Shown here: one piece after another, positions 1 to 46,054 of the stretch
How the letters are laid out: the number at the start of each line of letters is the position of its first letter
Position numbering within the stretch: the first letter of the stretch is position 1
Source: Escherichia virus ECH1
Direction: 5' to 3' (one strand)
Length of the DNA stretch: 46,054 nt
Sequence record: MN164484.2
The notes under the pieces: model-generated
The model's database searches: none
What the model was told of the DNA's origin: nothing
Seen by the model: only the letters and a program-made list of their open reading frames with translations
Program-made: the position numbers and the translations under genes

Positions 1-248
1 TGAACTCTTTCTTTATATGCAAACTTGAAACAGGCGATTCTCATATGTGTGTGATGCATTCGATTGAATAAGTCAATAGGTCAGAGAAAGAAAACGGGCA
101 ATTTACGCAACTTTTTGCAAATTCATCCTCGTCACAAGGTTACTAATTACTTTACTTATCGCGTGTAGATAATCTGCAATACTTACGCATATATCGCCAA
201 ATCACGCGCTGGTTACAAATAAATCCCTTATATATAAACAACTTAGAT

Positions 249-288
249 TTATTATTATTATTATTATATATATGTAACTATTGTAACC
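249..288. repeat. AT-rich block (TTA)n-TATATATAT followed by GTAAC-N5-GTAAC; second copy at 25878-25920
   Basis: Direct reading; about 80 percent identical to the block at 25878-25920; sits in the non-coding region upstream of the first plus-strand genes. Confidence 0.6.
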
Positions 289-527
289 ATGTCATCGGGC
301 ACGTTGATTCAAAATCCTATATTGCGCGCGACTTTTATTTATATATTAGCGGAAGGTATAGCACCACATTTAGGTCGGTTACAGCTGTCTACTCGGTTAC
401 ACCCGCAGGCATACAGGTGTCAGCAAAATATTTTGTGTACATTTTGAGTATACCGCTTGTCTACGCGTACTTGAGGTACTATAGTTATCTCACACCAAAG
501 AGAGGTGTCATTAAAAGGGTTATTTAA

Positions 528-1025
528 ATGCAAAAAGTTAGTTTGGGTGAAGTTGTACGTTACATGGTCAAGAAAGCTATCAATTCTGAGAGTGGTGAGT
601 TTGTGATTCCGGTAAGCTATATAGCCGCTCAGGTTTATGGTGCTGACCCAATCGTCATTAGCAAGGAAGACATGGAAAAAGGTGGCGTGTATGACATGAC
701 AAAATTAAAGTCTTCATACGTAGCGAACACATCCAGCAGAATGCCTGAGGTCATTGAGCGAGATTTTAGAGCTAAGATATCTTTTGTTGAAGAGCTTTAT
801 GATGATTCCTATCAGGATTGCGCCAAAATCACAATGGTTAAGGGTGCGGTAAGAAAAGGTTCACGCAAGGCATCCGACCGAATGAAAGAACAAAAGATTA
901 TTGAAGGATTCAGGGAGAAATTACTATCAGTGATGCCTGACCTAAGCCACCTGGAAGGTAATGACATAATCATAGCAGTTAACGCAATCAAGGCAATGAA
1001 AGAAATTATTAAGGAGATTAAATAA
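528..1025 (+). CDS. hypothetical early protein (165 aa)
   Basis: ORF with ATG start; preceded by a TATAGTTA -10-like element at 481-488; no recognisable motif. Confidence 0.5.
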   Translation: MQKVSLGEVVRYMVKKAINSESGEFVIPVSYIAAQVYGADPIVISKEDMEKGGVYDMTKLKSSYVANTSSRMPEVIERDFRAKISFVEELYDDSYQDCAKITMVKGAVRKGSRKASDRMKEQKIIEGFREKLLSVMPDLSHLEGNDIIIAVNAIKAMKEIIKEIK

Positions 1026-1309
1026 TGATCGACTTCAACTTTGAAGTAACAAATCTGAGCCACGAAGAGATTGCTGAAATCGCAGAGAAGAATGGCAAGC
1101 CAGTTGAGTTAATCGCCGCGAATTATAACGGAATGCGCTGGGCTTTTGAGAATGGATACGATAATGACAAGCTAGCTGAAATCGCCAAGGAAAAGATTGC
1201 TAGCAAGAAGAAGATCAAGCCGTGGTACGAGAAGCACACTCGCACTGAATGGGAGGAAGCTATGGAGTTGTGGCAGTTAATGAAGAAGCTAAACAAATTG
1301 GTAAAATAG
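1025..1309 (+). CDS. hypothetical protein (94 aa)
   Basis: ORF start overlaps the upstream stop (ATGA-type coupling); stop TAG lies inside the conserved motif at 1305. Confidence 0.5.
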   Translation: MIDFNFEVTNLSHEEIAEIAEKNGKPVELIAANYNGMRWAFENGYDNDKLAEIAKEKIASKKKIKPWYEKHTRTEWEEAMELWQLMKKLNKLVK

Positions 1310-1349
1310 CACTTTTTGTTAAAACTCCATGGAGGGAGTTTGGCATAAT
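1305..1349 (+). promoter_or_regulatory. conserved promoter-like cassette (variant AATAGCACTTTTTGTTAAA plus -10-like CATAAT)
   Basis: Member of the repeated motif family; followed by RBS GAGAGGG and a small ORF at 1380. Confidence 0.45.
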
Positions 1350-1379
1350 AGCTTCATTGAAATGAGAGAGGGATTCAAA

Positions 1380-1460
1380 ATGTACTACGACGTTATCGCT
1401 GTTTGCCTGGTTGCCATTGTTGCTATTGTTGCAATTGTTAAGATTACGGAGAAGAAGTAA
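1380..1460 (+). CDS. small hydrophobic peptide (26 aa, MYYDVIAVCLVAIVAIVAIVKITEKK)
   Basis: ATG with RBS GAGAGGG upstream; predicted single TM helix; too short for confident calling. Confidence 0.3.
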   Translation: MYYDVIAVCLVAIVAIVAIVKITEKK

Positions 1461-1588
1461 TGCATACCATACAGATTAACGATTTAATTAGCGATGCCTT
1501 ACCATGGATAATCTGGTCCCTGGGATTTATGATTGTGTATATGATTGCATCCTTCGCGGATGATGCTAAAGAGGAAATTAAAGAATGA
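1460..1588 (+). CDS. small membrane protein (42 aa)
   Basis: ATG overlaps the upstream stop (TAATG); hydrophobic core WIIWSLGFMIVYMIA; stop overlaps the next start. Confidence 0.3.
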   Translation: MHTIQINDLISDALPWIIWSLGFMIVYMIASFADDAKEEIKE

Positions 1589-1815
1589 TTACTATCAACC
1601 TTTCAGATAAACAAGCTGCCGAGCTTAAAGAGGCGATGTCTATAAAGAAAATTCGATACGGTCAGTTTGAACGGGCAGGAGTTATGAGGGAGGTGATTAA
1701 ACAGATCAACAACCAGCAGTTCGACGTAATTGACTTCGAGAGCTCTCGACAATACGAGGCGCTAAGCGTTAATGCTGCGTACCTGAATAGCTGGGATAAG
1801 GCGACTAAGAAATGA
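1585..1815 (+). CDS. hypothetical protein (76 aa)
   Basis: ORF with ATG, translationally coupled to neighbours. Confidence 0.45.
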   Translation: MITINLSDKQAAELKEAMSIKKIRYGQFERAGVMREVIKQINNQQFDVIDFESSRQYEALSVNAAYLNSWDKATKK

Positions 1816-1985
1816 ATCTTGACAAAGAGGTATTAAGAGATAATTTCATAGCTCACGGAATTGATGATGAAGATTTCCTAAATTGGTTCCTTGATAAAAA
1901 AGCCGATGAGCTTGGTTTGTACTGGTTCTCAACTGGTGCGACAATGTACGAGGCATGGGTGGCAGCAATGGAGACTAATAAATGA
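1812..1985 (+). CDS. hypothetical protein (57 aa)
   Basis: ATG overlaps the upstream stop; acidic protein. Confidence 0.35.
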   Translation: MNLDKEVLRDNFIAHGIDDEDFLNWFLDKKADELGLYWFSTGATMYEAWVAAMETNK

Positions 1986-2119
1986 TTTACATCCATACGT
2001 ACTATACAGGCAAGTTTAATAGCGTTAAGCATGTTCGCGTGCACGATAGCTACGATAGCGCAAAGGAGCAATGGCTAGTTCTAGGTGGTGACATTAATTC
2101 ATATAGAATCGCTGAATAG
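1982..2119 (+). CDS. hypothetical protein (45 aa)
   Basis: ATGA overlap with the upstream ORF; stop TAG embedded in the motif at 2115. Confidence 0.3.
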   Translation: MIYIHTYYTGKFNSVKHVRVHDSYDSAKEQWLVLGGDINSYRIAE

Positions 2120-2159
2120 CACGAATTGCTAAAACTGTATTGTGGTAATTTGATATAGT
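2115..2159 (+). promoter_or_regulatory. conserved promoter-like cassette (AATAGCACGAATTGCTAAA, 20 nt, TATAGT)
   Basis: Motif 2115-2133, -10-like TATAGT 2154-2159, leader CCATCAACAACGAGATGGAG, ATG at 2191. Confidence 0.55.
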
Positions 2160-2190
2160 TACCCCATCAACAACGAGATGGAGTATAGAG

Positions 2191-2400
2191 ATGAAAGTAA
2201 AAATTATTGATGATGATTGCACTGGATTACAGGAGTTAACGCTTACAGAATGCGGCTTTCAGATTGGTGACGTGGTAGAAGTTTCCGGCAAGTACAAAGA
2301 CGGAGGCCTGTCAGTTAAGGTTATTCGTAATACTGAGTTTGTTTCAGTCGGAAATGAGATTAGCTTACAGGAAGGCGAATACGAGGTGATTGAAGAATGA
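2191..2400 (+). CDS. hypothetical protein (69 aa)
   Basis: ORF downstream of the motif promoter with RBS GGAG. Confidence 0.5.
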   Translation: MKVKIIDDDCTGLQELTLTECGFQIGDVVEVSGKYKDGGLSVKVIRNTEFVSVGNEISLQEGEYEVIEE

Positions 2401-2576
2401 AATTTCATCAGAGCAACCCAAAGCTACAGGCCAACCACCTCGACGGATATGTGACATTTATCATTGCTCAGGCTTGCGGAATGCGTGAAGACCCACAAGT
2501 TCACACCATCCACATGACTGAAGAGCAAGCTCGAGAATTGGCTTACGAAATTCTTGAGCAATTGAATCGAATTTAA
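2397..2576 (+). CDS. hypothetical protein (59 aa)
   Basis: ATGA overlap with the upstream ORF. Confidence 0.35.
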   Translation: MKFHQSNPKLQANHLDGYVTFIIAQACGMREDPQVHTIHMTEEQARELAYEILEQLNRI

Positions 2577-2625
2577 CGCGCATAGGGCGCATTTTAACGG
2601 ACTATAATTTAAGGAATGCGATTAG

Positions 2626-2763
2626 ATGGACAACTACGAATTACCAAGCCAGTGGGCCAAAAGGATGATGTATGAAGCTAAGGACGGCAACGAGTCTACG
2701 GCATACTTTGAGCTTATGAACCTATGGAAAGAGCGAGAAGATAAAAATAGCACGAATAGCTAA
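2626..2763 (+). CDS. hypothetical protein (45 aa) with C-terminus NSTNS encoded by the motif
   Basis: ATG at 2626; last five codons and stop are the motif AATAGCACGAATAGCTAA. Confidence 0.35.
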   Translation: MDNYELPSQWAKRMMYEAKDGNESTAYFELMNLWKEREDKNSTNS

Positions 2764-2790
2764 ACGCAGTCGCCACGGCTGGCATATAAT
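2746..2790 (+). promoter_or_regulatory. conserved promoter-like cassette (AATAGCACGAATAGCTAAA, 20 nt, TATAAT)
   Basis: Motif 2746-2764; canonical TATAAT at 2785-2790; ATG at 2824. Confidence 0.5.
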
Positions 2791-2823
2791 TACTTTATCA
2801 ACACAACGAAGAGAGATATAAGA

Positions 2824-2970
2824 ATGAAAAATGTATTTGGCATCAGCTATGAAGAAGAGTTTGTTGATTGTCTCATTTACCTGAATGAGATCTACGGAGA
2901 TGAGTTTGAATGTGATGGTGATTCACTTCATGCAAAAATAGAACTTGAAACATTTGGGGAGGTTGTTTAA
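2824..2970 (+). CDS. hypothetical protein (48 aa)
   Basis: ORF after the motif promoter; stop overlaps the next ATG. Confidence 0.35.
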   Translation: MKNVFGISYEEEFVDCLIYLNEIYGDEFECDGDSLHAKIELETFGEVV

Positions 2971-3212
2971 TGATGTTTGGATTATCAGAAGCACACTTCA
3001 ACGCAGTTAAACGCCAGGCAGCAAAGTTGAACGAAGAGTACAGCAAGTTATCGCCAAAACAGCGCAAGGACGATAAGCAGGTTGCGGAATTGATTTCTAA
3101 GATGTGGGAACCAGTGTTCACAATCATTAGTCGAGATAGATTTGTCTGGACTAGTGGATATCTTAAGGGTCGCGTTGGTCATGACGAGAATGGTCAATCG
3201 TTGTACGAATAG
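2970..3212 (+). CDS. hypothetical protein (80 aa)
   Basis: ORF with ATG. Confidence 0.45.
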   Translation: MMFGLSEAHFNAVKRQAAKLNEEYSKLSPKQRKDDKQVAELISKMWEPVFTIISRDRFVWTSGYLKGRVGHDENGQSLYE

Positions 3213-3233
3213 ATTGGATTGTTAAAAAAGAGT

Positions 3234-3260
3234 TTGCATCACTGAGTGGAAGTATATAAT
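3234..3260 (+). promoter_or_regulatory. candidate sigma70-type promoter (TTGCAT, 15 nt, TATAAT) upstream of the tRNA
   Basis: Hexamers read directly; the short 15-nt spacer lowers confidence. Confidence 0.3.
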
Positions 3261-3486
3261 ATTAATCACGTAGACAGACGAGGCCACTAAGTGGCAACGG
3301 CGCACGGAGCGCAACTACTAAGTCCGTTGCTCATTAAGTAGCGTATGCGGCACACTTCCCAGTATGGGCTTTATCCCATTAGGGACTTGTAAGACCTAGA
3401 GCAAATAGGCAATCAAATCGGTCGTAACAGGCGACGCTGGAGCCGTAACTAGCAATCTTCATCTAGCAAGTCTAGCTAAAGATTAT

Positions 3487-3561
3487 GCTCTGTTAGCTTA
3501 ATGGAAAAAGCCGCAGCCTTCTAAGCTGTTGATGGTGGTTCGACTCCACCACGGAGCGCCA
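3487..3561 (+). tRNA. tRNA-Arg (anticodon TCT), CCA encoded
   Basis: Manual cloverleaf: acceptor GCTCTGT/ACGGAGC (one G-U), D-stem GCTT/AAGC, anticodon stem GCAGC/GCTGT, loop CTTCTAA with U33 and A37, T-arm GGTGG-TTCGACT-CCACC, discriminator G then CCA. Confidence 0.8.
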
Positions 3562-3580
3562 AATTCAAGGAGTCCTATCA

Positions 3581-3763
3581 ATGTGGGATGTTAAGTTATC
3601 TATCAGATTAATGGGTCGCAGTTGCAAGAATTGCACTCAAGAGTACATCGCGTCAGTTGCCGCAATCAGCGCTGAGGATGCGGTAGCGAAAGTAAAGGAT
3701 ATGTCGGGCGCTGACCCTGACATCCATAAATTCCTAGTAGCTTACGTTCGTGAGCGAAAGTAA
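3581..3763 (+). CDS. hypothetical protein (60 aa)
   Basis: ORF with RBS AAGGAG upstream. Confidence 0.4.
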   Translation: MWDVKLSIRLMGRSCKNCTQEYIASVAAISAEDAVAKVKDMSGADPDIHKFLVAYVRERK

Positions 3764-3810
3764 AAAGTGTTATACCCTCGTTTAATTTTCATCTCTCTCT
3801 CGTTGTTTTA

Positions 3811-3833
3811 GCCCTCGCTTGAGGGCTTTTTTT
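3811..3833 (+). terminator. rho-independent terminator (GCCCTC-GCTT-GAGGGC plus T7)
   Basis: GC hairpin followed by a T-run. Confidence 0.7.
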
Positions 3834-3844
3834 CGTCTGTAATA

Positions 3845-3853
3845 TGCTATAAT
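3845..3853 (+). promoter_or_regulatory. candidate extended -10 promoter (TGcTATAAT) for the structural operon
   Basis: TGNTATAAT read directly, 24 nt upstream of the terminase small subunit ATG with RBS AAGGAGG. Confidence 0.4.
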
Positions 3854-3876
3854 CTAGCCTCAACAAAGGAGGATTT

Positions 3877-4383
3877 ATGAGTAAAGCAGCATTAAAGCTA
3901 GGAGGAGGAAACTTTAAGACCCTATACAACAAGAAGTACGGCGACATTGCCATGGTGGCAGTTAACCGAAAGTACACGCCGGAAGAGGTGTTTGATTTCG
4001 CAGTGAGATACTTCACTTGGGCTGAATGTGAGGCAATAAAAGCAATTGAAACCGCAGCATTCCAGGGCGTTGTTAGTGAAAACCTTATCCATAAACCGAG
4101 AGTCTTCACCTTAACTGGTCTAGCTTTGTTTATGGGCGTTAAGATCGGTAGCTTTGCTCGCTGGCGTTCAGAGCCTGGTTACTCTGATGTTATGGAGTTT
4201 ATCGATAACGTAATATATGAGCAGAAATATCAGCTTGGCGTTGTGGGCATTATCAACTCTACCATCGTTGGGAAAGAGCTGGGCATTGACAAGCCGCAGG
4301 AGATTAAGATTAGCAACAACTCCACAGCTAACGACGTTGATAGTATGAAGGAAGCGCTGGAATCCGTGATTAGTAAGCTATAA
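3877..4383 (+). CDS. terminase small subunit (putative)
   Basis: 168-aa ORF immediately upstream of the large terminase; position and size typical; not motif-verified. Confidence 0.55.
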   Translation: MSKAALKLGGGNFKTLYNKKYGDIAMVAVNRKYTPEEVFDFAVRYFTWAECEAIKAIETAAFQGVVSENLIHKPRVFTLTGLALFMGVKIGSFARWRSEPGYSDVMEFIDNVIYEQKYQLGVVGIINSTIVGKELGIDKPQEIKISNNSTANDVDSMKEALESVISKL

Positions 4384-4400
4384 CAATACGAGGGTATAAC

Positions 4401-5969
4401 ATGTCTTTAGTGTGGGAAGAAATGACCATTCAGGAAAAGATGGCCGTCAAGGCGATATCAGAGCATAGTTTTGAGGGCTTTTTAAGGTGTTGGTTTTCAA
4501 TAACACAAGGCGAGCGATACATCCCTAACTGGCATCACAAGTATCTTTGCCGAATTATCGACGAGATTATTGCCGGGGAGCGCAAGGACACTATCATCAA
4601 CATAGCGCCCGGTAGCGGTAAGACAGAGATCGCTTCAATCCATTTCCCAGCCTACTCAATGGTTAAGCTGAAGAAGGTGCGAAACCTCAATATATCTTTT
4701 GCCGACTCACTGGTAAAGCGCAACTCCAAGCGCGTGCGTGACCTTATCAAGTCACCAGAATTTCAGTCGCTTTGGCCTTGCAAGTTTGGCACGTGCAAGG
4801 ACGATGAGCTTCAGGTTCTTGATGAGAGCGGGAAGGTTAGGTTTGAGTCAATATCAAAGGCGGCGGGAGGTCAGATTACTGGCGCTCGTGGTGGCTATAT
4901 AACCGAAACATATAGCGGGGCCGTCTTATTAGATGATTTTGACAAGCCCGCAGATATGCTATCAGCAGTCTACCGAGCAAATAACCATGTAATGCTAAAA
5001 AACACAATTCGCTCCCGTCGTGCGAGTTCTGTAAAGGGAAAGGCAACGCCAATCATTTCGATACAGCAGCGATTGCACGTTAATGACTCAACCTGGTTCA
5101 TGATGGAAGGTGGGATGGGTATCGAATTCGATTTGATTAAGATACCAGCGTTGGTAACTGAGGATTACCTAGACACACTACCTGAATGGATTAAAGAACA
5201 GTTTGAAGAGGATGTCCTTAGTAGTGAATACATAGAGCGCGATGGAGTAAGGTATTACAGCTACTTCCCTAAAAAGGAGTCAGTCAATGACTTGGTTGCG
5301 ATGTGGGATAGTGACCCTTACACCTTCCTTAGTCAGTATCAACAAGAACCAGTAGCTCTAGGTGGCAACCTTATTAACGTAGATTGGTTCCAGCGCCTTA
5401 GCGACACGTTCAGACCTCCCGCTAAGTACGATTATAGATTTATAACTTGCGATACAGCTATGACTACAAAAAGTTATAGTGACTTCTCTGTCCTTCAATT
5501 GTGGGGTTATAAAGATGCTAAGATTTACCTTATTGACCAGCGCAGGGGGAAATGGGAAGCGCCCGAGTTAGAGGCAGAGTTAATCGATTTCGAGAAGAAA
5601 TCAAGGGCAACCAGTCAATCGGATGGTATCCTCCGAAAGATTATCATCGAGAAGAAAGCATCTGGAATCGGACTCATTCAATCAGCAAGTCGAGTCATGA
5701 GAACGCCAGTGGAACCTTATGTTCCTGATAATGACAAGTTAACAAGGGTGATGAGTGCGCTGCCACAGATTAAGGCTGGTAACGTAGTTCTTCCTGAGTC
5801 TGCGCCGTGGTTAAGCGGATTGCTTACTGAGATTGCGGCATTTACCGCTGACGACAGCCACAATCACGACGACCAAATTGATACCATGACAATGGCTATC
5901 AACCTGGTTCTGAACATTGCGGATGATCCTAAGGCGAGACTGATGCGCATAGCGGGAAAAATGAAATAG
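4401..5969 (+). CDS. terminase large subunit
   Basis: 522 aa; P-loop-like GSGKT near the N-terminus; C-terminal acidic nuclease-like motifs (DDFD, HNHDDQIDT); position before portal. Confidence 0.85.
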   Translation: MSLVWEEMTIQEKMAVKAISEHSFEGFLRCWFSITQGERYIPNWHHKYLCRIIDEIIAGERKDTIINIAPGSGKTEIASIHFPAYSMVKLKKVRNLNISFADSLVKRNSKRVRDLIKSPEFQSLWPCKFGTCKDDELQVLDESGKVRFESISKAAGGQITGARGGYITETYSGAVLLDDFDKPADMLSAVYRANNHVMLKNTIRSRRASSVKGKATPIISIQQRLHVNDSTWFMMEGGMGIEFDLIKIPALVTEDYLDTLPEWIKEQFEEDVLSSEYIERDGVRYYSYFPKKESVNDLVAMWDSDPYTFLSQYQQEPVALGGNLINVDWFQRLSDTFRPPAKYDYRFITCDTAMTTKSYSDFSVLQLWGYKDAKIYLIDQRRGKWEAPELEAELIDFEKKSRATSQSDGILRKIIIEKKASGIGLIQSASRVMRTPVEPYVPDNDKLTRVMSALPQIKAGNVVLPESAPWLSGLLTEIAAFTADDSHNHDDQIDTMTMAINLVLNIADDPKARLMRIAGKMK

Positions 5970-6009
5970 CACAAATTGCTAAACACTAAAGACACGGATG
6001 GCGTATAGT
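5965..6009 (+). promoter_or_regulatory. conserved promoter-like cassette (AATAGCACAAATTGCTAAA, 20 nt, TATAGT)
   Basis: Motif begins inside the terminase stop codon; TATAGT 6004-6009; leader CACACAAACGAGAGGAG; ATG at 6039. Confidence 0.55.
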
Positions 6010-6038
6010 TACTTCACACAAACGAGAGGAGAAAAAAG

Positions 6039-6370
6039 ATGAAGGCAGTATTTAAAGGTTATAAAAAAGCTGGTTGTTTGGAATTTACTATTGGTAAGAT
6101 TTATGAGCTATCAACGGCAACTGAGGCTTTCGGATTCTTAAAAGTGACTGATGACGATGGATTTAATGGAGTAATTATCCCAGGTGACACCTATGATTTC
6201 GAGGTGCTGATTCCAGATGAATTTATCAATAAAAAAAGCAATTTAAATATTACATTAATGGCGAAGTGGTTACTAAGACAAAGTTCGACGATACGCTATT
6301 GTGTGTTAAGGACTTTGAAAGAGATGGCATTGATACATCATCAATAAAGTTCGAGGTAAAATTCGAGTAA
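6039..6370 (+). CDS. moron, paralog of the 18912-19274 ORF; needs a -1 frame change at A7 run 6231-6237
   Basis: Frame 0 (6039-6347) gives the N-terminal part; the -1 frame from 6233 encodes KYYINGEVVTKTKFDDTLL...IKFEVKFE, matching the C-terminus of the 18912 ORF. Confidence 0.5.
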
Positions 6371-6391
6371 CCACAAAAGCTATGATAAACT

Positions 6392-6415
6392 AGCCCCTAC
6401 CTGGGGCTTTTTTAT
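6392..6415 (+). terminator. rho-independent terminator (AGCCCC-TACCT-GGGGCT plus T6) then ATTGGAGA RBS
   Basis: Hairpin plus T-run immediately upstream of the portal gene. Confidence 0.65.
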
Positions 6416-6427
6416 TGGAGAAATGCA

Positions 6428-7684
6428 ATGGTAAAAACAGACAGCTACGCCAACATCTTTCTTGGCGGCAGTGACGGTAGTGAGATTTACGGAAGTTTAC
6501 AGAATCAGGCGCCTACAATTCTGGCTTCGCTTTATGTGGATAATGCACTTGTGCGTCGAATTATTGACACAATCCCAGAAACAGCATTGGCGGCAGGGTT
6601 CCATATTGATGGTATTGATGACGAACCTGCGTTCTGGTCGCGCTGGGATGATCTTGAGATGACGCAGAATATCAACGATGCCTGGTCATGGGCTCGGTTG
6701 TTCGGTGGTGCGGCAATTGTCGCTATCGTTAAGGACAATAGAGCGCTAACAAGTCCAGTCAGAGAGGGTGCTGAACTTGAAACGGTTCGTGTTTACGACC
6801 GCACGCAAGTGAAAGTGCAAAATCGCGAAGAGAATCCACGTAACGCACGCTTTGGTAAGCCTCTGACGTATCGCATCACCACTAACGAAAGCGATATGTT
6901 CTACGACGTGCACTACAGTCGCATTCACATTATCGATGGCGAGCGTGTACCTAACGCAATGCGTCGGCAAAATGATGGCTGGGGCCGTAGCGTTCTATCC
7001 AGTGACATTCTTGACTCAATTAAGGATTACACAAACTGCGAGCGACTCGCCACGCAATTACTTAGACGTAAACAGCAGGCGGTATGGAAGGCGAAAGGTC
7101 TGGCTGAGTTATGTGATGATAGCGAAGGGTTTGGCGCTGCAAGATTACGACTTGCGCAGGTTGACAACAATAGCGGCGTAGGTCAGGCGATTGGTATTGA
7201 TGCCGAATCTGAAGAGTATAGCGTTCTAAACTCTGACATTGGTGGGATTGATGCGTTCCTGGACAAGAAGTTTGACAGAATCGTAGCACTGAGCGGTATC
7301 CATGAAATCATCCTCAAGAACAAGAACGTTGGTGGCTTATCATCCAGTCAGAATACGGCGCTTGAGACATTCCACAAGCTGATTGACCGTAAGCGCAACG
7401 CTGAACTACTGCCCATTCTTGAGTTCTTAATACCGTTCATCGTAAACGCAGAAGAATGGTCAGTTGAGTTTAGCCCTCTAGCCCATGAGTCAAGCAAGGA
7501 TAAAGCGGAGGTTCTGGAGAAGAGCGTAAACAGCATCGCAGCACTAATTGCAGCCGGAGCTATGGATATCAACGAGGCACGTGATACACTACGCACTATC
7601 GCACCAGAGATTAAGATTGGTGATAATGATATTCAGACCGAGTACTCGGAGTTAATTACAGAGACGGAGGTTGTAATTGCGTAA
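6428..7684 (+). CDS. portal protein (putative)
   Basis: 418 aa, immediately downstream of the terminase large subunit; size and position. Confidence 0.75.
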   Translation: MVKTDSYANIFLGGSDGSEIYGSLQNQAPTILASLYVDNALVRRIIDTIPETALAAGFHIDGIDDEPAFWSRWDDLEMTQNINDAWSWARLFGGAAIVAIVKDNRALTSPVREGAELETVRVYDRTQVKVQNREENPRNARFGKPLTYRITTNESDMFYDVHYSRIHIIDGERVPNAMRRQNDGWGRSVLSSDILDSIKDYTNCERLATQLLRRKQQAVWKAKGLAELCDDSEGFGAARLRLAQVDNNSGVGQAIGIDAESEEYSVLNSDIGGIDAFLDKKFDRIVALSGIHEIILKNKNVGGLSSSQNTALETFHKLIDRKRNAELLPILEFLIPFIVNAEEWSVEFSPLAHESSKDKAEVLEKSVNSIAALIAAGAMDINEARDTLRTIAPEIKIGDNDIQTEYSELITETEVVIA

Positions 7685-7749
7685 ATTAACTGGTTTCGGT
7701 GAGGGGTAATGAAAAATGAATTTGATGGCTTTTAGTGAGGAGAATTGTG

Positions 7750-8859
7750 ATGTGTAAGATCCGCTATGACAGTGCAAAGGTAAAGGCCAGATTTGATGAA
7801 AACGGATTCCTGGTTGATACCCCGATTGTTGCGCGCGTCGGGGTGCAAACCTACCACCTTCCAGACGGTACAGAACGCAGAGAATTTAGACCAGCCTCAG
7901 AGGTCTTTAAGCCTGATTCTCTTGCCAGTTATCAGGGTAAGCCAATTACCTTAGGTCATGTGTTTGTTAACTCAGAGAATGCCAAAGAGGTCGTTGTAGG
8001 CGCGGTATCTGGGTCAGCTATGCGTGAGGACTCTAATGTTATTGTTCCTCTAACCGTTTACGACAAGGAATCCATCGAGAAGGCAAAGTCCGGCATTGCT
8101 GGTGAGTTATCAGTAGGTTACTCCACTGTTGATATTGATTCGAAAGGTTGGGGTAGCAATGAAACTGGTGAGTATAAGCTGGACGGAGAATACCATTCAC
8201 AAGATGAAATCCCTTCTGATTGGGTCAGATTCGATGCCCTGCAAACTGAAATCAAAGTAAATCACGTAGCTCTTGTCTATCAGGGCCGCGCTGGAGTAGC
8301 CAAACTTAATTTTGACGCTCAGCAGGAAAACCCGTATACTGGCAGCGTTGATTCTATTAAAGAGGACGTAAAAGAAATGGTTAAGATTAAACTCGACGGT
8401 GCTCAGGAGTTTGAAATTGCTCCCGAAGTCGCCGCACACATTGAAGCAGTTAAGGCCGACTCAGCAAAAGAGAAAGCAAAAGCTGACGCTCTTGAAGCTG
8501 AGCGTGATGCGCTTAAGGCTAAAGTTGATGCAATGCCAGCAGAAATCGAGAAAGCAGTTGCTAAAGCGAAAGCAGACGCAGACGCGCTCGCAGCTTTGGT
8601 TGCTGTTGCTGCTGATGCTGGTGTTAAAGCTGATGGTCTGGATGCTAAAGGCATTAAAGTTGCCTACGTTAAAGAAGTCTCAGGCCTTGATGTTTCGGAT
8701 AAGTCTGACGCGTACATCGACGCAGCGTTCGACATTGCCAAAGAATCTGATAAAATGGCTGAAGTGCGTAAAGCGACTACCGCTTCCGACAAATCTGACA
8801 GCGCCGATGAGCCTAAGAAATTAGACCCGCGTGCTCGTTTAGCTAAAATTAAGAAATAA
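7750..8859 (+). CDS. head maturation protease/scaffold-like protein
   Basis: ATG 7750 with RBS GAGGAG; globular N-terminal half plus Ala/Lys/Glu-rich coiled-coil C-terminal half; lambda C/Nu3-like position. Confidence 0.45.
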   Translation: MCKIRYDSAKVKARFDENGFLVDTPIVARVGVQTYHLPDGTERREFRPASEVFKPDSLASYQGKPITLGHVFVNSENAKEVVVGAVSGSAMREDSNVIVPLTVYDKESIEKAKSGIAGELSVGYSTVDIDSKGWGSNETGEYKLDGEYHSQDEIPSDWVRFDALQTEIKVNHVALVYQGRAGVAKLNFDAQQENPYTGSVDSIKEDVKEMVKIKLDGAQEFEIAPEVAAHIEAVKADSAKEKAKADALEAERDALKAKVDAMPAEIEKAVAKAKADADALAALVAVAADAGVKADGLDAKGIKVAYVKEVSGLDVSDKSDAYIDAAFDIAKESDKMAEVRKATTASDKSDSADEPKKLDPRARLAKIKK

Positions 8860-8871
8860 GGAGTTATAAAC

Positions 8872-9381
8872 ATGGCAATTCGTTCCGTAGCACTGGCTGG
8901 TATGGTTTCTGATACTTCTCTGTATAACATCGACGGCGCTTGTGTAGTTGGTGGCAGCAAAGCAATTCCGGCTGGCACTGTTGTTGGTGTAACGGCTGCT
9001 CAGCCTGTAGATGGACACAAAGTTGTTGGCCTTCCCGCCGTAACTGGCACGGCAGTTAAACCTTATGGTGTTGTTGTTAAATCTCATTACGAGACTCCAG
9101 ATGGCACAGCTCGCGTAAATGAAGCAGTTAACGTAATGACTCATGGTCGCATCTGGGTACGCACCACTCTAGCAGCTGCGCCAGTTTTTGGTAGCAAGGT
9201 TTTCGTAAACGCAAGTGGCGTCGTTGTTGCTGAGGCGGCTACTACTACTTGGGAAACTGGTTTTACATTTGCTGGCGGTTACATCGCAAACACTGGCGCA
9301 GACCCACAAAACCCGAGCGTTGATGGTGCCCTAGTTGAGGTTCAGCTTATCCAATCCGCGGACTCAACCGTTGCAGCATAA
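8872..9381 (+). CDS. putative head decoration/structural protein
   Basis: 169 aa, Gly/Val/Ala-rich beta-type composition; strong RBS AAGGAG; sits between scaffold and major capsid. Confidence 0.4.
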   Translation: MAIRSVALAGMVSDTSLYNIDGACVVGGSKAIPAGTVVGVTAAQPVDGHKVVGLPAVTGTAVKPYGVVVKSHYETPDGTARVNEAVNVMTHGRIWVRTTLAAAPVFGSKVFVNASGVVVAEAATTTWETGFTFAGGYIANTGADPQNPSVDGALVEVQLIQSADSTVAA

Positions 9382-9398
9382 TAGTTAAGACTAAACTA

Positions 9399-9420
9399 AC
9401 CCGCTTCGGCGGGTTTTTTA
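9399..9420 (+). terminator. rho-independent terminator (ACCCGC-TTCG-GCGGGT plus T-run)
   Basis: Same hairpin sequence recurs at 14138-14157. Confidence 0.65.
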
Positions 9421-9504
9421 TTGCCTATCATCTCATCATTGCGTGGTCTAAAAACTCGTGTATAATGAACCCGTAGACACCTAACTGAAAAGGAACAATA
9501 AAGA

Positions 9505-10449
9505 ATGGCCATTAAATTTGATGCAGAACAAGCAAAAATCACCGCTCACCTCGAGCAAATGGGCGTAGAGAAAGCTGATGCCGCTGGTATCTGGACCGTT
9601 AAGCAGCTTACGGCTACTCTGAATCGCGCTTACGAAAAAGAATATGCGGACAACTCCGTTGTTAATATCTTCCCTGTAACCAATGAAATTCCTGGTCACG
9701 CGAAGTATTTCGAATATCCAGAATTTGATGGCGTTGGTATTGCTCAGATTATCGCTGATTACTCTGACGACCTGCCGCTGGTTGATGCTTTCATGACCGA
9801 GAAACAAGGCAAAGTTTTCCGTTTCGGTAACGCATTCCTGATTTCTACCGATGAAATTAAAGCTGGCGCTGCAACTGGTCAGTCTCTATCAACTCGCAAG
9901 CAAGCACTGGCTTTCGAAGCGCACGACAACCTGTTGGATAAACTGGTTTGGTCTGGTTCCACTCCTCACGGTATCGTAAGCGTATTCGATCAGCCTAACA
10001 TCAACAACGTTGTTGCAACGCCAAACTGGAGCGAGCCGCTTAACGCAATCAATGACGTAACCGCGATGATTGATGCAGTTGAGACTTCAACTCATGGTAT
10101 CCATCATGTGACTGATATTCTGCTTCCGGCATCCGCTCGTCGAGTAATGCAGCGCCTGGTTCCGAACACAACCCTGAGCTATGGTGAGTTGTTCACTCGT
10201 AACAACCCTGGCCTGACTATTCGTTTCCTGCAGTTCCTGGATAACTACGATGGCGCAGGTGGTAAAGCCGCTCTGGCGTTTGAGAAAAACCCGCTGAACA
10301 TGTCTATCGAGATTCCAGAAGCTACAAATGTACTTCCTGGTCAACCGAAAGATTTGCACTTTAAGTACCCGGTAACTTCTAAAGCGACAGGTTTGATTGT
10401 TTATCGTCCTCTTACGATGGCTGTAATCAAAGGAATCACCTTCGTGTAA
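9505..10449 (+). CDS. major capsid protein (putative)
   Basis: 314 aa in the expected head-module position, followed by a strong terminator; family not motif-verified. Confidence 0.7.
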   Translation: MAIKFDAEQAKITAHLEQMGVEKADAAGIWTVKQLTATLNRAYEKEYADNSVVNIFPVTNEIPGHAKYFEYPEFDGVGIAQIIADYSDDLPLVDAFMTEKQGKVFRFGNAFLISTDEIKAGAATGQSLSTRKQALAFEAHDNLLDKLVWSGSTPHGIVSVFDQPNINNVVATPNWSEPLNAINDVTAMIDAVETSTHGIHHVTDILLPASARRVMQRLVPNTTLSYGELFTRNNPGLTIRFLQFLDNYDGAGGKAALAFEKNPLNMSIEIPEATNVLPGQPKDLHFKYPVTSKATGLIVYRPLTMAVIKGITFV

Positions 10450-10454
10450 TAAAT

Positions 10455-10477
10455 CGCCCTCCTCGGAGGGCTTTTTT
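10455..10477 (+). terminator. rho-independent terminator (GCCCTCC-TC-GGAGGGC plus T6)
   Basis: Hairpin plus T-run after the capsid gene. Confidence 0.7.
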
Positions 10478-10541
10478 ACGTCTGTACCAAATGGATTTGT
10501 TCGGTTATAATCACTCAATCAGATAAACAAAGGAGAAAAAA

Positions 10542-10787
10542 ATGATTCGTTTAGAACATACAGGCGCTTGCCTTATCGTTTACAAAGGTGAGAAATATTT
10601 ACCTGGCGACGCTTTCGAGGTTGATGTAATTTGTGACGGTCTTAAGCGCTTAATCGCAGAGGGTAAACTCACCATTGAAGGTGATGCTAAAGCAACAAAA
10701 CAGATCGCGCAAGAAGTTGTTAGCAAGAAAAAGCGCAAAGAACCGAAAACCATCTCCGAAGCTGAGACTGGTAACGAGTACAAATAA
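10542..10787 (+). CDS. hypothetical structural protein (81 aa)
   Basis: RBS AAAGGAG; Lys-rich C-terminus. Confidence 0.4.
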   Translation: MIRLEHTGACLIVYKGEKYLPGDAFEVDVICDGLKRLIAEGKLTIEGDAKATKQIAQEVVSKKKRKEPKTISEAETGNEYK

Positions 10788-10828
10788 TAAACAGGGCGCT
10801 TCGGCGTCCTTTATTGTATGGAGCTAAT

Positions 10829-11230
10829 ATGAATGATGCAATTTTGGCGCTTATGCGCTCGCTTGTTCCTGCGCTCAAGGCAGTGGATGACGAATCAATT
10901 AATGTATGGATTGATCTGGCACGTCTATATGTATGCGAAAGCAAGTTTGGAGCAGACAAAGACAAGGCTATCGCGCTTTATGCACTGCACCTGATGCTTT
11001 CTGATGGTGCATTCAAGGGTGAGAGTGAAGGCTTGGAAACATACAGTCGTAGAATGGCAAGCTATGCGCTGAGCGGTGAATTCTCCATCACCTATGATAA
11101 CCAATCAGCAATCCAGGGTGATTTATCATCCTCCTCCTGGGGCCGTATGTACAAAGCACTGCTCCGCAAGAAAGGTGGCGGCTTTGGATTGATTACTTCC
11201 GCTGGTGTCGGTGGGTGCGGTTGCCGATGA
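10829..11230 (+). CDS. head-tail connector/adaptor protein (putative)
   Basis: ATG 10829 preferred over the upstream TTG; position between capsid and tail genes. Confidence 0.4.
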   Translation: MNDAILALMRSLVPALKAVDDESINVWIDLARLYVCESKFGADKDKAIALYALHLMLSDGAFKGESEGLETYSRRMASYALSGEFSITYDNQSAIQGDLSSSSWGRMYKALLRKKGGGFGLITSAGVGGCGCR

Positions 11231-11598
11231 ACTACAACGAAATCGAATCAATTACTCGCGCTGGCATTAACTTCTTTAGTGATGCCAATGGCGTTTACGA
11301 GATGAGCACTGGTGCTGGATATGTTGAAATCGTTAATGGCATTGAAGTAGACGTTCCAGCGCAAACATTACAACTAAAAGGCTTAGTGCGAGAAATAAAG
11401 ACGCGCGATATCGATGGTGAGTTTATCCAGTTTGGCGATAAGCGCGGAATCTTCACGTCCCAGGTTGAAATTAAGCAGGGTTATCAGATTAAAGTCGATG
11501 GCGAGACTTTTGTTGTTGTTGACCCGCGCCCAGTTAAACCAACCGGCACAGTCGTTGGTTATAGGCCGATTCTTCGTAGGGTGGCTACTTATGGCTAG
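11215..11598 (+). CDS. head-tail joining protein (putative)
   Basis: 127 aa, overlapping start/stop with neighbours. Confidence 0.4.
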   Translation: MRLPMNYNEIESITRAGINFFSDANGVYEMSTGAGYVEIVNGIEVDVPAQTLQLKGLVREIKTRDIDGEFIQFGDKRGIFTSQVEIKQGYQIKVDGETFVVVDPRPVKPTGTVVGYRPILRRVATYG

Positions 11599-12028
11599 AA
11601 ATATTGGAAGCGTGGCTACTTTTGAGAAATCTATTGCTGACTGGATTAACAGAGCAGATAAGGGATTTGAAATTGTAGTCGCCAACACGGTTACCAAGAC
11701 AGCCAACGCAATTGTGGACTTATCCCCGGTCGATACTGGTAGGTTCAAGGCTAACTGGCAAATCACCGCAAACTCACCAGCTCAGCAATCACTGAATGAG
11801 TACGATCAGACTGGTGGGCAGACAAAAACATATCTCGCCAGACAGGCTAGAGCGGTCGCTAACTCAAAAGCTACGAGTGTTATTTATATAACCAACCGAC
11901 TTGATTACGCAGCAGATCTTGAGTACGGAGCTTCAAATCAGGCTCCAGCTGGCGTTTTGGGAGTGGTGCAAGCAAGGTTGGGCAGGTATTTCCAGGAAGC
12001 GGTAGAGGAGGCTCGTCATGCAATATGA
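11591..12028 (+). CDS. tail completion/neck protein (putative)
   Basis: ATG at 11591 overlaps the upstream stop; the longer 11414 start is rejected. Confidence 0.4.
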   Translation: MARNIGSVATFEKSIADWINRADKGFEIVVANTVTKTANAIVDLSPVDTGRFKANWQITANSPAQQSLNEYDQTGGQTKTYLARQARAVANSKATSVIYITNRLDYAADLEYGASNQAPAGVLGVVQARLGRYFQEAVEEARHAI

Positions 12029-12419
12029 ATTATCATTAGCAGCAAGGAAATTCGTCGACGATTTGTTGGTAAATGAATTTCCGGTCAGGTATCCAGTTGC
12101 GTGGGAGAATTGTGAGTTTAAACCCCCTGCCGATGGCTCAATCTGGCTTAAGTACGACTACACGGAAGTTGACACCGTAACTTACGGATTAAGCAGGAAG
12201 TGCAAATACTATGTAGGCATGGTGCAGGTTTCTGTTTTCTTCAGTCCTGGAACTGGAATTGACAGGCCGAGACGGATTGCTAATCAATTGGCAGAATCTA
12301 TCGTTGATGGTACAATGCTTGATAGCGGGACCATTTATGAGTCTGGAGTTGTTAACCCGGTTATCAAATCCAAGTCTGGGTGGTTTATCCCGGTTCGTTT
12401 TTATGTTCGTCTAGACTAA
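12018..12419 (+). CDS. tail terminator-like protein (putative)
   Basis: 133 aa immediately upstream of the major tail gene. Confidence 0.4.
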   Translation: MQYELSLAARKFVDDLLVNEFPVRYPVAWENCEFKPPADGSIWLKYDYTEVDTVTYGLSRKCKYYVGMVQVSVFFSPGTGIDRPRRIANQLAESIVDGTMLDSGTIYESGVVNPVIKSKSGWFIPVRFYVRLD

Positions 12420-12434
12420 CAAAAGGAAAAATAT

Positions 12435-13091
12435 ATGGCCCATCTTAGTAATGGAACTCAAGTGTTCGTTGAAGGTTCTCGTGGCGACGCTGTTGCAGTT
12501 ACAGCAATCTCTAACGCAGCAAGCCCTGTTCTAACTGTAGATGACGCATCTGGTATCGCGGCTGGTGATTACCTGCTGTTTACCGCGTCTGCTTCCACCC
12601 TTCTTGCTGACAAGCAGGTTCGAGTTACCTCAGTTACTGGCACGTCAATCACTGTAGAAGGTATCGATACTTCTAATACCACTAAATTCCCGGCTGGTTT
12701 GACTGGTGAAGTGGTTAAGATTCTTTCATGGTTCGAAGTTCCGTGCGTTCAGGACGTATCTACTGACGGCGGCGAGCAGCAGTTCGTTAACTTCCAGTGT
12801 CTTTCTGATGACCGTGAACAGCAGATTCCGACTTATAAATCTGCCGTAACAAACACCTTTACCTTTGCTCACGAGTACACCAACCCGGTTTATCCGGTTC
12901 TGCGTAACTACGATGAGTCTGGCCAGGTTGTTGCGATTCGCCTGTTCGTACCTCGCGCTCAGGAAATGCGCTTGCAGTCCGGCACTATCGCTTTCAACGA
13001 CACGCCAACAATTGGTGTTAACGAAATCGAAACGGTATCTATCGCTGTATCCATTCGTGGTCGCTTGTCCTCCGTGGCAGCTGAAGTTTAA
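12435..13091 (+). CDS. major tail (tube) protein (putative)
   Basis: 218 aa, Thr/Ser/Val-rich; position before the chaperone pair; terminator follows. Confidence 0.6.
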   Translation: MAHLSNGTQVFVEGSRGDAVAVTAISNAASPVLTVDDASGIAAGDYLLFTASASTLLADKQVRVTSVTGTSITVEGIDTSNTTKFPAGLTGEVVKILSWFEVPCVQDVSTDGGEQQFVNFQCLSDDREQQIPTYKSAVTNTFTFAHEYTNPVYPVLRNYDESGQVVAIRLFVPRAQEMRLQSGTIAFNDTPTIGVNEIETVSIAVSIRGRLSSVAAEV

Positions 13092-13099
13092 AACACAAA

Positions 13100-13124
13100 C
13101 CCTCTTCGGAGGGAATTTTTTATT
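13100..13124 (+). terminator. rho-independent terminator (CCCTC-TTCG-GAGGG plus AATTTTTTATT)
   Basis: Hairpin plus T-rich run. Confidence 0.55.
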
Positions 13125-13169
13125 GATAGCACTTTTTGTTAAAGACTAAAAATCAAAATGCTGTATAGT
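13125..13169 (+). promoter_or_regulatory. conserved promoter-like cassette (GATAGCACTTTTTGTTAAA, 20 nt, TATAGT)
   Basis: Motif 13125-13143; TATAGT 13164-13169; leader ATCATCGAAACGAAATGAG; ATG 13202. Confidence 0.5.
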
Positions 13170-13201
13170 TAAATCATCGAAACGAAATGAGAAATTAAGA
13201 A

Positions 13202-13468
13202 ATGAATAGTAAGTTAGAAGTATTATCCGCACTTCGCGGCCCTATTTGTGTAGCTGCGCTGGTTGCCTTTTATGCAGCAGTTCAGATTATCAACCCAACA
13301 AGAGCGGAAACAGCAAACTCTGACGCGGCAAAATACAATTCGGTTTTCTCTGAGCACAAGGCAATCTGCGAGAAGGCTTCTGGTAGCAAGATTGAGCAGG
13401 TTCTGAAGTATGGCAAGGAAATCTGCGTAGATATCGCGCACGACATTGCAAAAGAAAGCACTAAGTAA
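13202..13468 (+). CDS. moron: small secreted/membrane protein (88 aa, four Cys)
   Basis: N-terminal hydrophobic segment ICVAALVAFYAAVQII; own promoter-like cassette; sits between tail tube and chaperone genes. Confidence 0.45.
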   Translation: MNSKLEVLSALRGPICVAALVAFYAAVQIINPTRAETANSDAAKYNSVFSEHKAICEKASGSKIEQVLKYGKEICVDIAHDIAKESTK

Positions 13469-13504
13469 TACAATAATCAAACACTAAAAAAGAGGATTAA
13501 CGAG

Positions 13505-13819
13505 ATGGCAAAGTTCAAACTTTCACTAGCGGCACTACCTGACTTTAAACTGCCTGTAAAATTCAAGCTAGCTAACGACCAGGATGTAGAGGTTATGTTC
13601 ACAGTTAAGCACAAGAAAACTTCTGAACTGCAGGAGTTGCTTAACAAGGAAAACCTGAGCACTAAAGAGCTTATTATGGCAATTGCCTCTGATTGGGATT
13701 TAGAGGAAGAGTACAATGAGGAAAACGTTAATGAGTTCTCCGATCTGTTCCCGACTTCAACCGTTGCTTTGACTACTGCTTACATGCAGGCACTGGCGGG
13801 TCAGCGAGTAAAAAACTAA
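13505..13819 (+). CDS. tail assembly chaperone (gpG-like)
   Basis: 104 aa acidic protein just upstream of the tape measure; ends in slippery heptamer A AAA AAC. Confidence 0.65.
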   Translation: MAKFKLSLAALPDFKLPVKFKLANDQDVEVMFTVKHKKTSELQELLNKENLSTKELIMAIASDWDLEEEYNEENVNEFSDLFPTSTVALTTAYMQALAGQRVKN

Positions 13820-14139
13820 AGAGGGCGATGTATCTACAGTACCAGTCAGAGCCAACTGATGCCGAGCTGGAAGCTATTGGGATGCGCCGCTCTGATTACG
13901 AAGATGAAGAGCCCGAGGTTTTACACTTCGACGAGAACATGATGAAGGCTTGGGACATTTATTGTTCAATGGCTACACAATGGAGAGTCGGAGCTAACGG
14001 AGCTACAGGGCTAGATTACAACGTGCTAAATTTCCTCTTTAGAGTGTATAATGTTTCTGAAGAAGAATTGGTGCTCAGCGATTTACGCATCCTTGAAGCT
14101 AAGGCTCTTGAGATGATGGATAACCTGAGAAAAAAATAA
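13505..14139 (+). CDS. tail assembly chaperone G-T fusion via programmed -1 frameshift at 13810-13816
   Basis: Canonical X XXY YYZ heptamer A AAA AAC in the zero frame; the -1 frame is open and in phase with ORF 13828-14139. Confidence 0.6.
13828..14139 (+). CDS. gpT-like chaperone extension ORF (103 aa; may also be translated from its own ATG)
   Basis: ATG with RBS GAGGG; in phase with the -1 frame of the upstream chaperone. Confidence 0.5.
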   Translation: MYLQYQSEPTDAELEAIGMRRSDYEDEEPEVLHFDENMMKAWDIYCSMATQWRVGANGATGLDYNVLNFLFRVYNVSEEELVLSDLRILEAKALEMMDNLRKK

Positions 14140-14160
14140 CCCGCTTCGGCGGGTTTTCTA
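14138..14160 (+). terminator. rho-independent terminator (AACCCGC-TTCG-GCGGGTT plus T-run)
   Basis: Hairpin identical to the one at 9399-9420. Confidence 0.6.
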
Positions 14161-14174
14161 TTATGGAGGCTTAG

Positions 14175-17162
14175 ATGGCAACAAATGAATTAGCCGGAAT
14201 CACACTAGCCGTAGATGTCTCGCAAGTAGACAGGGGCACGCAATCCCTGCAAAAGTTCAGGCAGGCAAACCAGCAAGCCGCTTCCGGAATTAGTGAATTC
14301 GTCAATGCTGAGCAGGTCGCAAAAGACCAAGCCAGAGACACGGCTCGCGCACTGGCTGAACAGCAAGCATCTTTAGCTAAATTGCAAACAGCTATTGACC
14401 CAACTGCGGCAAAGTTCCGTAAGCTGCAAGAGGCTGCTGTAGGTCTGGATAAGGCTTTCGCGGCTGGCGTAGTTCCTGATGAGGAGTTTTTCCGGTTAGG
14501 TGAGGCACTTGAAACTCAGAACGCAAAACTTGCTCGTTCACGTGCTGCGCTAACTGAAGAGGGAAGGGCTGCGGCGCAGGCTGCAAAGGATAAGGCAAAA
14601 GCAAAGGCTGAAGCTGACAGGTTCATTGCATCACTTGAGCGACAGGCTCAAGCGGCAACATTGACGCGTGAGGAGTACTTGAAGTTACAGGCTGCTCAGC
14701 TTGGCGTAAGCTCTCAGGCTGCACCCATCATTGACAGAATCGCCGACGCATCACAGAAGGCAAGCACCCAGTTAATCGCTCAGAGCAAGGCTTTTCAGCG
14801 CTCTGGCTTAAGCGCAGGTCAATACAAGAATGCCATATCTCAACTACCAGCGCAGATTACTGATATTGGCACGTCGCTTGCTGGAGGCATTCCGATTTGG
14901 CTTATTGCAATTCAGCAGGGTGGGCAGATCAAGGATGCATTTGGCGGTATTGGTAACACCTTTAGATTCGCGCTTGCAGCCTTAAACCCATTTAATGTAG
15001 CTGTTGGTGTTTTGGGTGGCGCACTTATTGCTCTTGGTGTTGGTGCAGCTCAGGCTGAAAGTGAATTCAGAGCATTAAACTCCGCAATTGCTTTCTCCAA
15101 CAACTCTACAATCGCATCAATCTCGCAGGTTAGAGAGTTGGTTAGCTCTGTTTCTGATGCAACAGGTGCTACCAGAGGACTTGTGACTAGCATCGCAACA
15201 AGCCTTATTGAGCAAGGGAACCTTACGCTGACGCAGATTGACAAGATTACTAAATCGACCGCAAGATGGGCGCAGTTGACAGGTAAGGATGCGAAGGAGA
15301 TTACTGGTTACTATAACCAGATTGCAAGCGACCCAATCCAGGGTTTAGTTGATTTGGATAAGCGCTTTAACTTCCTCACACAGGGGCAGTTGACGACAAT
15401 CGAAAACCTGAGAAAGACAAAGGGAGAAGTTGAGGCCGTTACTGCTGCGATTGATATTTTCAGCAAGTCTCAGGAAGCCAACCTTAACGACATAGCTGCG
15501 CAGTTAACTCCGCTTGAGCTAGCCTGGAATGATTTCAGAAAGTACATCTCTGATATCTGGGATGCAATTAGTCGTAGAACGGTCGGGGCGCTGAACCTAT
15601 TTGTTGACGTAATCGCCGGAACGATTGAACAGATCAGGGTATTCATTAACCAGGGTGATGTTCTGATTGGTGAATTCGTAATTAGCGCAACTCAGGCATT
15701 GCAGAACATTCCTGGTCTTGATGGCGTTGGTGATGATGTTATCAAGGGGCAGCAGAAGATTATCGATGCCGCCAAGAAGCAAAACCTTGAGCTAGAGAAG
15801 TCTATCAAGGAGCGAGATGCCAGAATCAGAGAGGGAGAGCTTGGTTACGTTACTCGCAGAGAAAATCAGAATACCAATGAGCAGTCAGGTACTGATGAGG
15901 AATTTGCAAAAAGGAAGAAGGCGCTTCAGGATGAGCTTGATGCGATCAAGAAGAACAGGAAAGAAGAAAATAGTAGGGTTAAGGAGCAAAGAGATTTAAC
16001 AATTGGTTATGAATCTGGCGTTCTGGCGCTTCAGGCTCAACTCAAGGTGCTTCAGGAAAACAGGGATATTGGCGCAGTAATAAGCAATGAGCGCAAACAG
16101 TATCTTCAGGAGGAGGCCAAATTCAGGATTCTTGAGCAGAGACAACTTGATGGCTCAATTACCAAAGAGCAAGCAAGACTTCTCATTGAAAAGGATAAAG
16201 TTCTTGAGTTAGCCAGACAGAAGGCTGAGCTAGGTGATCAGATTGTTTTGCAGGAGCGAGCTAATAAGTTAGCTGAAGATAACCGCAAGAAGATTCTTCA
16301 GATTAACAATGAGGCAAGTAACATTGATTTGGGTGCTGGTTTATCATCTCGCGAGCAGCAGAGAGCAAAAGAGATTCAGGCTCTTCAATCCAATCAGGTT
16401 AATGCTGGTGGTTCTGTTGATGATGTTGATTTTCAGCAACTTCTCGAAGCAAGAAAGAAATGCTATGCTCAGGAGGATGCGCATACGTGCAACTGGCTCG
16501 CTGGCGTAACAACAAATCTTGCTACCTGGGCTCAGAGCGCGACGGAATGCACTCAAATTGCTGGAAGTTTCACCACGACAGTCTTTGAAGGTATTACAGA
16601 CCAGATTACAAACCTTGTATCCACTGGTGAGACGAACTTCAGGGATTTTACTGTTAGCATCCTTAAGCAGATTGCTAAGATTGCAACCCAGCTTCTTTTT
16701 GTTAAGGCTATTGAGTCTAGCTTATGTAGCTTCGGTGGTGGTGGCGCTAATGCATTTGGTTCGATTGCATCTGGTTTTGGGTTCGCTACCGGCGGTTACA
16801 CTGGGGATGGTGGGAAGTATCAGCCAGCCGGTACGCTGCATCGTGGAGAGTTTGTATTCACAAAAGAAGCGACAAGCCGAATTGGTGTTAAGAACCTTTA
16901 CGCACTGATGAAAGGTTACGCAAACGGCGGAGCGGTTGGTGGTCCATCTGGTTATTCTGGTGGTGGTTTGGTTTCTGGAGGATCAGATGTTAATGTTAGC
17001 GGTATCACTGTTAACGTTAATGGTGGCGTTGGTAGCGACCCAGAGCAAGCAAAGGCGTTGCAAAACGGCGTTAAGGCCATCGTAGCGGAAGAGATTGCGC
17101 AGTCTTTCCAGCAGGGTGGGCGTGCTTATGCTTACCTTCGCGGATTCAACTACTACCACTAA
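14175..17162 (+). CDS. tail tape measure protein
   Basis: 995 aa, coiled-coil Ala/Gln/Lys-rich, hydrophobic central segments, Gly-rich C-terminus; position after chaperones. Confidence 0.9.
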   Translation: MATNELAGITLAVDVSQVDRGTQSLQKFRQANQQAASGISEFVNAEQVAKDQARDTARALAEQQASLAKLQTAIDPTAAKFRKLQEAAVGLDKAFAAGVVPDEEFFRLGEALETQNAKLARSRAALTEEGRAAAQAAKDKAKAKAEADRFIASLERQAQAATLTREEYLKLQAAQLGVSSQAAPIIDRIADASQKASTQLIAQSKAFQRSGLSAGQYKNAISQLPAQITDIGTSLAGGIPIWLIAIQQGGQIKDAFGGIGNTFRFALAALNPFNVAVGVLGGALIALGVGAAQAESEFRALNSAIAFSNNSTIASISQVRELVSSVSDATGATRGLVTSIATSLIEQGNLTLTQIDKITKSTARWAQLTGKDAKEITGYYNQIASDPIQGLVDLDKRFNFLTQGQLTTIENLRKTKGEVEAVTAAIDIFSKSQEANLNDIAAQLTPLELAWNDFRKYISDIWDAISRRTVGALNLFVDVIAGTIEQIRVFINQGDVLIGEFVISATQALQNIPGLDGVGDDVIKGQQKIIDAAKKQNLELEKSIKERDARIREGELGYVTRRENQNTNEQSGTDEEFAKRKKALQDELDAIKKNRKEENSRVKEQRDLTIGYESGVLALQAQLKVLQENRDIGAVISNERKQYLQEEAKFRILEQRQLDGSITKEQARLLIEKDKVLELARQKAELGDQIVLQERANKLAEDNRKKILQINNEASNIDLGAGLSSREQQRAKEIQALQSNQVNAGGSVDDVDFQQLLEARKKCYAQEDAHTCNWLAGVTTNLATWAQSATECTQIAGSFTTTVFEGITDQITNLVSTGETNFRDFTVSILKQIAKIATQLLFVKAIESSLCSFGGGGANAFGSIASGFGFATGGYTGDGGKYQPAGTLHRGEFVFTKEATSRIGVKNLYALMKGYANGGAVGGPSGYSGGGLVSGGSDVNVSGITVNVNGGVGSDPEQAKALQNGVKAIVAEEIAQSFQQGGRAYAYLRGFNYYH

Positions 17163-17200
17163 ATGGTAAAGCCAAAAGGATTTGGCTTGCTATCATCAAC

Positions 17201-17703
17201 ATGTTAAAAGCATCAGGTGATAAACTGAAGTGGAATGATATCCCTGAGTATAGAGATTTTGTCCTTTATTGGAAGATTTCAACAAGCAACATATCAAGAA
17301 AAAAGATTGGTGATGTTGCGGGTAATCAAATGAATGATGGATACATAATGGTTCAGGCATTAAACAAAAGAATGCTTGCTCATAGGGTTGTTTGGGAAAT
17401 GCATAATGGCAGTATAACTAATGGCATGCATATAGACCATTTAAACCACATAAGGAATGACAACAGGATAGAAAACCTAAGACTGGTGTCAAGAACAGAA
17501 AACAACAGGAATAAATCAGTCAAAAGTAAACAAAACAGGTGTTTCAGGAGTTACATTAAAAGATGGGCTATTTCAGGTTTCGATAGGTGGAGAAAAAAAC
17601 AAGACTTACATAGGAAGGTTCTACACACTGGATCAGGCTACAGCAGCAAGGAAATCCGCAGAATTTCAACTATGTTACCACAATTATCATGGGGGATTTA
17701 ACT
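17201..17703 (+). CDS. HNH-AP2 homing endonuclease, frame-disrupted (HNH in one frame, AP2 domain in the +1 frame from about 17530)
   Basis: HNH motif HRVVWEMHNG...IDHLNH...NRIENLRLVSRTENN; alternate-frame AP2-like NKTGVSGVTLKDGLFQVSIGGEKNKTYIGRFYTLDQATAARKSAE; paralog of 39194-39688. Confidence 0.6.
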
Positions 17704-17704
17704 G

Positions 17705-18052
17705 ATGGCTATTGATACTTTTAACTCGTGCACGCAAATACAGGGTGGATCCAGCTCATTCAGCAACACGAACAACCTGCGACTTGTTAGCTTCGGAAAT
17801 GGTTTTGAGCAAAGAGGAACTGGTGGTTATCGCACCACCCTGAGCGCATACTCACTGACATACACCAACAAGGATTGGAGAGATGTTGACTTTTGTTTAA
17901 ACCACATCATTACCCCGTTCTTCTGGACTACGCCGCAGGGTGACACATCCATGTTCGTAATTCAGCAGGATAGCATTAGCGTTACACCACTCAGCGAGGA
18001 AGTTCAGACTGTAAACATGCAATTCGTGGAAGTCTTTAGCTCAATGCGTTAA
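17705..18052 (+). CDS. minor tail protein (lambda gpM-like)
   Basis: 115 aa, in the M position before the L, K, I, J series. Confidence 0.65.
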   Translation: MAIDTFNSCTQIQGGSSSFSNTNNLRLVSFGNGFEQRGTGGYRTTLSAYSLTYTNKDWRDVDFCLNHIITPFFWTTPQGDTSMFVIQQDSISVTPLSEEVQTVNMQFVEVFSSMR

Positions 18053-18056
18053 ACTA

Positions 18057-18077
18057 AGCCCCTTAGGGGCTTTTTTA
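18057..18077 (+). terminator. rho-independent terminator (AGCCCC-TTA-GGGGCT plus T6) then ATTGGAGA RBS
   Basis: Hairpin plus T-run between M and L. Confidence 0.65.
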
Positions 18078-18089
18078 TTGGAGAATAAT

Positions 18090-18845
18090 ATGCTGAGTCC
18101 TAAGTTTCAGAATCAGTTGCATAGCCTTTTCCCAGGCGAGATTGTGACACTAATTCAGGTTCACGGGACCTCATTCGGAAGTCTCGTTTACAACTTCCAT
18201 AATGAGAACATATCTTACACACCTGAAGAAATCCTGCTGGCCCAACTGAATGGCGATCCACTACCAGAGAAAACCATCACCTTCCGCGGCGAAGAGTATG
18301 GCCCAAGACCATTTGGTATCTCTGGTATCAATATGACTTCTGACGGCAAGGCTAACAAGGTCACGTTAACGGTATCAAACGTGGACCAGCGCATTAGCGC
18401 ATTGATTCGCACATATAACGGACTTGTTAAGGCAAAGGTTACTATCTGGATCACCACGCGCGATAACATCAATGAAGACGGAAGCATTGCTGACGGGGAC
18501 TATCGCAGATTTGTTTACTTCATTGAGCGACCAAAGCAAGTTGATTACAAAACCGCATCATTTGAGCTAAGCAGCCCGATGGATATGGACGGAATTTATA
18601 TTCCTGCACGTCTTGTTCAGTCCGTTTGCTATTGGTCGTCAAGGGGGTGGTATCGTAGCGGTAATGGTTGCGACTATGCTGGCAATCGTTATTTTGACAA
18701 GGATGACAATCCAGTGTCAGACCCTTCACTTGACTTCTGCGCCGGAACGGTAAATAGCTGTAAGATTAGGTTTGGTGAGAATAATCAGATTTCATTTGGT
18801 GGGTGCGCAGCAGCGAGCCTTCAAGCTAAAGCTAATCAGAGTTAA
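18090..18845 (+). CDS. minor tail protein (lambda gpL-like)
   Basis: ATG 18090 with RBS GGAG; Cys-rich C-terminus (CYWSS...CDYAG...C...C) typical of gpL. Confidence 0.7.
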   Translation: MLSPKFQNQLHSLFPGEIVTLIQVHGTSFGSLVYNFHNENISYTPEEILLAQLNGDPLPEKTITFRGEEYGPRPFGISGINMTSDGKANKVTLTVSNVDQRISALIRTYNGLVKAKVTIWITTRDNINEDGSIADGDYRRFVYFIERPKQVDYKTASFELSSPMDMDGIYIPARLVQSVCYWSSRGWYRSGNGCDYAGNRYFDKDDNPVSDPSLDFCAGTVNSCKIRFGENNQISFGGCAAASLQAKANQS

Positions 18846-18889
18846 ATAGCACGAATTGCTAAAGACGATTTAAAAAGATGGGGTATAGT
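18845..18889 (+). promoter_or_regulatory. conserved promoter-like cassette (AATAGCACGAATTGCTAAA, 20 nt, TATAGT)
   Basis: Motif 18845-18863; TATAGT 18884-18889; leader CCCAATCGAAACGAGAGGAG; ATG 18912. Confidence 0.55.
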
Positions 18890-18911
18890 TACCCAATCGA
18901 AACGAGAGGAG

Positions 18912-19274
18912 ATGAAAAAAATGTTCCAAATTAAATTTAACGGATACAAAAAAGACAAAGAAGAGTGCGCTGGTTTGTTTTTCATTGGCCACAATTACCC
19001 CTGCAGTGTTGTTGACTCAAACAGACACTATCAGACGCAGGATGAGAATGGCAATATTGTAAAGTTTAAAAGTATTTTCCGTGATGCTTGTTACGACTTT
19101 TCAAGAATTGATACTCAGAGCAAGGTATTAGACGAGCATGATAACAAGATGAAATATCGAATGAATGGTGTTGATGTCACTAAGTCATTCTTTGATGATA
19201 AGCTACTGGAAGTTGAGATGCTTAAATCAATAGATGTTTCAGTATTTATAGATTTTGAGGTTTATTTTGAATAA
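18912..19274 (+). CDS. moron, paralog of 6039-6370 (120 aa)
   Basis: Own promoter-like cassette and terminator; N-terminus FNGYKK and C-terminus IDFEVYFE match the 6039 gene. Confidence 0.5.
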   Translation: MKKMFQIKFNGYKKDKEECAGLFFIGHNYPCSVVDSNRHYQTQDENGNIVKFKSIFRDACYDFSRIDTQSKVLDEHDNKMKYRMNGVDVTKSFFDDKLLEVEMLKSIDVSVFIDFEVYFE

Positions 19275-19292
19275 ACAAAATTAGTGTTAAAC

Positions 19293-19320
19293 TAGGTCAA
19301 TCGAAAGGTTGGCCTTTTTT
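19293..19320 (+). terminator. terminator-like hairpin plus T6 followed by ATTGGAGA RBS
   Basis: AGGTCAA...TTGGCCT stem with T-run. Confidence 0.5.
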
Positions 19321-19332
19321 ATTGGAGATAAA

Positions 19333-20091
19333 ATGTTAACACCAAAGGTTAAGCTGGAAATCTTCCAGCACGCAAAAGAAATTTACCCGCATGAGTGCTG
19401 CGGAGTTGTAACGCAGAAGGGTCGGGCGCAGAAATATCACAGAATCACTAACGCCAGCAAAGACCCCGAGAACGAGTTCATTCTTGATTCAAACGAGTAT
19501 GCAGATGTTCTCTTTGAATTGGCTCACAATGAATCTATTGTTTACGTAGTTCACTCTCACACAGGCGACGGAGCAACAACAAGGCCAAGTCCTGCGGATA
19601 TTTGTAGCTGCAATGAGTGCGAGATTCCGTATGTTATCGTAAGTATCCCAGAGGGAGATATGCGGATTCTTGAGCCGTCAACCATGCCTCTGATTGGTCG
19701 CCCGTGGGGGCTTGGTAGCTTTGATTGCTGGGAGATGGTTATGTCGTTTCACAAGAAATACGGAGTAAAACTGAATGACTACCGCGTTAATTACCCGTGG
19801 TGGGAGAAGCGGTACAATGAAAATATCTATGACGACAACTGGGTTGAGGAAGGATTTGAGCTGGTGAAAACTTCAGATATTCCCATTGGCTCAATGATTA
19901 TGATGCAAGTGCAAAGCGAGGTGACAAACCACGCTGGAATCTATATTGGCAATAACAGATTCATCCACCATCTATATGGTAAAATGAGTTCAGTAGATAT
20001 CTATTCCGATTACTGGCGCGAGCGCACGGTGCGAATTGTTCGCCATAAGGATTTACCAGAGGATGTAATTTATGACCCAGAAACTGATTGA
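19333..20091 (+). CDS. tail assembly protein (lambda gpK-like, JAB/MPN plus NlpC/P60 features)
   Basis: HECCG and HSHTGDG (JAMM-like) motifs; C-terminal Cys/His segment FDCWEM...HAGIY...FIHH. Confidence 0.75.
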   Translation: MLTPKVKLEIFQHAKEIYPHECCGVVTQKGRAQKYHRITNASKDPENEFILDSNEYADVLFELAHNESIVYVVHSHTGDGATTRPSPADICSCNECEIPYVIVSIPEGDMRILEPSTMPLIGRPWGLGSFDCWEMVMSFHKKYGVKLNDYRVNYPWWEKRYNENIYDDNWVEEGFELVKTSDIPIGSMIMMQVQSEVTNHAGIYIGNNRFIHHLYGKMSSVDIYSDYWRERTVRIVRHKDLPEDVIYDPETD

Positions 20092-20644
20092 TATTAAGTT
20101 AGGCCTGTCACTAGGTCGTAAGTTTGGAAAGATTCACCAGATGGCAGTGAATAGCGTGCCTGAAGCAATGCGAGCGCTTTGCTCTCAGATCCCTGCTTTC
20201 AAAGAGTTCATGAATAGCCATATAGGGCAAAACGCAAGGTACGCAGTATTTGTAGATGGTAAAAATGTGAACGAGCATCGAATCTCTGATTTTAGTGCCG
20301 TTCAGGAGATACGCATCTTGCCAATCCCGCAAGGCCGAAAGTCAGGCGGTTTGTTTCAAACAATTTTGGGTGCCGCGCTTATCACGGTAGGTATCTTCAC
20401 TGGTCAGATTTATCTTGTCGGCGCTGGCGTTTCCCTAGCTGCGGGTGGTATTGCTCAGCTGTTATCACCGCAAGCAACTGGATTGAAGACTCAGAACAAC
20501 CAAACAAGCAACCGTGCATCATACGCATTCGGATCCGCTGTAAACACAGTGGCCGCTGGATATCCAGTTTGCCTACCATATGGCTATCGAACGGTTGGCG
20601 GCTCGGTGTTTAGTGCTGGCAGCTACGCCGAAGACAATGCTTAA
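20072..20644 (+). CDS. tail assembly protein (lambda gpI-like)
   Basis: 190 aa with hydrophobic C-terminal half, overlapping the K gene stop; position before J. Confidence 0.65.
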   Translation: MTQKLIDIKLGLSLGRKFGKIHQMAVNSVPEAMRALCSQIPAFKEFMNSHIGQNARYAVFVDGKNVNEHRISDFSAVQEIRILPIPQGRKSGGLFQTILGAALITVGIFTGQIYLVGAGVSLAAGGIAQLLSPQATGLKTQNNQTSNRASYAFGSAVNTVAAGYPVCLPYGYRTVGGSVFSAGSYAEDNA

Positions 20645-20651
20645 ATATCAT

Positions 20652-20674
20652 ACCCGCCTAGTGCGGGTTTTTTA
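20652..20674 (+). terminator. rho-independent terminator (ACCCGC-CTAGT-GCGGGT plus T6)
   Basis: Hairpin plus T-run. Confidence 0.65.
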
Positions 20675-20694
20675 TTTAGTGTAGACTGGCACAA

Positions 20695-23600
20695 ATGATC
20701 AAAACAAACATGAGGCTTTGTGATCTGGCTGAAGAGATTAAGATTTATGGTGCTAAGGGTGGTAGCCAGAAGCAGCACCAACCAGTGGAACAAGAAGACA
20801 ACCTGATTTCATTAAACAAGGTTAAGGTATTACTTGCGGTTGCTGACGGCGAGGTGGATCCAAACTTCTCAATGAAGGATTTATACCTTGCTGACGTTCC
20901 GGTGCAAAACCAGGATGGCAGCTACAACTACGAGGGTGTTCGCGCTGAGTTCCGTGCTGGTACGCAGTATCAGGACTATATCGCTGGCCTTGATGGTGCT
21001 AACTCAGAGATTCAGGCTTCCAGGGAAATCACAAACGACACCCCGTACATCATTGCGGTTAACAATAACCAGCTATCGGCAATTAGAGTCAAACTTTTTC
21101 GGCCTCGGTTGGTTAAGCAAGAAAGTAACGGCGACCTTGTCGGAACTACGTGCGAGTATGCGATTGACCTTTCCGTTAATGGTGGTGCTTACCAGGAATA
21201 CACTCGCGGAGTTGCTAACGGGAAGACCACTACAGGTTACGACCGCAGCATTCGCGTGAACCTTCCTGCAGAGTTTGATAGCGCATTGGTTCGCATCCGT
21301 AAGATTACAGCAGATTCAACAAGTAGCACGCTGGTTAACGGAATGCAGATTACAACCTATCAGGAAGTAATCGACGCTAAATTCCGCTATCCGCTTACGG
21401 CACTTGTTTATGTTGAGTTCGGCTCTGACTTGTTCCCTAACGGCATCCCGACAATCTCAATCAAGAAGCGATGGAAGTTAATTCAGGTCCCAACGAACTA
21501 TGATCCTGAGACTAGAACCTACAGCGGCACGTGGAATGGCCTGTTCAAAATGGCGTGGTCAAACAACCCTTCCTGGGTTCTTTATGACTTAGTGACAAAC
21601 CGCCGATATGGTCTTGATCAGCGAGAGCTTGGTGTAGAGATTGATAAATGGGGACTGTATGAAGCTGCGCAATTCTGCGACCAGATGGTGCCGGATGGTA
21701 AGGGTGGAATGGAACCGCGATATCTATGCGACATGGTTGTACAGAACAAGGTTGAGGCCTACACACTAATTCGTGACATTTGCTCAATCTTTCGTGGACT
21801 GACTTTCTATGATGGAGAAAAGATTGGTATCGTGGTTGATAAACCTCGCAATCCATCTTACATCTTCACTAATGATAACGTTGTAAACGGATTATTCAGC
21901 CGCACTTTTGCCAGCGATAAAAGCCTTTACACTACGGCAAACGTTCAGTTTGATGATGTGGAGAACAACTATCAGCAGGATGTTGAGCCAGTATTTGAGC
22001 TCGAGGCTACTCGCCGATTTGGTTTTAACCCGGTCGACCTAACGGCAATTGGATGTACGCGAAGAAGTGAAGCAAACAGACGCGGAAGATGGCTACTGAA
22101 AACCAACCTGAGAAGCGAAACTATCAGCTTCACTACCGGGTTGGAAGGCATGATTCCGATGATTGGTGAGGTTATTGCGGTTAATGACGCTGCATGGTCG
22201 AGCAACTACCAGTTAAACCTTTCCGGTCGTATTGAATCAGTTCAGGGATTGCAGGTTTTCACCCCGTTCAAAGTTGACGCGGCACCGGGTGACAGAATTC
22301 TTCTGAACAAGCCTGACGGAAGCCCGGAAGCAAGAACTATCGCCAGCGTTTCGGAAGATGGTAGAACTATCAACCTGAATACTGCTTTTAGTTTTGTAGC
22401 TCAGCCTGACACTGTATTCGCAATCGATAAGGATAATCTGGCGCTTCAGCAGTATGTTGTGACCGGGATTCAAAAAGCAGATTCTGATGGTTCGGATTCA
22501 TTCCAGTATACGATTACCGCGGTGGAGTATGACCCGAACAAGTATGACGAGATTGACTACGGCGTTAACATTGTTGACCGTCCAACTTCAATTGTGGAAC
22601 CTGACAGATTATCGCCACCAGAAAACCTGACCGTGTCAAGTTATAGTAAGGTTGTTCAGGGCTTGTCGGTTGAGACGATGGTTATCGGATGGGATAAGGC
22701 TCCATACGCTAAAACCTACAATGTTCAATGGAGGAAAGAAAATGGTAACTGGATTAACGTACCCAGAACAGCAAGTACAGAGGTTGATATCGAAGGTATT
22801 TACGCAGGAATCTATGACGTTAGGGTTCGCAGCGTATCAGATACTGAAAACGTGTCTGCCTGGTCTGACATTGTAACTGTATCACTAACTGGCAAGATTG
22901 GACGTCCTTCGGCACCTACTGTTATCACGGCGTCAACTGATGAGGTATTTGGCATCCGTGTTAAATGGGGATTCCCTGATAGCTCTGGTGATACTGCTTA
23001 CACTGAGCTTCAGCAGGTTCCTGATAATGGCGATGGTACTTACAATCCTGATAACGCAAGCTTGCTGACGTTGCTGCCTTATCCAGCCTATGAATACTGG
23101 CATACGCCTATTCAGCCAGGTAAGGTTATCTGGTATCGCGCAAGATTGATTGACAGAATCGGCAACACCTCTGATTGGTCTGATTTCGCTAGAGGCATGA
23201 GTACTGACGACGCCAACATTATCAATGATTACATCAAGGTTGATATAGAGGGTTCGGAAGGATTCAAATACCTCGAGCAGAATGCGATTCAAAAGAATCA
23301 GGACATTCAGAATCAGGCAGAGTCAATTCTTGAGAATGCATTAGCTAATGATGCCGATGTTCGCCGGATGACCAAGGAGAACGGCAAACGTAAGGCTGAA
23401 TATGTTCAGACGGTGAATCTAATAGCCGATGAAACTCAGGCACGCGTAGAGGCTCTCACCGCACTTAAAGCGCAGATAGATGATGAAGTTGTAGCATCGA
23501 TTACGGAAGTTCAGACAGCGCTAGCTACCGAGACAGAAGCAAGGACCACCGCAGACACGGCTCTATCAGCAAGACTCGGTGATAACGAGTCGGCGATAAA

Positions 23601-24111
23601 CCAGAAATTAGACGCATTTTCCAATGCCACCTCAACTGGCGTGCAGTACGGAATTAGTCTTGGCCTGAAATACAATGGTCAGACTTATTCATCCGGCATG
23701 AGCATGGAGCTCGTTGGCACTGGTGATAACGTTCGTAGTCAATTCATTTTTGACGCAAACAGGTTTGCGATCAGTAACGGCATCGGTTCTGGCTCCGGTC
23801 AGTGGCAATTACCATTCGTTGTCGAGAACGGAAACGTAATCATCCAGAGCGCAGTTATCGGTGATGGTTCAATCAGCAACGCGAAGATTGGTAATTTTAT
23901 TCAGTCGAATAACTATGTGGCAGGAACTACGGGTTGGAGGATTGATAAATCAGGAAGTGCAGAGTTAAGCAACGCCACTGTAAGAGGTAATCTTTACGCT
24001 AACAATGGCAACTTCGCATTTAACGGAACCAATAACACGGTTCAGATTAACAATAACGGAATCACTGTAAACTTACCGAACGGAGGAAGAGTGGTAGTTG
24101 GAGTGTGGTAA
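20695..24111 (+). CDS. tail tip host-specificity protein (lambda gpJ-like central fibre)
   Basis: 1138 aa; last gene of the M, L, K, I, J series; repetitive beta-rich C-terminal region. Confidence 0.8.
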   Translation: MIKTNMRLCDLAEEIKIYGAKGGSQKQHQPVEQEDNLISLNKVKVLLAVADGEVDPNFSMKDLYLADVPVQNQDGSYNYEGVRAEFRAGTQYQDYIAGLDGANSEIQASREITNDTPYIIAVNNNQLSAIRVKLFRPRLVKQESNGDLVGTTCEYAIDLSVNGGAYQEYTRGVANGKTTTGYDRSIRVNLPAEFDSALVRIRKITADSTSSTLVNGMQITTYQEVIDAKFRYPLTALVYVEFGSDLFPNGIPTISIKKRWKLIQVPTNYDPETRTYSGTWNGLFKMAWSNNPSWVLYDLVTNRRYGLDQRELGVEIDKWGLYEAAQFCDQMVPDGKGGMEPRYLCDMVVQNKVEAYTLIRDICSIFRGLTFYDGEKIGIVVDKPRNPSYIFTNDNVVNGLFSRTFASDKSLYTTANVQFDDVENNYQQDVEPVFELEATRRFGFNPVDLTAIGCTRRSEANRRGRWLLKTNLRSETISFTTGLEGMIPMIGEVIAVNDAAWSSNYQLNLSGRIESVQGLQVFTPFKVDAAPGDRILLNKPDGSPEARTIASVSEDGRTINLNTAFSFVAQPDTVFAIDKDNLALQQYVVTGIQKADSDGSDSFQYTITAVEYDPNKYDEIDYGVNIVDRPTSIVEPDRLSPPENLTVSSYSKVVQGLSVETMVIGWDKAPYAKTYNVQWRKENGNWINVPRTASTEVDIEGIYAGIYDVRVRSVSDTENVSAWSDIVTVSLTGKIGRPSAPTVITASTDEVFGIRVKWGFPDSSGDTAYTELQQVPDNGDGTYNPDNASLLTLLPYPAYEYWHTPIQPGKVIWYRARLIDRIGNTSDWSDFARGMSTDDANIINDYIKVDIEGSEGFKYLEQNAIQKNQDIQNQAESILENALANDADVRRMTKENGKRKAEYVQTVNLIADETQARVEALTALKAQIDDEVVASITEVQTALATETEARTTADTALSARLGDNESAINQKLDAFSNATSTGVQYGISLGLKYNGQTYSSGMSMELVGTGDNVRSQFIFDANRFAISNGIGSGSGQWQLPFVVENGNVIIQSAVIGDGSISNAKIGNFIQSNNYVAGTTGWRIDKSGSAELSNATVRGNLYANNGNFAFNGTNNTVQINNNGITVNLPNGGRVVVGVW

Positions 24112-24117
24112 TAAATA

Positions 24118-24140
24118 AAGCCCCTTAATTGGGGCTTTTC
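24118..24140. terminator. bidirectional terminator (AAGCCCC-TTAATT-GGGGCTT) between convergent genes
   Basis: Hairpin with T-rich runs on both strands. Confidence 0.6.
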
Positions 24141-24142
24141 TT

Positions 24143-25114
24143 TTAGTAGAAGCTTGGAATAAATGGAAGTGCCATTGATATATTTGTGTCGAAAGGGAAC
24201 TGAGCGCCAGTCTGAGTTGAATAGTTACCTATTACAGAGCCAGGAACAGCCCTAACAGAGCCTCCAGACATGCAAACGCCCTTGTATCGCAAGTTGTTAT
24301 ATCCTCCAGTAACTCTAGTCGTAGCGCCACATCTAAGAATAGGGAAGAATCCACCATTTATTGACTGATATCCATTGCTTATTTGTATAAATCCACTAAG
24401 TACGAATGGTCGCCTAACGCTTGAAAAAACAATCTGACCAGAGCTATTTGACATTGTTAGTCCTGGTCCGGCTGGTGGTGGTTCATTTCTGAATATCACC
24501 AGCTGAACATAAGTACTTGCCGAAACATCATCTGTACCTCCGTAGGTTATATCCCTGCACCATATTGTTGATCCATCTGATTCAAGTGATACGTTTGGAT
24601 TATCCCACTTGCCGAATGGTATGCCGCTAACTGGTAGCGATGCCGCCCCGTTAACCTGTATGCCTCCAACCCATGCTGCTGACATTAGTCTCGAGTTGCT
24701 TGATATAGCAAGGAAATCAGTTGAGTTCTCAACGAGTATCCCTGGGCTTGATGAAGATGATGCTGGTAGAATTTCAAAACAATTACCCGCAAAGTCAATT
24801 ATTCGACCATTGGCACCATTGAAGTTACTAAGTGTTATCCTGCCAACTCCGTCATTAACCTTTTGGAATCCGTTCATGTAATAAACTTCAGGTATAACAT
24901 CGTAAGCATCAACGTGGACTGCCTTCGTTGGTAGGCAGAAAGCCGTAGAGCCAGGAGACATTGTCAATCCAAAATCCCACGAACTTGCTGGGGTTGAAAG
25001 TCCATTGGTATTTATTGATCCAGTCACAGCAGGTGCCCTTAATCCTGCCGTTATTTCCATCGCTGGTCTTCCGTCATTGAGGTCAATCAATATACCCTGC
25101 GGCATTATTTCCAC
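24143..25114 (-). CDS. putative receptor-binding/distal tail protein (323 aa)
   Basis: Gly/Ser/Asn-rich beta-type composition; co-transcribed with the lipoprotein gene; convergent with J. Confidence 0.35.
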
Positions 25115-25356
25115 TCCTTGCTGCCATGATCTGCAATAGAGCCACCGTAACCGCCGCCAGCCTTGCTTTCAATTCCGGCGTAGCGAACATCAACCTCACC
25201 AGCCGGAACAACTACGCCACCTTTCCATTTAGCTACGCACACACCATTTGCTTGTGTTGCACACCAACCATCCGGGCGAGGACCAGATGAGCAACCTACC
25301 ATCATGATTGCTGCTGCGGCGATGATTGAAAGTTTGATTAATTTAGTCATTTTCAT
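25105..25356 (-). CDS. lipoprotein, candidate superinfection-exclusion protein (Llp/Cor-like)
   Basis: Lipoprotein signal ending in MVGC; mature part about 61 aa with two further Cys; 10-nt overlap with the downstream gene. Confidence 0.6.
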
Positions 25357-25392
25357 GTTCCTTAGAATGTGTGTTTCGTTTTGATGGAGTAA

Positions 25393-25436
25393 TCATATCT
25401 TAACTGTTAGGTTTGTCTTTAGCTATTCGTGCTATT
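25393..25436 (-). promoter_or_regulatory. conserved promoter-like cassette on the minus strand (AATAGCACGAATAGCTAAA, TATGAT)
   Basis: Reverse complement of 25418-25436; leader CCATCAAAACGAAACAC; drives the lipoprotein operon. Confidence 0.5.
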
Positions 25437-25724
25437 CAACCATCTGTTATATTTATCCCTCTCCTTGATTGCCTTTTCAAGTGACTTGAATCTTAAAAGT
25501 AGCGGCATACAGTCAACACCCATAATTAAGGATTCGTCGCAGCTATTTGCGCCAGTCAGCCAAAGAGAGAAGTATTGTTGGTCGAGGCCGTAGTTCCTGT
25601 CTTTATTGACCCTAACGCTAACAACTTTAAATTTTAAACCAGCCAACTTAACCTTATCTATAAATTCTGACTTTTTCAGCTTGTTGCTCCTTTTTAGTTT
25701 ACCTGGAAATGGTACATCACCCAT
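25419..25724 (-). CDS. hypothetical protein (about 100 aa) ending in NSTNS encoded by the motif
   Basis: ATG at 25724 lies 10 nt after the minus-strand motif at 25735-25753; last codons are the next motif copy. Confidence 0.3.
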   Translation of the reverse strand: MGDVPFPGKLKRSNKLKKSEFIDKVKLAGLKFKVVSVRVNKDRNYGLDQQYFSLWLTGANSCDESLIMGVDCMPLLLRFKSLEKAIKERDKYNRWLNSTNS

Positions 25725-25734
25725 GAGATTTGTC

Positions 25735-25753
25735 TTCAGCAATTAGTGCTATT
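25735..25753 (-). promoter_or_regulatory. motif copy on the minus strand (AATAGCACTAATTGCTGAA)
   Basis: Read as reverse complement; too close to the ATG to be a standard promoter. Confidence 0.35.
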
Positions 25754-25807
25754 GGTTACGCGTAACCGATGTAACTCGATGTATACCATATCCATCCGCG
25801 GGAAATC

Positions 25808-25848
25808 CGTTACGCCATATTACGCCCAGTTACGCTTTAGTTACACTA
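25808..25848. repeat. four direct repeats of TTACRC (iteron-like)
   Basis: CGTTACGCC, ATTACGCC, AGTTACGCT, AGTTACACT read directly. Confidence 0.5.
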
Positions 25849-25877
25849 AAATATCTATATATATAAAGGGTTTAGAT

Positions 25878-25920
25878 AATTATTATTATTATCTATATAT
25901 ATAGTGTAACTGCTGTAACT
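25878..25920. repeat. AT-rich block (TTA)n-TATATATAT plus GTAAC-N4-GTAAC; copy of 249-288
   Basis: About 80 percent identical to the block at 249-288. Confidence 0.6.
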
Positions 25921-26032
25921 CATAATATTGGTATGTTGCGTTTGTTTTTCTATATGATGATTATCTTTGTTATCTGGCGTGGCTAAATGGATGTAGGGTG
26001 TGGTGCACCACATAAAAGATACCGTTACATTG

Positions 26033-26060
26033 GTTACATGTGAGTTACATTGAGGATTTA
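26033..26060. repeat. three direct repeats of GTTACAT
   Basis: CCGTTACATTGGTTACATGTGAGTTACA read directly. Confidence 0.5.
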
Positions 26061-26225
26061 TGCGGTCTGCGGTGGCTAAAAACGTAACAAAGGAGAGCCT
26101 ATACATGAAATTACGTCATTTGACGCGTAATCATAATTTATTAATCGGTGATATCTATTGGACTGCGCTGCCACCCTCTCATATGATCAACCCATCGAAA
26201 GCAAACAACCATAGAGAGACGCAAA

Positions 26226-26420
26226 ATGGCTTACTTCATCATTAAAGAGAAAAAAAACGCACTATTCGGCGACTGCTACTTCGGAGGTGAGGCAGGTTAC
26301 ACTACAGATAAGAATGAGGCAGACCGATTTGAAACGAAGGAAGATGCCAAATCTGTCCTGACCGGATACTTCACAGAAGAAGATTTTAAATTGGTTAAGA
26401 TTGTTAAGGTTAAGGAGTGA
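26226..26420 (+). CDS. hypothetical protein (64 aa)
   Basis: First plus-strand ORF after the control region; leader contains CCCATCGAAAGCAAAC. Confidence 0.4.
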   Translation: MAYFIIKEKKNALFGDCYFGGEAGYTTDKNEADRFETKEDAKSVLTGYFTEEDFKLVKIVKVKE

Positions 26421-26423
26421 ATC

Positions 26424-26621
26424 ATGAAGGCTTTTATAGACATAAATAAGTCACCATACAACGACGAATCGGATCCTGAGGTAAGAATAAGGATAAAATT
26501 TAAAACTGGAAGAGAGATAAACATAACAACAACATGCTCTGGTATATCAAAAGCGATAATGGGATGCAGTGAAATCCCTGTAGATGTATCACTTAGAAAT
26601 GTAGAGGTTAAAATAAAATGA
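26424..26621 (+). CDS. hypothetical protein (65 aa)
   Basis: ORF with coupled start/stop. Confidence 0.4.
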   Translation: MKAFIDINKSPYNDESDPEVRIRIKFKTGREINITTTCSGISKAIMGCSEIPVDVSLRNVEVKIK

Positions 26622-27583
26622 CATTCAAAGTCTACACGCGAGAAGAGTTAAGCAACGAAGAGTACCACTCTGAAACTGATCACATCTCTGGCAGTTCACT
26701 AGTTGAGATTATCCAGGGTTCACCAGCAAAGTGGAAGTTCAAGCAGCTCAACAGTTGTAGCAAGGCTCTTAAGTTTGGCACATTAAGCCACTGCATGATT
26801 CTAGAACAAGATGTGTTCGATAAAGAATACCTTCGAGCAACAGACCTTGAAGCTATTGAGGGGTTAATTACAAGTCAGACCGCATTATCGGCAGCACTGA
26901 AAAAAGTTGGTGTAGCTGGCACGTCAGGGAAGGGCTATAGCGAGCTTGTAGAGATGATGTATCGCTCTGGTGAGGATTGGCCTATTAAATGGTTAATTGA
27001 GCAGCAGGAGAGCGCTCAGGCTCTTGTAGAGGGTAAGGAACTGGTAAGCGCAGCGGACTACGATAAAGTGGTGGCGATGCGTGAGGTTCTTTGCAACATT
27101 CCGGCTTATGATTCAATCGTTAACAGCGAGACAGCGCAGAAAGAGCTATCAATCTTCGGTGAGATTCTAGGTGTTGGGGTTAAGATCCGAATAGACCATG
27201 TTGATGTTGTTGATGGCGTAGTTCGGATCACAGATTATAAAACGACAGCAGACGCAAGCCCCGAAGGATTCGGTAAGTCTGCATTCTCTCACGGATACCT
27301 TGCAAAAATGGCTCTTCAGCGCGATCTGTTTGTGAAGGCATTCAACGAGAAGCGAAAGGTTGTTGTGGGTTTGCTGGCGCAGGAGAAGTTGGAGCCATAC
27401 CTTCCTATGAGGTACATATTGACTGACGAGCAACTTCGCATTGGAAGGCTACAGTATATTGAAGCGCTAGCTACTTACAAGAAGTGCAAAGAGCTTGATA
27501 TTTGGCCTGGTTATTCAAATGGAATTACAGAGCAAGAACTGATGATTCCTGATTGGGCAATTAAGCAGTATAAAGAGATCTAA
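26618..27583 (+). CDS. PD-(D/E)XK family exonuclease (RecE/lambda-Exo-like recombination exonuclease)
   Basis: IRIDHVDVVDGVVRITDYKT resembles a D-x(n)-D/E-x-K nuclease motif; sits beside the Erf-like and SSB genes. Confidence 0.55.
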   Translation: MTFKVYTREELSNEEYHSETDHISGSSLVEIIQGSPAKWKFKQLNSCSKALKFGTLSHCMILEQDVFDKEYLRATDLEAIEGLITSQTALSAALKKVGVAGTSGKGYSELVEMMYRSGEDWPIKWLIEQQESAQALVEGKELVSAADYDKVVAMREVLCNIPAYDSIVNSETAQKELSIFGEILGVGVKIRIDHVDVVDGVVRITDYKTTADASPEGFGKSAFSHGYLAKMALQRDLFVKAFNEKRKVVVGLLAQEKLEPYLPMRYILTDEQLRIGRLQYIEALATYKKCKELDIWPGYSNGITEQELMIPDWAIKQYKEI

Positions 27584-27626
27584 ATAGCACGAATTGCTAA
27601 AAAAAATGGGATATCTGAGGTATAGT
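27583..27626 (+). promoter_or_regulatory. conserved promoter-like cassette (AATAGCACGAATTGCTAAA, 19 nt, TATAGT)
   Basis: Motif begins in the exonuclease stop codon; TATAGT 27621-27626; leader CCCATCAACAGCAAACGAGG. Confidence 0.55.
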
Positions 27627-27655
27627 TATCCCATCAACAGCAAACGAGGTTAAAG

Positions 27656-28306
27656 ATGCAAATTTCAGAATCATGCAAGTCAATTTTAAACGCTCTACAC
27701 ACTGCAAAAGCAATGTTTGCAAAGGCTGAGCGCTCTAAGCAGAACTCGCACCTTAAAAACAAGTACGCAACATTAGATGATGTTTTAGCAGCCGTGGAGC
27801 CTGGTTTAGATGAGTGTGGGCTTGTAATGTTTCAGAGCGTAATTGATAGTGAAGCAACTGGGCTGCTAAAGGTAGAGACAAAGCTATTCCACGCAGAGTC
27901 AGGGGAGTGGGTTAGCTTCTTAATGATTGTTCCAATCAGCAAGAATGATGCTCAAGGTTACGGTTCTGCGCTTACATATGCTCGACGCTACGGCATTACA
28001 GCAGCTTTAGGTCTTAGTCAGGCAGATGACGATGGTAATCTAGCAGCGAAAGGTGTTAAAGACTTTAAGCGTGAGCTTGAAAAGTGCAACACTCTTGATG
28101 AGCTTCGTAACGTCTGGAAAGAAGCCAAGCAATCACTAGATGCTGCTGGATGGAAGGTTTTCGAACCTCACATTATCGAGCGAAAGGCAGAGATTGAGGC
28201 TAACGCGGCAACTGGCTTCAACCCAGCTACGCCAAAGAAAGTTGCAGAAAAAAGTAGTACTCAAGAAAAAGTTGAAGTAGAATCTCAACAAATCGACACA
28301 TTCTAA
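27656..28306 (+). CDS. single-strand annealing protein (ERF family)
   Basis: N-terminal KNKYATLDDVL and GSALTYARRYGI are reminiscent of ERF-family signatures. Confidence 0.65.
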   Translation: MQISESCKSILNALHTAKAMFAKAERSKQNSHLKNKYATLDDVLAAVEPGLDECGLVMFQSVIDSEATGLLKVETKLFHAESGEWVSFLMIVPISKNDAQGYGSALTYARRYGITAALGLSQADDDGNLAAKGVKDFKRELEKCNTLDELRNVWKEAKQSLDAAGWKVFEPHIIERKAEIEANAATGFNPATPKKVAEKSSTQEKVEVESQQIDTF

Positions 28307-28353
28307 ATTAAACGGGGCTTCGGCCCCAAAATCAAACGAGAAGAGAGAATAAC

Positions 28354-28815
28354 ATGCACGTAATTACAGGTCAGATTCGCAAAGCTCCTTACACTAAAGA
28401 TGGTCAGAATGCAAAAGGTAACTGGAAAATGTACGCCATCGAGATGAGCGAATCATACAAGACTAAAGATGGCGAGCGTAAGTACAGTAATTACCGGATT
28501 ACGATGTTTGCCAGTGAGGCGCAGATTAGTTGGTATGATGAAGCATTTCAGGAAGGAAAAGTTATTTCTGTTAGTGGTGATTCATTGGCGGTTAATGAGC
28601 GTGAGCATAATGGAAAGGTTTATATTACGCTTGAGTTGCAGAATCCTCGATTGATGTTTAGCCAGCGCGGCAGTGAATTAGCTCCACAGCAACAGCGCCA
28701 GCAGCATCAGCAACAGCAGCGGCAGCAACCACAGCATCAAAGCCAGTTTGAAGACGATATTCCGTTTGCTCCTATTGGTCTTCAGTACGGTATGTCAAAT
28801 ATTTATGTACTATAA
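28354..28815 (+). CDS. single-stranded DNA-binding protein (SSB)
   Basis: OB-fold-like N-terminus, Gln-rich linker, acidic tip motif FEDDIPF; the motif is followed by 15 extra residues. Confidence 0.8.
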   Translation: MHVITGQIRKAPYTKDGQNAKGNWKMYAIEMSESYKTKDGERKYSNYRITMFASEAQISWYDEAFQEGKVISVSGDSLAVNEREHNGKVYITLELQNPRLMFSQRGSELAPQQQRQQHQQQQRQQPQHQSQFEDDIPFAPIGLQYGMSNIYVL

Positions 28816-29215
28816 AGTCTGTTTCAAATGTGGTGGGCTTAAGCCCATCACGGAGTTCTATAAACATAAAGCCATGGCTGACGTACGTGTAAATAAGTGT
28901 AAGGAATGCAATAAGGTTGATGTTAAATCAAATAGAAAATCAAAAATAGAATATTACAGAGAGTACGATAGAGAAAGTGGCAATAGACAGAAGGACGGTT
29001 ACGTTAAGGAGTATAGATCAAGAAACCCCATAAAATATAATTGCCACACGATTTTAAATAACGCTATAAGGGATGGTAAGATCAATAAAAAACCTTGCGA
29101 GGTTTGCGGGAATGATAAGGCGGTAGCTAATCATGATGATTACTCAAAACCAATGGATGTAAGATGGCTATGCCAAGCTCACCATATGCAATGGCACGCA
29201 GAAAACGGAGAATGA
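28805..29215 (+). CDS. HNH endonuclease-like zinc-finger protein
   Basis: CxxC pairs and C-terminal CEVCG...HDDYSKP...CQAHHMQWH motif; start overlaps the SSB 3-prime end. Confidence 0.55.
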   Translation: MYYKVCFKCGGLKPITEFYKHKAMADVRVNKCKECNKVDVKSNRKSKIEYYREYDRESGNRQKDGYVKEYRSRNPIKYNCHTILNNAIRDGKINKKPCEVCGNDKAVANHDDYSKPMDVRWLCQAHHMQWHAENGE

Positions 29216-29232
29216 TTAAACGGATAAAAGAA

Positions 29233-29252
29233 AAGGCCCCTTTCGGGGCCTT
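29233..29252. terminator. bidirectional terminator (AAGGCCCC-TTTC-GGGGCCTT)
   Basis: Hairpin with T-runs on both strands between convergent genes. Confidence 0.65.
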
Positions 29253-29254
29253 TT

Positions 29255-32074
29255 TTATGAAGCTGTATTTACCTGAAGATATGCACCATTAGTTGCACCA
29301 AACCATGCGTAAGCAGATCCGTAAGTTGTTGGGTTATCATTTAAGATGAAGTCACCCGCTCTAATTACGCACTTTTCTCCATATTTATCAGTTGGCCTTG
29401 CACTAAAACCATAATCAACATATCTAAAACCAACCTTCGTTACGTTATCGTTAAGAGGAAAAATCCGAAAGAAGCTAGAAGCCCTAAAGTCATTGTTCCT
29501 GAAAACGCCTCCAGTAAAGTTATCCATGTCAAACATAGTTGTTAAGCTTGCACCAACAGTATTCCTGAACTTGTTACCTTCGTATGTTGGAGAGATTACT
29601 TCATAGTCAACCCTCAACTGAATAAATCCCCCATCAATAATATTGTCCTTGACTATTGGATATTGCCCGCCGATTGCTAAGCCACCAAACCCAGGTGTAA
29701 ATTTGCAACTATTATTACTAAATATAGTGCCAACCCACGCCTGATTTGTAAGGTATGGTGCCTTAGTATCTGTCATGGTGTTCCCGGTGATAATCAATCC
29801 ATTCTTGGCCTGGATTCCCTCCTGGTAGCCCTGAATCGCTACGCCGCCACCAATCATAATGTTGCTGGATATAATAATGTTGCTCAACCCCTCATTAACA
29901 CCCCAATCACTTTCTGCATCATTTGTTATCAGTAAGTAGTGAGAAGAAGCCCTGCCAGTAGCGTCCGTAGTTATAATGCTTGTATTGCCTTTGCATATAA
30001 CATTGTTTGCCGCAAAAACCTCAACAAATATACCAGCACCTTCGTAGTAGTTATCCGTAACCGTTACGTTATTGCCAGCCGGGGTTATCCTTGACTGGAT
30101 AGATATTGGATAATAGAACTTGTTGGCGTGAGCGTAAGACATTCGGCTTCTCTCGGATATTGCATAATCCTCCGCGAAAGTATGCCATGCCCTTCCTGAC
30201 TGTTTTGTTGTGTTTCCTATAAACTCTGAGTAGTCACAGTTTCTTGTGATTAAGCAGTAGTTAGCGTTGTATCTGAAGCTTGAATTTCTAAGAGATACGA
30301 ATGCATTAGGTAAGCCATTAAGAGCATCGGCATTAACAAAGGCCCTCGAGGCATTAACCTCCATACCCTCGATCACAACTGATGCGCATCCTTCAACCAT
30401 AAAACCAAACCAGTCTTCTCTTGGTTTATGCTCTGTATCCGTTGGTTGGATTGAGTAATCTGAAAAGTCAGTATTCCAGTTGAGTCCGCTAGCTTTAAAT
30501 GTGCAATCTTTAAGCCCGAAAACAACCCTCTCGGGTGATGTGCTTCCAGAGATATCAATATCAACATCATTATTGGCAAAAATGTCAACAGTAAGTCCAT
30601 TGAGGAAGAATGCCGTTTGCCTTAACACTCTGTACTTATCATTGTACTGAACACCATCGGAGAATGAGACTTTCAGTCTTCCAGCGCTAAGTCTTACCTT
30701 CCTGTTTGTATTGTGACCAAGGTTTATACATGCCATAACCGAGGCGTTTGATTCATTAACTCCAGACACATCATGACCAGCCCATTCGGTATGGATATCA
30801 TCAACACCTCCCGTAAACCTAACCCAGCAACCATTTTCACCTGGTGATGTCTCACCCGCTCCGCTAAGGAAGCCTGGTAGCGTGGAATATGTACCATCAA
30901 ATGGAACTGTTGGGCTAAAGATGGTAACCCCATTGTGACTACTCTTGCTTACTGATGGATCCCAGTAAAACAAACCACCTCCAGAGTTTGCTCCAGAAAT
31001 ATAAGACCTGACATTTGCCAAGTTTCCATTCGTAGTTGGTTGCCGGATTAGTTCATAAATTGAATTAACTGAAGATAGCCCTAAATTACTCCTGGCAAGG
31101 CTTTTATCTTTAATATCAGAGAAATTCAATGATTTGTTGAAAGTCTCAGATTTTGAATAAACATCAAGTAAGCCCCTTACTCGCTGGGCGCTAGCGCCGC
31201 CAACCCGACTTCCTGATGCGACATAAAGCGCCTCTCTTGAATAGTAAGTTTTGCTTGGTGCCGTGCCAGTCTGAGTTAAATCAATCACCCTGTACGCATC
31301 ATCTGAGCCGGTAGATGCTGAAACTTGTATGTTCTTAACACCAGTAAGCCCCCTTGCTGACTTAACCTCAATCGCACAAAGTGCGCTATCGGAGTAGGTT
31401 GTATTTATCACCTCTGGAGCGTTGATCATTGCTGACTTTTGGCATAGGTATCTAGCCCCGGACTTGAAATCAAACGTATTCCAGTCAAGTTCTGTCAACT
31501 GAGGTGTATTCGAGCCACCAATACCAATATTGGCAAGAGTTACCAAAGTACCAGCGTCACCAGCATTATTAATTGCTTCAATTGTAGCGTCACGGGCAGC
31601 TGTTGTTGTGTTTCTTGCACTAACAGCAGTAGCAGCGCTATCTGCGGCGGCAATCTGGCTAGCTAAAGCATCCGCTGCTCCTTGCACTGACTGGCTTGCC
31701 AATTGCTCAAAGCGAGGCCAATCAAAAGAATCCTGACCAATGAAATCAATCAGGCTCTGAATGCTAGTTTCCCTACTCTGATAATAACGAAGTGTCTCCG
31801 CTACATTTTGAGCCAAACCCTGAACGCTAATCCCATCATGAGCAAGAATGGCATATCCAGTACCAGCAGGAACAGTTTCGCCATTTGGGTTATATACAGA
31901 CAATGAAGTGTCGCTGGTGATTTCAGAGATGGTGTAAATCTGCACAGGCTCTGTTTTGAATACAATTGTAGCACCAACACGGATTAGCGTTAGTGGCATG
32001 GTCCATTGAGTGCCAACACCAGTAACTTGACCGTTAGCTGCTAAACTGGCAGTTCCAGTATCATAAATTGCCAT
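29255..32074 (-). CDS. tail fibre/tailspike protein, possibly with a beta-helical depolymerase-like central domain
   Basis: 939 aa from ATG 32074; N-terminal fibre-anchor-like domain; long Asn/Gly/Ser/Thr-rich repetitive region. Confidence 0.55.
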   Translation of the reverse strand: MAIYDTGTASLAANGQVTGVGTQWTMPLTLIRVGATIVFKTEPVQIYTISEITSDTSLSVYNPNGETVPAGTGYAILAHDGISVQGLAQNVAETLRYYQSRETSIQSLIDFIGQDSFDWPRFEQLASQSVQGAADALASQIAAADSAATAVSARNTTTAARDATIEAINNAGDAGTLVTLANIGIGGSNTPQLTELDWNTFDFKSGARYLCQKSAMINAPEVINTTYSDSALCAIEVKSARGLTGVKNIQVSASTGSDDAYRVIDLTQTGTAPSKTYYSREALYVASGSRVGGASAQRVRGLLDVYSKSETFNKSLNFSDIKDKSLARSNLGLSSVNSIYELIRQPTTNGNLANVRSYISGANSGGGLFYWDPSVSKSSHNGVTIFSPTVPFDGTYSTLPGFLSGAGETSPGENGCWVRFTGGVDDIHTEWAGHDVSGVNESNASVMACINLGHNTNRKVRLSAGRLKVSFSDGVQYNDKYRVLRQTAFFLNGLTVDIFANNDVDIDISGSTSPERVVFGLKDCTFKASGLNWNTDFSDYSIQPTDTEHKPREDWFGFMVEGCASVVIEGMEVNASRAFVNADALNGLPNAFVSLRNSSFRYNANYCLITRNCDYSEFIGNTTKQSGRAWHTFAEDYAISERSRMSYAHANKFYYPISIQSRITPAGNNVTVTDNYYEGAGIFVEVFAANNVICKGNTSIITTDATGRASSHYLLITNDAESDWGVNEGLSNIIISSNIMIGGGVAIQGYQEGIQAKNGLIITGNTMTDTKAPYLTNQAWVGTIFSNNSCKFTPGFGGLAIGGQYPIVKDNIIDGGFIQLRVDYEVISPTYEGNKFRNTVGASLTTMFDMDNFTGGVFRNNDFRASSFFRIFPLNDNVTKVGFRYVDYGFSARPTDKYGEKCVIRAGDFILNDNPTTYGSAYAWFGATNGAYLQVNTAS

Positions 32075-32096
32075 TATGTAAAGTCTCCATTTGTAA

Positions 32097-32115
32097 AATA
32101 GCACGAATTGCTAAA
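32097..32115 (+). promoter_or_regulatory. motif copy between primase and tail fibre genes (operator-like)
   Basis: Palindrome centre only about 32 nt from the tail-fibre ATG, which is incompatible with the usual motif-to-start geometry. Confidence 0.35.
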
Positions 32116-32134
32116 GTGGATTGTAGCATCTTTA

Positions 32135-32161
32135 GGGCATAAAAAAACCTCCCGAAGGAGG
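32135..32161 (-). terminator. rho-independent terminator after primase (CCTCC-TTCG-GGAGG plus T7)
   Basis: Hairpin plus T-run read on the minus strand. Confidence 0.6.
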
Positions 32162-33088
32162 TTAGTTATTCAATAAATCACTTGCCTTATATATCTTCTT
32201 CCTTATTCCGCTCTTGAATGAGTTTTCATCATTTGGTATTACCACATCAAGATTGCGATCATCAGCAACGGCGAGTAAATCAAAATCATGACGAGTACAA
32301 GCGACGCGTAACTTGTAGTCTCTAAGCGCATAAGCAACCATTTCCATGTTGTAACTGGAGTAGCAAACAAGCACACACCGGTTGCCAGTAGCAAGATGAA
32401 CGCGAACACCATCAATCCAATTATCGACCAGATAAGAGTACTCATCATCCTTAAGGGAACCAATAACAGAAACAGATTGGCGAGAATAATCTTTTGCAGC
32501 ATAACTAACATCTCCTTCCTCATTGATAAACATTACATTGCACATTTCTTCTGATATACCGTCACTATAAGCCATGAAGCACGGTATTGCGTGTATTAAT
32601 TCACCGGATTTTGTCCTACCAACATCAAATCCAAACTCGCTATAAATACCCTCGTATGTACTGAGCGGGGTTGATTCTACTCTTTCCGTCCTTTCCAGTA
32701 TCTCTAAGCATCTTTCGTGGTCAATCTGCGCGCCCATCTTGTATGGTGATGTCCGCGATGCTCTTTTGTTTGCTTTAGCTACTATCTCAACTGGAACCAG
32801 ATTTAACCAGTCACCTAATACATTTATACACTCACTAAAAGACTCTCCTCTTAGTTTCTGCACCCACAAAATTCCATCGCCTGACCCACACTGGTTGCAA
32901 ATGATTCCACCATCCCCAGGTTCACTAACTTTATCAGTCCACCTGCTACGGTCATTACCGCCACAATACAAGCATGGTTGATGCTTCTTAGTTTTAAAGA
33001 AGTTTGGGTCTGCCCCGCAAATCTGAACCATTGCGTCAGCCCATAAACCTTTCATCTTTTGTAGTACTTCTTTCTTATCGTGATTCAT
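32162..33088 (-). CDS. DNA primase (zinc-ribbon plus TOPRIM-like)
   Basis: CLYCGG...CNQCG zinc-binding motif; acidic C-terminal region; ATG 33088 with RBS GGAGGTG. Confidence 0.6.
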   Translation of the reverse strand: MNHDKKEVLQKMKGLWADAMVQICGADPNFFKTKKHQPCLYCGGNDRSRWTDKVSEPGDGGIICNQCGSGDGILWVQKLRGESFSECINVLGDWLNLVPVEIVAKANKRASRTSPYKMGAQIDHERCLEILERTERVESTPLSTYEGIYSEFGFDVGRTKSGELIHAIPCFMAYSDGISEEMCNVMFINEEGDVSYAAKDYSRQSVSVIGSLKDDEYSYLVDNWIDGVRVHLATGNRCVLVCYSSYNMEMVAYALRDYKLRVACTRHDFDLLAVADDRNLDVVIPNDENSFKSGIRKKIYKASDLLNN

Positions 33089-33158
33089 ATGCACCTCCAT
33101 AAACAATAAAGGCACTATACATAATGTAGAGTGCCAATGTTTATCAAATCGTGCTTTT

Positions 33159-33650
33159 TTACTCTGCTTCTCTCTTTTTCTTATTCTCTTCTTTAATCTT
33201 ACGCCATGATCTGGCAGGCGGCTTTGTTGCTAACTCCTCTTTCTTAACAACTCTAAGCATTTCTCGACGGTCACAACGCAATGTTAAAGGCTTACCATTA
33301 CTATCAAATCGAAGGTCTGGACGAATGAAGCTAGCTCGATAACCCTCGCCTGTACGCTTGTACTTACCGTGTAATTTCTGCGCACCTTTAGCTGAAATCA
33401 TTCCGCGTTTACACCATTCAGAAACTACTGCATGTGTCACATTAGCGGCTTTTGCTAGCTTCGATTTACCACCATAAAAATCAAGTACAATCTCAAGTCT
33501 GGCGCGTAAACTAGCTCTCACCTCATCCTTCAAAGTGTAGTAGCCATAAGGTCGACTACGTTCTTTCTTGTCTTCACCGCGCTGAGTTCCGTTATTACCA
33601 TTTAATGTGCGCTTGTCTACTTCACCAGTTGATGCCGCAATTCTCGTCAT
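33159..33650 (-). CDS. helix-turn-helix DNA-binding protein
   Basis: HTH-like segment SKLAKAANVTHAVVSEWCKRGMIS; basic Lys/Arg-rich C-terminus; divergent from the helicase. Confidence 0.5.
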   Translation of the reverse strand: MTRIAASTGEVDKRTLNGNNGTQRGEDKKERSRPYGYYTLKDEVRASLRARLEIVLDFYGGKSKLAKAANVTHAVVSEWCKRGMISAKGAQKLHGKYKRTGEGYRASFIRPDLRFDSNGKPLTLRCDRREMLRVVKKEELATKPPARSWRKIKEENKKKREAE

Positions 33651-33661
33651 TATCAATCTCC

Positions 33662-33705
33662 AATAGCACTTTTTGTTAAAAGTCGTTTTGATTTAGTGTT
33701 AGTAT
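33662..33705 (+). promoter_or_regulatory. conserved promoter-like cassette (AATAGCACTTTTTGTTAAA) upstream of the helicase
   Basis: Motif 33662-33680; the -10 is less clear (TAGTAT-like). Confidence 0.4.
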
Positions 33706-33750
33706 TGTACTCAACAAAACGCCACAACACAAATTAATAGGGCTTAACAA

Positions 33751-35745
33751 ATGCTTCCCGTAGAAAAACTCGTTGCTAACTTTGATAAGAGTCGCCTTGC
33801 AGAGATTAAGCGTGATTACTCATTTGGTGAGATAACTCCTTACGACTTTCAATGCGTGACATTTGATGCAATTGGTAAAGCAATTGGCAAGTACGAAGCT
33901 CCATTTATCGCAGACCTTTCTGTATCTGCAGGTAAGACGATCATTTTGGCGATGATTGGTAAGAGAATGGAGCAACTCGGCCTTCCTTATATGGTTCTTT
34001 CTCGCCAGTCAGAGATAGTTAGCCAGGATAGCGAGGAGCTTCGTAACTTCGGTATCCGTAATAGCGTATATTGCGCTGGCCTTAACGTTAAATCAGTTTA
34101 CTACCCAACCATAGTGGCAAGCGAAGGAACGGCAGCTAATGGGTTGTTTAAGGGACTTGGTGACTATGTTCCGGCAGTTATCGCTATAGACGAGTGCCAT
34201 ATGGTGGATCACATGGATATAGTCGAAGCAGAAGAGAACGAAGAAACGTTTGAGCAAATGAGCACCGCAAAAGGTGAGATGGTTTTCAAGGATGGTGAGT
34301 ATACTGGCTTAACTGGTACAGGTCGTTCGCAATACACTTTAATCATTACAGAGATGAAACGGCGTTGCCGTGAGAAATACAAGCGCGAACTACGCATCTT
34401 CGGTCTTACTGGTAGCCCGTATCGCGATAACAATCATATCGTGGTAAGAAACCAAAATATTCGAGGATTTTGGCGTAAGACGGTTATGCAGGTTCCAACT
34501 AATTACCTGGTGGATTTAGGGTTTGTTGTCCCAACCGTTTACGGTGAGGTTGGTGATTTGGGTTATGACCTTGCTGAGTTTACGCCAGATGGTTCTGATG
34601 GGGTTAAAGACTTCACGAAGAAAGACCTGAATGCAATGGAGGAGAAGATTCACCAAAGCCAATCTATGACACAAAAGATTATGCAGTTCGCAGCTAAGTT
34701 TATGGAGACGAGGAACGCAGCACTTGTTACCTGTTCCGGTAAGCGTCATTGCGAAGAAGCAGCCGCCGCTCTTCCTGAAGGTGTAACATGGGCTATAGTA
34801 ACCGACTCAACAGGCGAGAAGAAACGCCGTGAGATTCTAGCTGACGCATCTGAGGGTAAGTATAAATTCATCTTTCAGATTGGTTGCTTAACGACCGGTG
34901 TCAATGTCCCACCGTGGGACACATCAATAATTCTCCGTAAGGTTGGCAGCATTACATTGCTTATTCAGCTTTTGGGTCGTGGCATGCGCATCCTGAAGAG
35001 GAAACATAAAGAGATGGGAATGGTTAAAGATGACCATGTGGTATTGGACTTCGCAGGCACGCTTGATGATATGGCTGAGTTGTACTTTGACCCAATCATA
35101 GAGGAGGTTCAAGACCAGAAATTCAAGTCTTCTCGTAAAGGTGGTGATGATCCAAGAGTGTGCCCAGCATGTAGCTATGAGAACTCGCCATTTTCTCGTC
35201 GTTGTAATAATTTTATCGACGGTAAAAGGTGTGAGCACTTCTTTCAGTTTCGTACTTGTGATGACATTGAAGACCCACAGACAAAGGTTATATTAAAGAA
35301 GGGGTGTGGCGAGAAGAACGACATTGCTGCCAAAAACTGTAGATGTTGTGGTGAGATGTTAATTGACCCTAATGCAAAACTTTCCGGCAAGATGTACCGT
35401 CAGTGGGATTGGTTGCGAGTTTACGGATTTGGCATTGGTTTAACAAAGAATCAAACTGGCATAGTTGCCCGTTACGAAATCATGGCGCATAGTGGTCAGA
35501 AGTTCATTGCATATGAAACATTCTTTCCAGAAAGTGACCATCGAGTTTGCTCTGTTAAGTGGAAAGCATTTTGCCAGACTCACATACAGAACAAAACAGA
35601 GGCTTTTAGGATTGGTCGCTTGCGTAATGCAAAAATGATAATGACAAATGCCAGCCAGTTCCGTGAGCCAATGCGAGTGACTCATAGAAGAAATCAGAAA
35701 GGCCAGGATATTATAGCTAATAAATCTTTTACTATGGAGGATTGA
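33751..35745 (+). CDS. SF2 DEAD/DEAH-box-type helicase with C-terminal zinc-finger region
   Basis: Walker A SAGKT, motif II DECH, several CxxC pairs near the C-terminus. Confidence 0.8.
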   Translation: MLPVEKLVANFDKSRLAEIKRDYSFGEITPYDFQCVTFDAIGKAIGKYEAPFIADLSVSAGKTIILAMIGKRMEQLGLPYMVLSRQSEIVSQDSEELRNFGIRNSVYCAGLNVKSVYYPTIVASEGTAANGLFKGLGDYVPAVIAIDECHMVDHMDIVEAEENEETFEQMSTAKGEMVFKDGEYTGLTGTGRSQYTLIITEMKRRCREKYKRELRIFGLTGSPYRDNNHIVVRNQNIRGFWRKTVMQVPTNYLVDLGFVVPTVYGEVGDLGYDLAEFTPDGSDGVKDFTKKDLNAMEEKIHQSQSMTQKIMQFAAKFMETRNAALVTCSGKRHCEEAAAALPEGVTWAIVTDSTGEKKRREILADASEGKYKFIFQIGCLTTGVNVPPWDTSIILRKVGSITLLIQLLGRGMRILKRKHKEMGMVKDDHVVLDFAGTLDDMAELYFDPIIEEVQDQKFKSSRKGGDDPRVCPACSYENSPFSRRCNNFIDGKRCEHFFQFRTCDDIEDPQTKVILKKGCGEKNDIAAKNCRCCGEMLIDPNAKLSGKMYRQWDWLRVYGFGIGLTKNQTGIVARYEIMAHSGQKFIAYETFFPESDHRVCSVKWKAFCQTHIQNKTEAFRIGRLRNAKMIMTNASQFREPMRVTHRRNQKGQDIIANKSFTMED

Positions 35746-35746
35746 A

Positions 35747-36166
35747 ATGAAGATTACAGATAAAGAAGATTACATTGAGTTTTACCCGGGTGCTGTAAAA
35801 TCATGTCCAAAGGAGGATGACGAACAAATCTTTTGCTCTGATTGGGTTAAGTACCATTATCCGCAGATTGTTTACTGGCACACGATTAATGAAAATAAGA
35901 AGACCATAGGGCAAGCAAGAAAAGACCAGGCGAAAGGACTCCTTAAGGGCGTATCAGACTGCTTATTCCTGATACCTGAATCAATGCGAGGCAAATACCC
36001 TTTTGGAGCCATAGAGCTAAAGAGGGCAGGAAAAACTCAAGCAAGCCCTGTTAGCGATGAACAAAAGGTTTTCTTAAAAAGCGTAAGGGAATCAGGCGGT
36101 TTCTCTGCTGTAGCCTACGGTCGCGAAGGTTTTCTTGCAGCATTCAAAGAAATGATTTCAAAATAG
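35747..36166 (+). CDS. VRR-NUC domain nuclease
   Basis: GVSDCLFLIPE...AIELKRAG resembles the D-x(n)-E-x-K VRR-NUC signature. Confidence 0.55.
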   Translation: MKITDKEDYIEFYPGAVKSCPKEDDEQIFCSDWVKYHYPQIVYWHTINENKKTIGQARKDQAKGLLKGVSDCLFLIPESMRGKYPFGAIELKRAGKTQASPVSDEQKVFLKSVRESGGFSAVAYGREGFLAAFKEMISK

Positions 36167-36206
36167 CACGAATTGCTAAAGAAGATTTTAAAAGATGGGG
36201 TATAGT
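36162..36206 (+). promoter_or_regulatory. conserved promoter-like cassette (AATAGCACGAATTGCTAAA, 20 nt, TATAGT)
   Basis: Motif begins in the VRR-NUC stop; TATAGT 36201-36206; leader CTCCATCGAAACGAAACG. Confidence 0.55.
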
Positions 36207-36242
36207 TACTCCATCGAAACGAAACGCAGAGAGAGAAACAAA

Positions 36243-36440
36243 ATGGCTACTATCTATACCGGAATCAACTACGAGTCACGCAAAACTGGTTACATCTACG
36301 AGCTAGTAGTTACTGAAGATGGTTACATTCTCGAGGATATCGACGACTCAAATTACGCATTCGAAGTTACCCCAACATACAAAGATGATTTAGAAACTGT
36401 TAAAAACGCATTTGGCGAAAAATTTGATGAGGTATCATAA
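36243..36440 (+). CDS. hypothetical protein (65 aa)
   Basis: ATG at 36243; the upstream part of the tracked ORF is promoter sequence. Confidence 0.4.
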   Translation: MATIYTGINYESRKTGYIYELVVTEDGYILEDIDDSNYAFEVTPTYKDDLETVKNAFGEKFDEVS

Positions 36441-36598
36441 TGAGAGAGGCAATCGTAAACTGGAAAACCGGAGAAGATTCAAAGTTCTTCTTCAATACAT
36501 TCTCACAATATATTGACAAGTTTGTTTTCGTGATTGATGGTGGATGTGAGGTTGTTGTTCCAATTAATCTGGTTGATGGATTGGAGGTATCAGAATAA
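36440..36598 (+). CDS. hypothetical protein (52 aa)
   Basis: Coupled start/stop codons. Confidence 0.3.
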   Translation: MREAIVNWKTGEDSKFFFNTFSQYIDKFVFVIDGGCEVVVPINLVDGLEVSE

Positions 36599-36819
36599 TG
36601 GCAATTTTTACATTTGAGAATCAATGGGAAGTATTTAAATTAATGGCAGTTCAGGAGTTAAAGAAATCTGGGTATAACAAAAACCCATGGGATTTAGCAT
36701 TCTGCCTTGATATGAGCTTTGAAGAAGATTACCTGAACACAGATGTAGAAACATGGCGTTACCGTATGGTCGCAGACATCGAAGAAATGAAAAAAGATTG
36801 CCCAGAGGATTTCTTATGA
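36598..36819 (+). CDS. hypothetical protein (73 aa)
   Basis: ORF with ATG overlapping the upstream stop. Confidence 0.4.
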   Translation: MAIFTFENQWEVFKLMAVQELKKSGYNKNPWDLAFCLDMSFEEDYLNTDVETWRYRMVADIEEMKKDCPEDFL

Positions 36820-37016
36820 TTAATAATAGACCGTTCGTTGTTACGTTTAAGCCAAGAAACAACACCCCACGGATGGATGTTGATGAGTACCTTCTGAAAC
36901 GAGGAAATAGCTATTTTGTTCTTGAAATTTCCGCAGACTCAGATAGGTATATAGTAAAAAACGATGCTGGTATTGTTGTTAGTGTTTCAAAATTGGATGT
37001 GGAGATTGTGAGATAA
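36816..37016 (+). CDS. hypothetical protein (66 aa)
   Basis: ATG 36816 overlapping the upstream stop. Confidence 0.35.
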   Translation: MINNRPFVVTFKPRNNTPRMDVDEYLLKRGNSYFVLEISADSDRYIVKNDAGIVVSVSKLDVEIVR

Positions 37017-37202
37017 TTAATGCAACTTGTGTAAAAGCAAATGGTTCATTTACTCTACTTGAAGATTACGAAATTATCTTTAATTCAGATGGTGCAATAA
37101 CAGTATTAAGCGATGATGGATGCTATTGGTTCGTTAGTTATCAAGGTGATGGGTATTACGGGTGTAGAGATTCTAATGGAAAAGAAGTTAGCTTCTTAGT
37201 AG

Positions 37203-37247
37203 AATAGCATTTTTTGTTAAAACTAAAATCCACGGATGGATTATATT
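37203..37247 (+). promoter_or_regulatory. conserved promoter-like cassette (AATAGCATTTTTTGTTAAA, TATATT)
   Basis: Motif family member; ATG at 37278 follows. Confidence 0.4.
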
Positions 37248-37277
37248 AAACACACCAACAGCGCAGAGGATTGAGAT

Positions 37278-37403
37278 ATGAAAATTGTAGACAAAGAGAT
37301 GTTCGAAATTGCACAGACCTATGCAAGTGACGCAGTTAAAACCGGCTCAGAATATTGCTGGATGTGTGCTAAAGAATACCTGAAAATGGCTTACGGATTA
37401 TGA
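37278..37403 (+). CDS. hypothetical protein (41 aa)
   Basis: ORF after the motif; stop overlaps the next ATG. Confidence 0.3.
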   Translation: MKIVDKEMFEIAQTYASDAVKTGSEYCWMCAKEYLKMAYGL

Positions 37404-37648
37404 TCGTTGAAACCGGACGCGCCGCAGTGTGGGCTCATTGTGGAGAGGCTGGATTGCAAGATGACATTAAGCAGATATCTAGATTCTTTGATATAAAAGA
37501 TATCAGCGTCGTGTTCAATGGCAAATTCTCTTACATGGATGAGCGCCCAAGAAAATACGTAAGAGTTAAGCCAGGCGTCAGGATTGATGTTAACGAGTTC
37601 CTTAAATCTGAGGGATTCAAGTTTAAGATAACGAAGCCTAAGGATTGA
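37400..37648 (+). CDS. hypothetical protein (82 aa)
   Basis: ORF with ATG. Confidence 0.4.
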   Translation: MIVETGRAAVWAHCGEAGLQDDIKQISRFFDIKDISVVFNGKFSYMDERPRKYVRVKPGVRIDVNEFLKSEGFKFKITKPKD

Positions 37649-37902
37649 GTATGTTGGGTTTAGATTTTCAGCCAGAGCATTACGATTTAGTATATGGTCA
37701 AAGTGGTGCAAAGTTTAGAGCGATACCTATTGCTGATTGGTTCCCTACTGATTATGTGGATGTGAACGCAAAAACTAAAGACGGGAAGTGGGTTCAGATT
37801 TATTACTCACCAGCATGCGGAAACCTTTGTATGACTGACATTGATCAGAAATTAGCAATTAGTGCGGAAGTTATAGACTACTGGTTGAAAGAAGTTGAAT
37901 GA
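37645..37902 (+). CDS. hypothetical protein (85 aa)
   Basis: ORF with ATG. Confidence 0.4.
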   Translation: MSMLGLDFQPEHYDLVYGQSGAKFRAIPIADWFPTDYVDVNAKTKDGKWVQIYYSPACGNLCMTDIDQKLAISAEVIDYWLKEVE

Positions 37903-37985
37903 AGAGCCTGATACTAGTAGCATTAGTCCAACTATTTAGCTTTACTATCTTATATTTTATCGTAATGAATTAAGGAACTTATATA

Positions 37986-39122
37986 ATGGCAACTGCAAAA
38001 ATTACCAACGAACAGCTTCTTGAAGAGCTGATTAACGGCATGACCAACAAGGCCATTGCAGAGAAGTACGGAATGAACATTCGCAATGTTGAGTTGCGTC
38101 GCAGTAAATTGGCGAAGCAGGGTGAAGGGCATGGAAACCCAGGCATCAAGAAGCTAGTTCCTGACGGTTATTTGGTCAAAGGCACATCAACGATGATTGA
38201 TGCCGAAGGTAACGAAAAGCTGCGCTGGGTTAAAACATCCGTAGATAATGAGCGCCTTGAGGTTTTAATGGAGCAAGCTCGAGAAGCATTCTGCTCTGAT
38301 TTGCCAAAGGCTATTCCATCTGAATCACCGAATGTTAACTTTGATGACAACACGCTTGCGATGTATCCAGTCTTTGACTTGCACATTGGAGCAATGGCTC
38401 ACAAACATGAGTGTGGCGAAAACTACGACACAGCAACAGCAGAGAAGGTTATGAATGGTTTCTTTGACTACGCTGTAGATAAGGCTCCGAACTCAAAGAA
38501 TGCCGTGCTTGTTCTTGGTGGTGATTTCTTGCATTACGATTCATTAGAGGCAAAAACACCAGCGTCAGGCCATATCTTAGATTCTGACAGCCGTTACGCA
38601 AAGATTGTTTATGTCGCAATCCGTTCAGTGCGACGTGCAATTTCTAGAATGATGGAAAAGCATCAAGTTATTGATATTAAAGTAATAAGTGGAAACCACG
38701 ACGAGGCAGGGATGGTTTGGCTGCGCGCTGCGCTTGCTGCGTTTTATGAAGATGAACCGCGCGTAAATGTTGATGTTAGCCCAGCCGCAATGATGATGAC
38801 CAGCTTTGGAACTACGCTTATTGGATACACCCACGGGCATCAAATGCGAAAAGCAGATACGCGACTAACTGTTATGGCAACCGATTTTCGTAAGTTATTT
38901 GGTCAAAGTGAGTATGTTTACACACATAGTGGTCACTGGCATTCGCAGAAGATTACAGAAACAAACTTGGGTATTGATGAGGTTCATGGGCAGCTTGGAA
39001 GCCCTGACGCGTACTCAGCAAATGGCGGATGGCGCTCTCAACGTCAAGCGGCGGTTATTGTCTACCATAAAGAATTCGGTGAAGTTGGCCGCTTCATTTG
39101 TCGCCCTAAAATGTTTGGATAA
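37986..39122 (+). CDS. metallophosphoesterase (calcineurin-like) with N-terminal HTH-like segment
   Basis: Motifs LVLGGDFLHYD, GNHDE, HGHQ, HSGHWH. Confidence 0.6.
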   Translation: MATAKITNEQLLEELINGMTNKAIAEKYGMNIRNVELRRSKLAKQGEGHGNPGIKKLVPDGYLVKGTSTMIDAEGNEKLRWVKTSVDNERLEVLMEQAREAFCSDLPKAIPSESPNVNFDDNTLAMYPVFDLHIGAMAHKHECGENYDTATAEKVMNGFFDYAVDKAPNSKNAVLVLGGDFLHYDSLEAKTPASGHILDSDSRYAKIVYVAIRSVRRAISRMMEKHQVIDIKVISGNHDEAGMVWLRAALAAFYEDEPRVNVDVSPAAMMMTSFGTTLIGYTHGHQMRKADTRLTVMATDFRKLFGQSEYVYTHSGHWHSQKITETNLGIDEVHGQLGSPDAYSANGGWRSQRQAAVIVYHKEFGEVGRFICRPKMFG

Positions 39123-39139
39123 TAGCACATTTTGTTAAA
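39121..39139 (+). promoter_or_regulatory. motif copy (AATAGCACATTTTGTTAAA) followed by hairpin GCCGCGAAAGCGGC
   Basis: Motif overlaps the phosphoesterase stop; precedes the HNH-AP2 gene. Confidence 0.4.
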
Positions 39140-39193
39140 ACAGTAGCCGCGAAAGCGGCTATTATTGTTTTATACAAACGGGAGGGGATTTAA

Positions 39194-39688
39194 ATGGATT
39201 GGAATGATTTTCTTGAGTATAGAGATGGCAGGCTTTACTGGACTGGCCCGCATTCAACAAAACTCAAGCCAGGTGATGAGGCTGGCAGCAGTCACCATAG
39301 GTGTTATTGGTACATTCGCAGATATGACAAAACAATGTCAAGGCACAGAATCGTATGGGAGATGCACAACGGACCAATACCAGAAGGCATGGAGATAGAT
39401 CATATAAATCACGCCCCTGTTGATGACAGGATTGAAAACCTAAGAATGGTCACAAGAAGGCAAAACAATCAAAACAAGAAATTAGATGGAAGAAATACAA
39501 GCGGACACGTCGGGGTCAGCTGGAACAAGAAGACAAACAAATGGAGAGCAATGATAGGCATAAAGGGAGAGGACGGAAAGAGGAAAACTCTATACGTTTA
39601 CTATGGTGATTCTTTCGATGACGCAGTGTCAGCAAGAAAGAGAGCTGAGGTTGAGTACTCATTTCACGAAAATCACGGAAGAAGCTAG
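39194..39688 (+). CDS. HNH-AP2 homing endonuclease (intact)
   Basis: HNH motif HRIVWEMHNG...IDHINH...NRIENLRMV followed by AP2-like SGHVGVSWNKKTNKWRAMIG...YYGDSFDDAVSARKRAE. Confidence 0.75.
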   Translation: MDWNDFLEYRDGRLYWTGPHSTKLKPGDEAGSSHHRCYWYIRRYDKTMSRHRIVWEMHNGPIPEGMEIDHINHAPVDDRIENLRMVTRRQNNQNKKLDGRNTSGHVGVSWNKKTNKWRAMIGIKGEDGKRKTLYVYYGDSFDDAVSARKRAEVEYSFHENHGRS

Positions 39689-39735
39689 AAATAGCACTTT
39701 TTGCCTAAAGCATGCCGTATAAATGCGGCATAATT
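39689..39735 (+). promoter_or_regulatory. conserved promoter-like cassette (AATAGCACTTTTTGCCTAAA, CATAAT)
   Basis: Leader CCACATCGAAACGAGATGAGG; ATG 39765. Confidence 0.5.
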
Positions 39736-39764
39736 ACCACATCGAAACGAGATGAGGAATTGTA

Positions 39765-40238
39765 ATGATTTACGTATTTGATATCGATGGAACTATAGCT
39801 AATAATGAACATAGAAGTCACCTCTTGCCATGCAGTGACCTTCACTTGACTTCAAGTTGGAAGGATTACAATAAAGCCTGTTCTGGAGACTTACCAATAA
39901 TCCCAATGATAAACATGATGAACAAACTTGCGGAATTATGTCAGGTTTACATTATGACCTCCAGAAGTGATGAAGTTGAATGGAGAACACTTGAGTGGCT
40001 TCAGGATAATGAGGTTGAGTATGATTCGATATACATGAGAAGTCGACATGACAACCGAAAAGATTACAAAATAAAAGAGGAATGGCTTAATGAAATCAGT
40101 GGTGGCGATAAAAGCAATGTGGTTATTTTTGAAGATAACCCACAAGTAATTAAGCACCTAAGGAGTTGCGGATACACCGTTATGGCTGTATGTGAATATG
40201 AAGAACTACCTAAAGATTGCGAATCTCACGGAGACTGA
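39765..40238 (+). CDS. HAD-superfamily phosphatase (nucleotidase / polynucleotide 3-prime-phosphatase-like)
   Basis: HAD motif I FDIDGT, motif II IMTSR, Lys-containing and FEDN motifs. Confidence 0.55.
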   Translation: MIYVFDIDGTIANNEHRSHLLPCSDLHLTSSWKDYNKACSGDLPIIPMINMMNKLAELCQVYIMTSRSDEVEWRTLEWLQDNEVEYDSIYMRSRHDNRKDYKIKEEWLNEISGGDKSNVVIFEDNPQVIKHLRSCGYTVMAVCEYEELPKDCESHGD

Positions 40239-40240
40239 AA

Positions 40241-40795
40241 ATGACTAAATTATTTATCCTTAATGGCCCCGCTGGAGTTGGTAAGGATACTATAGCGGAT
40301 ATCATGGTTGAGACTGGTGTCGCCAAAGAAAAGGTATCATTCAAGTCACCAATGTTTAACGTTGCTAGAGGCATTCTTTCAATAGATGAATTCGATTGGT
40401 TTATTGAAAACTACAACAATCGCGACGAGAAGGAGAAACATCAGAAAATTCTAGGTGGAAAAAGCATTCGAGAGTTCATGATCTGGATTAGCGAGTCTGT
40501 AATGAAGCCAGTCTTTGGTGATGATGTTTTTGGTAAAAGGCTCGCCCAATCACTTAGTGATGGTTGCTACATTTGCGCTGACGGTGGATTTGCTAGCGAG
40601 ATTAAGCCACTGATCGACGCTGGTGTTGAGGTCACGTTAATCAGATTGCATAGGGCTGGGCACACATTTGATGGAGATAGTCGCTCATACATTCACGGGG
40701 TGTGCGCAAGAGAAATTGATGTTCGTGTTGTTGGTGGTGATATTGATGGAACATCAGCATTGGTAAGGCACGTAATAAATAGCACTAACTGCTAA
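40241..40795 (+). CDS. P-loop nucleotide kinase (dNMP kinase / polynucleotide kinase-like)
   Basis: Walker A GPAGVGKDT near the N-terminus; ATG 40241 with RBS GGAG; C-terminus NSTNC encoded by the motif. Confidence 0.55.
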   Translation: MTKLFILNGPAGVGKDTIADIMVETGVAKEKVSFKSPMFNVARGILSIDEFDWFIENYNNRDEKEKHQKILGGKSIREFMIWISESVMKPVFGDDVFGKRLAQSLSDGCYICADGGFASEIKPLIDAGVEVTLIRLHRAGHTFDGDSRSYIHGVCAREIDVRVVGGDIDGTSALVRHVINSTNC

Positions 40796-40821
40796 AGATA
40801 ATAATAAAAACTGAGTTATCA
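40778..40821 (+). promoter_or_regulatory. conserved promoter-like cassette (AATAGCACTAACTGCTAAA, TATCAT)
   Basis: Leader CACATCGAAACGAGCTGAAAC; ATG 40864. Confidence 0.5.
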
Positions 40822-40863
40822 TTAACACATCGAAACGAGCTGAAACAAACGAGGAAACACAAG

Positions 40864-41040
40864 ATGACTAAAATGATTTATTGCACCAAGAACAACTCAA
40901 AGACGCTTCCATTTACAGTTAACCGGCCGTACAATGCAGAGTATCAGGGTGACGGATATTACAAGATTTACGGAGACGATATGACGTGGATTTTAGCACC
41001 GATTGATGGTTCGCTTGTTGAATTTATTATCGCAGAATAG
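40864..41040 (+). CDS. hypothetical protein (58 aa)
   Basis: ORF after the motif promoter. Confidence 0.35.
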   Translation: MTKMIYCTKNNSKTLPFTVNRPYNAEYQGDGYYKIYGDDMTWILAPIDGSLVEFIIAE

Positions 41041-41058
41041 CGCATCTAAAACATAGCT

Positions 41059-41090
41059 TTACAAGTGGGGGCCTTTTGGCTCCCAATTTT
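41059..41090 (+). terminator. terminator-like hairpin (GGGGGCC-TTTT-GGCTCCC) plus AATTTTTT
   Basis: Hairpin with one G-U pair, T-run follows. Confidence 0.45.
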
Positions 41091-41169
41091 TTGCTTCTTT
41101 TCCGAACAGGGCTACTGTATCATGTTTACACTAACTTAAACATTGACAAATAGACAAATTGAGGATCAC

Positions 41170-41385
41170 ATGAGGGAAGTAATCAACGCCGCTACGGCGT
41201 CAACTGGAGGGGCGGCGGTAACTGGAGCGGCAACTGGTCAGATGACTATAGCAATAATCAGCCTTATCGCTTTAATCATTTTTGGTGTGTGGGGTGCTTA
41301 CTGGAAGTTTAAGGATAGCCAGGCGATTCGGCGCGCTCTTGAATCAGGAGACTTAAAAACAGCAATCAAGATAAGGAGTAAGTAA
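41170..41385 (+). CDS. holin (putative pinholin partner of the SAR endolysin)
   Basis: 71 aa with one strongly hydrophobic TM segment IAIISLIALIIFGVWGAYW; immediately upstream of the endolysin. Confidence 0.6.
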   Translation: MREVINAATASTGGAAVTGAATGQMTIAIISLIALIIFGVWGAYWKFKDSQAIRRALESGDLKTAIKIRSK

Positions 41386-41871
41386 ATGAAGCAGAAACTG
41401 CTAATTAGCGCGGCTACGGCTACGGCAATATACATCGCAGCACCGCTTATTGAGCTCGTAGAGGGTGTGGAAAACAAGCCTTACATGGACATTGCTGGAA
41501 TCCCTACTGTTTGCTCTGGCGTTACTGGCCCTGACGTTGTTTGGGGTAAGACCTACAGCAACAGGGAATGCCGGAACTTACTGGAGAAGCACATTCAGAT
41601 TCATGCCAGGCATGTTCAGAATGCAGTTACCTACCCAATCGCACCTCAGACAAGAGCGGCTTTAATCAGCTTTAGCTACAACGTTGGTGGAAATGCGATG
41701 AGGAATTCAACGGCAGTTCGACTTATTAATCAGGGTAAAGTTGAGCAGGGTTGCAATGCTCTCGGGATGTGGAATAAGGCTCGGGTTAACGGAAAGCTAA
41801 AGGTAGTTAAAGGCCTGGTTAACAGGAGAAACGAGGAGATTAAGTTATGCTTAAGTGGATTGCAGCATTAG
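41386..41871 (+). CDS. SAR endolysin (lysozyme-like glycoside hydrolase with N-terminal signal-anchor-release domain)
   Basis: Weakly hydrophobic N-terminal LLISAATATAIYIAAPLI followed by E-x8-D-x5-T catalytic-type spacing (ELVEGVENKPYMDIAGIPT). Confidence 0.75.
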   Translation: MKQKLLISAATATAIYIAAPLIELVEGVENKPYMDIAGIPTVCSGVTGPDVVWGKTYSNRECRNLLEKHIQIHARHVQNAVTYPIAPQTRAALISFSYNVGGNAMRNSTAVRLINQGKVEQGCNALGMWNKARVNGKLKVVKGLVNRRNEEIKLCLSGLQH

Positions 41872-42236
41872 TAATGTGCATGGCTTTATCTGGATGCTCA
41901 GCAACTGAAGTCCTGACCGGATTGATTGGAAGTAAACCAGATGTCACTGCGCAGGTTGGAGCGGCTAACAATAAAGTCGGCGTTGGTGCTTCCGTTAGTA
42001 GCGACTCCAGCAATTCCAGTGAAGCCACTGTAAGGGATTCTAAGGTTGGGAGCCTGGATAGCTCAAGCGGAAAAAAGACCTCCGACAATTCGATTAAGGC
42101 ATCAACAATCACTGCCGAAAAGATTGAGATTACAAACAATGAATCATCATCACTACCGTGGATTGGTACTGGCGTTATGTTCTGCCTGGTTCTTATTCTT
42201 CTGGCAATTATCTTAAGACGTAAAAAAGCCCCTTAA
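41847..42236 (+). CDS. unimolecular spanin (lipoprotein with C-terminal TM)
   Basis: Lipobox LSGC at the N-terminus, Ser-rich periplasmic region, C-terminal TM helix then RRKKAP. Confidence 0.7.
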   Translation: MLKWIAALVMCMALSGCSATEVLTGLIGSKPDVTAQVGAANNKVGVGASVSSDSSNSSEATVRDSKVGSLDSSSGKKTSDNSIKASTITAEKIEITNNESSSLPWIGTGVMFCLVLILLAIILRRKKAP

Positions 42237-42250
42237 TAGGGGCTATATTT
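42228..42250. terminator. bidirectional terminator (AGCCCC-TTAATA-GGGGCT)
   Basis: Hairpin with T-rich runs on both strands. Confidence 0.55.
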
Positions 42251-42586
42251 TTAGCTAAATAACTCGTCGTCAGTCATGTTTCCTATGTTCATCATTTCCT
42301 TTATGTACTTACTATCATAACCGTTCAGTGCTTCGAAGTTAAACTCAAAAGGCCTCTTCAAACTCCCTCTACTAACAAACTCACCACACTTACCATCAAT
42401 ATATCCTGAGCTTAACATCTTTGCGCAGAACTCCTTTGAAGCTGCACTGCAAAACTCCCGATGTGGCAAACCTGCCGCCTTGCTAAACCTCTCTGAATCT
42501 TTGTGCTTGTATATGAATCGCGCCAAATGCTGGCGCGTAAAATAACTGTAGGACTCGCAAAATCTGTATAAATCAAGAAGAAACAT
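42251..42586 (-). CDS. hypothetical protein (111 aa)
   Basis: ORF with ATG; Cys/Phe-rich. Confidence 0.4.
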   Translation of the reverse strand: MFLLDLYRFCESYSYFTRQHLARFIYKHKDSERFSKAAGLPHREFCSAASKEFCAKMLSSGYIDGKCGEFVSRGSLKRPFEFNFEALNGYDSKYIKEMMNIGNMTDDELFS

Positions 42587-42589
42587 AAA

Positions 42590-44173
42590 TCACCCTATTA
42601 CACGTGGATTAACATAAACACGGTCATCAATCATGCAAACGTAGTTACGTTCTTCAAGCATTGGGATTAAGTGGTCCTTAATCTTCGTCATTACGCCAGC
42701 TTGAGCCTCGAATGGTTTAACCTTTCTAGCAGCCTCATACAATGCACGAAGGCTAACAAAACCTTTACCAGCTTTACCCATTTTTAAAGCCAGGTCGATA
42801 AGTTTGTTCATCTCAGCATTATCCCCAGCATGACCAGCGGCATTAGCAGAAGATAAATATGTTTTGCTTAACTCGTTAAACATTAATACCGCCTCCTGCA
42901 TGGTTTCTAATTCAATCTCACGAGACTTTTTAGGATTGCCACCTTCTTCAGATACCCAATTGCGAACAGTATGAATAACCGAAGCTATACGGATTGCCTG
43001 CTTGTCAAATTTACCAAGTGCGCCTCGTAACATAGTGTGACTGTATTTACCTCCATCACGTAAGTGCGGTTCCATATCCTGGCGAGCACGGTTTAGATAA
43101 CGCATGGCTGAATCACTAATAGTTAGCTTAACATCCACCTCACTCATGATGTTGTGAATAAGTTTAAAGTAAGTCGCCTTAAGCGCTCCATCAATAGGTT
43201 CATAAGTTGAGCGACCTTCATCATCAACAAAAACACGCTCACCTAAGAATGATTTCTCACGAACAAGCAAAAAACGCTCCGATACACCGATACCGCGAGC
43301 ACCAGCATTCATGATTGCGTTGATTGTCTCATCTTGTGCAATTACAGAGATGCAACCCAGCGCAGTAAAAGACATGTTGTTTTCAGCGTTAGCACGAGCA
43401 ATAGAAACATCGCCAGAGTCCCATGCCTTAAGAACCAATTCACTGTTTGTCTTTTTGCTCCCGTCTCCATAAGTCATGCCTAATAATGAGTTTACAGAAG
43501 TTGCTTCATCAGATATTACAGCAAAGTTACCTTGACGGAAGTTAATTCGCGCAAGACCTTCTGGAGTTGTATCAGATACTGGAAAAACAACATCGCATAA
43601 CTTCTCTAACTTCTCCTCAAGATTCTCTTTATCCTCAAATAATCTCGCCATTTCAGAAGGTGATTGCTCCTGCTTCATTTCTTTAGCGAGAGAAGATAGT
43701 TTTGCCATAATCTTTTTTCGTTCACGCTTACGTTCCTCGTTGATTCTGTCTCGTTCAGCAATCATTGGCGCAGTTGCCAGGCTGTTAATTGCTGATTTAC
43801 CAGTTGAAGGAGGTTGGCTTGTAACAACATAAAGCGCGGTTGGCTGAGTTGTTCCGTGATACTCAACGGTAAAACGACCCAGCATTGCAGAAGATACGCA
43901 GCCTAAAAAGTGCATATAGGCAGAAGATGATGGGAACTGTACTGATCGGGCGATGTTGGCTGACAGCTTGCCTACCACATCAAAATCATTCCCGAGGCTT
44001 ATTACAGGATATTTATCATTGCAATTCTCAACCTCTACTGGGTCCTTCCAGAATGACTGAGCATATCGCATACCGTTCGCTTTAATTGCCACACGAAGCG
44101 GGGAGATGCCTTGCTGCTGCGCAATAGTCATAACCTGGTCAACACTCAACTTACTGGATTCGAACTCAAACAT
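42590..44173 (-). CDS. large P-loop NTPase of unknown function (candidate replication-associated ATPase)
   Basis: 527 aa; Walker A-like QPPSTGKS; RBS GGAG; no further recognisable motifs. Confidence 0.4.
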   Translation of the reverse strand: MFEFESSKLSVDQVMTIAQQQGISPLRVAIKANGMRYAQSFWKDPVEVENCNDKYPVISLGNDFDVVGKLSANIARSVQFPSSSAYMHFLGCVSSAMLGRFTVEYHGTTQPTALYVVTSQPPSTGKSAINSLATAPMIAERDRINEERKRERKKIMAKLSSLAKEMKQEQSPSEMARLFEDKENLEEKLEKLCDVVFPVSDTTPEGLARINFRQGNFAVISDEATSVNSLLGMTYGDGSKKTNSELVLKAWDSGDVSIARANAENNMSFTALGCISVIAQDETINAIMNAGARGIGVSERFLLVREKSFLGERVFVDDEGRSTYEPIDGALKATYFKLIHNIMSEVDVKLTISDSAMRYLNRARQDMEPHLRDGGKYSHTMLRGALGKFDKQAIRIASVIHTVRNWVSEEGGNPKKSREIELETMQEAVLMFNELSKTYLSSANAAGHAGDNAEMNKLIDLALKMGKAGKGFVSLRALYEAARKVKPFEAQAGVMTKIKDHLIPMLEERNYVCMIDDRVYVNPRVIG

Positions 44174-44244
44174 CTTAATTCTCCATCTCGTTAATGTGCG
44201 GGTGTTATATAATACCCGCTCAGTATGTCTTTATCTTTTAGTGC

Positions 44245-44598
44245 TTATTTGTATTGCGACTCGAATTTGTAAGTCTCGCAGAGCGTCTTGAAGCCAACTT
44301 CCTCATCTCGGTAAAGCTGCCAGGCATTGCCTTCTTTGTCATAGATGTAACCAGCATTTTGGCCCAGGCCAGCGTGCATGTTTACCTGATATCTCTTTCC
44401 TTCCGCGAACACTTTAGAGACGCCACTCTTATGGTTAACCTTTGTGCAATACAGAGTCTTGGTCTTGATGTATTTGCCGCGCTCTGTAAGGTTCTTCCAT
44501 TTTCCATTAACCTTGATTTGCTCTACACCATCTTTAACGCGAGCCTTGAATAAATCGTTATCGCTTGAAACCCAGTGTTTTGTAATCGTAGTAGTCAT
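44245..44598 (-). CDS. hypothetical protein (117 aa)
   Basis: ATG 44598 preferred over the longer upstream start. Confidence 0.4.
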   Translation of the reverse strand: MTTTITKHWVSSDNDLFKARVKDGVEQIKVNGKWKNLTERGKYIKTKTLYCTKVNHKSGVSKVFAEGKRYQVNMHAGLGQNAGYIYDKEGNAWQLYRDEEVGFKTLCETYKFESQYK

Positions 44599-44599
44599 T

Positions 44600-44761
44600 T
44601 TAAGCCATCTCTTTCGTTTTCCACATAAATTTGTTTGGTACTGATTTGCGAACGATTCGCACAACAATCTTATCTGTCTTTTGCACTAAGCTGTAAATCT
44701 TGCCGTCAAGTGATGAGCGGTATACTGCCTCTTCCATCGCGTCGTAAAAGTTGTCGAACAT
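44600..44761 (-). CDS. hypothetical protein (53 aa)
   Basis: First ORF after the minus-strand motif promoter at 44788-44832. Confidence 0.3.
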   Translation of the reverse strand: MFDNFYDAMEEAVYRSSLDGKIYSLVQKTDKIVVRIVRKSVPNKFMWKTKEMA

Positions 44762-44787
44762 TTCTCATCTCCCGTCTCGATGGAAAG

Positions 44788-44832
44788 ATAATACCGTATC
44801 TCACATAAATGCTTTTAGCAATTCGTGCTATT
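44788..44832 (-). promoter_or_regulatory. conserved promoter-like cassette on the minus strand (AATAGCACGAATTGCTAAA, TATTAT)
   Basis: Leader TCCATCGAGACGGGAGATGAG; ATG at 44761. Confidence 0.5.
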
Positions 44833-44976
44833 GCGCGCCTTTTCTATCGCCTTAAGCATAATCTCATGACTTTCTAGCAAGTCCTCGCGGAACCAGTCGC
44901 CGCAGGGCCAGCCTTTTCCGCTGTATGCGCTAATGACCTCAAGGTCGAAATAATTTATCTCAGATGGTAATAGCAT
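44815..44976 (-). CDS. hypothetical protein (53 aa) ending in NSTNC encoded by the motif
   Basis: Manual translation of the minus strand; the stop codon lies inside the motif. Confidence 0.3.
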   Translation of the reverse strand: MLLPSEINYFDLEVISAYSGKGWPCGDWFREDLLESHEIMLKAIEKARNSTNC

Positions 44977-45218
44977 CACTTCACCTCATCAAAAGTTGCA
45001 ATTCCAGGAATGAACATACCAACCTTCCAGCCAGCAATAGCAATCCAACCAGAATCGTGCTTGTGCGGTCGCTCGGCGCCTTTAATTAACCACTCGTTCG
45101 GGATTGTCTTGCCGTTAATGATTAGAGGCTCAGCGTCGTATACAGAGCCCTTTACGAATGGTGTTAAGGCTTTCTTGTCAGTGCTATTGATAACGTTAGT
45201 GCAGATTACTTTAGTCAT
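44976..45218 (-). CDS. hypothetical protein (80 aa)
   Basis: ORF with ATG, coupled to neighbours. Confidence 0.4.
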   Translation of the reverse strand: MTKVICTNVINSTDKKALTPFVKGSVYDAEPLIINGKTIPNEWLIKGAERPHKHDSGWIAIAGWKVGMFIPGIATFDEVK

Positions 45219-45402
45219 TTACAACCTCGTACTCACCTTTATAAACAGCGACCTCTTCATTCACATTGTTGACAATCACTGCTAAACAAAGAGCACCCAA
45301 ATATTTTACCACTTCGTACTCGCAGCCAAGCGTCAGACCATAGTCCTCACATGAACGTCCACTGCAATCTAAATCTTCGAATTTAACTAACTTAATTTTC
45401 AT
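45211..45402 (-). CDS. hypothetical protein (63 aa)
   Basis: ORF with ATG. Confidence 0.4.
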   Translation of the reverse strand: MKIKLVKFEDLDCSGRSCEDYGLTLGCEYEVVKYLGALCLAVIVNNVNEEVAVYKGEYEVVND

Positions 45403-45412
45403 ATATCAATCC

Positions 45413-45592
45413 TCAAATAAATGGTAGGCATTCGACGCAGCCAAGTCCATCGCAGCACATGAATTCATCTTCTGACTGGAATTGCTTTGCTAAATCAATG
45501 TCTAGCCTTCCGCGCACCACAAGGTCGGTGTAATCTTCATTAAGCCCAATCAGTGCGCACTCGTTACGTAGCTCATCTTTATTCTTTTTCAT
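45413..45592 (-). CDS. hypothetical Cys-rich protein (59 aa)
   Basis: Manual translation; contains CCDGLGCVEC. Confidence 0.3.
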   Translation of the reverse strand: MKKNKDELRNECALIGLNEDYTDLVVRGRLDIDLAKQFQSEDEFMCCDGLGCVECLPFI

Positions 45593-45756
45593 TTATCCTG
45601 GCCTTTTAAATTATGACGCTCTCTCAGAACTTCAACCCATTCTTGCGCGTCATTCTCTCTCATGAAGAAACTTAACTTTGGGTACTTGTGAAACCCTTTA
45701 AGTTCAACTATCCAATGGCCACCTTCGTAACTATAACTAACTTTCTTCTCTGTCAT
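45589..45756 (-). CDS. hypothetical protein (55 aa)
   Basis: First ORF after the long leader from the minus-strand motif promoter at 45969-46014. Confidence 0.3.
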   Translation of the reverse strand: MTEKKVSYSYEGGHWIVELKGFHKYPKLSFFMRENDAQEWVEVLRERHNLKGQDK

Positions 45757-45968
45757 TTTGTTACCTTTTAAGTTTTTCTTGTTATCGACATCTCTTCAAC
45801 GTACTCGCTACAACTCGGGGTTTTACTCCCGGCCCGGCATCCTAACAAAAGGACCCGCTCGGCGCTTTGGTGGGTGAGGTAACGCTTCCTCACATTGCGC
45901 GGTATCATTTACCCTTTTTAGTCCCTTTCGGGAGTGACTCAGAGTCTGCTACCGTGTCGATGAAATGA

Positions 45969-46014
45969 AGTATACGCACATCGATTCAATATGTCTTTAG
46001 CCAAAAGTGCTATT
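45969..46014 (-). promoter_or_regulatory. conserved promoter-like cassette on the minus strand (AATAGCACTTTTGGCTAAA, 21 nt, TATACT)
   Basis: Read as reverse complement; followed by an untranslated leader of about 210 nt. Confidence 0.45.
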
Positions 46015-46054
46015 TATCAGATTACCCAGAACCACTGGTATCATAAAGGCATTA

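Follow-up and report, generated by a model that had tools for sequence, protein, structure and literature searches.

A duplicated module with an AT-rich core at two divergent control regions of Escherichia virus ECH1, a candidate for twin replication origins

Introduction

Two intergenic regions of the Escherichia virus ECH1 genome contain copies of one module of ~300 bp, on which a nucleoprotein complex would assemble. Judged from the DNA, the most likely role of the pair is that of twin replication origins, a reading to which we assign a probability of about 0.45. The window analysed here is 46,054 bp long and is the whole genome of this Guelphvirus (Drexlerviridae), which is close to ACG-M12 and circularly permuted. 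The candidate origins, oriA and oriB, correspond to module A (positions ~183-401) and module B (~25754-26049). Papers on TLS (2024) and SU57 (2020) found no origin in T1-like phages (PMC11447400, PMC7718038). The module is not described in the literature on T1-like phages that we covered for origins, iterons, transcription starts and pac sites, the Rtp and T1 genome papers lying outside this set. Its conservation at the same two loci across the family makes it the strongest candidate so far for replication origins that have yet to be mapped in these phages.

Results and discussion

An earlier note on this DNA had proposed that two divergent control regions share a block of about 40 bp at about 80% identity. 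Both the placement and the block were borne out. The map is circular, and the start of the window therefore belongs to an intergenic region (45909..46054, continuing into 1..527) that is divergent too, so that each of the two regions lies between divergent genes. Alignment of 249-288 with 25878-25920 gives 81.8% identity. The homology is longer than first noted, 183-292 and 25810-25925 being 75% identical over a core of ~110 bp. Aligned locally, the two intergenic regions score 82, whereas block shuffles that preserve local composition reach 22.8 ± 3.3 (maximum 37). A common layout extends over ~250 bp with identical word orientations. On the left are TTACGC-type repeats 10 bp apart and GTTACA, then a TA tract, (TTA)n and a second TA tract; on the right are two TGTAAC words, a spacer of ~95-100 bp and two or three inverted GTTACA words.

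A count of GTTAC against the genome background had been set as the test of the proposal. GTTAC/GTAAC occurs 113 times in the 46,054 bp and 17 times in the two regions, where 2.2 are expected (Poisson 1.8e-10); the genome maximum, 12 in one 350-bp interval, is at 25751. The real repeat unit is the hexamer TGTAAC/GTTACA, not GTTAC: 12 copies fall within the 1,008 bp of the two regions (0.41 expected, 3.6e-14) and 18 in the other 45 kb. The two regions contain 14 copies of the heptamer TATATAT and the rest of the genome one, and the arrangement TATATA-N8-38-TATATAT occurs in the whole genome only at 229-273 and 25856-25903 (0.08 expected). The flanks had been described as clustered GTTAC direct repeats. 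The clustering is confirmed, but the words have fixed orientations: those flanking the AT core on either side point towards it, and a second, inverted set lies ~100 bp to the right of it. Module B also carries, beside these words, a 10-bp-phased TTACGC array that had gone unmentioned. The first observation is therefore real and stronger than first reported.

The left boundary of module B is a copy of the 21-nt repeat, ATAGCACnnnTTGnTAAA (25735..25752, minus strand), which points leftward to gp39. The left words follow on the plus strand: the perfect palindrome GGTTACGCGTAACC (25754-25767), TGTAAC (25770-25775) and TGTATA (25780-25785). In a footprint of these words that took in ACG-M12, Rtp, AHS24, Veterinaerplatzvirus, TH27 and Msk, CGATGTAACTCGATGTATAC is invariant in seven genomes. 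The CCGCGG at 25796..25801 sits within a conserved (T)CCGCGGAAA(T) element. Next comes the phased array (25810..25845, plus strand), with TTACGC at 25810, 25820 and 25830 and then GTTACA at 25840; its spacings are 10, 10 and 10-11 bp and its columns are conserved among relatives. The AT core (25852..25903) reads TATCTATATATATA (25852-25865), AAAGGGTTTAGATA, (ATT)4 (25879-25890) and again TATCTATATATATA (25890-25903). The right words are two copies of TGTAAC 9 bp apart (25905..25919, plus strand), inverted with respect to the GTTACA at 25840; they repeat 25762-25777 directly and 26024-26038 in inverted orientation. A poorly conserved spacer of ~100 bp contains GCACCACAT (26005..26013, plus strand), which is common to module A (361-369). 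The distal inverted words, GTTACA at 26024, 26033 and 26044 (26024..26049, plus strand), lie immediately upstream of, or overlap, the 5′ end of the rtp46-like gene. In relatives these positions read TATACA, TATACA and GTTACA. The rtp46 ORF as annotated in Rtp-like genomes overlaps the distal words at its 5′ end, a point against the origin reading.

Module A has the same plan. A leftward 21-nt repeat before gp01 (45996..46013, minus strand) forms its left boundary. The phased array (183..217, plus strand) consists of TTACGC at 183-188, degenerate copies at ~193 and ~202, and GTTACA at 212-217; its ACGC columns are invariant in 11 of 11 lineage-W genomes. The AT core (229..273) contains, in order, TATATATA (229-236), AACAACTTAGAT, (TTA)6 (249-266) and a TA tract (265-273). 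Two TGTAAC words 9 bp apart (273..287, plus strand) follow, and the distal inverted words are GTTACA at 378-383 and 396-401 (378..401, plus strand). The parts had originally been likened to iterons and to an unwinding element. The AT core is indeed easily melted, but "iteron-like" fits only loosely, as the words stand in small oriented groups of one to four and not in the long tandem arrays of classical iterons.

By nearest-neighbour free energies computed at 30, 50 and 80 bp, no other duplex in the genome is as unstable as cores A and B, with z = 4.6-5.0 across the three scales and 3.2-3.8 for the next best stretch. At the 50-bp scale core A (227-277) and core B tie at z = 5.0 each. The Webervirus cores are likewise the least stable DNA of their genome (z = 5.5 and 5.7). 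Both features sought in an origin, a local excess of oriented or phased words and adjacent, easily melted AT DNA, were thus found. A near-consensus, rightward sigma-70-type promoter of the early operon, TTGTCT-17-TATAGT (457..485, plus strand), is located 43 bp before the gp78 start codon, outside the core and without a 21-nt repeat. A TTGAC-type promoter occupies the corresponding position in every lineage, and the KpV522 record annotates a promoter there. Rightward promoters with a good TTGAC-type -35 stand 150-250 bp to the right of the core. The origin reading gains some weight from the cores being the two least stable segments and from the promoters lying outside them.

Could the modules be ordinary promoters only, their TA tracts and GTTACA serving as -10/-35-like boxes or UP elements that were duplicated with the operon heads? 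A consensus scan does find GTTACA-16/17-AATAAT on the minus strand in both cores, GTTACA-N16-TATAAA is readable on the plus strand of B, and TAAAAT or TATAAT comes directly after the phased array or GTTACA in several relatives. We nevertheless consider this very improbable. Matches in the core reach 9/12 at best and are no commoner than in shuffled sequence, GTTACA lacks the TTG of a -35, and good promoters exist elsewhere in each module. Among relatives (TTA)n shifts in 3-bp steps, from 4 to 8 copies, and any -35/-10 pair spanning it therefore loses its spacing.

The 21-nt repeat belongs to a family described for TLS, T1 and Rtp (PMC11447400). It has 20 matches in the ECH1 genome (0.62 expected), none of them in a core or word array; two flank the modules and point leftward. 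The module is an element different from this T1/TLS repeat. Neither module contains a DnaA box (TTWTNCACA), of which the genome has 5 with 5.2 expected; the clustered boxes of a DnaA-dependent oriC-type origin are thus absent. The GC skew, scanned over the genome, tracks the coding strand only and is for that reason uninformative on the origin. Module B matches nothing in E. coli genomes or plasmids, and these therefore show no satellite or replicon with the module. When viral contigs were scanned with AATATCTATATATA, most of those retrieved were AT-rich and unrelated, so that the scan was uninformative.

We also considered a structured element, either a single-stranded hairpin or cruciform or a small RNA made from the conserved block. 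As single-stranded DNA the core of B with its flanking GTTACA/TGTAAC folds better than shuffles (z = -3.3), and the TA tracts are self-complementary. However, no such signal is seen in module A (z = -1.0), in module B of Rtp (+1.4) or in that of T1 (0.05). Rfam covariance models match nothing in the modules, and their only match anywhere in the genome is a tRNA-Arg (3487-3558). A conserved hairpin or cruciform was rejected because the folding signal is confined to module B of ECH1, and a structured element of any of these kinds is extremely improbable.

The paired module is present at the same two orthologous loci in Rtp, T1, TLS, AHS24, Veterinaerplatzvirus and Webervirus. Footprinting shows that cores and flanking words are conserved, with the surrounding intergenic DNA full of indels. 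The layout is kept while the word differs by lineage, and both modules of one genome share the same word. In ECH1 TGTAAC occurs 5 and 7 times in the two modules and 18 times elsewhere; in T1 the counts for TGTAACA are 2 and 4, with 0 elsewhere. Webervirus uses GTAAGAT (4 and 10 in the modules, 7 elsewhere; 5e-24), and there 9 of 9 copies of GGTAAGAT fall inside the two modules. GCGGTAGAT is the module word in loci L173 and L177. TLS-like phages carry TGTTCAC and its relatives, with a weaker signal. The most enriched module word in Rtp is TCCGCG (5 and 2 copies, 9 elsewhere). An IHF-like WATCAANNNNTTR between the TA tracts of many relatives is absent from both ECH1 modules. A word that changes by lineage within a constant layout implies a phage-encoded, sequence-specific binder. 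The same changes argue against promoters alone, since plain sigma-70 boxes would not become GGTAAGAT, GCGGTAGAT or ACCCCAG by lineage in the same or close hosts.

Two more distant phages carry an analogous module beside a homologue of gp09, a predicted helicase described below. In L212 TGTAAG words surround (AAC)11 immediately upstream of a helicase-primase operon. In L213 ACCCCAG words surround (TAG)4 and TA tracts, which are the least stable DNA of the locus; this module directly follows the helicase gene, beyond a terminator, and is ~5 kb from terS. The gp09 homologues of the two are 34-37% identical to gp09. The third distant locus, L214, has no clear module, and the small proteins adjoining the L212 module have no detectable homologues in Drexlerviridae. 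That an analogous module stands beside an MCM-like helicase gene in two distant phages adds further weight to the origin reading.

Module B heads the recE-erf-ssb operon, and 1.7 kb separate module A from gp09. Since each module stands at the head of an early rightward operon, their location is explained equally well by a purely transcriptional role. The modules could be architectural or operator elements for early transcription without origin function: a phage regulator would switch the rightward operons (gp78 onward; rtp46-like, recE, erf, ssb) and the leftward ones, by looping between the proximal and distal word sets with the AT core as a flexible or bent hinge. We regard this as the main rival to the origin reading, though somewhat unlikely. 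Divergent promoters flank each module, and of the rightward operons only the two headed by the modules lack a 21-nt repeat. The distal words precede the rightward -35 by 20-100 bp, and some Webervirus genomes have a word that overlaps the -10 (TAAGAT). Inverted word sets ~100 bp apart would suit looping, and the IHF-like site between the TA tracts in many relatives also speaks for this role. Against this, the distance from word to promoter varies over that 20-100 bp range, and the most conserved part is the core, 150-250 bp from the promoters, and not promoter-proximal DNA. A hinge, moreover, need not be the least stable DNA of the genome. The L213 module, downstream of a helicase gene and behind a terminator, is not in a divergent control region at all. 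Finally, gp29, the one recognisable helix-turn-helix regulator (Cro/YdaS-like), is better matched to the palindromic 21-nt repeats than to the module words. Of the two roles originally offered, a replication origin or a regulator-bound divergent promoter region, the finding of a duplicated, conserved module with an unwinding-prone core between divergent promoters leaves both standing, with some weight gained by the origin.

A pac recognition region is a further, very unlikely candidate, in which the small terminase would bind words on both sides of a cleavage core as at P1 pac or SPP1 pacL/pacR. P1 has a single pac, whose hexamers carry GATC and are Dam-regulated, with an IHF site and a centre cut by terminase. 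The modules recall it in having hexamer words on both sides of a central region and, in relatives, an IHF-like site; they differ in that a second full copy lies well away from the mapped genome end. In the classical T1 literature packaging forms a single series that starts from one pac site, which is at odds with two equivalent copies per genome. Module A stands ~215-230 bp inside the left end of the T1 genome (repeat_region 1..2800) and of the TLS genome, and TTAGATTTAT in module A of ECH1 resembles the P22 pac core AAGATTTATCTG. TLS numbering starts, near module A, at a pac site whose position comes from restriction mapping, with likeness to P22 pac as the only basis for refining it (PMC11447400). 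Module B, however, is an equally good copy 20-26 kb away, and the left ends of T1 and TLS are close to A alone. Module B moves with the recE operon, even where the operon is inverted in Webervirus, and the L213 module lies by the helicase gene, well away from terS. A better candidate for pac is a GATTG-rich repeat region specific to A, which coincides exactly with the sequence starts of T1 and TLS.

In Pfam and PHROG searches the genes adjoining the modules revealed no recognisable DNA binder; gp78 is a DUF7174 protein and the rest are of unknown function. The candidate helicase is gp09 (42590..44173, minus strand), a DUF3987 protein predicted to be an AAA+ helicase closest to MCM. Its model (mean pLDDT 88.7) has a C-terminal winged helix at residues ~450-527. 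All 35 of the top 35 Foldseek hits are MCM chains (probability 1.0, TM 0.30-0.37), and a PDB sequence search with gp09 gave nothing significant and no match to P4 alpha. From this model, the winged-helix C-terminus is the leading candidate for the binder of the words, and we infer that gp09 acts at the modules as helicase and possibly as binder. In a small sample the winged helix does not follow the word consistently: that of Webervirus is the most diverged (37%), which fits its different word, but that of T1, which shares TGTAAC with ECH1, is only 44% identical. We note that MCM winged helices often bind proteins instead of DNA. The zinc-ribbon primase gp30 (32162..33088, minus strand), of the T7 gp4/P4 alpha type (PF08273, E = 3.7e-10), would be a candidate partner of gp09.

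Several known systems resemble the modules in part. SPP1, a pac-type siphovirus, has two origin regions, oriL (inside gene 38) and oriR, with boxes for one phage origin-binding protein, G38P, beside an AT-rich stretch; G39P and G40P (DnaB-type) are its loader and helicase. Modules A and B likewise are two separate regions with repeated boxes by an AT-rich stretch, but G38P, G39P and G40P are unrelated to the proteins here, and the words, like the TA-tract/microsatellite core and the MCM-like helicase, belong specifically to Drexlerviridae. In P4 the same short word, TGTTCACC, occurs at ori and crr, 4.5 kb apart, and is bound by the C-terminal winged helix of the alpha primase-helicase; only ori fires. 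The likeness lies in two cis regions with the same word, in gp30 belonging to the same Pfam family and in the TGTTCAC of TLS-like modules. In P4, however, primase, helicase and DNA-binding domain are one polypeptide, whereas gp30 and gp09 are separate genes.

The iterons of SaPI/PICI origins flank an AT-rich region thought to melt, the gene for the Pri-Rep helicase is beside the origin, and initiator specificity co-evolves with the iterons. The L213 module, directly 3′ of its helicase gene, is similar. Each island, however, has one origin and a Rep specificity domain shown experimentally; here there are two modules and a candidate binder. Lambda ori and iteron plasmids also place phased repeats (here TTACGC, at 10 bp) beside AT-rich DNA that unwinds, and transcription close by is a plausible activator. 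Lambda ori is inside the O gene and classical iterons are 17-22 bp in longer arrays; the modules differ in these respects and lack a DnaA box. T4 oriF and oriG suggest a possible sub-variant of the origin reading, with an activator-dependent -10 after the phased array, then an unwinding element, and an R-loop that could prime. The -10-like box is, however, degenerate in module A of ECH1.

If the modules are origins, initiation might proceed as follows. A phage-encoded protein would bind the oriented words TGTAAC/TGTATA, and possibly the phased TTACGC array too; these words flank the core as inverted sets and appear again ~100 bp to its right. Binding would open the (TA)n-(TTA)n-(TA)n core, aided by negative supercoiling between the leftward 21-nt-repeat promoters and the rightward TTGnnn-17-TAnnnT promoters and, in some relatives, perhaps by an IHF-like bend between the TA tracts. 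The MCM-like helicase gp09 and the primase gp30 would then be loaded on the opened core. Host DNA polymerase III would presumably take over afterwards, because no phage polymerase gene is annotated in the genome. Late replication is probably RecE/Erf recombination-dependent, and the operon for these proteins starts at oriB. A more specific version of the twin-origin reading is of archaeal/eukaryotic or SF3 style. Inverted initiator words would bracket the TA-tract/microsatellite core and the MCM-like helicase would load itself head to head. The words would co-evolve with the DNA-binding surface of the helicase, and (TTA)4-8, (AAC)11 and (TAG)4 would be a mutable spacer that tunes half-site phasing and origin strength. 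We hold this version to be unlikely.

Conclusions

T1 belongs to the seven classical T phages, and Drexlerviridae are common both as candidates for therapy and as contaminants in the laboratory. The analysis yields two short, precisely bounded candidate origins, conserved across the family, with a clear prediction for the binder. If they are origins, they would provide a cis element for T1-based replicons and phage engineering and for the study of MCM-like helicase loading in a bacterial virus. If they are operators instead, the modules would define the family's early-gene switch. In either case the lineage-specific words offer a handle for pulling down the protein that binds them.

A duplicated intergenic module

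The genome carries two copies of one non-coding element, modules A and B, in which short oriented repeats (words) flank a core of TA tracts around a (TTA)n array. A block of approximately 40 bp had been noted earlier as common to both places at about 80% identity; its identity is 81.8%, and the homology is longer than noted, extending over a 110-bp core (183-292 versus 25810-25925, 75% identity). Local alignment of the two intergenic regions scores 82, against 22.8 ± 3.3 in block shuffles that keep the local composition. The clustering of GTTAC claimed in the earlier note withstands a formal count, GTTAC/GTAAC reaching its genome maximum at 25751 with 12 in 350 bp versus 2.45 per kb genome-wide. 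The hexamer TGTAAC/GTTACA is the real repeat unit: A and B, 1,008 bp together, contain 12 copies where 0.41 are expected (Poisson 3.6e-14), and the other 45 kb contain 18. TATATAT has 14 copies in these regions and a single one in the rest of the genome, and TATATA-N8-38-TATATAT is found, genome-wide, only at 229-273 and 25856-25903 (0.08 expected). Nearest-neighbour free energy ranks the two cores lowest in duplex stability genome-wide (z = 4.6-5.0 at 30-, 50- and 80-bp windows; next best 3.2-3.8), in line with the AT-rich, unwinding-like element proposed from inspection.

Escherichia phage vB_EcoS_ACG-M12 (NC_019404; Drexlerviridae, Braunvirinae, Guelphvirus) is collinear with the window by sequence comparison and equal in length, 46,054 bp. 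The divergent arrangement described for 25760-26225 stands. The "window start" (1-527) is also divergent and intergenic but does not begin at base 1: genomes of ACG-M12-like phages are circularly permuted, and the region is thus really 45909..46054 joined to 1..527. Module A lies here, between gp01 (leftward) and gp78 (rightward); module B lies between gp39 (leftward) and an rtp46-like gene (rightward). Identity to ACG-M12 is 99% over 25700-26300 and 95% over 1-600. In a position-wise comparison 4,196 positions differ, some possibly through compensating indels, so the window is a variant of ACG-M12 and not an identical sequence. Within 1-527 there are 28 such differences. Several differences hit GTTAC words; ACG-M12 reads GTTACatGTAAC at about 139-150, and at 25914 it has TGCAAC where the window has TGTAAC.

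Both modules follow one identical oriented layout. At the left end sits a leftward copy of a 21-nt repeat (A 45996-46013 (-); B 25735-25752 (-)), followed in B only by the palindrome GGTTACGCGTAACC and then TGTAAC, TGTATA and CCGCGG. TTACGC-type units come next at 10-bp spacing, the last being GTTACA (A 183-217; B 25810-25845). To the right of this array lie TA tract 1, a short segment with TTAGAT at its end, the (TTA)n array (A, six units, 249-266; B, four units, 25879-25890) and TA tract 2. Two copies of TGTAAC, 9 bp apart (A 273-287; B 25905-25919), are inverted relative to GTTACA across the core. A spacer of ~95-100 bp containing GCACCACAT leads to two or three GTTACA in inverted orientation (A 378-401; B 26024-26049), and the rightward gene closes the layout, preceded in A by the promoter TTGTCT-17-TATAGT (457-485). 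A perfect palindrome of 10 bp, TTCCGCGGAA or CCGCGGAAA, is repeated in the Rtp modules; TCCGCG is found 5+2 times in the modules versus 9 elsewhere, and CCGCGG 2+1 versus 0. It is kept as CCGCGGAAAAT in the B modules of several genera and reads CCGCGGGAAAT at 25796-25806 in the window. This CCGCGG-type palindrome is probably a second protein-binding site.

Conservation of the layout and change of the word

The double-TA-tract pattern occurs at exactly two orthologous loci in Rtp, T1, AHS24, Veterinaerplatzvirus and TLS, and 14 module copies can be aligned. Footprints among genomes of the window's own lineage show conservation of the core and its flanking words (A about 183-280; B about 25754-25922), with CGATGTAACTCGATGTATAC invariant in seven genomes and many substitutions and indels in the DNA beside the conserved blocks. 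Most genera have arrays of 4-8 TTA units at each of the two modules; no array reaching four units is found in T1 or TLS.

Alignment of the gp09 helicase was used to fetch 80 related loci. In other lineages among these, module A keeps its layout with a different word: TGTTCAC, TGTTAC or TGTTAT in TLS-like phages, GCGGTAGAT at two further loci (L173 and L177) and GGTAAGAT in the Klebsiella Webervirus group. In the complete Webervirus genome PV189484 all nine copies of GGTAAGAT fall inside the two modules, GTAAGAT is found 4+10 times there versus 7 elsewhere (5e-24), the two cores are again the two least stable windows, and module B is inverted along with its recE operon. T1 has the 7-mer TGTAACA 2+4 times in its modules and nowhere else. 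The word is therefore common to both modules of a genome and changes from phage to phage where the hosts are identical or closely related, which suggests a phage-encoded binder co-evolving with it and argues against a host binder such as IHF, Fis or DnaA. DnaA boxes are absent from both modules.

Two metagenomic phages (L212 and L213) with gp09 homologues of 34-37% identity have an analogous module beside the helicase gene; a third distant locus examined (L214) has no clear module. The L212 module fills the divergent region directly upstream of an operon reading small gene-helicase-primase-SF2 helicase-exonuclease. It holds 10 of 21 copies of TGTAAG/CTTACA and is centred on (AAC)11 (9391-9423). 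The L213 module is immediately 3' of the primase-helicase genes, holds four of five copies of ACCCCAG and is centred on (TAG)4 with TA tracts (about 9840-9890), the least stable DNA of that locus. The central trinucleotide repeat thus varies by phage in sequence and copy number, (TTA)4-8, (AAC)11 or (TAG)4; that a repeat as such is kept, and not its sequence, suggests a mutable spacer.

Replication proteins and the candidate binder

The annotation includes no DNA polymerase gene. The genome encodes a zinc-ribbon primase (gp30, PF08273), a RadD-like SF2 helicase (gp28), a Cro/YdaS-like helix-turn-helix protein (gp29), RecE, Erf and SSB. gp09 (42590-44173 (-)) is annotated as "DNA helicase" or DUF3987. 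Its AlphaFold model is confident (pLDDT 88.7), and the top 35 Foldseek matches are all MCM chains (MCM2-7 and archaeal; probability 1.0, TM 0.30-0.37). The fold predicts that gp09 is a replicative helicase of MCM-like type, encoded here by a family of classical coliphages. The model ends in a C-terminal winged helix (residues about 450-527). In Webervirus, whose word differs most, this domain is 37% identical versus 72% for the AAA+ core; in T1 it is only 44% identical, although the word TGTAAC is common to T1 and the window. TGTAAC, TGTAAG(AT) and GGTAAGAT resemble one another as if derived from a single ancestral word. A conserved binder (the helicase, the primase or the terminase, for example) would then be favoured over small ORFans that evolve fast.

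Promoters and neighbouring elements

A rightward promoter with a TTGAC-type -35 lies 150-250 bp right of the core in every lineage, and the KpV522 record annotates a promoter at that position. On the leftward side the 21-nt repeat is used; both rightward promoters at the modules are without it. An early-promoter operator or looping element lacking origin function is an appreciable, if rather unlikely, reading of the modules. Plain promoters or UP elements are improbable. The core itself was rejected as an ordinary promoter: inner matches reach 9/12 at best, a chance frequency, and would lose their spacing as (TTA)n changes length in steps of 3 bp. A structured DNA or RNA element is very improbable, Rfam giving no family in the modules and no ssDNA hairpin being conserved across them.

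The 21-nt repeat, ATAGCACnnnTTGnTAAA, has about 19 copies: on the plus strand at 1306, 2116, 2747, 5966, 13126, 18846, 27584, 32098, 33663, 36163, 37204, 39122, 39691 and 40779, and on the minus strand at 25418, 25735, 33140, 44814 and 45996 (20 matches in the window versus 0.62 expected). Its function is given as unknown in the TLS paper (PMC11447400). The repeat forms an imperfect palindrome (TAGCA-N5-TGCTA), and ~22 bp downstream of it comes a conserved -10-like box, GTATAGTTAC. This arrangement suggests that a dimeric helix-turn-helix activator, such as gp29, binds the repeat at middle or late promoters; the Webervirus equivalent is TTGCAACGAATTGCA. A perfect copy at 32098-32115 (+) has the tail fibre and primase genes, both on the minus strand, as its neighbours; here the near-palindrome may work both ways or may drive an antisense or unannotated transcript.

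We note several features of nearby and other genes. In the gp39 region (25419-25742 (-)) the annotated start, 25724, is directly downstream of the leftward repeat (25735-25752). The longest ORF (start 25742) overlaps the repeat. Neither start leaves space for the usual -10 box, and the PHROG match starts only at residue 17; the true start is thus probably further downstream than annotated. gp38 (26060-26245, +) and gp37 (26226-26420, +) match consecutive halves of PHROG 35664 (positions 28-79 and 80-143) and are jointly the counterpart of rtp46, one gene in Rtp, which appears to be split here by a frameshift, unless the frameshift is programmed. The HNH endonuclease genes gp48 (17223-17505) and gp17 (39192-39468) are paralogous, with stretches of 75-81% DNA identity; both encode endonucleases of homing type and lie inserted in the tail and replication modules, respectively. 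Intrinsic-terminator-like hairpins (GC-stem and T-run) of one similar family punctuate the late operons (6382-6416, 9388-9422, 14128-14162, 20642-20676, 24114-24146 and 42222-42254); comparable punctuation by hairpins is described for the T1 "transcriptons".

Possible functions

In T1 and TLS module A lies ~215-230 bp from base 1 of the records, a position compatible with packaging (pac). The T1 record annotates 1..2800 as terminal repeat, and TLS numbering starts at a pac site from restriction mapping, refined only by resemblance to P22 pac (PMC11447400). However, an equally good copy, module B, is found half a genome distant and stays linked to the recombination operon. A better pac candidate is a GATTG/TGATTG-rich region just left of module A and absent from module B, exactly at the record starts in T1 (1-60, 48780-48836) and TLS (1-50, 312-364), expanded in Rtp (about 45,950-46,219 and 1-120) and weak in the ACG-M12-like window. 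This may be the true recognition region, and a pac role for the modules has a low probability.

We regard the module as a duplicated, family-wide putative platform for a nucleoprotein complex, with an unwinding-prone core between divergent promoters. Its most likely function, at a probability of about 0.45, is that of twin candidate replication origins; what is left after this and the rival readings given above falls to functions outside those considered. A word-bound initiator, together with transcription-driven negative supercoiling, would open the TA/(TTA)n core, onto which the MCM-like helicase and primase would then be loaded, with recombination-dependent replication following. SPP1 oriL/oriR and P4 ori/crr are precedents for two cis regions with one initiator's words. 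In SaPI origins iterons flank an AT-rich region beside a helicase gene, much as words flank the core here and the module adjoins the helicase gene in the distant phages.

E. coli chromosomes and plasmids gave no match to module B. For TLS and SU57 the genome papers report that no origin was found (PMC11447400, PMC7718038), and no description of the module was found in the literature searched, the original T1 and Rtp genome papers lying outside that search. By analogy the module resembles known iteron-plus-DUE origins in kind. What would set it apart from a simple further example of such origins is its twin arrangement, the small inverted groups of words, the core of TA tracts and a microsatellite, and its association with an MCM-like helicase.

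Follow-up and report, generated by a model that had tools for sequence, protein, structure and literature searches.

The Pnkp of Clostridium thermocellum has the layout kinase-phosphoesterase-ligase, and T4 gp46/47 are required for the breakdown of host DNA to nucleotides. It has long been known that T1-like phages break down the chromosome of the host and build their own DNA from it. T1 and TLS recycle the nucleotides of their host in this way, and the genes behind this breakdown were still unidentified in a 2024 re-annotation of TLS; according to work cited there, T1 mutants in which degradation of the host chromosome is defective transduce at a raised frequency (PMC11447400). One mycobacteriophage encodes a metallophosphoesterase that damages the DNA of its host (PMC12287305), and "nucleotide supply" was guessed as the role of two kinase-annotated genes in the KanT1 paper (PMC13164509). 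On the host side, the PUA-Calcineurin-CE-HAD defence detects the m6-dAMP that is set free when a phage triggers chromosome breakdown, and makes the dNTP pools collapse (PMC12871103). Literature searches for experimental work on proteins of the gp15, gp16 and gp18 types described below returned none.

The stretch of DNA analysed here (the window; 46,054 nucleotides of Escherichia virus ECH1, MN164484.2) is approximately the whole genome of a T1-like phage of the Drexlerviridae. Four genes on the plus strand encode a protein with a helix-turn-helix (HTH) and a metallophosphoesterase domain (gp18, 37986-39122, 378 aa), a homing endonuclease with HNH_3 and AP2 domains (gp17, 39194-39688, 164 aa), a HAD phosphatase (gp16, 39765-40238, 157 aa) and a P-loop kinase (gp15, 40241-40795, 184 aa counted from the ATG). 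A tRNA-Arg gene with the anticodon TCT lies at 3487-3561. All five positions agree with an earlier sequence-only reading, which had suggested that the phosphoesterase, phosphatase and kinase might form a nucleic-acid end-healing module. Its three enzyme calls were borne out by profiles, motifs and fold, and its overall interpretation is partly supported: the cluster and the homology of the HAD protein stand, while the kinase half and the link to the tRNA do not.

As in C. thermocellum Pnkp and the Pnkp-Hen1 cassettes, a P-loop kinase and a metallophosphoesterase are found side by side, in some phage cassettes together with a ligase. The phage cassette differs in that its kinase is of the gp1 type, a HAD phosphatase is added to the phosphoesterase and the ligase, where found, is a T7-type DNA ligase; the window lacks a ligase, and Hen1 is absent from the annotated genes of this genome. 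The phosphatase domain of CthPnkp was not among the top fold matches of gp18. Compared by description, the PUA-Calcineurin-CE-HAD system resembles the cassette in combining a calcineurin-type phosphoesterase with a HAD protein on deoxynucleotides, but it defends the host by depleting dNTPs, contains a PUA sensor domain and has no kinase (PMC12871103).

The three enzymes

gp18 matches phrog_704 ("DNA repair exonuclease") with an E-value of 4e-155. It has an N-terminal HTH domain (about residues 8-44) and all five metallophosphoesterase motifs (D131-x-H133, G179-D180, G236-N237-H238-D239, H283/H285 and G316-H317-x-H319), whose residues are unchanged across 20 homologues. The fold is that of a metallophosphoesterase, and the closest folds, at modest scores, are MJ0936 (a small phosphodiesterase and the best match), SbcD and Mre11. 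Because the score against Pfam Metallophos (PF00149) was 18.5 bits, under the cut-off of 21.5, gp18 is regarded as a divergent metallophosphoesterase whose assignment is carried by motifs and fold. The five motifs, including GDxxH and GNHD, are common to gp18, Mre11/SbcD and T4 gp47. Unlike Mre11/SbcD, gp18 carries the HTH domain instead of a Rad50/SbcC partner, and no Rad50/SbcC-type (SMC-like) ATPase was found among the annotated genes of this genome. gp18 is a calcineurin-type metallophosphoesterase and a putative Mre11/SbcD-like DNA nuclease.

gp16 scored 62.3 bits against PF25109 (HAD_PNKP; cut-off 27.6) and matched phrog_415 (E = 5e-53), Pnkp1 in the PDB (4xrp, E = 8e-4) and the phosphatase domain of the T4-type Pnk of phage W115 (30% identity, E = 8e-10). 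The DxDxT nucleophile motif is present as D6-I-D8-G-T10. Alignment via 1ltq equated D6/D8, R17, R67, D100, K104 and E123-D124 of gp16 with D165/D167, R176, R213, D254, K258 and D277-D278 of T4 Pnkp, respectively. gp16 thus has a residue at each of the T4 Pnkp positions that we take to be essential, identical except for the replacement of D277 by Glu. Judged from its sequence, gp16 is a stand-alone PNKP-family HAD phosphatase with its catalytic residues in place. It has the HAD phosphatase domain (PF25109) in common with the Pnkp proteins of T4 and Capnocytophaga (1LTQ, 4XRP, phrog_505), but stands alone and belongs to a separate PHROG (415, not 505). Furthermore, a true Pnkp scores 178 bits on PF25109 versus 62 for gp16, the AAA_33 kinase domain of Pnkp is unrelated to gp15, the kinase adjoining gp16, and gp16 has no partner RNA ligase. 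The RefSeq name "polynucleotide kinase" for gp16 is wrong because the kinase domain is missing, and the correction extends to the stand-alone HAD proteins that bear this name in RefSeq and numerous phage records. In Pfam and NCBIfam searches with a maximum E-value of 0.01, gp16 matched no 5'-nucleotidase family; the matches were HAD_PNKP, NIF, Acid_phosphat_B and HAD_2 in Pfam and HAD-SF-IIIA in NCBIfam. The fallback offered by the sequence-only reading, a dNMP kinase plus a nucleotidase, is right in its kinase part and unsupported in its nucleotidase part.

gp15 is a full-length match to phrog_139 (E = 1.2e-42, profile positions 82-259), the family profile containing the characterised T4 gp1 (E = 1.8e-65, positions 83-261). 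It has the same GxGKDT P-loop as gp1, and a gp1-like fold was found by fold search. The closest relatives in both sequence and fold are T4 gp1 and phosphomevalonate kinase, which phosphorylate a phosphate group and not a hydroxyl; one source calls a gp15 homologue "phosphomevalonate kinase". The two phage kinases differ: identity to T4 gp1 (PDB 1DEK) is 16-18% in structural alignments, gp15 is shorter (184 versus 241 aa) and, by reading of the sequences, lacks the large gp1 insertion and has DGGF in place of the core motif DTR. Since sequence and profile searches of the PDB matched only the P-loop and the hhalign alignment with T4 gp1 spans only the first 38 residues, the family assignment rests on the common PHROG profile and the fold searches. 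The MAFFT alignment of gp15 and gp1 misaligned the C-terminal half of gp1.

In Pnk-type kinases, an Asp residue after strand 2 has a catalytic role. gp15 showed no similarity to the Pnk kinase domain, and neither an AAA_33 match nor this Asp was found; its place, as read from the motifs, is taken by the invariant Lys35, with no invariant acidic residue nearby. We conclude that gp15 is a predicted dNMP kinase and not an RNA/DNA-end kinase, the dNMP substrate being suggested by the T4 gp1 family and fold. The idea that the two proteins resemble the two halves of Pnkp therefore holds for gp16, which is homologous to the phosphatase half (PF25109, 30% identity, T4 residues), but fails for gp15. 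As the kinase half of a split PNKP, gp15 was rejected in view of the absent Pnk similarity and its relationship to T4 gp1 and phosphomevalonate kinase. The gp15 gene is translationally coupled to that of gp16: its ATG follows the gp16 stop codon after 2 nt, and a GGAG ribosome-binding site (RBS) is contained in the final codons of gp16.

Linkage of the genes across phages

In 69 of the 80 kinase-centred loci of metagenomic phages from IMG/VR, the HAD gene is located upstream of the kinase gene on the same strand, and 24 of the 80 also contain a gp18 homologue to form the trio. Drexlerviridae, Kagunavirus and Autographiviridae all include carriers of the phosphoesterase-HAD-kinase trio, and Era103 and Aer_P220 are among the phages that have it. 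In Kagunavirus, the trio is tight, lies on the opposite strand with tail genes on either side, and occupies a moron-like position. Overall, the trio was assembled anew in at least four unrelated phage backbones, one of them with a different gene order. The phosphoesterase slot of Aer_P220 is filled by another family, phrog_221. The phosphoesterase of the Proteus phage Pm5460 also belongs to phrog_221; with gp18 it shows no detectable similarity (E = 0.14), and we rejected it as a gp18 orthologue and treated it as an analogous occupant of the slot. HAD-kinase fusion proteins exist as well, one adjoining a protein 41% identical to gp18 and a second (P0295) on a 1.9-kb contig.

The cassette adjoins an ATP-dependent DNA ligase gene in Era103, Aer_P220 and Pm5460, as does the HAD gene in Xanthomonas phage Bosa. 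Elsewhere, genes for exonuclease, endonuclease VII, ribonucleotide reductase and nucleoside deoxyribosyltransferase are neighbours of kinase homologues. The genome of Krischvirus W115 encodes a full Pnkp and an RNA ligase and, away from these, a stand-alone HAD protein whose gene overlaps with the end of nrdB. gp18 is a core gene in Drexlerviridae and is often distant from the HAD and kinase genes, as in T1 (approximately 35 kb). In Rtp, the phosphoesterase and HAD genes are present and the kinase gene is missing, and many phages carry the HAD or the kinase alone. Among species-representative bacterial genomes, the kinase turned up at only two loci, each on a MAG contig of phage size. The clustering of the HAD, kinase and phosphoesterase genes is not due to chance, and the cassette is conserved, mobile and patchily distributed among phages. 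The grouping of the three enzymes in the sequence-only reading was thus a genuine, functionally linked cluster, as its gene order and the trio recur in other phages.

Proposed host-DNA recycling and competing explanations

The explanation that we favour, with about even confidence, is that the cassette is a host-DNA recycling module of a nuclease, a 3'-phosphatase and a dNMP kinase that supplies precursors for phage DNA. Recycling is preferred to the repair of cut tRNA because the kinase is a predicted nucleotide (dNMP) kinase and not an RNA/DNA-end kinase. In its favour are also the family, motif and fold assignments of the three proteins, the recurring linkage of their genes, the neighbours of the kinase homologues, the nrdB overlap in W115, and the published work on T1 and TLS, on the mycobacteriophage metallophosphoesterase and on KanT1. 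Specifically, gp18 would bind DNA and degrade it to 5'-dNMPs. gp16, by virtue of its family, would strip the 3'-phosphate off DNA ends or off nucleotides that carry one, which would keep ends open for the exonuclease or give 5'-dNMPs. gp15 would turn dNMPs into dNDPs, as suggested by its family and fold and by T4 gp1, and host Ndk would take these to dNTPs. A promoter-like unit of its own precedes the translationally coupled HAD-kinase pair. A 3'-phosphatase has no obvious salvage substrate, since the ends left by nucleases of the metallophosphoesterase type, and by most of those in E. coli, are 3'-OH and 5'-phosphate. The frequent distance of gp18 from the HAD and kinase genes in Drexlerviridae also speaks against recycling. 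The cassette is a concrete, deletable candidate for the degradation and reuse of the host chromosome by T1-like phages; its practical significance is moderate, because the families are known, the genes are already publicly annotated and the functions are predicted only.

An end-healing role is considered unlikely. It would mend breaks inflicted by the defence nucleases of the host, with gp16 taking off 3'-phosphates and the gp1-fold kinase recruited to act on 5'-OH ends as a polynucleotide kinase. The phosphoesterase would trim or open blocked or cyclic-phosphate ends, and sealing would be performed by host LigA here and by the phage DNA ligase in Autographiviridae. The PNKP-family membership of gp16 and the domain order of the HAD-kinase fusions, shared with mammalian PNKP, are consistent with this role, and the order phosphoesterase-HAD-kinase-DNA ligase in Era103 and Aer_P220, with HAD-ligase in Bosa, recalls C. 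thermocellum Pnkp. The fusion of a phosphatase to a kinase suggests that one molecule is acted on twice, which end-healing fits at least as well as recycling, and the ligase genes next to the cassette (Era103, Aer_P220, Pm5460) or the HAD gene (Bosa) likewise tell against recycling. Ligase adjacency is weak evidence for end-healing, however, because the T7 DNA ligase gene also lies near a proven nucleotide kinase gene. A T4 Stp-like peptide is encoded near the HAD gene in Rtp and TLS-like relatives, in line with end-healing, whereas a search of the window for such a peptide found none. The window also has no ligase: none is present among the 78 annotated CDS, and tblastn of phage DNA/RNA ligases and the Pnk kinase domain against the window gave nothing below an E-value of 0.4, which upholds the earlier remark that no RNA ligase was recognised. 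The kinase itself argues against end-healing, as gp15 lacks similarity to Pnk kinase domains, has relatives that act on phosphate and not on hydroxyl groups, and bears Lys35, by motif reading, where Pnk has the catalytic Asp; in addition, Krischvirus retains a full Pnkp and RNA ligase besides its stand-alone HAD. That the cassette, which comes with a DNA ligase in Autographiviridae and with HAD and kinase fused in some phages, is an unrecognised end-healing system is quite improbable. In such a system, a kinase of the gp1/phosphomevalonate kinase fold would replace the Pnk type and, together with the PNKP-type 3'-phosphatase and the metallophosphoesterase, mend 3'-phosphate/5'-OH breaks that host defence nucleases introduce into phage DNA or RNA; if true, the architecture would be new among nucleic-acid repair enzymes. 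Repair of cut tRNA in the manner of T4 is rejected for the cassette, and this part of the sequence-only reading was not borne out.

The cassette might instead serve counter-defence in a conflict over nucleotide pools, re-phosphorylating dNMPs against dNTP-depleting defences or destroying danger-signal nucleotides such as methylated dNMPs from the host chromosome and 3'-phosphorylated or cyclic signalling nucleotides. The pairing of a phosphoesterase with a HAD protein on nucleotides has a precedent in phage-host conflict, namely the PUA-Calcineurin-CE-HAD defence (PMC12871103), whose dNTP-to-dNMP direction a dNMP kinase would oppose, and the cassette is mobile, patchy and, in Kagunavirus, moron-like. 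We nevertheless hold this role to be improbable: PADLOC gave zero matches to known defence or anti-defence proteins, the HTH domain of gp18 points to DNA and not to small molecules, and ordinary salvage accounts for the kinase without invoking defence. It is very unlikely that the three are independent DNA-metabolism genes sharing only an early/middle expression block. The distant phosphoesterase gene of T1, the absence of the kinase from Rtp and the numerous HAD-only or kinase-only phages would agree with such independence, but not the HAD-to-kinase order at differing genomic positions in most of the IMG/VR loci, the trio in several unrelated backbones, or the translational coupling and HAD-kinase fusions.

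The tRNA gene, gp17 and the promoter-like units

The tRNA-Arg(UCU) gene had been proposed as a partner of the cassette, and its distribution and the codon use do not bear this out. Rtp has this tRNA without the kinase, and T1, which has the HAD and kinase genes, is without the tRNA in the syntenic region. The tRNA follows lineage and not the cassette, to which it is unlinked, and the connection was rejected. The use of AGA/AGG codons is heavy in this genome, which explains the presence of the tRNA; it is an independent codon-supply gene.

gp17 has a Pfam HNH_3 match (E = 4.8e-20) in addition to its AP2 domain. Its gene sits between the phosphoesterase and HAD genes, as the description of a cluster split by a homing endonuclease implied, but no gene is interrupted. 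It is missing from the same site in the relatives SU57 and OzMSK, and gp17 is a selfish insertion with no working role in the cassette. The insertion duplicated an intergenic promoter-like unit on the plus strand. The first copy (39121-39190), 5' of the HNH gene, contains a AATAGCACATTTTG box, hexamers resembling -35 (TTGTTA) and -10 (TATTAT) elements, and an RBS, with a hairpin at 39142-39163. The second copy (39690-39762), immediately 5' of the HAD-kinase pair, has the order AATAGCACTTTTTG, CATAAT and the GAGATGAGG RBS. A motif search for the unit found 7 copies, which were aligned, against 0.13 expected, and units of the same type precede the helicase gene and other early genes.

Proteins encoded at 37986-40795

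The 3.6 kb searched (37500-41100 of the window) is 99.3% identical to Escherichia phage vB_EcoS_ACG-M12 (JN986845 / NC_019404; Drexlerviridae, Braunvirinae, Guelphvirus), whose record has the same length as the window (46,054 bp). The window is a complete phage genome, and claims such as the absence of a ligase from the genome can therefore be tested. Comparison with NC_019404 revealed scattered substitutions and a frame-shifted block at ~12.9-17.8 kb, with the region of interest nearly unchanged. The ~650-750 mismatches per kb at ~12900-17800 would fit two indels that compensate each other; because of this positional mismatch, the CDS of the tape-measure region cannot be translated from the window at the NC_019404 coordinates. 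The four ORFs and tRNA-Arg(TCT) (3487-3561) lie exactly where the sequence-only reading had placed them.

The phosphoesterase gp18 (37986-39122) falls clearly within phrog_704 (“DNA repair exonuclease”, E 4e-155), and its Pfam Metallophos score is 18.5 bits, just under the 21.5-bit threshold. All five metal-binding motifs (D131-x-H133, G-D180, G-N237-H238-D239, H283/H285, and G-H317-x-H319) are invariant among 20 homologues. At the N-terminus, ~45 residues fold into a bundle of three helices that weakly resembles LuxR/FixJ-type helix-turn-helix domains; this stretch is conserved even in a homologue of 41% identity. The next gene encodes gp17 (39194-39688), an HNH_3 and AP2 homing endonuclease.

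In agreement with the earlier proposal of a PNKP-like phosphatase half, gp16 (39765-40238; phrog_415) matches Pfam HAD_PNKP at 62.3 bits (cut-off 27.6) and is 30% identical (E 8e-10) to the phosphatase domain of the T4-type Pnkp of Krischvirus W115. Among solved structures, the sequence closest to gp16 is that of the Capnocytophaga Pnkp1 phosphatase domain. When the gp16-W115 alignment was chained to the W115-T4 (1LTQ) alignment, T4 Pnkp residues D165/D167, R176, R213, D254, K258, and D277-D278, reportedly essential according to mutagenesis by the Shuman laboratory, corresponded to D6/D8, R17, R67, D100, K104, and E123-D124 of gp16, respectively. gp16 is thus of the PNKP phosphatase type. It is a stand-alone paralogue, whereas true Pnkp belongs to phrog_505 and scores 178 bits on PF25109. 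gp16 has no kinase domain, which makes its RefSeq name, “polynucleotide kinase”, wrong. Stand-alone HADs of phrog_415 are often labelled in this way, or as “3'-phosphatase, 5'-polynucleotide kinase”, despite the absent kinase domain, a mislabelling that has spread from similarity to T4 PseT. In W115, a stand-alone HAD gene overlaps nrdB at its end, and a full Pnkp as well as an RNA ligase have genes of their own elsewhere in the genome, so the stand-alone HAD is not simply “the Pnkp phosphatase”.

The resemblance of the kinase gp15 (40241-40795) to the Pnk half, suggested from the sequence, did not hold. This P-loop protein has no Pfam match and belongs to phrog_139 (“deoxynucleoside monophosphate kinase”, E 1.2e-42), over the same span (profile positions 83-261) that T4 gp1 matches at 1.8e-65. 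No similarity to the Pnk kinase domain was detectable (E 21). A Foldseek search with a confident AlphaFold model (25 homologues, pLDDT 92.8) ranked 1DEK (T4 gp1) first, and T4 Pnk was not among the 50 matches listed. The P-loop is G-x-G-K-D-T, as in T4 gp1. By our reading of the motifs, made without a residue-level Pnk alignment, the invariant K35 would occupy the position of the Pnk-type catalytic aspartate. In both of the relatives that have been characterised, gp1 and phosphomevalonate kinase, the acceptor is a phosphate group, not a hydroxyl. gp15 is a gp1-type kinase, not a Pnk-type one. Its family is large (4,041 cluster representatives at E <= 1e-3) and nearly confined to viruses; a search of ~186,000 species-representative genomes gave no more than two kinase loci, each on a MAG contig of phage size.

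Conservation and rearrangement of the cassette

The clustering noted from the sequence proved to reflect a real cassette. Among 80 IMG/VR loci, each centred on a kinase homologue, 69 carry a HAD homologue 5' of the kinase on the same strand, adjacent to it in 28 and 0.15-2.2 kb away, with small ORFs or HNH genes between, in 41; a gp18 homologue also lies upstream in 24 of the 80. In the window, the kinase ATG is 2 nt past the HAD stop codon, with GGAG within the last HAD codons. The trio recurs on unrelated backbones: as three overlapping genes on the opposite strand between tail genes in Kagunavirus K1ind1, and followed by an ATP-dependent DNA ligase in Erwinia phage Era103 (Autographiviridae), where the phosphoesterase is of phrog_704. 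Aeromonas phage Aer_P220 has the Era103 layout, but with a phosphoesterase from a different family, phrog_221. Proteus phage Pm5460 (phrog_221 phosphoesterase-kinase-ligase) and a 41.7-kb contig (phosphoesterase-HNH-kinase) show related arrangements. T1 carries HAD-HNH-kinase in the early left arm, ~35 kb from its phosphoesterase gene, and Rtp has the phosphoesterase and HAD genes without the kinase. Two natural fusions, P0293 (403 aa) and P0295 (461 aa), join an N-terminal HAD_PNKP domain to a C-terminal gp1-like kinase; P0293 is encoded on a phage-like contig of 60.7 kb, and the gene directly after it encodes a protein with 41% full-length identity to gp18. The order conserved across backbones, the rearranged version, the non-orthologous phosphoesterase in the same slot, and the fusions argue strongly for functional coupling.

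The genes of gp18, gp16, and gp15 are already annotated in public records. The KanT1 paper (2026) reported that “polynucleotide kinase” and “dNMP kinase” genes often come after “DNA repair exonuclease” in Drexlerviridae, and guessed a nucleotide-supply role for them (PMC13164509). Our literature search found neither experimental work on the three proteins nor an account of the cross-family cassette or the HAD-kinase fusions. The components come from known families, whereas the cassette and the HAD-gp1-kinase fusion represent a new variant.

HNH homing endonuclease genes occupy different junctions of the cassette in different phages: phosphoesterase/HAD in the window (39194-39688) and locus L005 (2969-3451), HAD/kinase in T1 (L085, 2966-3460), and phosphoesterase/kinase in locus L105 (3956-4243). 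Homing endonucleases appear to have targeted the cassette repeatedly. gp18 is 98% identical to Rtp rtp61, ~88-91% to Tunavirus proteins, and only ~70% to those of SU57 and OzMSK; the HAD and kinase are 86-94% identical to those of SU57 and OzMSK and both are absent at this locus in Rtp. Compared with SU57 (L002), Rtp (L094), and T1, the mosaic junction in the window (37986-40795) falls at the HNH gene, which suggests recombination associated with the homing endonuclease.

Possible functions of the cassette

In T4, gp46/47 (Rad50/Mre11) serve in breakdown and gp1 in dNMP phosphorylation, and an old report is said to tie the PseT 3'-phosphatase to DNA metabolism. Kinase homologues elsewhere adjoin exonucleases, endonuclease VII, ribonucleotide reductase, and nucleoside deoxyribosyltransferase. 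T1 and TLS break down the host chromosome and reuse its nucleotides by genes that have not been identified (PMC11447400), and a mycobacteriophage metallophosphoesterase damages host DNA (PMC12287305). Based on these observations, the T4 parallel, and the context of the W115 HAD, we favour a recycling module that would comprise a nuclease, a 3'-phosphatase, and a dNMP kinase, and give it an even chance of being correct. The phosphatase is its weak point because metallophosphoesterase-type nucleases leave 3'-OH ends.

Nucleic-acid end-healing, as originally proposed, would accommodate the PNKP-type HAD, the HAD-kinase fusions, the DNA ligase that repeatedly adjoins the cassette, and the Stp-like peptides that Rtp and TLS-like phages encode close to HAD. 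However, the kinase is gp1-type, neither a ligase nor Stp was found in the window genome, and the T7 DNA ligase gene, too, is near a proven nucleotide kinase gene; we consider end-healing unlikely. In a host defence described recently (PMC12871103), m6-dAMP released as the chromosome is broken down triggers dNTP depletion by a calcineurin-type phosphoesterase together with a HAD phosphatase, and by analogy the cassette might be a nucleotide-pool conflict module. This appears improbable, as no homology or genetic evidence ties that defence to the cassette and PADLOC gave no matches. Three genes without a shared function would be hard to square with the linkage data, and this is very doubtful. 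Overall, the original observation is confirmed and its interpretation partly supported.

The proposed connection with tRNA-Arg(UCU) was not upheld. The gene (3487-3561), with an encoded CCA end, lies 5' of the terminase genes, 34 kb from the cassette. It occurs at the matching relative position in SU57 and in kinase-less Rtp (L095 4893-4969, missing from the RefSeq annotation); the syntenic region of T1, a phage with both HAD and kinase, lacks it. Of the arginine codons in 70 cleanly translating CDS, 40% are AGA (11.0 per 1,000 codons) or AGG (7.7 per 1,000). Since these are the rarest codons in E. coli, codon supply is sufficient to explain the tRNA.

Neighbouring genes and an intergenic unit

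T4 Stp is a peptide that activates the PrrC anticodon nuclease. Rtp rtp6 (L095 2432-2524), annotated as similar to T4 Stp, is 450 nt 3' of the stand-alone HAD gene, and TLS-like loci (L039-L060) encode Stp-like peptides (HNEHVMQFYR) ~1-1.5 kb upstream of HAD; no such peptide was found in the window. Among the DNA-processing genes flanking the region, the VRR-NUC nuclease gp27 (35747-36166, directly 3' of the helicase gene) or the DUF3987 helicase/ATPase gp09 (42590-44173, minus strand) could also contribute to host-DNA breakdown. gp14 (40864-41040; 58 aa) belongs to DUF7244 (Pfam E 4.9e-29). The KanT1 paper tied the stand-alone SH3-like DUF7244 protein to the Drexlerviridae lysis cassette and reported only seven cases of its gene together with both “kinase” genes (PMC13164509); ACG-M12 carries gp14 and both.

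A conserved intergenic unit occurs in seven copies (0.13 expected), at 1305, 13125, 33662, 37203, 39121, and 39690 on the plus strand and 46001 on the minus strand, preceding gp76, gp52, the helicase gene, gp21, the HNH gene, the HAD gene, and gp01. It consists of AATAGCACTTTTTGTTAAAA, a ~17-nt stretch that in many cases folds into a short hairpin, a TATAAT-like hexamer, and CATCGAAACGAGA-GAGG, followed by ATG, and looks like a family of phage promoters in which an upstream box is conserved.

Follow-up and report, generated by a model that had tools for sequence, protein, structure and literature searches.

Results

A conserved minus-strand gene and its surroundings

The window, which is the whole stretch of 46,054 nucleotides analysed here, is a near-copy of Escherichia phage vB_EcoS_ACG-M12 (Drexlerviridae). 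The minus-strand ORF at 42590..44173 starts with ATG, has a GGAG Shine-Dalgarno sequence 7 nt 5′ of that start codon and encodes a predicted product of 527 aa and 58.5 kDa. The same gene is D861_gp09 in ACG-M12 (99.2% protein identity). Of the 25 nucleotide differences from ACG-M12, 21 fall at codon position 3, and the 25 together change only 4 amino acids; the gene is genuine and purifying selection acts on it. Rtp rtp67 is 82% identical at the protein level, and T1 ST9, of 522 aa, occupies the equivalent genome position. The ACG-M12, T1 and Rtp orthologs are alike in position and are followed by a gp10/ST10 homolog and a terminator; nothing of substance sets the copy in the window apart from them. 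The genes and regulatory elements considered below are the following, all on the minus strand.

42590..44173, minus: DUF3987-family MCM-like AAA+ helicase gene, ortholog of ACG-M12 gp09, T1 ST9 and Rtp rtp67
42251..42586, minus: gp10, a small winged-helix protein of 111 aa with an invariant acidic D-x-E-L-F C-terminal motif
32162..33088, minus: gp30, the phage primase of 308 aa, with a T7/P4-type primase zinc ribbon as its sole Pfam match
44788..44832, minus: copy of a recurring promoter cassette, recognised by a genome-wide motif count
44174..44244, minus: 71-nt gap upstream of the helicase gene, with a degenerate cassette copy, a 6-bp palindrome and the GGAG ribosome-binding site
42227..42244, minus: rho-independent terminator, AGCCCCTATTAAGGGGC followed by T6, which ends the unit

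The helicase gene lies within a cluster of small uncharacterised ORFs that adjoins the lysis cassette. A sequence-only reading of this DNA had the gene heading an operon. It is in fact the ninth of ten genes in the minus-strand cluster that runs from 45908 to 42251, and the third of four in the unit formed by the promoter motif, gp07, gp08, the helicase gene, gp10 and the terminator. The sole gene after it is gp10, whose ATG lies 3 nt past the helicase stop codon; gp10 is translationally coupled to the helicase gene and might act as a partner of the helicase or as a DNA-binding factor for it. The order helicase-gp10-terminator is held in T1, Rtp and Henu8.

The promoter motif that the same reading had placed at 44788-44832 proved to be real. 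The genome holds 21 copies of ATAGCAC-N3-TTGNTAA compared with 1.8 expected, none of 100 shuffled sequences reached 21, and the copy at 44815-44831 is kept in Rtp. The copies are oriented along the local direction of transcription, and most of them are followed by a TATAGT/TATTAT-like hexamer and a conserved CATCGAAACGAG leader. A generic sigma-70 scan was discarded, as it gave counts no higher than in shuffled sequence and missed this site, and GGTATTAT alone was not enriched in the genome. The promoter signal is the longer cassette rather than GGTATTAT or a generic sigma-70 element, and the copy at 44788-44832 is the likely start of the gp07-gp08-helicase-gp10 transcription unit. These results correct the operon picture and document a genome-wide promoter cassette.

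The cassette copy directly upstream of the helicase gene, at 44190-44244, is degenerate in the window and intact in Rtp and Henu8. In the same 71-nt gap, for which the fold z is -2.84, the palindrome GCGGGT/ACCCGC (6 bp) flanks TATTATATAAC. The terminator is bidirectional and common to the convergent lysis cassette; it is kept in Rtp with compensatory stem changes, present in Henu8 and annotated in T1. No iterons or AT-rich origin were found near the helicase gene.

Primase gp30, which carries no helicase domain of its own, is presumed to be the partner primase of the helicase. The two genes are neither fused nor adjoining and lie ~9.5 kb apart, and a second helicase, gp28 (SF2), directly adjoins gp30. 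For recombination the phage has a full set of proteins, namely SSB, Erf, a VRR-NUC nuclease and a RecE-like exonuclease. The genome annotation contains no initiator of the O or DnaA type. T1 and TLS have no DNA polymerase gene, and no origin is known for either (PMC11447400).

Assignment to the DUF3987 family

The 527-aa product is a well-conserved DUF3987-family, MCM-like predicted DNA helicase of T1-like coliphages and thus the product of an ordinary replication gene. It already carries the RefSeq label "DNA helicase", which on the Drexlerviridae orthologs stems from homology and not from experiment; the identification was already known, and the protein is no new kind of ATPase. The Pfam profile DUF3987 (PF13148) scored 140.4 bits with a cut-off of 27, aligning residues 81-431 to profile positions 3-350 of 364, and PHROG 2373, 'DNA helicase', matched over the full length (E 2e-246). 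The sequence-only reading had held that full-length homology to a known replication family would make the protein ordinary, and such homology was found. The family comprises 6,783 clusters at 50% identity, and the gene is present in 921 phage records, in 899 of them at full length.

In relatives, the DUF3987 region is preceded within the same protein by a DnaG zinc ribbon, by a BT4734-like AEP primase domain or by a DnaB N-terminal domain; one relative carries the DnaB N-terminal domain alone, without DnaB_C. Distant orthologs have a replication context as well. In Salmonella phage Akira, a 35%-identical ortholog lies within a replication module of AP2 DNA-binding protein, helicase, primase, SF2 helicase and exonuclease VIII, and in Aeromonas phage Avpd1 the ortholog is found ~200 nt upstream of a P4-type primase.

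Phage DUF3987 proteins have been assigned to SF6 as putative replicative helicases that are related to MCM and carry a C-terminal wHTH, among them the essential dns protein of phage N4 (PMC4889955). AgaPH, a PriCT-DUF3987 protein from a pAgo-carrying mobile element, forms oligomers and unwinds DNA 5′->3′ in dependence on ATP or dATP; it binds its PrimPol, and mutations in Walker A or Walker B abolish its activity (PMC11724360). The literature searched yielded no experimental test of any T1-like phage DUF3987 protein, and a search for work on the part of T1 genes 1 and 2 in DNA synthesis returned nothing relevant.

Searches with other profiles gave a narrower picture. NCBIfam returned no meaningful match, Pfam gave no match to MCM (PF00493) at E <= 0.1, and neither phmmer nor two family profiles, the second more diverse than the first, recovered an MCM chain from the PDB at E <= 10. 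Kinship with MCM shows at the fold level only. The matches that the PDB sequence searches did return (FabG, a Caprin-2 coiled coil and similar) are chance, the coiled-coil ones because of the helical hairpin at residues 128-191. Pfam matches to ADDT (E 0.04, 14 bits, cut-off 26) and CCCAP were dismissed as noise or coiled-coil bias.

Two other helicase classes were rejected. A DnaB/RecA-type (SF4) identity fails on the lack of a DnaB_C match and on a fold that is AAA+ and not RecA-type. The primase-helicase C-terminal domain of P4 alpha and poxvirus D5 (SF3), which the sequence-only reading had suggested, found no support either: there was no D5_N, Pox_D5 or PriCT-type profile match in Pfam and no SF3 fold, and the top 60 structural matches included no SF3 helicase.

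Fold and catalytic motifs

The best structural matches of the model are MCM proteins, and its AAA+ core fold is closest to MCM and its clade. The matches also include recombination motors of that clade (ComM, MCM8/9) and remodellers that are not helicases (RavA, BchI). The domains and motifs are located as follows, all on the minus strand.

43877..44173, minus: N-terminal all-helical region, residues 1-99, from the secondary structure of the model
42944..43876, minus: AAA+ ATPase core plus lid, residues 100-410
43793..43819, minus: Walker A/P-loop SQPPSTGKS, residues 119-127, with invariant K126
43601..43792, minus: long helical hairpin, residues 128-191 (model helices 126-166 and 172-191)
43502..43525, minus: Walker B strand FAVISDEA, residues 217-224 (FAVISDE, 217-223), with E223
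43364..43411, minus: beta-hairpin, residues 255-270 (strands 255-258 and 267-270), with R260, just before the sensor-1 strand
43328..43357, minus: sensor-1 strand GCISVIAQDE, residues 273-282 (VIAQ, 277-280; model strand 273-279), with Q280
43271..43288, minus: GVSERF, residues 296-301, with G296 and R300, at the start of strand 301-305
43001..43030, minus: lid motif LRGALGKFDK, residues 382-391 (LRGALGK, 382-388; helices 380-387 and 389-405)
42611..42823, minus: C-terminal winged-helix domain, residues 451-521

The ORF and the Walker A-like QPPSTGKS reported by the sequence-only reading are both real. That reading had placed no other motif, but the protein carries the full AAA+ set of Walker A, Walker B, sensor-1, GVSERF and LRGALGK. 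We counted conservation over 136 diverse family representatives that are only 22-37% identical to the query. K126, E223, R260, G296, R300 and K388 are invariant (136/136), Q280 is kept in 135 and R383 of the lid motif in 97. The position of Walker B D222 is variable (D in 51, A in 47 and S in 31 representatives), which is atypical for AAA+ proteins.

Q280, R300 and K388 stand where the order of secondary-structure elements would put sensor 1, the arginine finger and the sensor-2/lid residue. From position, R300 is a candidate arginine finger and the lid motif at 382-391 a candidate sensor-2 region. GVSERF resembles what we take to be its MCM counterpart, the 'SRF' motif. By the same secondary-structure order, the R260 hairpin is a candidate pre-sensor-1 hairpin that would contact DNA in a central pore.

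The helical hairpin at 128-191 extends the helix after Walker A and is charged and coiled-coil-like. Variable in sequence and present across the DUF3987 family, it is a family-specific insertion absent from MCM. As to a helix-2 insert, helix 204-214 seems unbroken on the DSSP string of the model, and the large insertion comes after helix 1. Residues 1-80 lie outside the Pfam profile, and the N-terminal helical region stands where true MCMs have their OB-fold/Zn domain. Pfam scans of the N-terminal 100 residues alone and of the C-terminal 100 alone gave no match.

Comparison with known systems

Archaeal and eukaryotic MCM helicases (PF00493, SF6) run 3′->5′. The phage protein differs from them in lacking an MCM-profile or PDB-chain sequence match and the N-terminal OB-fold/zinc tier, and MCMs have no equivalent of its 64-residue hairpin after Walker A. 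The tested DUF3987 helicase, AgaPH, has the other polarity, 5′->3′ (PMC11724360). By family and description, AgaPH resembles the phage protein in its Pfam family, Walker A and B motifs, small C-terminal domain and pairing with a primase, which for the phage protein is presumed. AgaPH differs in having an N-terminal PriCT domain and in being encoded directly downstream of its partner, an AEP PrimPol, whereas the phage protein has a short helical N-terminus without a Pfam match, and the primase presumed to serve it has a zinc ribbon of the T7/P4 type and is encoded at a distance. N4 dns shares the DUF3987 domain and is genetically essential for phage replication (PMC4889955); as described, it differs in that an AEP primase domain follows its helicase on the C-terminal side, whereas the T1-like protein has no primase domain. 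SCCmec Cch (DUF927) and SaPI Rep belong to different Pfam families and gave much weaker matches than true MCMs, and SaPI Rep has an N-terminal origin-binding domain that is absent from the phage protein.

Discussion

A probable replicative helicase

We consider it probable that the DUF3987 protein is the hexameric replicative helicase of the phage, acting with primase gp30 and a host polymerase. Membership of the family, fold, conservation of motifs, genomic context and the primase fusions of relatives are observed; unwinding activity, oligomeric state, polarity, partners and a replicative rather than recombinational role are inferred. Its AAA+ core of the MCM type (superfamily 6) would assemble into a ring, probably a hexamer; ring formation is a prediction, and the structure model itself is monomeric. 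Each ATP site would lie at a subunit interface, with K126 (Walker A), E223 (Walker B) and Q280 (sensor-1) from one subunit and the putative arginine finger R300 from its neighbour. ATP hydrolysis would then move the R260-bearing pore beta-hairpins along single-stranded DNA, and the phage duplex would be unwound at the replication fork. Because T1-like phages encode no DNA polymerase, the helicase would operate alongside gp30, the stand-alone primase, together with SSB from the phage and DNA polymerase III from the host. Candidates for the recognition of DNA or a partner at loading are gp10 and the winged helix at the C-terminus of the helicase.

The gene belongs to the conserved replication core of a large and heavily sequenced phage family and has little weight as a discovery; DUF3987 was placed among MCM-like helicases in 2016 and helicase activity of a member was shown in 2025. 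T1-like phages nonetheless offer a tractable E. coli system, and their helicase, gp10 and stand-alone primase would be the obvious place to start in reconstituting a replisome. Such a replisome would be that of a bacterial virus and would rest on a helicase of the MCM type instead of the DnaB type.

Alternative roles

One extension of the replicative-helicase reading, compatible with it and possible without being the favoured expectation, is that the protein, alone or with gp10, is also the initiator: it would bind the origin through winged helices, melt the DNA and load itself, combining the two roles as SaPI Rep and viral SF3 initiators do. The annotation lacks an O-like or DnaA-like initiator, as noted, and the lack of a known origin in T1 and TLS (PMC11447400) points the same way, as do the C-terminal winged helix, the co-conservation of winged-helix gp10 in T1, Rtp and Henu8 and the Akira AP2 DNA-binding gene that directly precedes the ortholog. 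Staphylococcal elements are known to have self-loading helicases (PMC9371898). More speculatively, the helicase and gp10 might together make up the module for origin recognition and self-loading that is missing from the picture of T1-like phages, a module in which an MCM-like ring independent of DnaA, DnaC and lambda O/P recruits the T7/P4-type primase and host Pol III. By analogy with AgaPH, that ring possibly runs 5′->3′. Such a module would presumably also explain in molecular terms what the classical T1 'DNA-negative' early genes are.

Several observations count against a fork helicase: the distance from the primase, the small-ORF and lysis surroundings, the variable Walker B aspartate, the absence of the MCM N-terminal OB-fold/Zn tier from the model and the presence of recombination motors and non-helicase remodellers in the MCM clade. 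Since gp28 adjoins the primase and the DUF3987 gene does not, the fork could be unwound by gp28 or by host DnaB. The DUF3987 protein would then be a branch-migration or fork-restart motor for recombination-dependent replication, like its structural matches ComM and MCM8/9, in a phage equipped with RecE-like exonuclease, Erf, SSB and VRR-NUC nuclease. We regard this role as improbable. The fusions in the family are to primase domains and the DnaB N-terminal domain and not to recombination proteins, distant orthologs adjoin primases, and AgaPH, the sole characterised member, pairs with a PrimPol (PMC11724360). Judged from known families, the SF2 helicase and the VRR-NUC nuclease would be the more typical repair or fork-processing module.

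Of the functions proposed by the sequence-only reading, a replication or primase-associated ATPase agrees with the DUF3987 assignment, the primase fusions and adjacency and the helicase activity of AgaPH, whereas an anti-defence or host-takeover ATPase found no backing. Neither the helicase nor gp10 nor gp08 matched a PADLOC model at E <= 0.1, and papers on Avs sensing and on escape mutants of defence systems give no link to the protein. A function of this kind, or as another AAA+ remodeller, would suit the cluster of small uncharacterised ORFs, a type often tied to host takeover, and RavA and BchI, which are not helicases, have the same clade fold. We nevertheless think it very unlikely: the invariant arginine on the candidate pore hairpin and the winged helix point to DNA, relatives are fused to primase domains, and a gene conserved in 921 phage records more plausibly serves a core function than an arms race.

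An intact gene in a close relative of phage ACG-M12

The window and Escherichia phage vB_EcoS_ACG-M12 (NC_019404 / JN986845; Drexlerviridae, Braunvirinae, Guelphvirus) are both 46,054 bp long and 98.3% identical across 42000-46054, showing that the window is the complete genome of a very close ACG-M12 relative. Identity by position drops sharply at ~12000-18000, with 729, 1493 and 1383 mismatches per 2 kb compared with 10-60 elsewhere; as the genome lengths are equal, this divergence in the tail-gene region suggests compensating indels or mosaic replacement.

42590-44173, minus strand: DUF3987 helicase gene, ATG start, 527 aa, 58.5 kDa, corresponding to D861_gp09

The reading frame proposed from the sequence alone is real, with a GGAG Shine-Dalgarno sequence 7 nt 5′ of the ATG. 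Because 21 of the 25 nucleotide differences from ACG-M12 fall at codon position 3 and only 4 amino acids are changed, we conclude that the gene is functional and under purifying selection.

The protein belongs to the DUF3987 family

Pfam assigns the protein to DUF3987 (PF13148; 140 bits, E 1.1e-40, residues 81-431), and PHROG 2373 ('DNA helicase') matches it over its full length (E 2e-246). The score, the motifs and a C-terminal winged helix all agree with this assignment, primase adjacency being found only in relatives. RefSeq already names the orthologs in ACG-M12, Rtp (rtp67) and T1 (ST9) 'DNA helicase', where the original GenBank records have 'hypothetical'. The homology search proposed in the sequence-only reading, which would have regarded the gene as ordinary if it matched a known replication family over its full length, thus returned such a match, and the gene is ordinary, both its annotation and its family assignment having been known before. 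A tblastn search found homologs in 921 phage records (899 full-length), mainly from phages of Klebsiella, Escherichia, Salmonella and Shigella, and an exhaustive profile search gave 6,783 clusters at 50% identity (E <= 1e-3).

Phage DUF3987 proteins have been placed among the SF6 helicases as divergent relatives of MCM, with a C-terminal wHTH and a common primase association, and include the essential N4 dns protein (Kazlauskas et al. 2016, PMC4889955); DUF3987-AEP PrimPol fusions were found by Kazlauskas et al. 2018. The PriCT-DUF3987 protein AgaPH, characterized in 2025, is an oligomeric, ATP/dATP-dependent 5'->3' helicase that binds its PrimPol and loses activity on mutation of Walker A or Walker B (PMC11724360). 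Longer family members are fused to a DnaG CHC2 zinc ribbon, a BT4734-like AEP primase domain or a DnaB N-terminal domain. The ortholog of Salmonella phage Akira (35% identity) lies in a module of AP2 DNA-binding protein, helicase, primase, SF2 helicase and exonuclease VIII, and that of Aeromonas phage Avpd1 precedes a P4-type primase by ~200 nt.

Conserved motifs and an MCM-like fold

Motif conservation was assessed in alignments A1, A2 and A4 and in a family alignment of 136 sequences, whose representatives are only 22-37% identical to the query. The Walker A-like motif noticed earlier was recovered as SQPPSTGKS at residues 119-127. The statement that no other motif could be placed proved wrong, because K126 (Walker A), E223 (Walker B), R260, G296, R300 and K388 are invariant across the 136 sequences and Q280 is present in 135 of them. 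The aspartate position of Walker B (43502-43525, minus strand), D222, is variable (D in 51, A in 47 and S in 31 of 136), unlike in true MCMs, whereas its neighbours S221 (127/136) and E223 (136/136) are conserved; the DUF3987 Walker B is unusual for an AAA+ ATPase.

An AlphaFold2 model built from a 61-sequence alignment was confident (pLDDT 89.0, pTM 0.87). Its best structural matches were MCM proteins, and after them came RavA, BchI, the SCCmec Cch helicase, ComM and BrxL, which belong to the same AAA+ clade. A Foldseek search agreed, with MCM subunits filling all of its top 50 places. None of the solved structures is closely related, and searching the PDB by sequence alone gave nothing. In the model, K126 follows strand 115-119, strand 217-221 ends in E223, strand 273-279 ends in Q280 at the sensor-1 position, K388 is located in the lid, and R300 in GVSERF starts strand 301-305, at a position that we take to match the MCM 'SRF' arginine finger. 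R260 lies within the beta-hairpin 255-258/267-270, immediately N-terminal to the sensor-1 strand, making this a candidate pre-sensor-1 hairpin lining the DNA pore.

The protein probably works like an MCM but is not of the MCM family proper, having neither a sequence match nor the OB-fold/zinc tier that MCM carries at its N-terminus, where residues 1-99 are instead all-helical. The Walker A helix runs directly into a highly charged helical hairpin of 64 residues (128-191; 43601-43792, minus strand), for which MCM has no equivalent. SF3 (P4/D5-type) and SF4 (DnaB-type) helicases were both ruled out by the Pfam and structural matches.

A probable replicative helicase

Of the functions suggested earlier, a replication or primase-associated ATPase is supported by the DUF3987 membership, the MCM-like fold and the primase-fused or primase-adjacent relatives. 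The family, the fold, the conserved motifs and the gene context were observed, whereas oligomeric state, activity, polarity and partners are our inference: the protein is probably a ring-shaped AAA+ replicative helicase. ATP would be bound between subunits, with K126, E223 and Q280 acting in cis and R300 in trans, the R260 pore hairpin would move along ssDNA, and the primase gp30, SSB and host Pol III would be the partners.

32162-33088, minus strand: primase gp30, 308 aa
33159-33656, minus strand: Cro/YdaS-like regulator between primase and SF2 helicase

The only Pfam match of gp30 is a T7/P4-type zinc ribbon (Zn_Ribbon_Prim). Pfam detected no helicase domain, and because no Toprim or AEP catalytic domain was found at E <= 1e-3, its catalytic core is divergent. 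Further replication genes of the genome are those for an SF2 helicase (gp28), which has a VRR-NUC nuclease as its neighbour, for a RecE-like exonuclease, for Erf and for SSB. The window's genes include none for a DNA polymerase, as likewise reported for T1 and TLS (PMC11447400). The regulator is given as 33144-33650 in RefSeq ACG-M12; that frame holds a stop codon in the window, whose intact ORF uses a TTG start codon at 33656.

The replicative helicase might also double as a self-loading initiator whose own winged helix and/or gp10 recognises the origin. The two roles are compatible. We consider this addition doubtful, and it is weakened by the finding of neither iterons nor an AT-rich tract near the helicase gene. 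It is unlikely that the protein instead serves recombination or fork restart as a motor in the manner of ComM or MCM8/9, leaving the fork to DnaB or gp28. Least probable is a non-helicase remodeller or the novel anti-defence or host-takeover ATPase once envisaged: PADLOC gave no matches, and the defence literature examined offers no support.

Transcription unit and promoter-like cassette

The minus-strand cluster 45908 -> 42251 comprises gp01-gp10.

45997-46013, minus strand: cassette upstream of gp01
44815-44831, minus strand: cassette upstream of gp07, conserved in Rtp
44174-44244, minus strand: 71-nt gap upstream of the helicase gene, with a degenerate cassette copy
42251-42586, minus strand: gp10, 111 aa, translationally coupled to the helicase gene
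42227-42244: classic rho-independent terminator, end of the helicase unit

Rather than heading an operon, the helicase gene is the ninth of this cluster, and gp07 and gp08 precede it within its unit; the cassette upstream of gp07 and the terminator define this unit as promoter, gp07, gp08, helicase, gp10 and terminator. The terminator is kept in Rtp with compensatory stem changes, is found in Henu8 and is annotated in T1.

The 'motif promoter' proposed at 44788-44832 is genuine. ATAGCAC-N3-TTGNTAA has 21 matches (<=2 mismatches) against 1.8 expected, a number attained in 0 of 100 shuffles. The copies lie in intergenic gaps, oriented with local transcription, and ~19 are good:

1306, 2116, 2747, 5966, 13126, 18846, 27584, 32098, 33663, 36163, 37204, 39122, 39691, 40779, plus strand: cassette copies
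25419, 25736, 33141, 44815, 45997, minus strand: cassette copies

Most ATAGCAC boxes are followed by an AAGACA-like -35 and, ~17 nt on, a TATAGT/TATTAT-like -10, in many cases within a short GC hairpin, whose loop it occupies, as in GGGGTATAGTTACCC. A conserved leader, CATCGAAACGAG(A/G)GGAG, runs from downstream of the -10 into the RBS. The distal ATAGCAC box is too far upstream for a -35 and may instead act as an UP-like element or as a site for a regulator.

The copy at 32098-32114 (plus strand) is flanked by the tail fibre and primase genes, both on the minus strand, and has a terminator-like hairpin, CCTCCCGAAGGAGG, downstream in place of the usual -10 and leader. The degenerate copy upstream of the helicase gene reads ATAAGCAC...AAGATAA and is intact at the same position in Rtp and Henu8. 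The same gap holds a 6-bp palindrome, GCGGGT/ACCCGC, around TATTATATAAC; as RNA, this leader folds better than its shuffled versions do (z = -2.84), and its outer stem contains the start codon. The gp10 protein, which occurs only in T1-like phages, has a winged-helix fold and ends in, or close to, an invariant acidic D-x-E-L-F motif, with ~20 more residues beyond it in many relatives; the motif is reminiscent of the acidic C-terminal tails through which SSB and T7 replication proteins bind their partners.

Follow-up and report, generated by a model that had tools for sequence, protein, structure and literature searches.

A conserved 182-nt structured RNA predicted at the 5' end of an early mRNA in a narrow group of Braunvirinae phages

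The leftward early operon of the phage genome analyzed here (46,054 bases in full, referred to below as the window) is preceded by a leader region whose 182-nt core is, with a probability of roughly 0.9, a functional structured RNA read from the minus strand. From its pattern of conservation, the element appears to be a discrete, selectively maintained RNA outside every described family, and together with the small gene that follows it seems to form an accessory early cassette, present in some Braunvirinae phages and not in others. A preliminary description of this DNA had proposed a long structured 5' leader after a motif promoter, and this is borne out by helices that are kept through compensatory and wobble changes, on the transcribed strand only. 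The evidence beyond chance comes from the comparison of homologues and not from the window sequence alone, as the stability of the single-sequence fold does not differ significantly from that of shuffled sequences (z of -1.2 for the whole leader and -1.7 for a 178-nt core).

The full window matches Escherichia phage vB_EcoS_ACG-M12 (JN986845; Drexlerviridae, Braunvirinae, Guelphvirus), with 98.4% identity in the leader region. Substitutions relative to JN986845 are scattered at about 0.2-3% per kb, and within about 12000-18000 a stretch of ~5 kb is out of register in a position-by-position comparison. Since the total lengths are equal, this stretch implies compensating indels, and the window is therefore a close variant of the deposited ACG-M12 sequence and not identical to it. 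T1-like phage genomes are circularly permuted (PMC4070988), so the window end is an arbitrary cut and the leader region runs on past it into window positions 1-527. The features of the leader and its surroundings are the following.

45969-46015, minus strand: promoter cassette, conserved in all homologues
46015-45995, minus strand: upstream box AAATAGCACTTTTGGCTAAAG, part of the promoter cassette
45974-45969, minus strand: -10 hexamer TATACT, part of the promoter cassette
45961-45962, minus strand: predicted transcription start, 7 or 8 bases past the -10, at the CATCGAAACGA initial sequence shared by all cassettes
45782-45963, minus strand: structured RNA core of 182 nt, delimited by alignments and covariance model R1
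45768-45908, minus strand: ORF ACG-M12_0077 of GenBank, 46 aa, with its ATG at 45908; spurious
45757-45781, minus strand: A-rich linker with a Shine-Dalgarno-like AAAGG at 45768-45764
45589-45756, minus strand: ACG-M12_0076, the 55-aa gene that in every copy directly follows the RNA

The minus-strand cassette, previously placed at 45969-46014, is present at 46015-45969 with both its upstream box and its -10 hexamer, and is one of 17 cassette copies in the window. Except for the copies at 32098 and 33663, the other cassettes reach a start codon within roughly 10-40 nt of the CATCGAAACGA box, which makes the ~205-nt leader exceptional. We infer that the leader is transcribed from this cassette, and the spacing from the -10 together with the shared CATCGAAACGA predicts a start at 45961-45962. 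Helix P1 of the fold described below opens with A45961, which is the 8th base past the hexamer, so that the element begins at the predicted +1; it ends 25 nt before the start codon of the 55-aa gene.

Copies of the leader are few. BLAST matched it in only nine GenBank phage records (ACG-M12 twice, SCS31, G8, four assemblies of Veterinaerplatzvirus T145P1, and IMM-001), versus 101 records that share the next downstream gene. Further copies were obtained from one metagenomic contig, through a pattern scan, and from twelve loci, through homologues of the downstream 55-aa protein, giving a comparative set of 16 distinct homologues that represent roughly five independent lineages. Covariance model R1, built on 11 sequences, finds exactly one copy in every genome of the homologue set at 210-228 bits, and in each case a member of the 55-aa gene family follows directly, its 52%-identical second allele included. 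This second allele alone occurs on more than 80 contigs. Applied with filters off to six related Braunvirinae/Rogunavirinae loci that lack the 55-aa gene, the same model returned only noise (at most 8 bits). No match to the leader was obtained by BLAST against E. coli genomes and plasmids, by exact or degenerate patterns in GTDB genomes, or by such patterns or 55-aa gene loci in IMG/VR.

RNAalifold predicts a closing helix, P1, around five hairpin domains (P2/P2b/P2c; P3/P3b; P4; P5; P6), and the only indel among the 17 copies (16 distinct sequences) is a single inserted base in one of them. The predicted helices are the following.

45784-45961, minus strand: closing helix P1, 7 bp, AUCGACA (45961-45955) with UGUCGAU (45790-45784)
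45901-45953, minus strand: P2 domain; P2 pairs 45953-45950 with 45904-45901, plus 45947 with 45907
45945-45941 with 45915-45911, minus strand: P2b, in which three pairs vary only as U-A/U-G or C-G/U-G
45933-45922, minus strand: P2c, a GAAA-tetraloop hairpin, TCCCGAAAGGGA
45862-45900, minus strand: P3 domain, with outer helix GCGC/GCGC (45900-45897 with 45865-45862)
45893-45874, minus strand: P3b hairpin, GTGAGG..CCTCAC (GTGAGGAAGCGTTACCTCAC), with an invariant AAGCGUUA loop
45835-45857, minus strand: P4 hairpin, CGGGUCCU / AGGAU-GCC(G), with a freely variable U-rich loop
45812-45834, minus strand: P5 hairpin, GGCCGGG / CCCG-AGUU, with a variable 8-nt loop
45797-45810, minus strand: P6 hairpin, UAGCG-AGUA-CGUUG, with two constant G·U pairs

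Two of these hairpins had been noticed earlier as inverted repeats, GTGAGGAAGCGTTACCTCAC at about 45877-45896 and TCCCGAAAGGGA at about 45920-45931; both are found, offset by two to three bases, as P3b and P2c.

Covariation-aware structure prediction with homologous phages, which the preliminary description had suggested as a check, returns a conserved fold. Among 51 pairs in 16 distinct homologues, 99.0% of the 816 pair cells are standard pairs, whereas only 36-44% of cells are paired when the 3' partners are slid by 1-3 columns, and none of 500 shuffles equals either the observed covariation score or the paired fraction. Seven pairs have changed on both sides: one in P1 (45956/45789, C-G to A-U in 4 homologues), four in the P2 domain (two in P2 and two in P2c) and two in P4 (U-A to C-G; C-G to U-A). 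Variable columns make up 21 of 102 stem positions and 17 of 80 unpaired positions, with pairing nonetheless kept in the stems, and an earlier alignment of 11 sequences gave the same picture as the set of 16. The helices do not contribute evenly to this signal. The outer helix of P3 shows zero variation across homologues and thus offers no covariation evidence for or against it; the stem of P5 is likewise invariant, and only its loop varies. P3b carries G-C to G-U changes in 3 sequences along with 3 pair-breaking cells, and P6 a C-G to U-G change in two homologues. In the MFE fold, alternative pairing is seen around P3 and P4.

The direction of the changes points to the transcribed strand. There are 71 G·U cells, and the fold is pairable at 99.5% on the minus strand versus 87% on the plus strand; one-sided changes often turn a C-G or U-A pair into U-G, and several G·U pairs never vary, those of P6 making that hairpin strand-specific. 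Pairing that fits one strand only suggests a constraint on the sense that is transcribed from the cassette, and it fits an RNA rather than duplex DNA.

Shared ancestry could in principle mimic part of this picture, if a sequence without RNA function had spread recently by recombination. The borders of the element are indeed mosaic junctions: resemblance among homologues ends exactly at TCATCGA on one side and directly after GTCGATAA on the other, the promoter spacer upstream of TCATCGA can differ wholly (IMM-001, L013), and the linker after GTCGATAA is variable and tracks the allele of the 55-aa gene that is present. Identical cores occur beside 52%-identical genes, as in locus L020, where the core is the same as that of T145P1 and adjoins a 52%-identical protein. 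Identity to the window is 0.88-0.99 in the core and 0.52-0.92 in the linker, and in comparisons where the core stands at 0.88-0.97 it falls to 0.68-0.74 in the downstream gene, 0.74-0.82 in the promoter and 0.52 in the linker, a contrast between core and flanks that may come partly from mosaic recombination rather than from selection. Independent lineages are few, and column pairs outside the structure, such as columns 8/104, also look complementary and "covary" through shared ancestry, a signal that swamped a search for additional tertiary or pseudoknot covariation. However, 41 columns vary, about half of them in stems, and 99% of pair cells nevertheless remain standard, compared with about 40% when slid, and the pairing is in register across four helices; the changes are strand-specific; and a single base is the only indel. 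Neutral spread with covariation as its by-product is therefore quite improbable.

The element is gained and lost together with the gene that it precedes. In BEK1-1 and vv12210I, which belong to Veterinaerplatzvirus, the genus of T145P1, the promoter leads directly into the Shine-Dalgarno sequence and ATG of the rtp74-like gene; neither RNA nor 55-aa gene is present, and the rest of the long intergenic region is kept. Six relatives without the 55-aa gene are also without the RNA, and in them the promoter likewise opens directly onto the Shine-Dalgarno sequence and ATG of the next gene. The joint absence in congeners indicates an accessory early cassette and not a pac, ori or terminal site, and the element is accordingly not essential for packaging, replication or genome termini. 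From this distribution, the RNA appears to belong functionally or historically with the 55-aa gene.

These congeners also bear on the possibility that conservation acts on DNA, in the form of a pac site, a genome terminus, a replication origin or a single-strand initiation signal. Such a site would not be out of place within a divergent intergenic region of ~825 bp that contains an AT-rich (TTA)6 tract. Nevertheless, a pac, cos or terminal site is expected in all packaging-competent relatives, and the element is missing from BEK1-1 and vv12210I, which retain the remaining intergenic region; terS is 4 kb away, and constant G·U pairs fit one strand only. The packaging or terminal region offered as an alternative in the preliminary description is thus not supported, on several grounds: where a circularly permuted type of genome is cut to give the window is arbitrary, other sequence records have the element in their interior, and congeners without it must still replicate and package. 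A DNA-level role is very improbable.

The earlier estimate of a gap of roughly 210 nt without an ORF, ending at a first ATG at 45756, holds in part. The leader is ~205 nt long and the ATG of the conserved gene is at 45756, but an ATG occurs earlier, at 45908, and opens the 46-aa frame annotated in GenBank as ACG-M12_0077. That this frame is a true protein-coding gene might be argued from its length (46 aa in the window, 51 aa in ACG-M12) and from a weak Shine-Dalgarno-like AAGGG before its ATG. The homologues argue strongly against it. The ATG exists only in the window and ACG-M12 and is ATA or ACG in 9 of 11 homologues; L010 has GAG in place of an in-frame GTG; an in-frame stop interrupts the L013 copy; and, relative to ACG-M12, the window copy is itself shortened by a nonsense change. 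The 3' end of the frame is shifted by indels of 1-2 nt among homologues, variable columns are distributed as 6:9:8 over the codon positions, that is, with no bias to the third, and changes are mostly non-synonymous. On 14 metagenomic loci, no gene is called over the element in the gene tables of the collection, and the frame has no family match. ORF 0077 was thus rejected as a coding gene, the coding reading being hardly credible, and the GenBank annotation should be corrected. Public annotation over the RNA is also inconsistent elsewhere: in phage G8 (L003 1724-1924, EcG8_035) the start of the 55-aa gene is extended into helix P1, and in IMM-001 (L005) overlapping ORFs are called across the RNA on both strands.

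Comparison with described RNAs suggests a new structured RNA family of narrow distribution, predicted to lie at the 5' end of a phage early mRNA. Against the 4227 models of Rfam 15, the whole window yields only a tRNA-Arg at 3487 at the gathering threshold. Permissive searches (E up to 10 / up to 1) of the window region and five homologue loci give chance-level matches only: CRISPR-DR17, on the opposite strand and at 21.8 bits against a threshold of 42, and HIV_PBS, at 17 bits against 61. ARAGORN and the Rfam tRNA model find no tRNA, tRNA-like RNA or tmRNA in 45600-46054. No consistent match to a hammerhead core, K-turn or T-loop was seen by eye; the variable P5 loop is T-loop-like (UUCAAAAU) in two homologues only. 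No account of the element was found in the genome paper of ACG-M12, in comparative papers on T1-like phages or in a viral structured-RNA catalogue. A type III (ToxI-like) toxin-antitoxin system, in which tandem direct repeats and a terminator precede the gene of an endoribonuclease toxin, is not indicated either, there being no tandem repeats in the element, no terminator and no Pfam or PHROGs match downstream, and an Hfq-dependent sRNA would be expected to have its own Rho-independent terminator with a U-tail, which is absent.

Two classes of regulatory RNA resemble the element in position or architecture. The put RNAs of phage HK022 consist of two hairpins in ~70 nt. Like putL and putR, the element would be a structured, ORF-free RNA acting in cis directly after an early promoter, on the strand of a 3.5-kb operon, and by this reading the nascent RNA would bind the transcribing RNA polymerase and make it processively resistant to termination. 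It differs from them in size and architecture, with six helices in 182 nt, and no homology or Rfam match was detected. Moreover, the operon holds no intrinsic terminator to read through: on the minus strand none was found between 45757 and 42244, the first being at 42244-42227, at the operon end, and relatives express the same operon without the element. Put-type antitermination is thus distinctly unlikely.

A metabolite-sensing riboswitch controlling the 55-aa gene could be argued from the length of the element, its multi-helix junction, its conserved unpaired nucleotides and its covarying stems, all of which are aptamer-like, although of no known class. A possible expression platform was sought around the start codon. 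In the P4/L4 region, CCUUUUGUUA forms a 12-nt complement to the initiation region in the window. In the window and its relatives the complementary stretch is the start-codon region, and with the second protein allele it is the Shine-Dalgarno sequence; taken together, 10 of 15 homologues show such complementarity. However, this pairing is not better than that of 5 of 76 (about 7%) unrelated initiation regions in the window, and it is at background level in the IMM-001-like group, so we treat putative anti-Shine-Dalgarno pairing by CCUUUUGUUA as a lead only. The element also differs from riboswitches in having no terminator, no conserved helix that sequesters the Shine-Dalgarno sequence or AUG, no match among Rfam families even at E up to 10, and a distribution limited to one phage clade, with no bacterial copies. 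We consider a riboswitch improbable; put-like antitermination, riboswitch, neutral hitch-hiking, DNA-level site and annotated ORF are, in that order, progressively less likely.

The reading that we tentatively prefer, at a little under an even chance, is that of a cis-acting 5'-terminal domain of the mRNA. The first leftward early mRNA would begin with the element at its very 5' end, and P1 would sequester the first transcribed nucleotides, leaving a base-paired 5' end. Stabilizer hairpins at 5' ends, such as that of the ompA 5' UTR, counter decay that depends on the 5' end and involves RNase E and RppH. By analogy, the paired end of the element may protect the transcript from RppH/RNase E decay, and the invariant loops and junctions may fold into a platform that a protein partner, perhaps the 55-aa product, recognizes. 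Translation of the first cistron would be set by this partner, as would, through coupling at an ATGA, that of the next.

Likeness to the ompA type of stabilizer lies in the pairing of the first transcribed nucleotides, with P1 at the predicted +1, and in the unstructured A-rich stretch and ribosome-binding site that follow the element. Unlike such stabilizers, which are simple hairpins with little sequence constraint, the element is a six-helix domain of 182 nt with invariant loops and junctions, and a plain 5' stabilizer needs no invariant loops. As in the T4 gene 32 pseudoknot and ribosomal-protein leaders, autoregulatory structures to which the product of the downstream gene binds, a structured leader is tied to one small downstream gene family and is gained and lost with it. 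The 55-aa gene and the next, rtp74-like gene meet in an ATGA (window 45589-45592), where the stop of the former overlaps the start of the latter, which suggests translational coupling of the rtp74-like gene to the gene of the cassette. The 55-aa product is modeled by AF2 as beta-beta-beta-alpha (pLDDT 84). No Pfam or PHROG family was found for it, and the model has no significant match in PDB or BFVD; weak dsRBD-type matches with E above 0.4 were not trusted. In contrast to what autoregulatory leaders would suggest, the protein is not basic (roughly +1 net charge by manual residue count), and the RNA variants do not co-vary with its two alleles. Across homologues, the ribosome-binding site was not seen to take part in any conserved alternative pairing, and accessibility of the Shine-Dalgarno sequence in partition-function folding was inconsistent among them.

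In the main alternative, the 182-nt domain would be cleaved free in the A-rich linker and act in trans, alone or as an RNP with the 55-aa protein, by binding a host factor as an early takeover or anti-defense decoy. It would then be explained that the cassette is accessory, first in an early operon, and gained or lost as a unit with a small gene; that loops and junctions are invariant while linker and Shine-Dalgarno sequence are free to vary; that the domain is closed and self-contained, with borders that are recombination breakpoints; and that no expression platform was found. The domain has, however, no terminator or defined 3' end of its own, it shows no likeness to host RNAs, CRISPR repeats or ToxI-type repeats, and RNA variants do not follow the two protein alleles. 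We regard action in trans as possible but doubtful. The narrower proposal of a trans-acting RNA that, alone or in an RNP with the 55-aa protein, inhibits a host defense or RNA-metabolism factor or serves as a structured decoy for it is unlikely. With RNA anti-CRISPRs, which mimic repeats, and pseudo-ToxI decoys the element shares the nature of an accessory early phage RNA without a coding role; it differs from them in having no repeats, a CRISPR match that is below threshold and on the opposite strand, and no toxin-sized partner.

It is rare for a virulent E. coli phage to carry a complex folded RNA with invariant loops. Control of the stability or translation of the first early cistron would make the element a new and compact module of 5' regulation; action in trans or jointly with the 55-aa partner would make it an RNA-based device for host takeover or anti-defense, and a trans-acting decoy would constitute a new class of RNA-based counter-defense in virulent coliphages. 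The fold prediction is directly testable, as borders, helices and compensatory mutations are all specified, and ACG-M12 and its relatives plate on laboratory E. coli.

Several minor observations concern the cassette family and the intergenic region. The 17 cassette sites are found on both strands (for example, 18846, 36163 and 39691 on the plus strand and 46013, 44831 and 25435 on the minus strand), with the consensus (A)ATAGCAC-NNNN-TTGCTAAAG 22 nt upstream of a TATAGT-like -10, followed by the shared CATCGAAACGA. The TTGCTA of the box is at about -40 and not at -35, and the missing standard -35 suggests that cassette promoters depend on a factor; we take the box to be loosely like T4 MotA-type middle promoters. 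At 32098-32160 on the plus strand, between tail-fiber and primase genes that are both on the minus strand, a copy of the upstream box (ATAGCACGAATTGCTAAAG) has no clear -10, and a strong hairpin (CCTCCCGAAGGAGG) comes directly after it; the site could be half of a cassette left as a relic, or give a short antisense transcript. Just 5' of the promoter cassette, most relatives have (C/A)TTGCAAT / TGCAA(C/T)A repeats that resemble operators or iterons (L004 1400-1490, L017 2770-2850, L007 8900-8990), and the window and ACG-M12 have unrelated sequence in their place. The ~825-bp divergent intergenic region (window 1-527 plus 45996-46054), which wraps across the window ends, separates the early leftward operon from a divergent DUF7174-family gene (ACG-M12_0001) that begins there. 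Its (TTA)6 tract is at 249-267, a TTA/TAA microsatellite also occurs in L004 (about 1165-1200) and L017 (about 3075-3110), and, independently of the RNA element, the region is a candidate for an origin or for a regulatory role.
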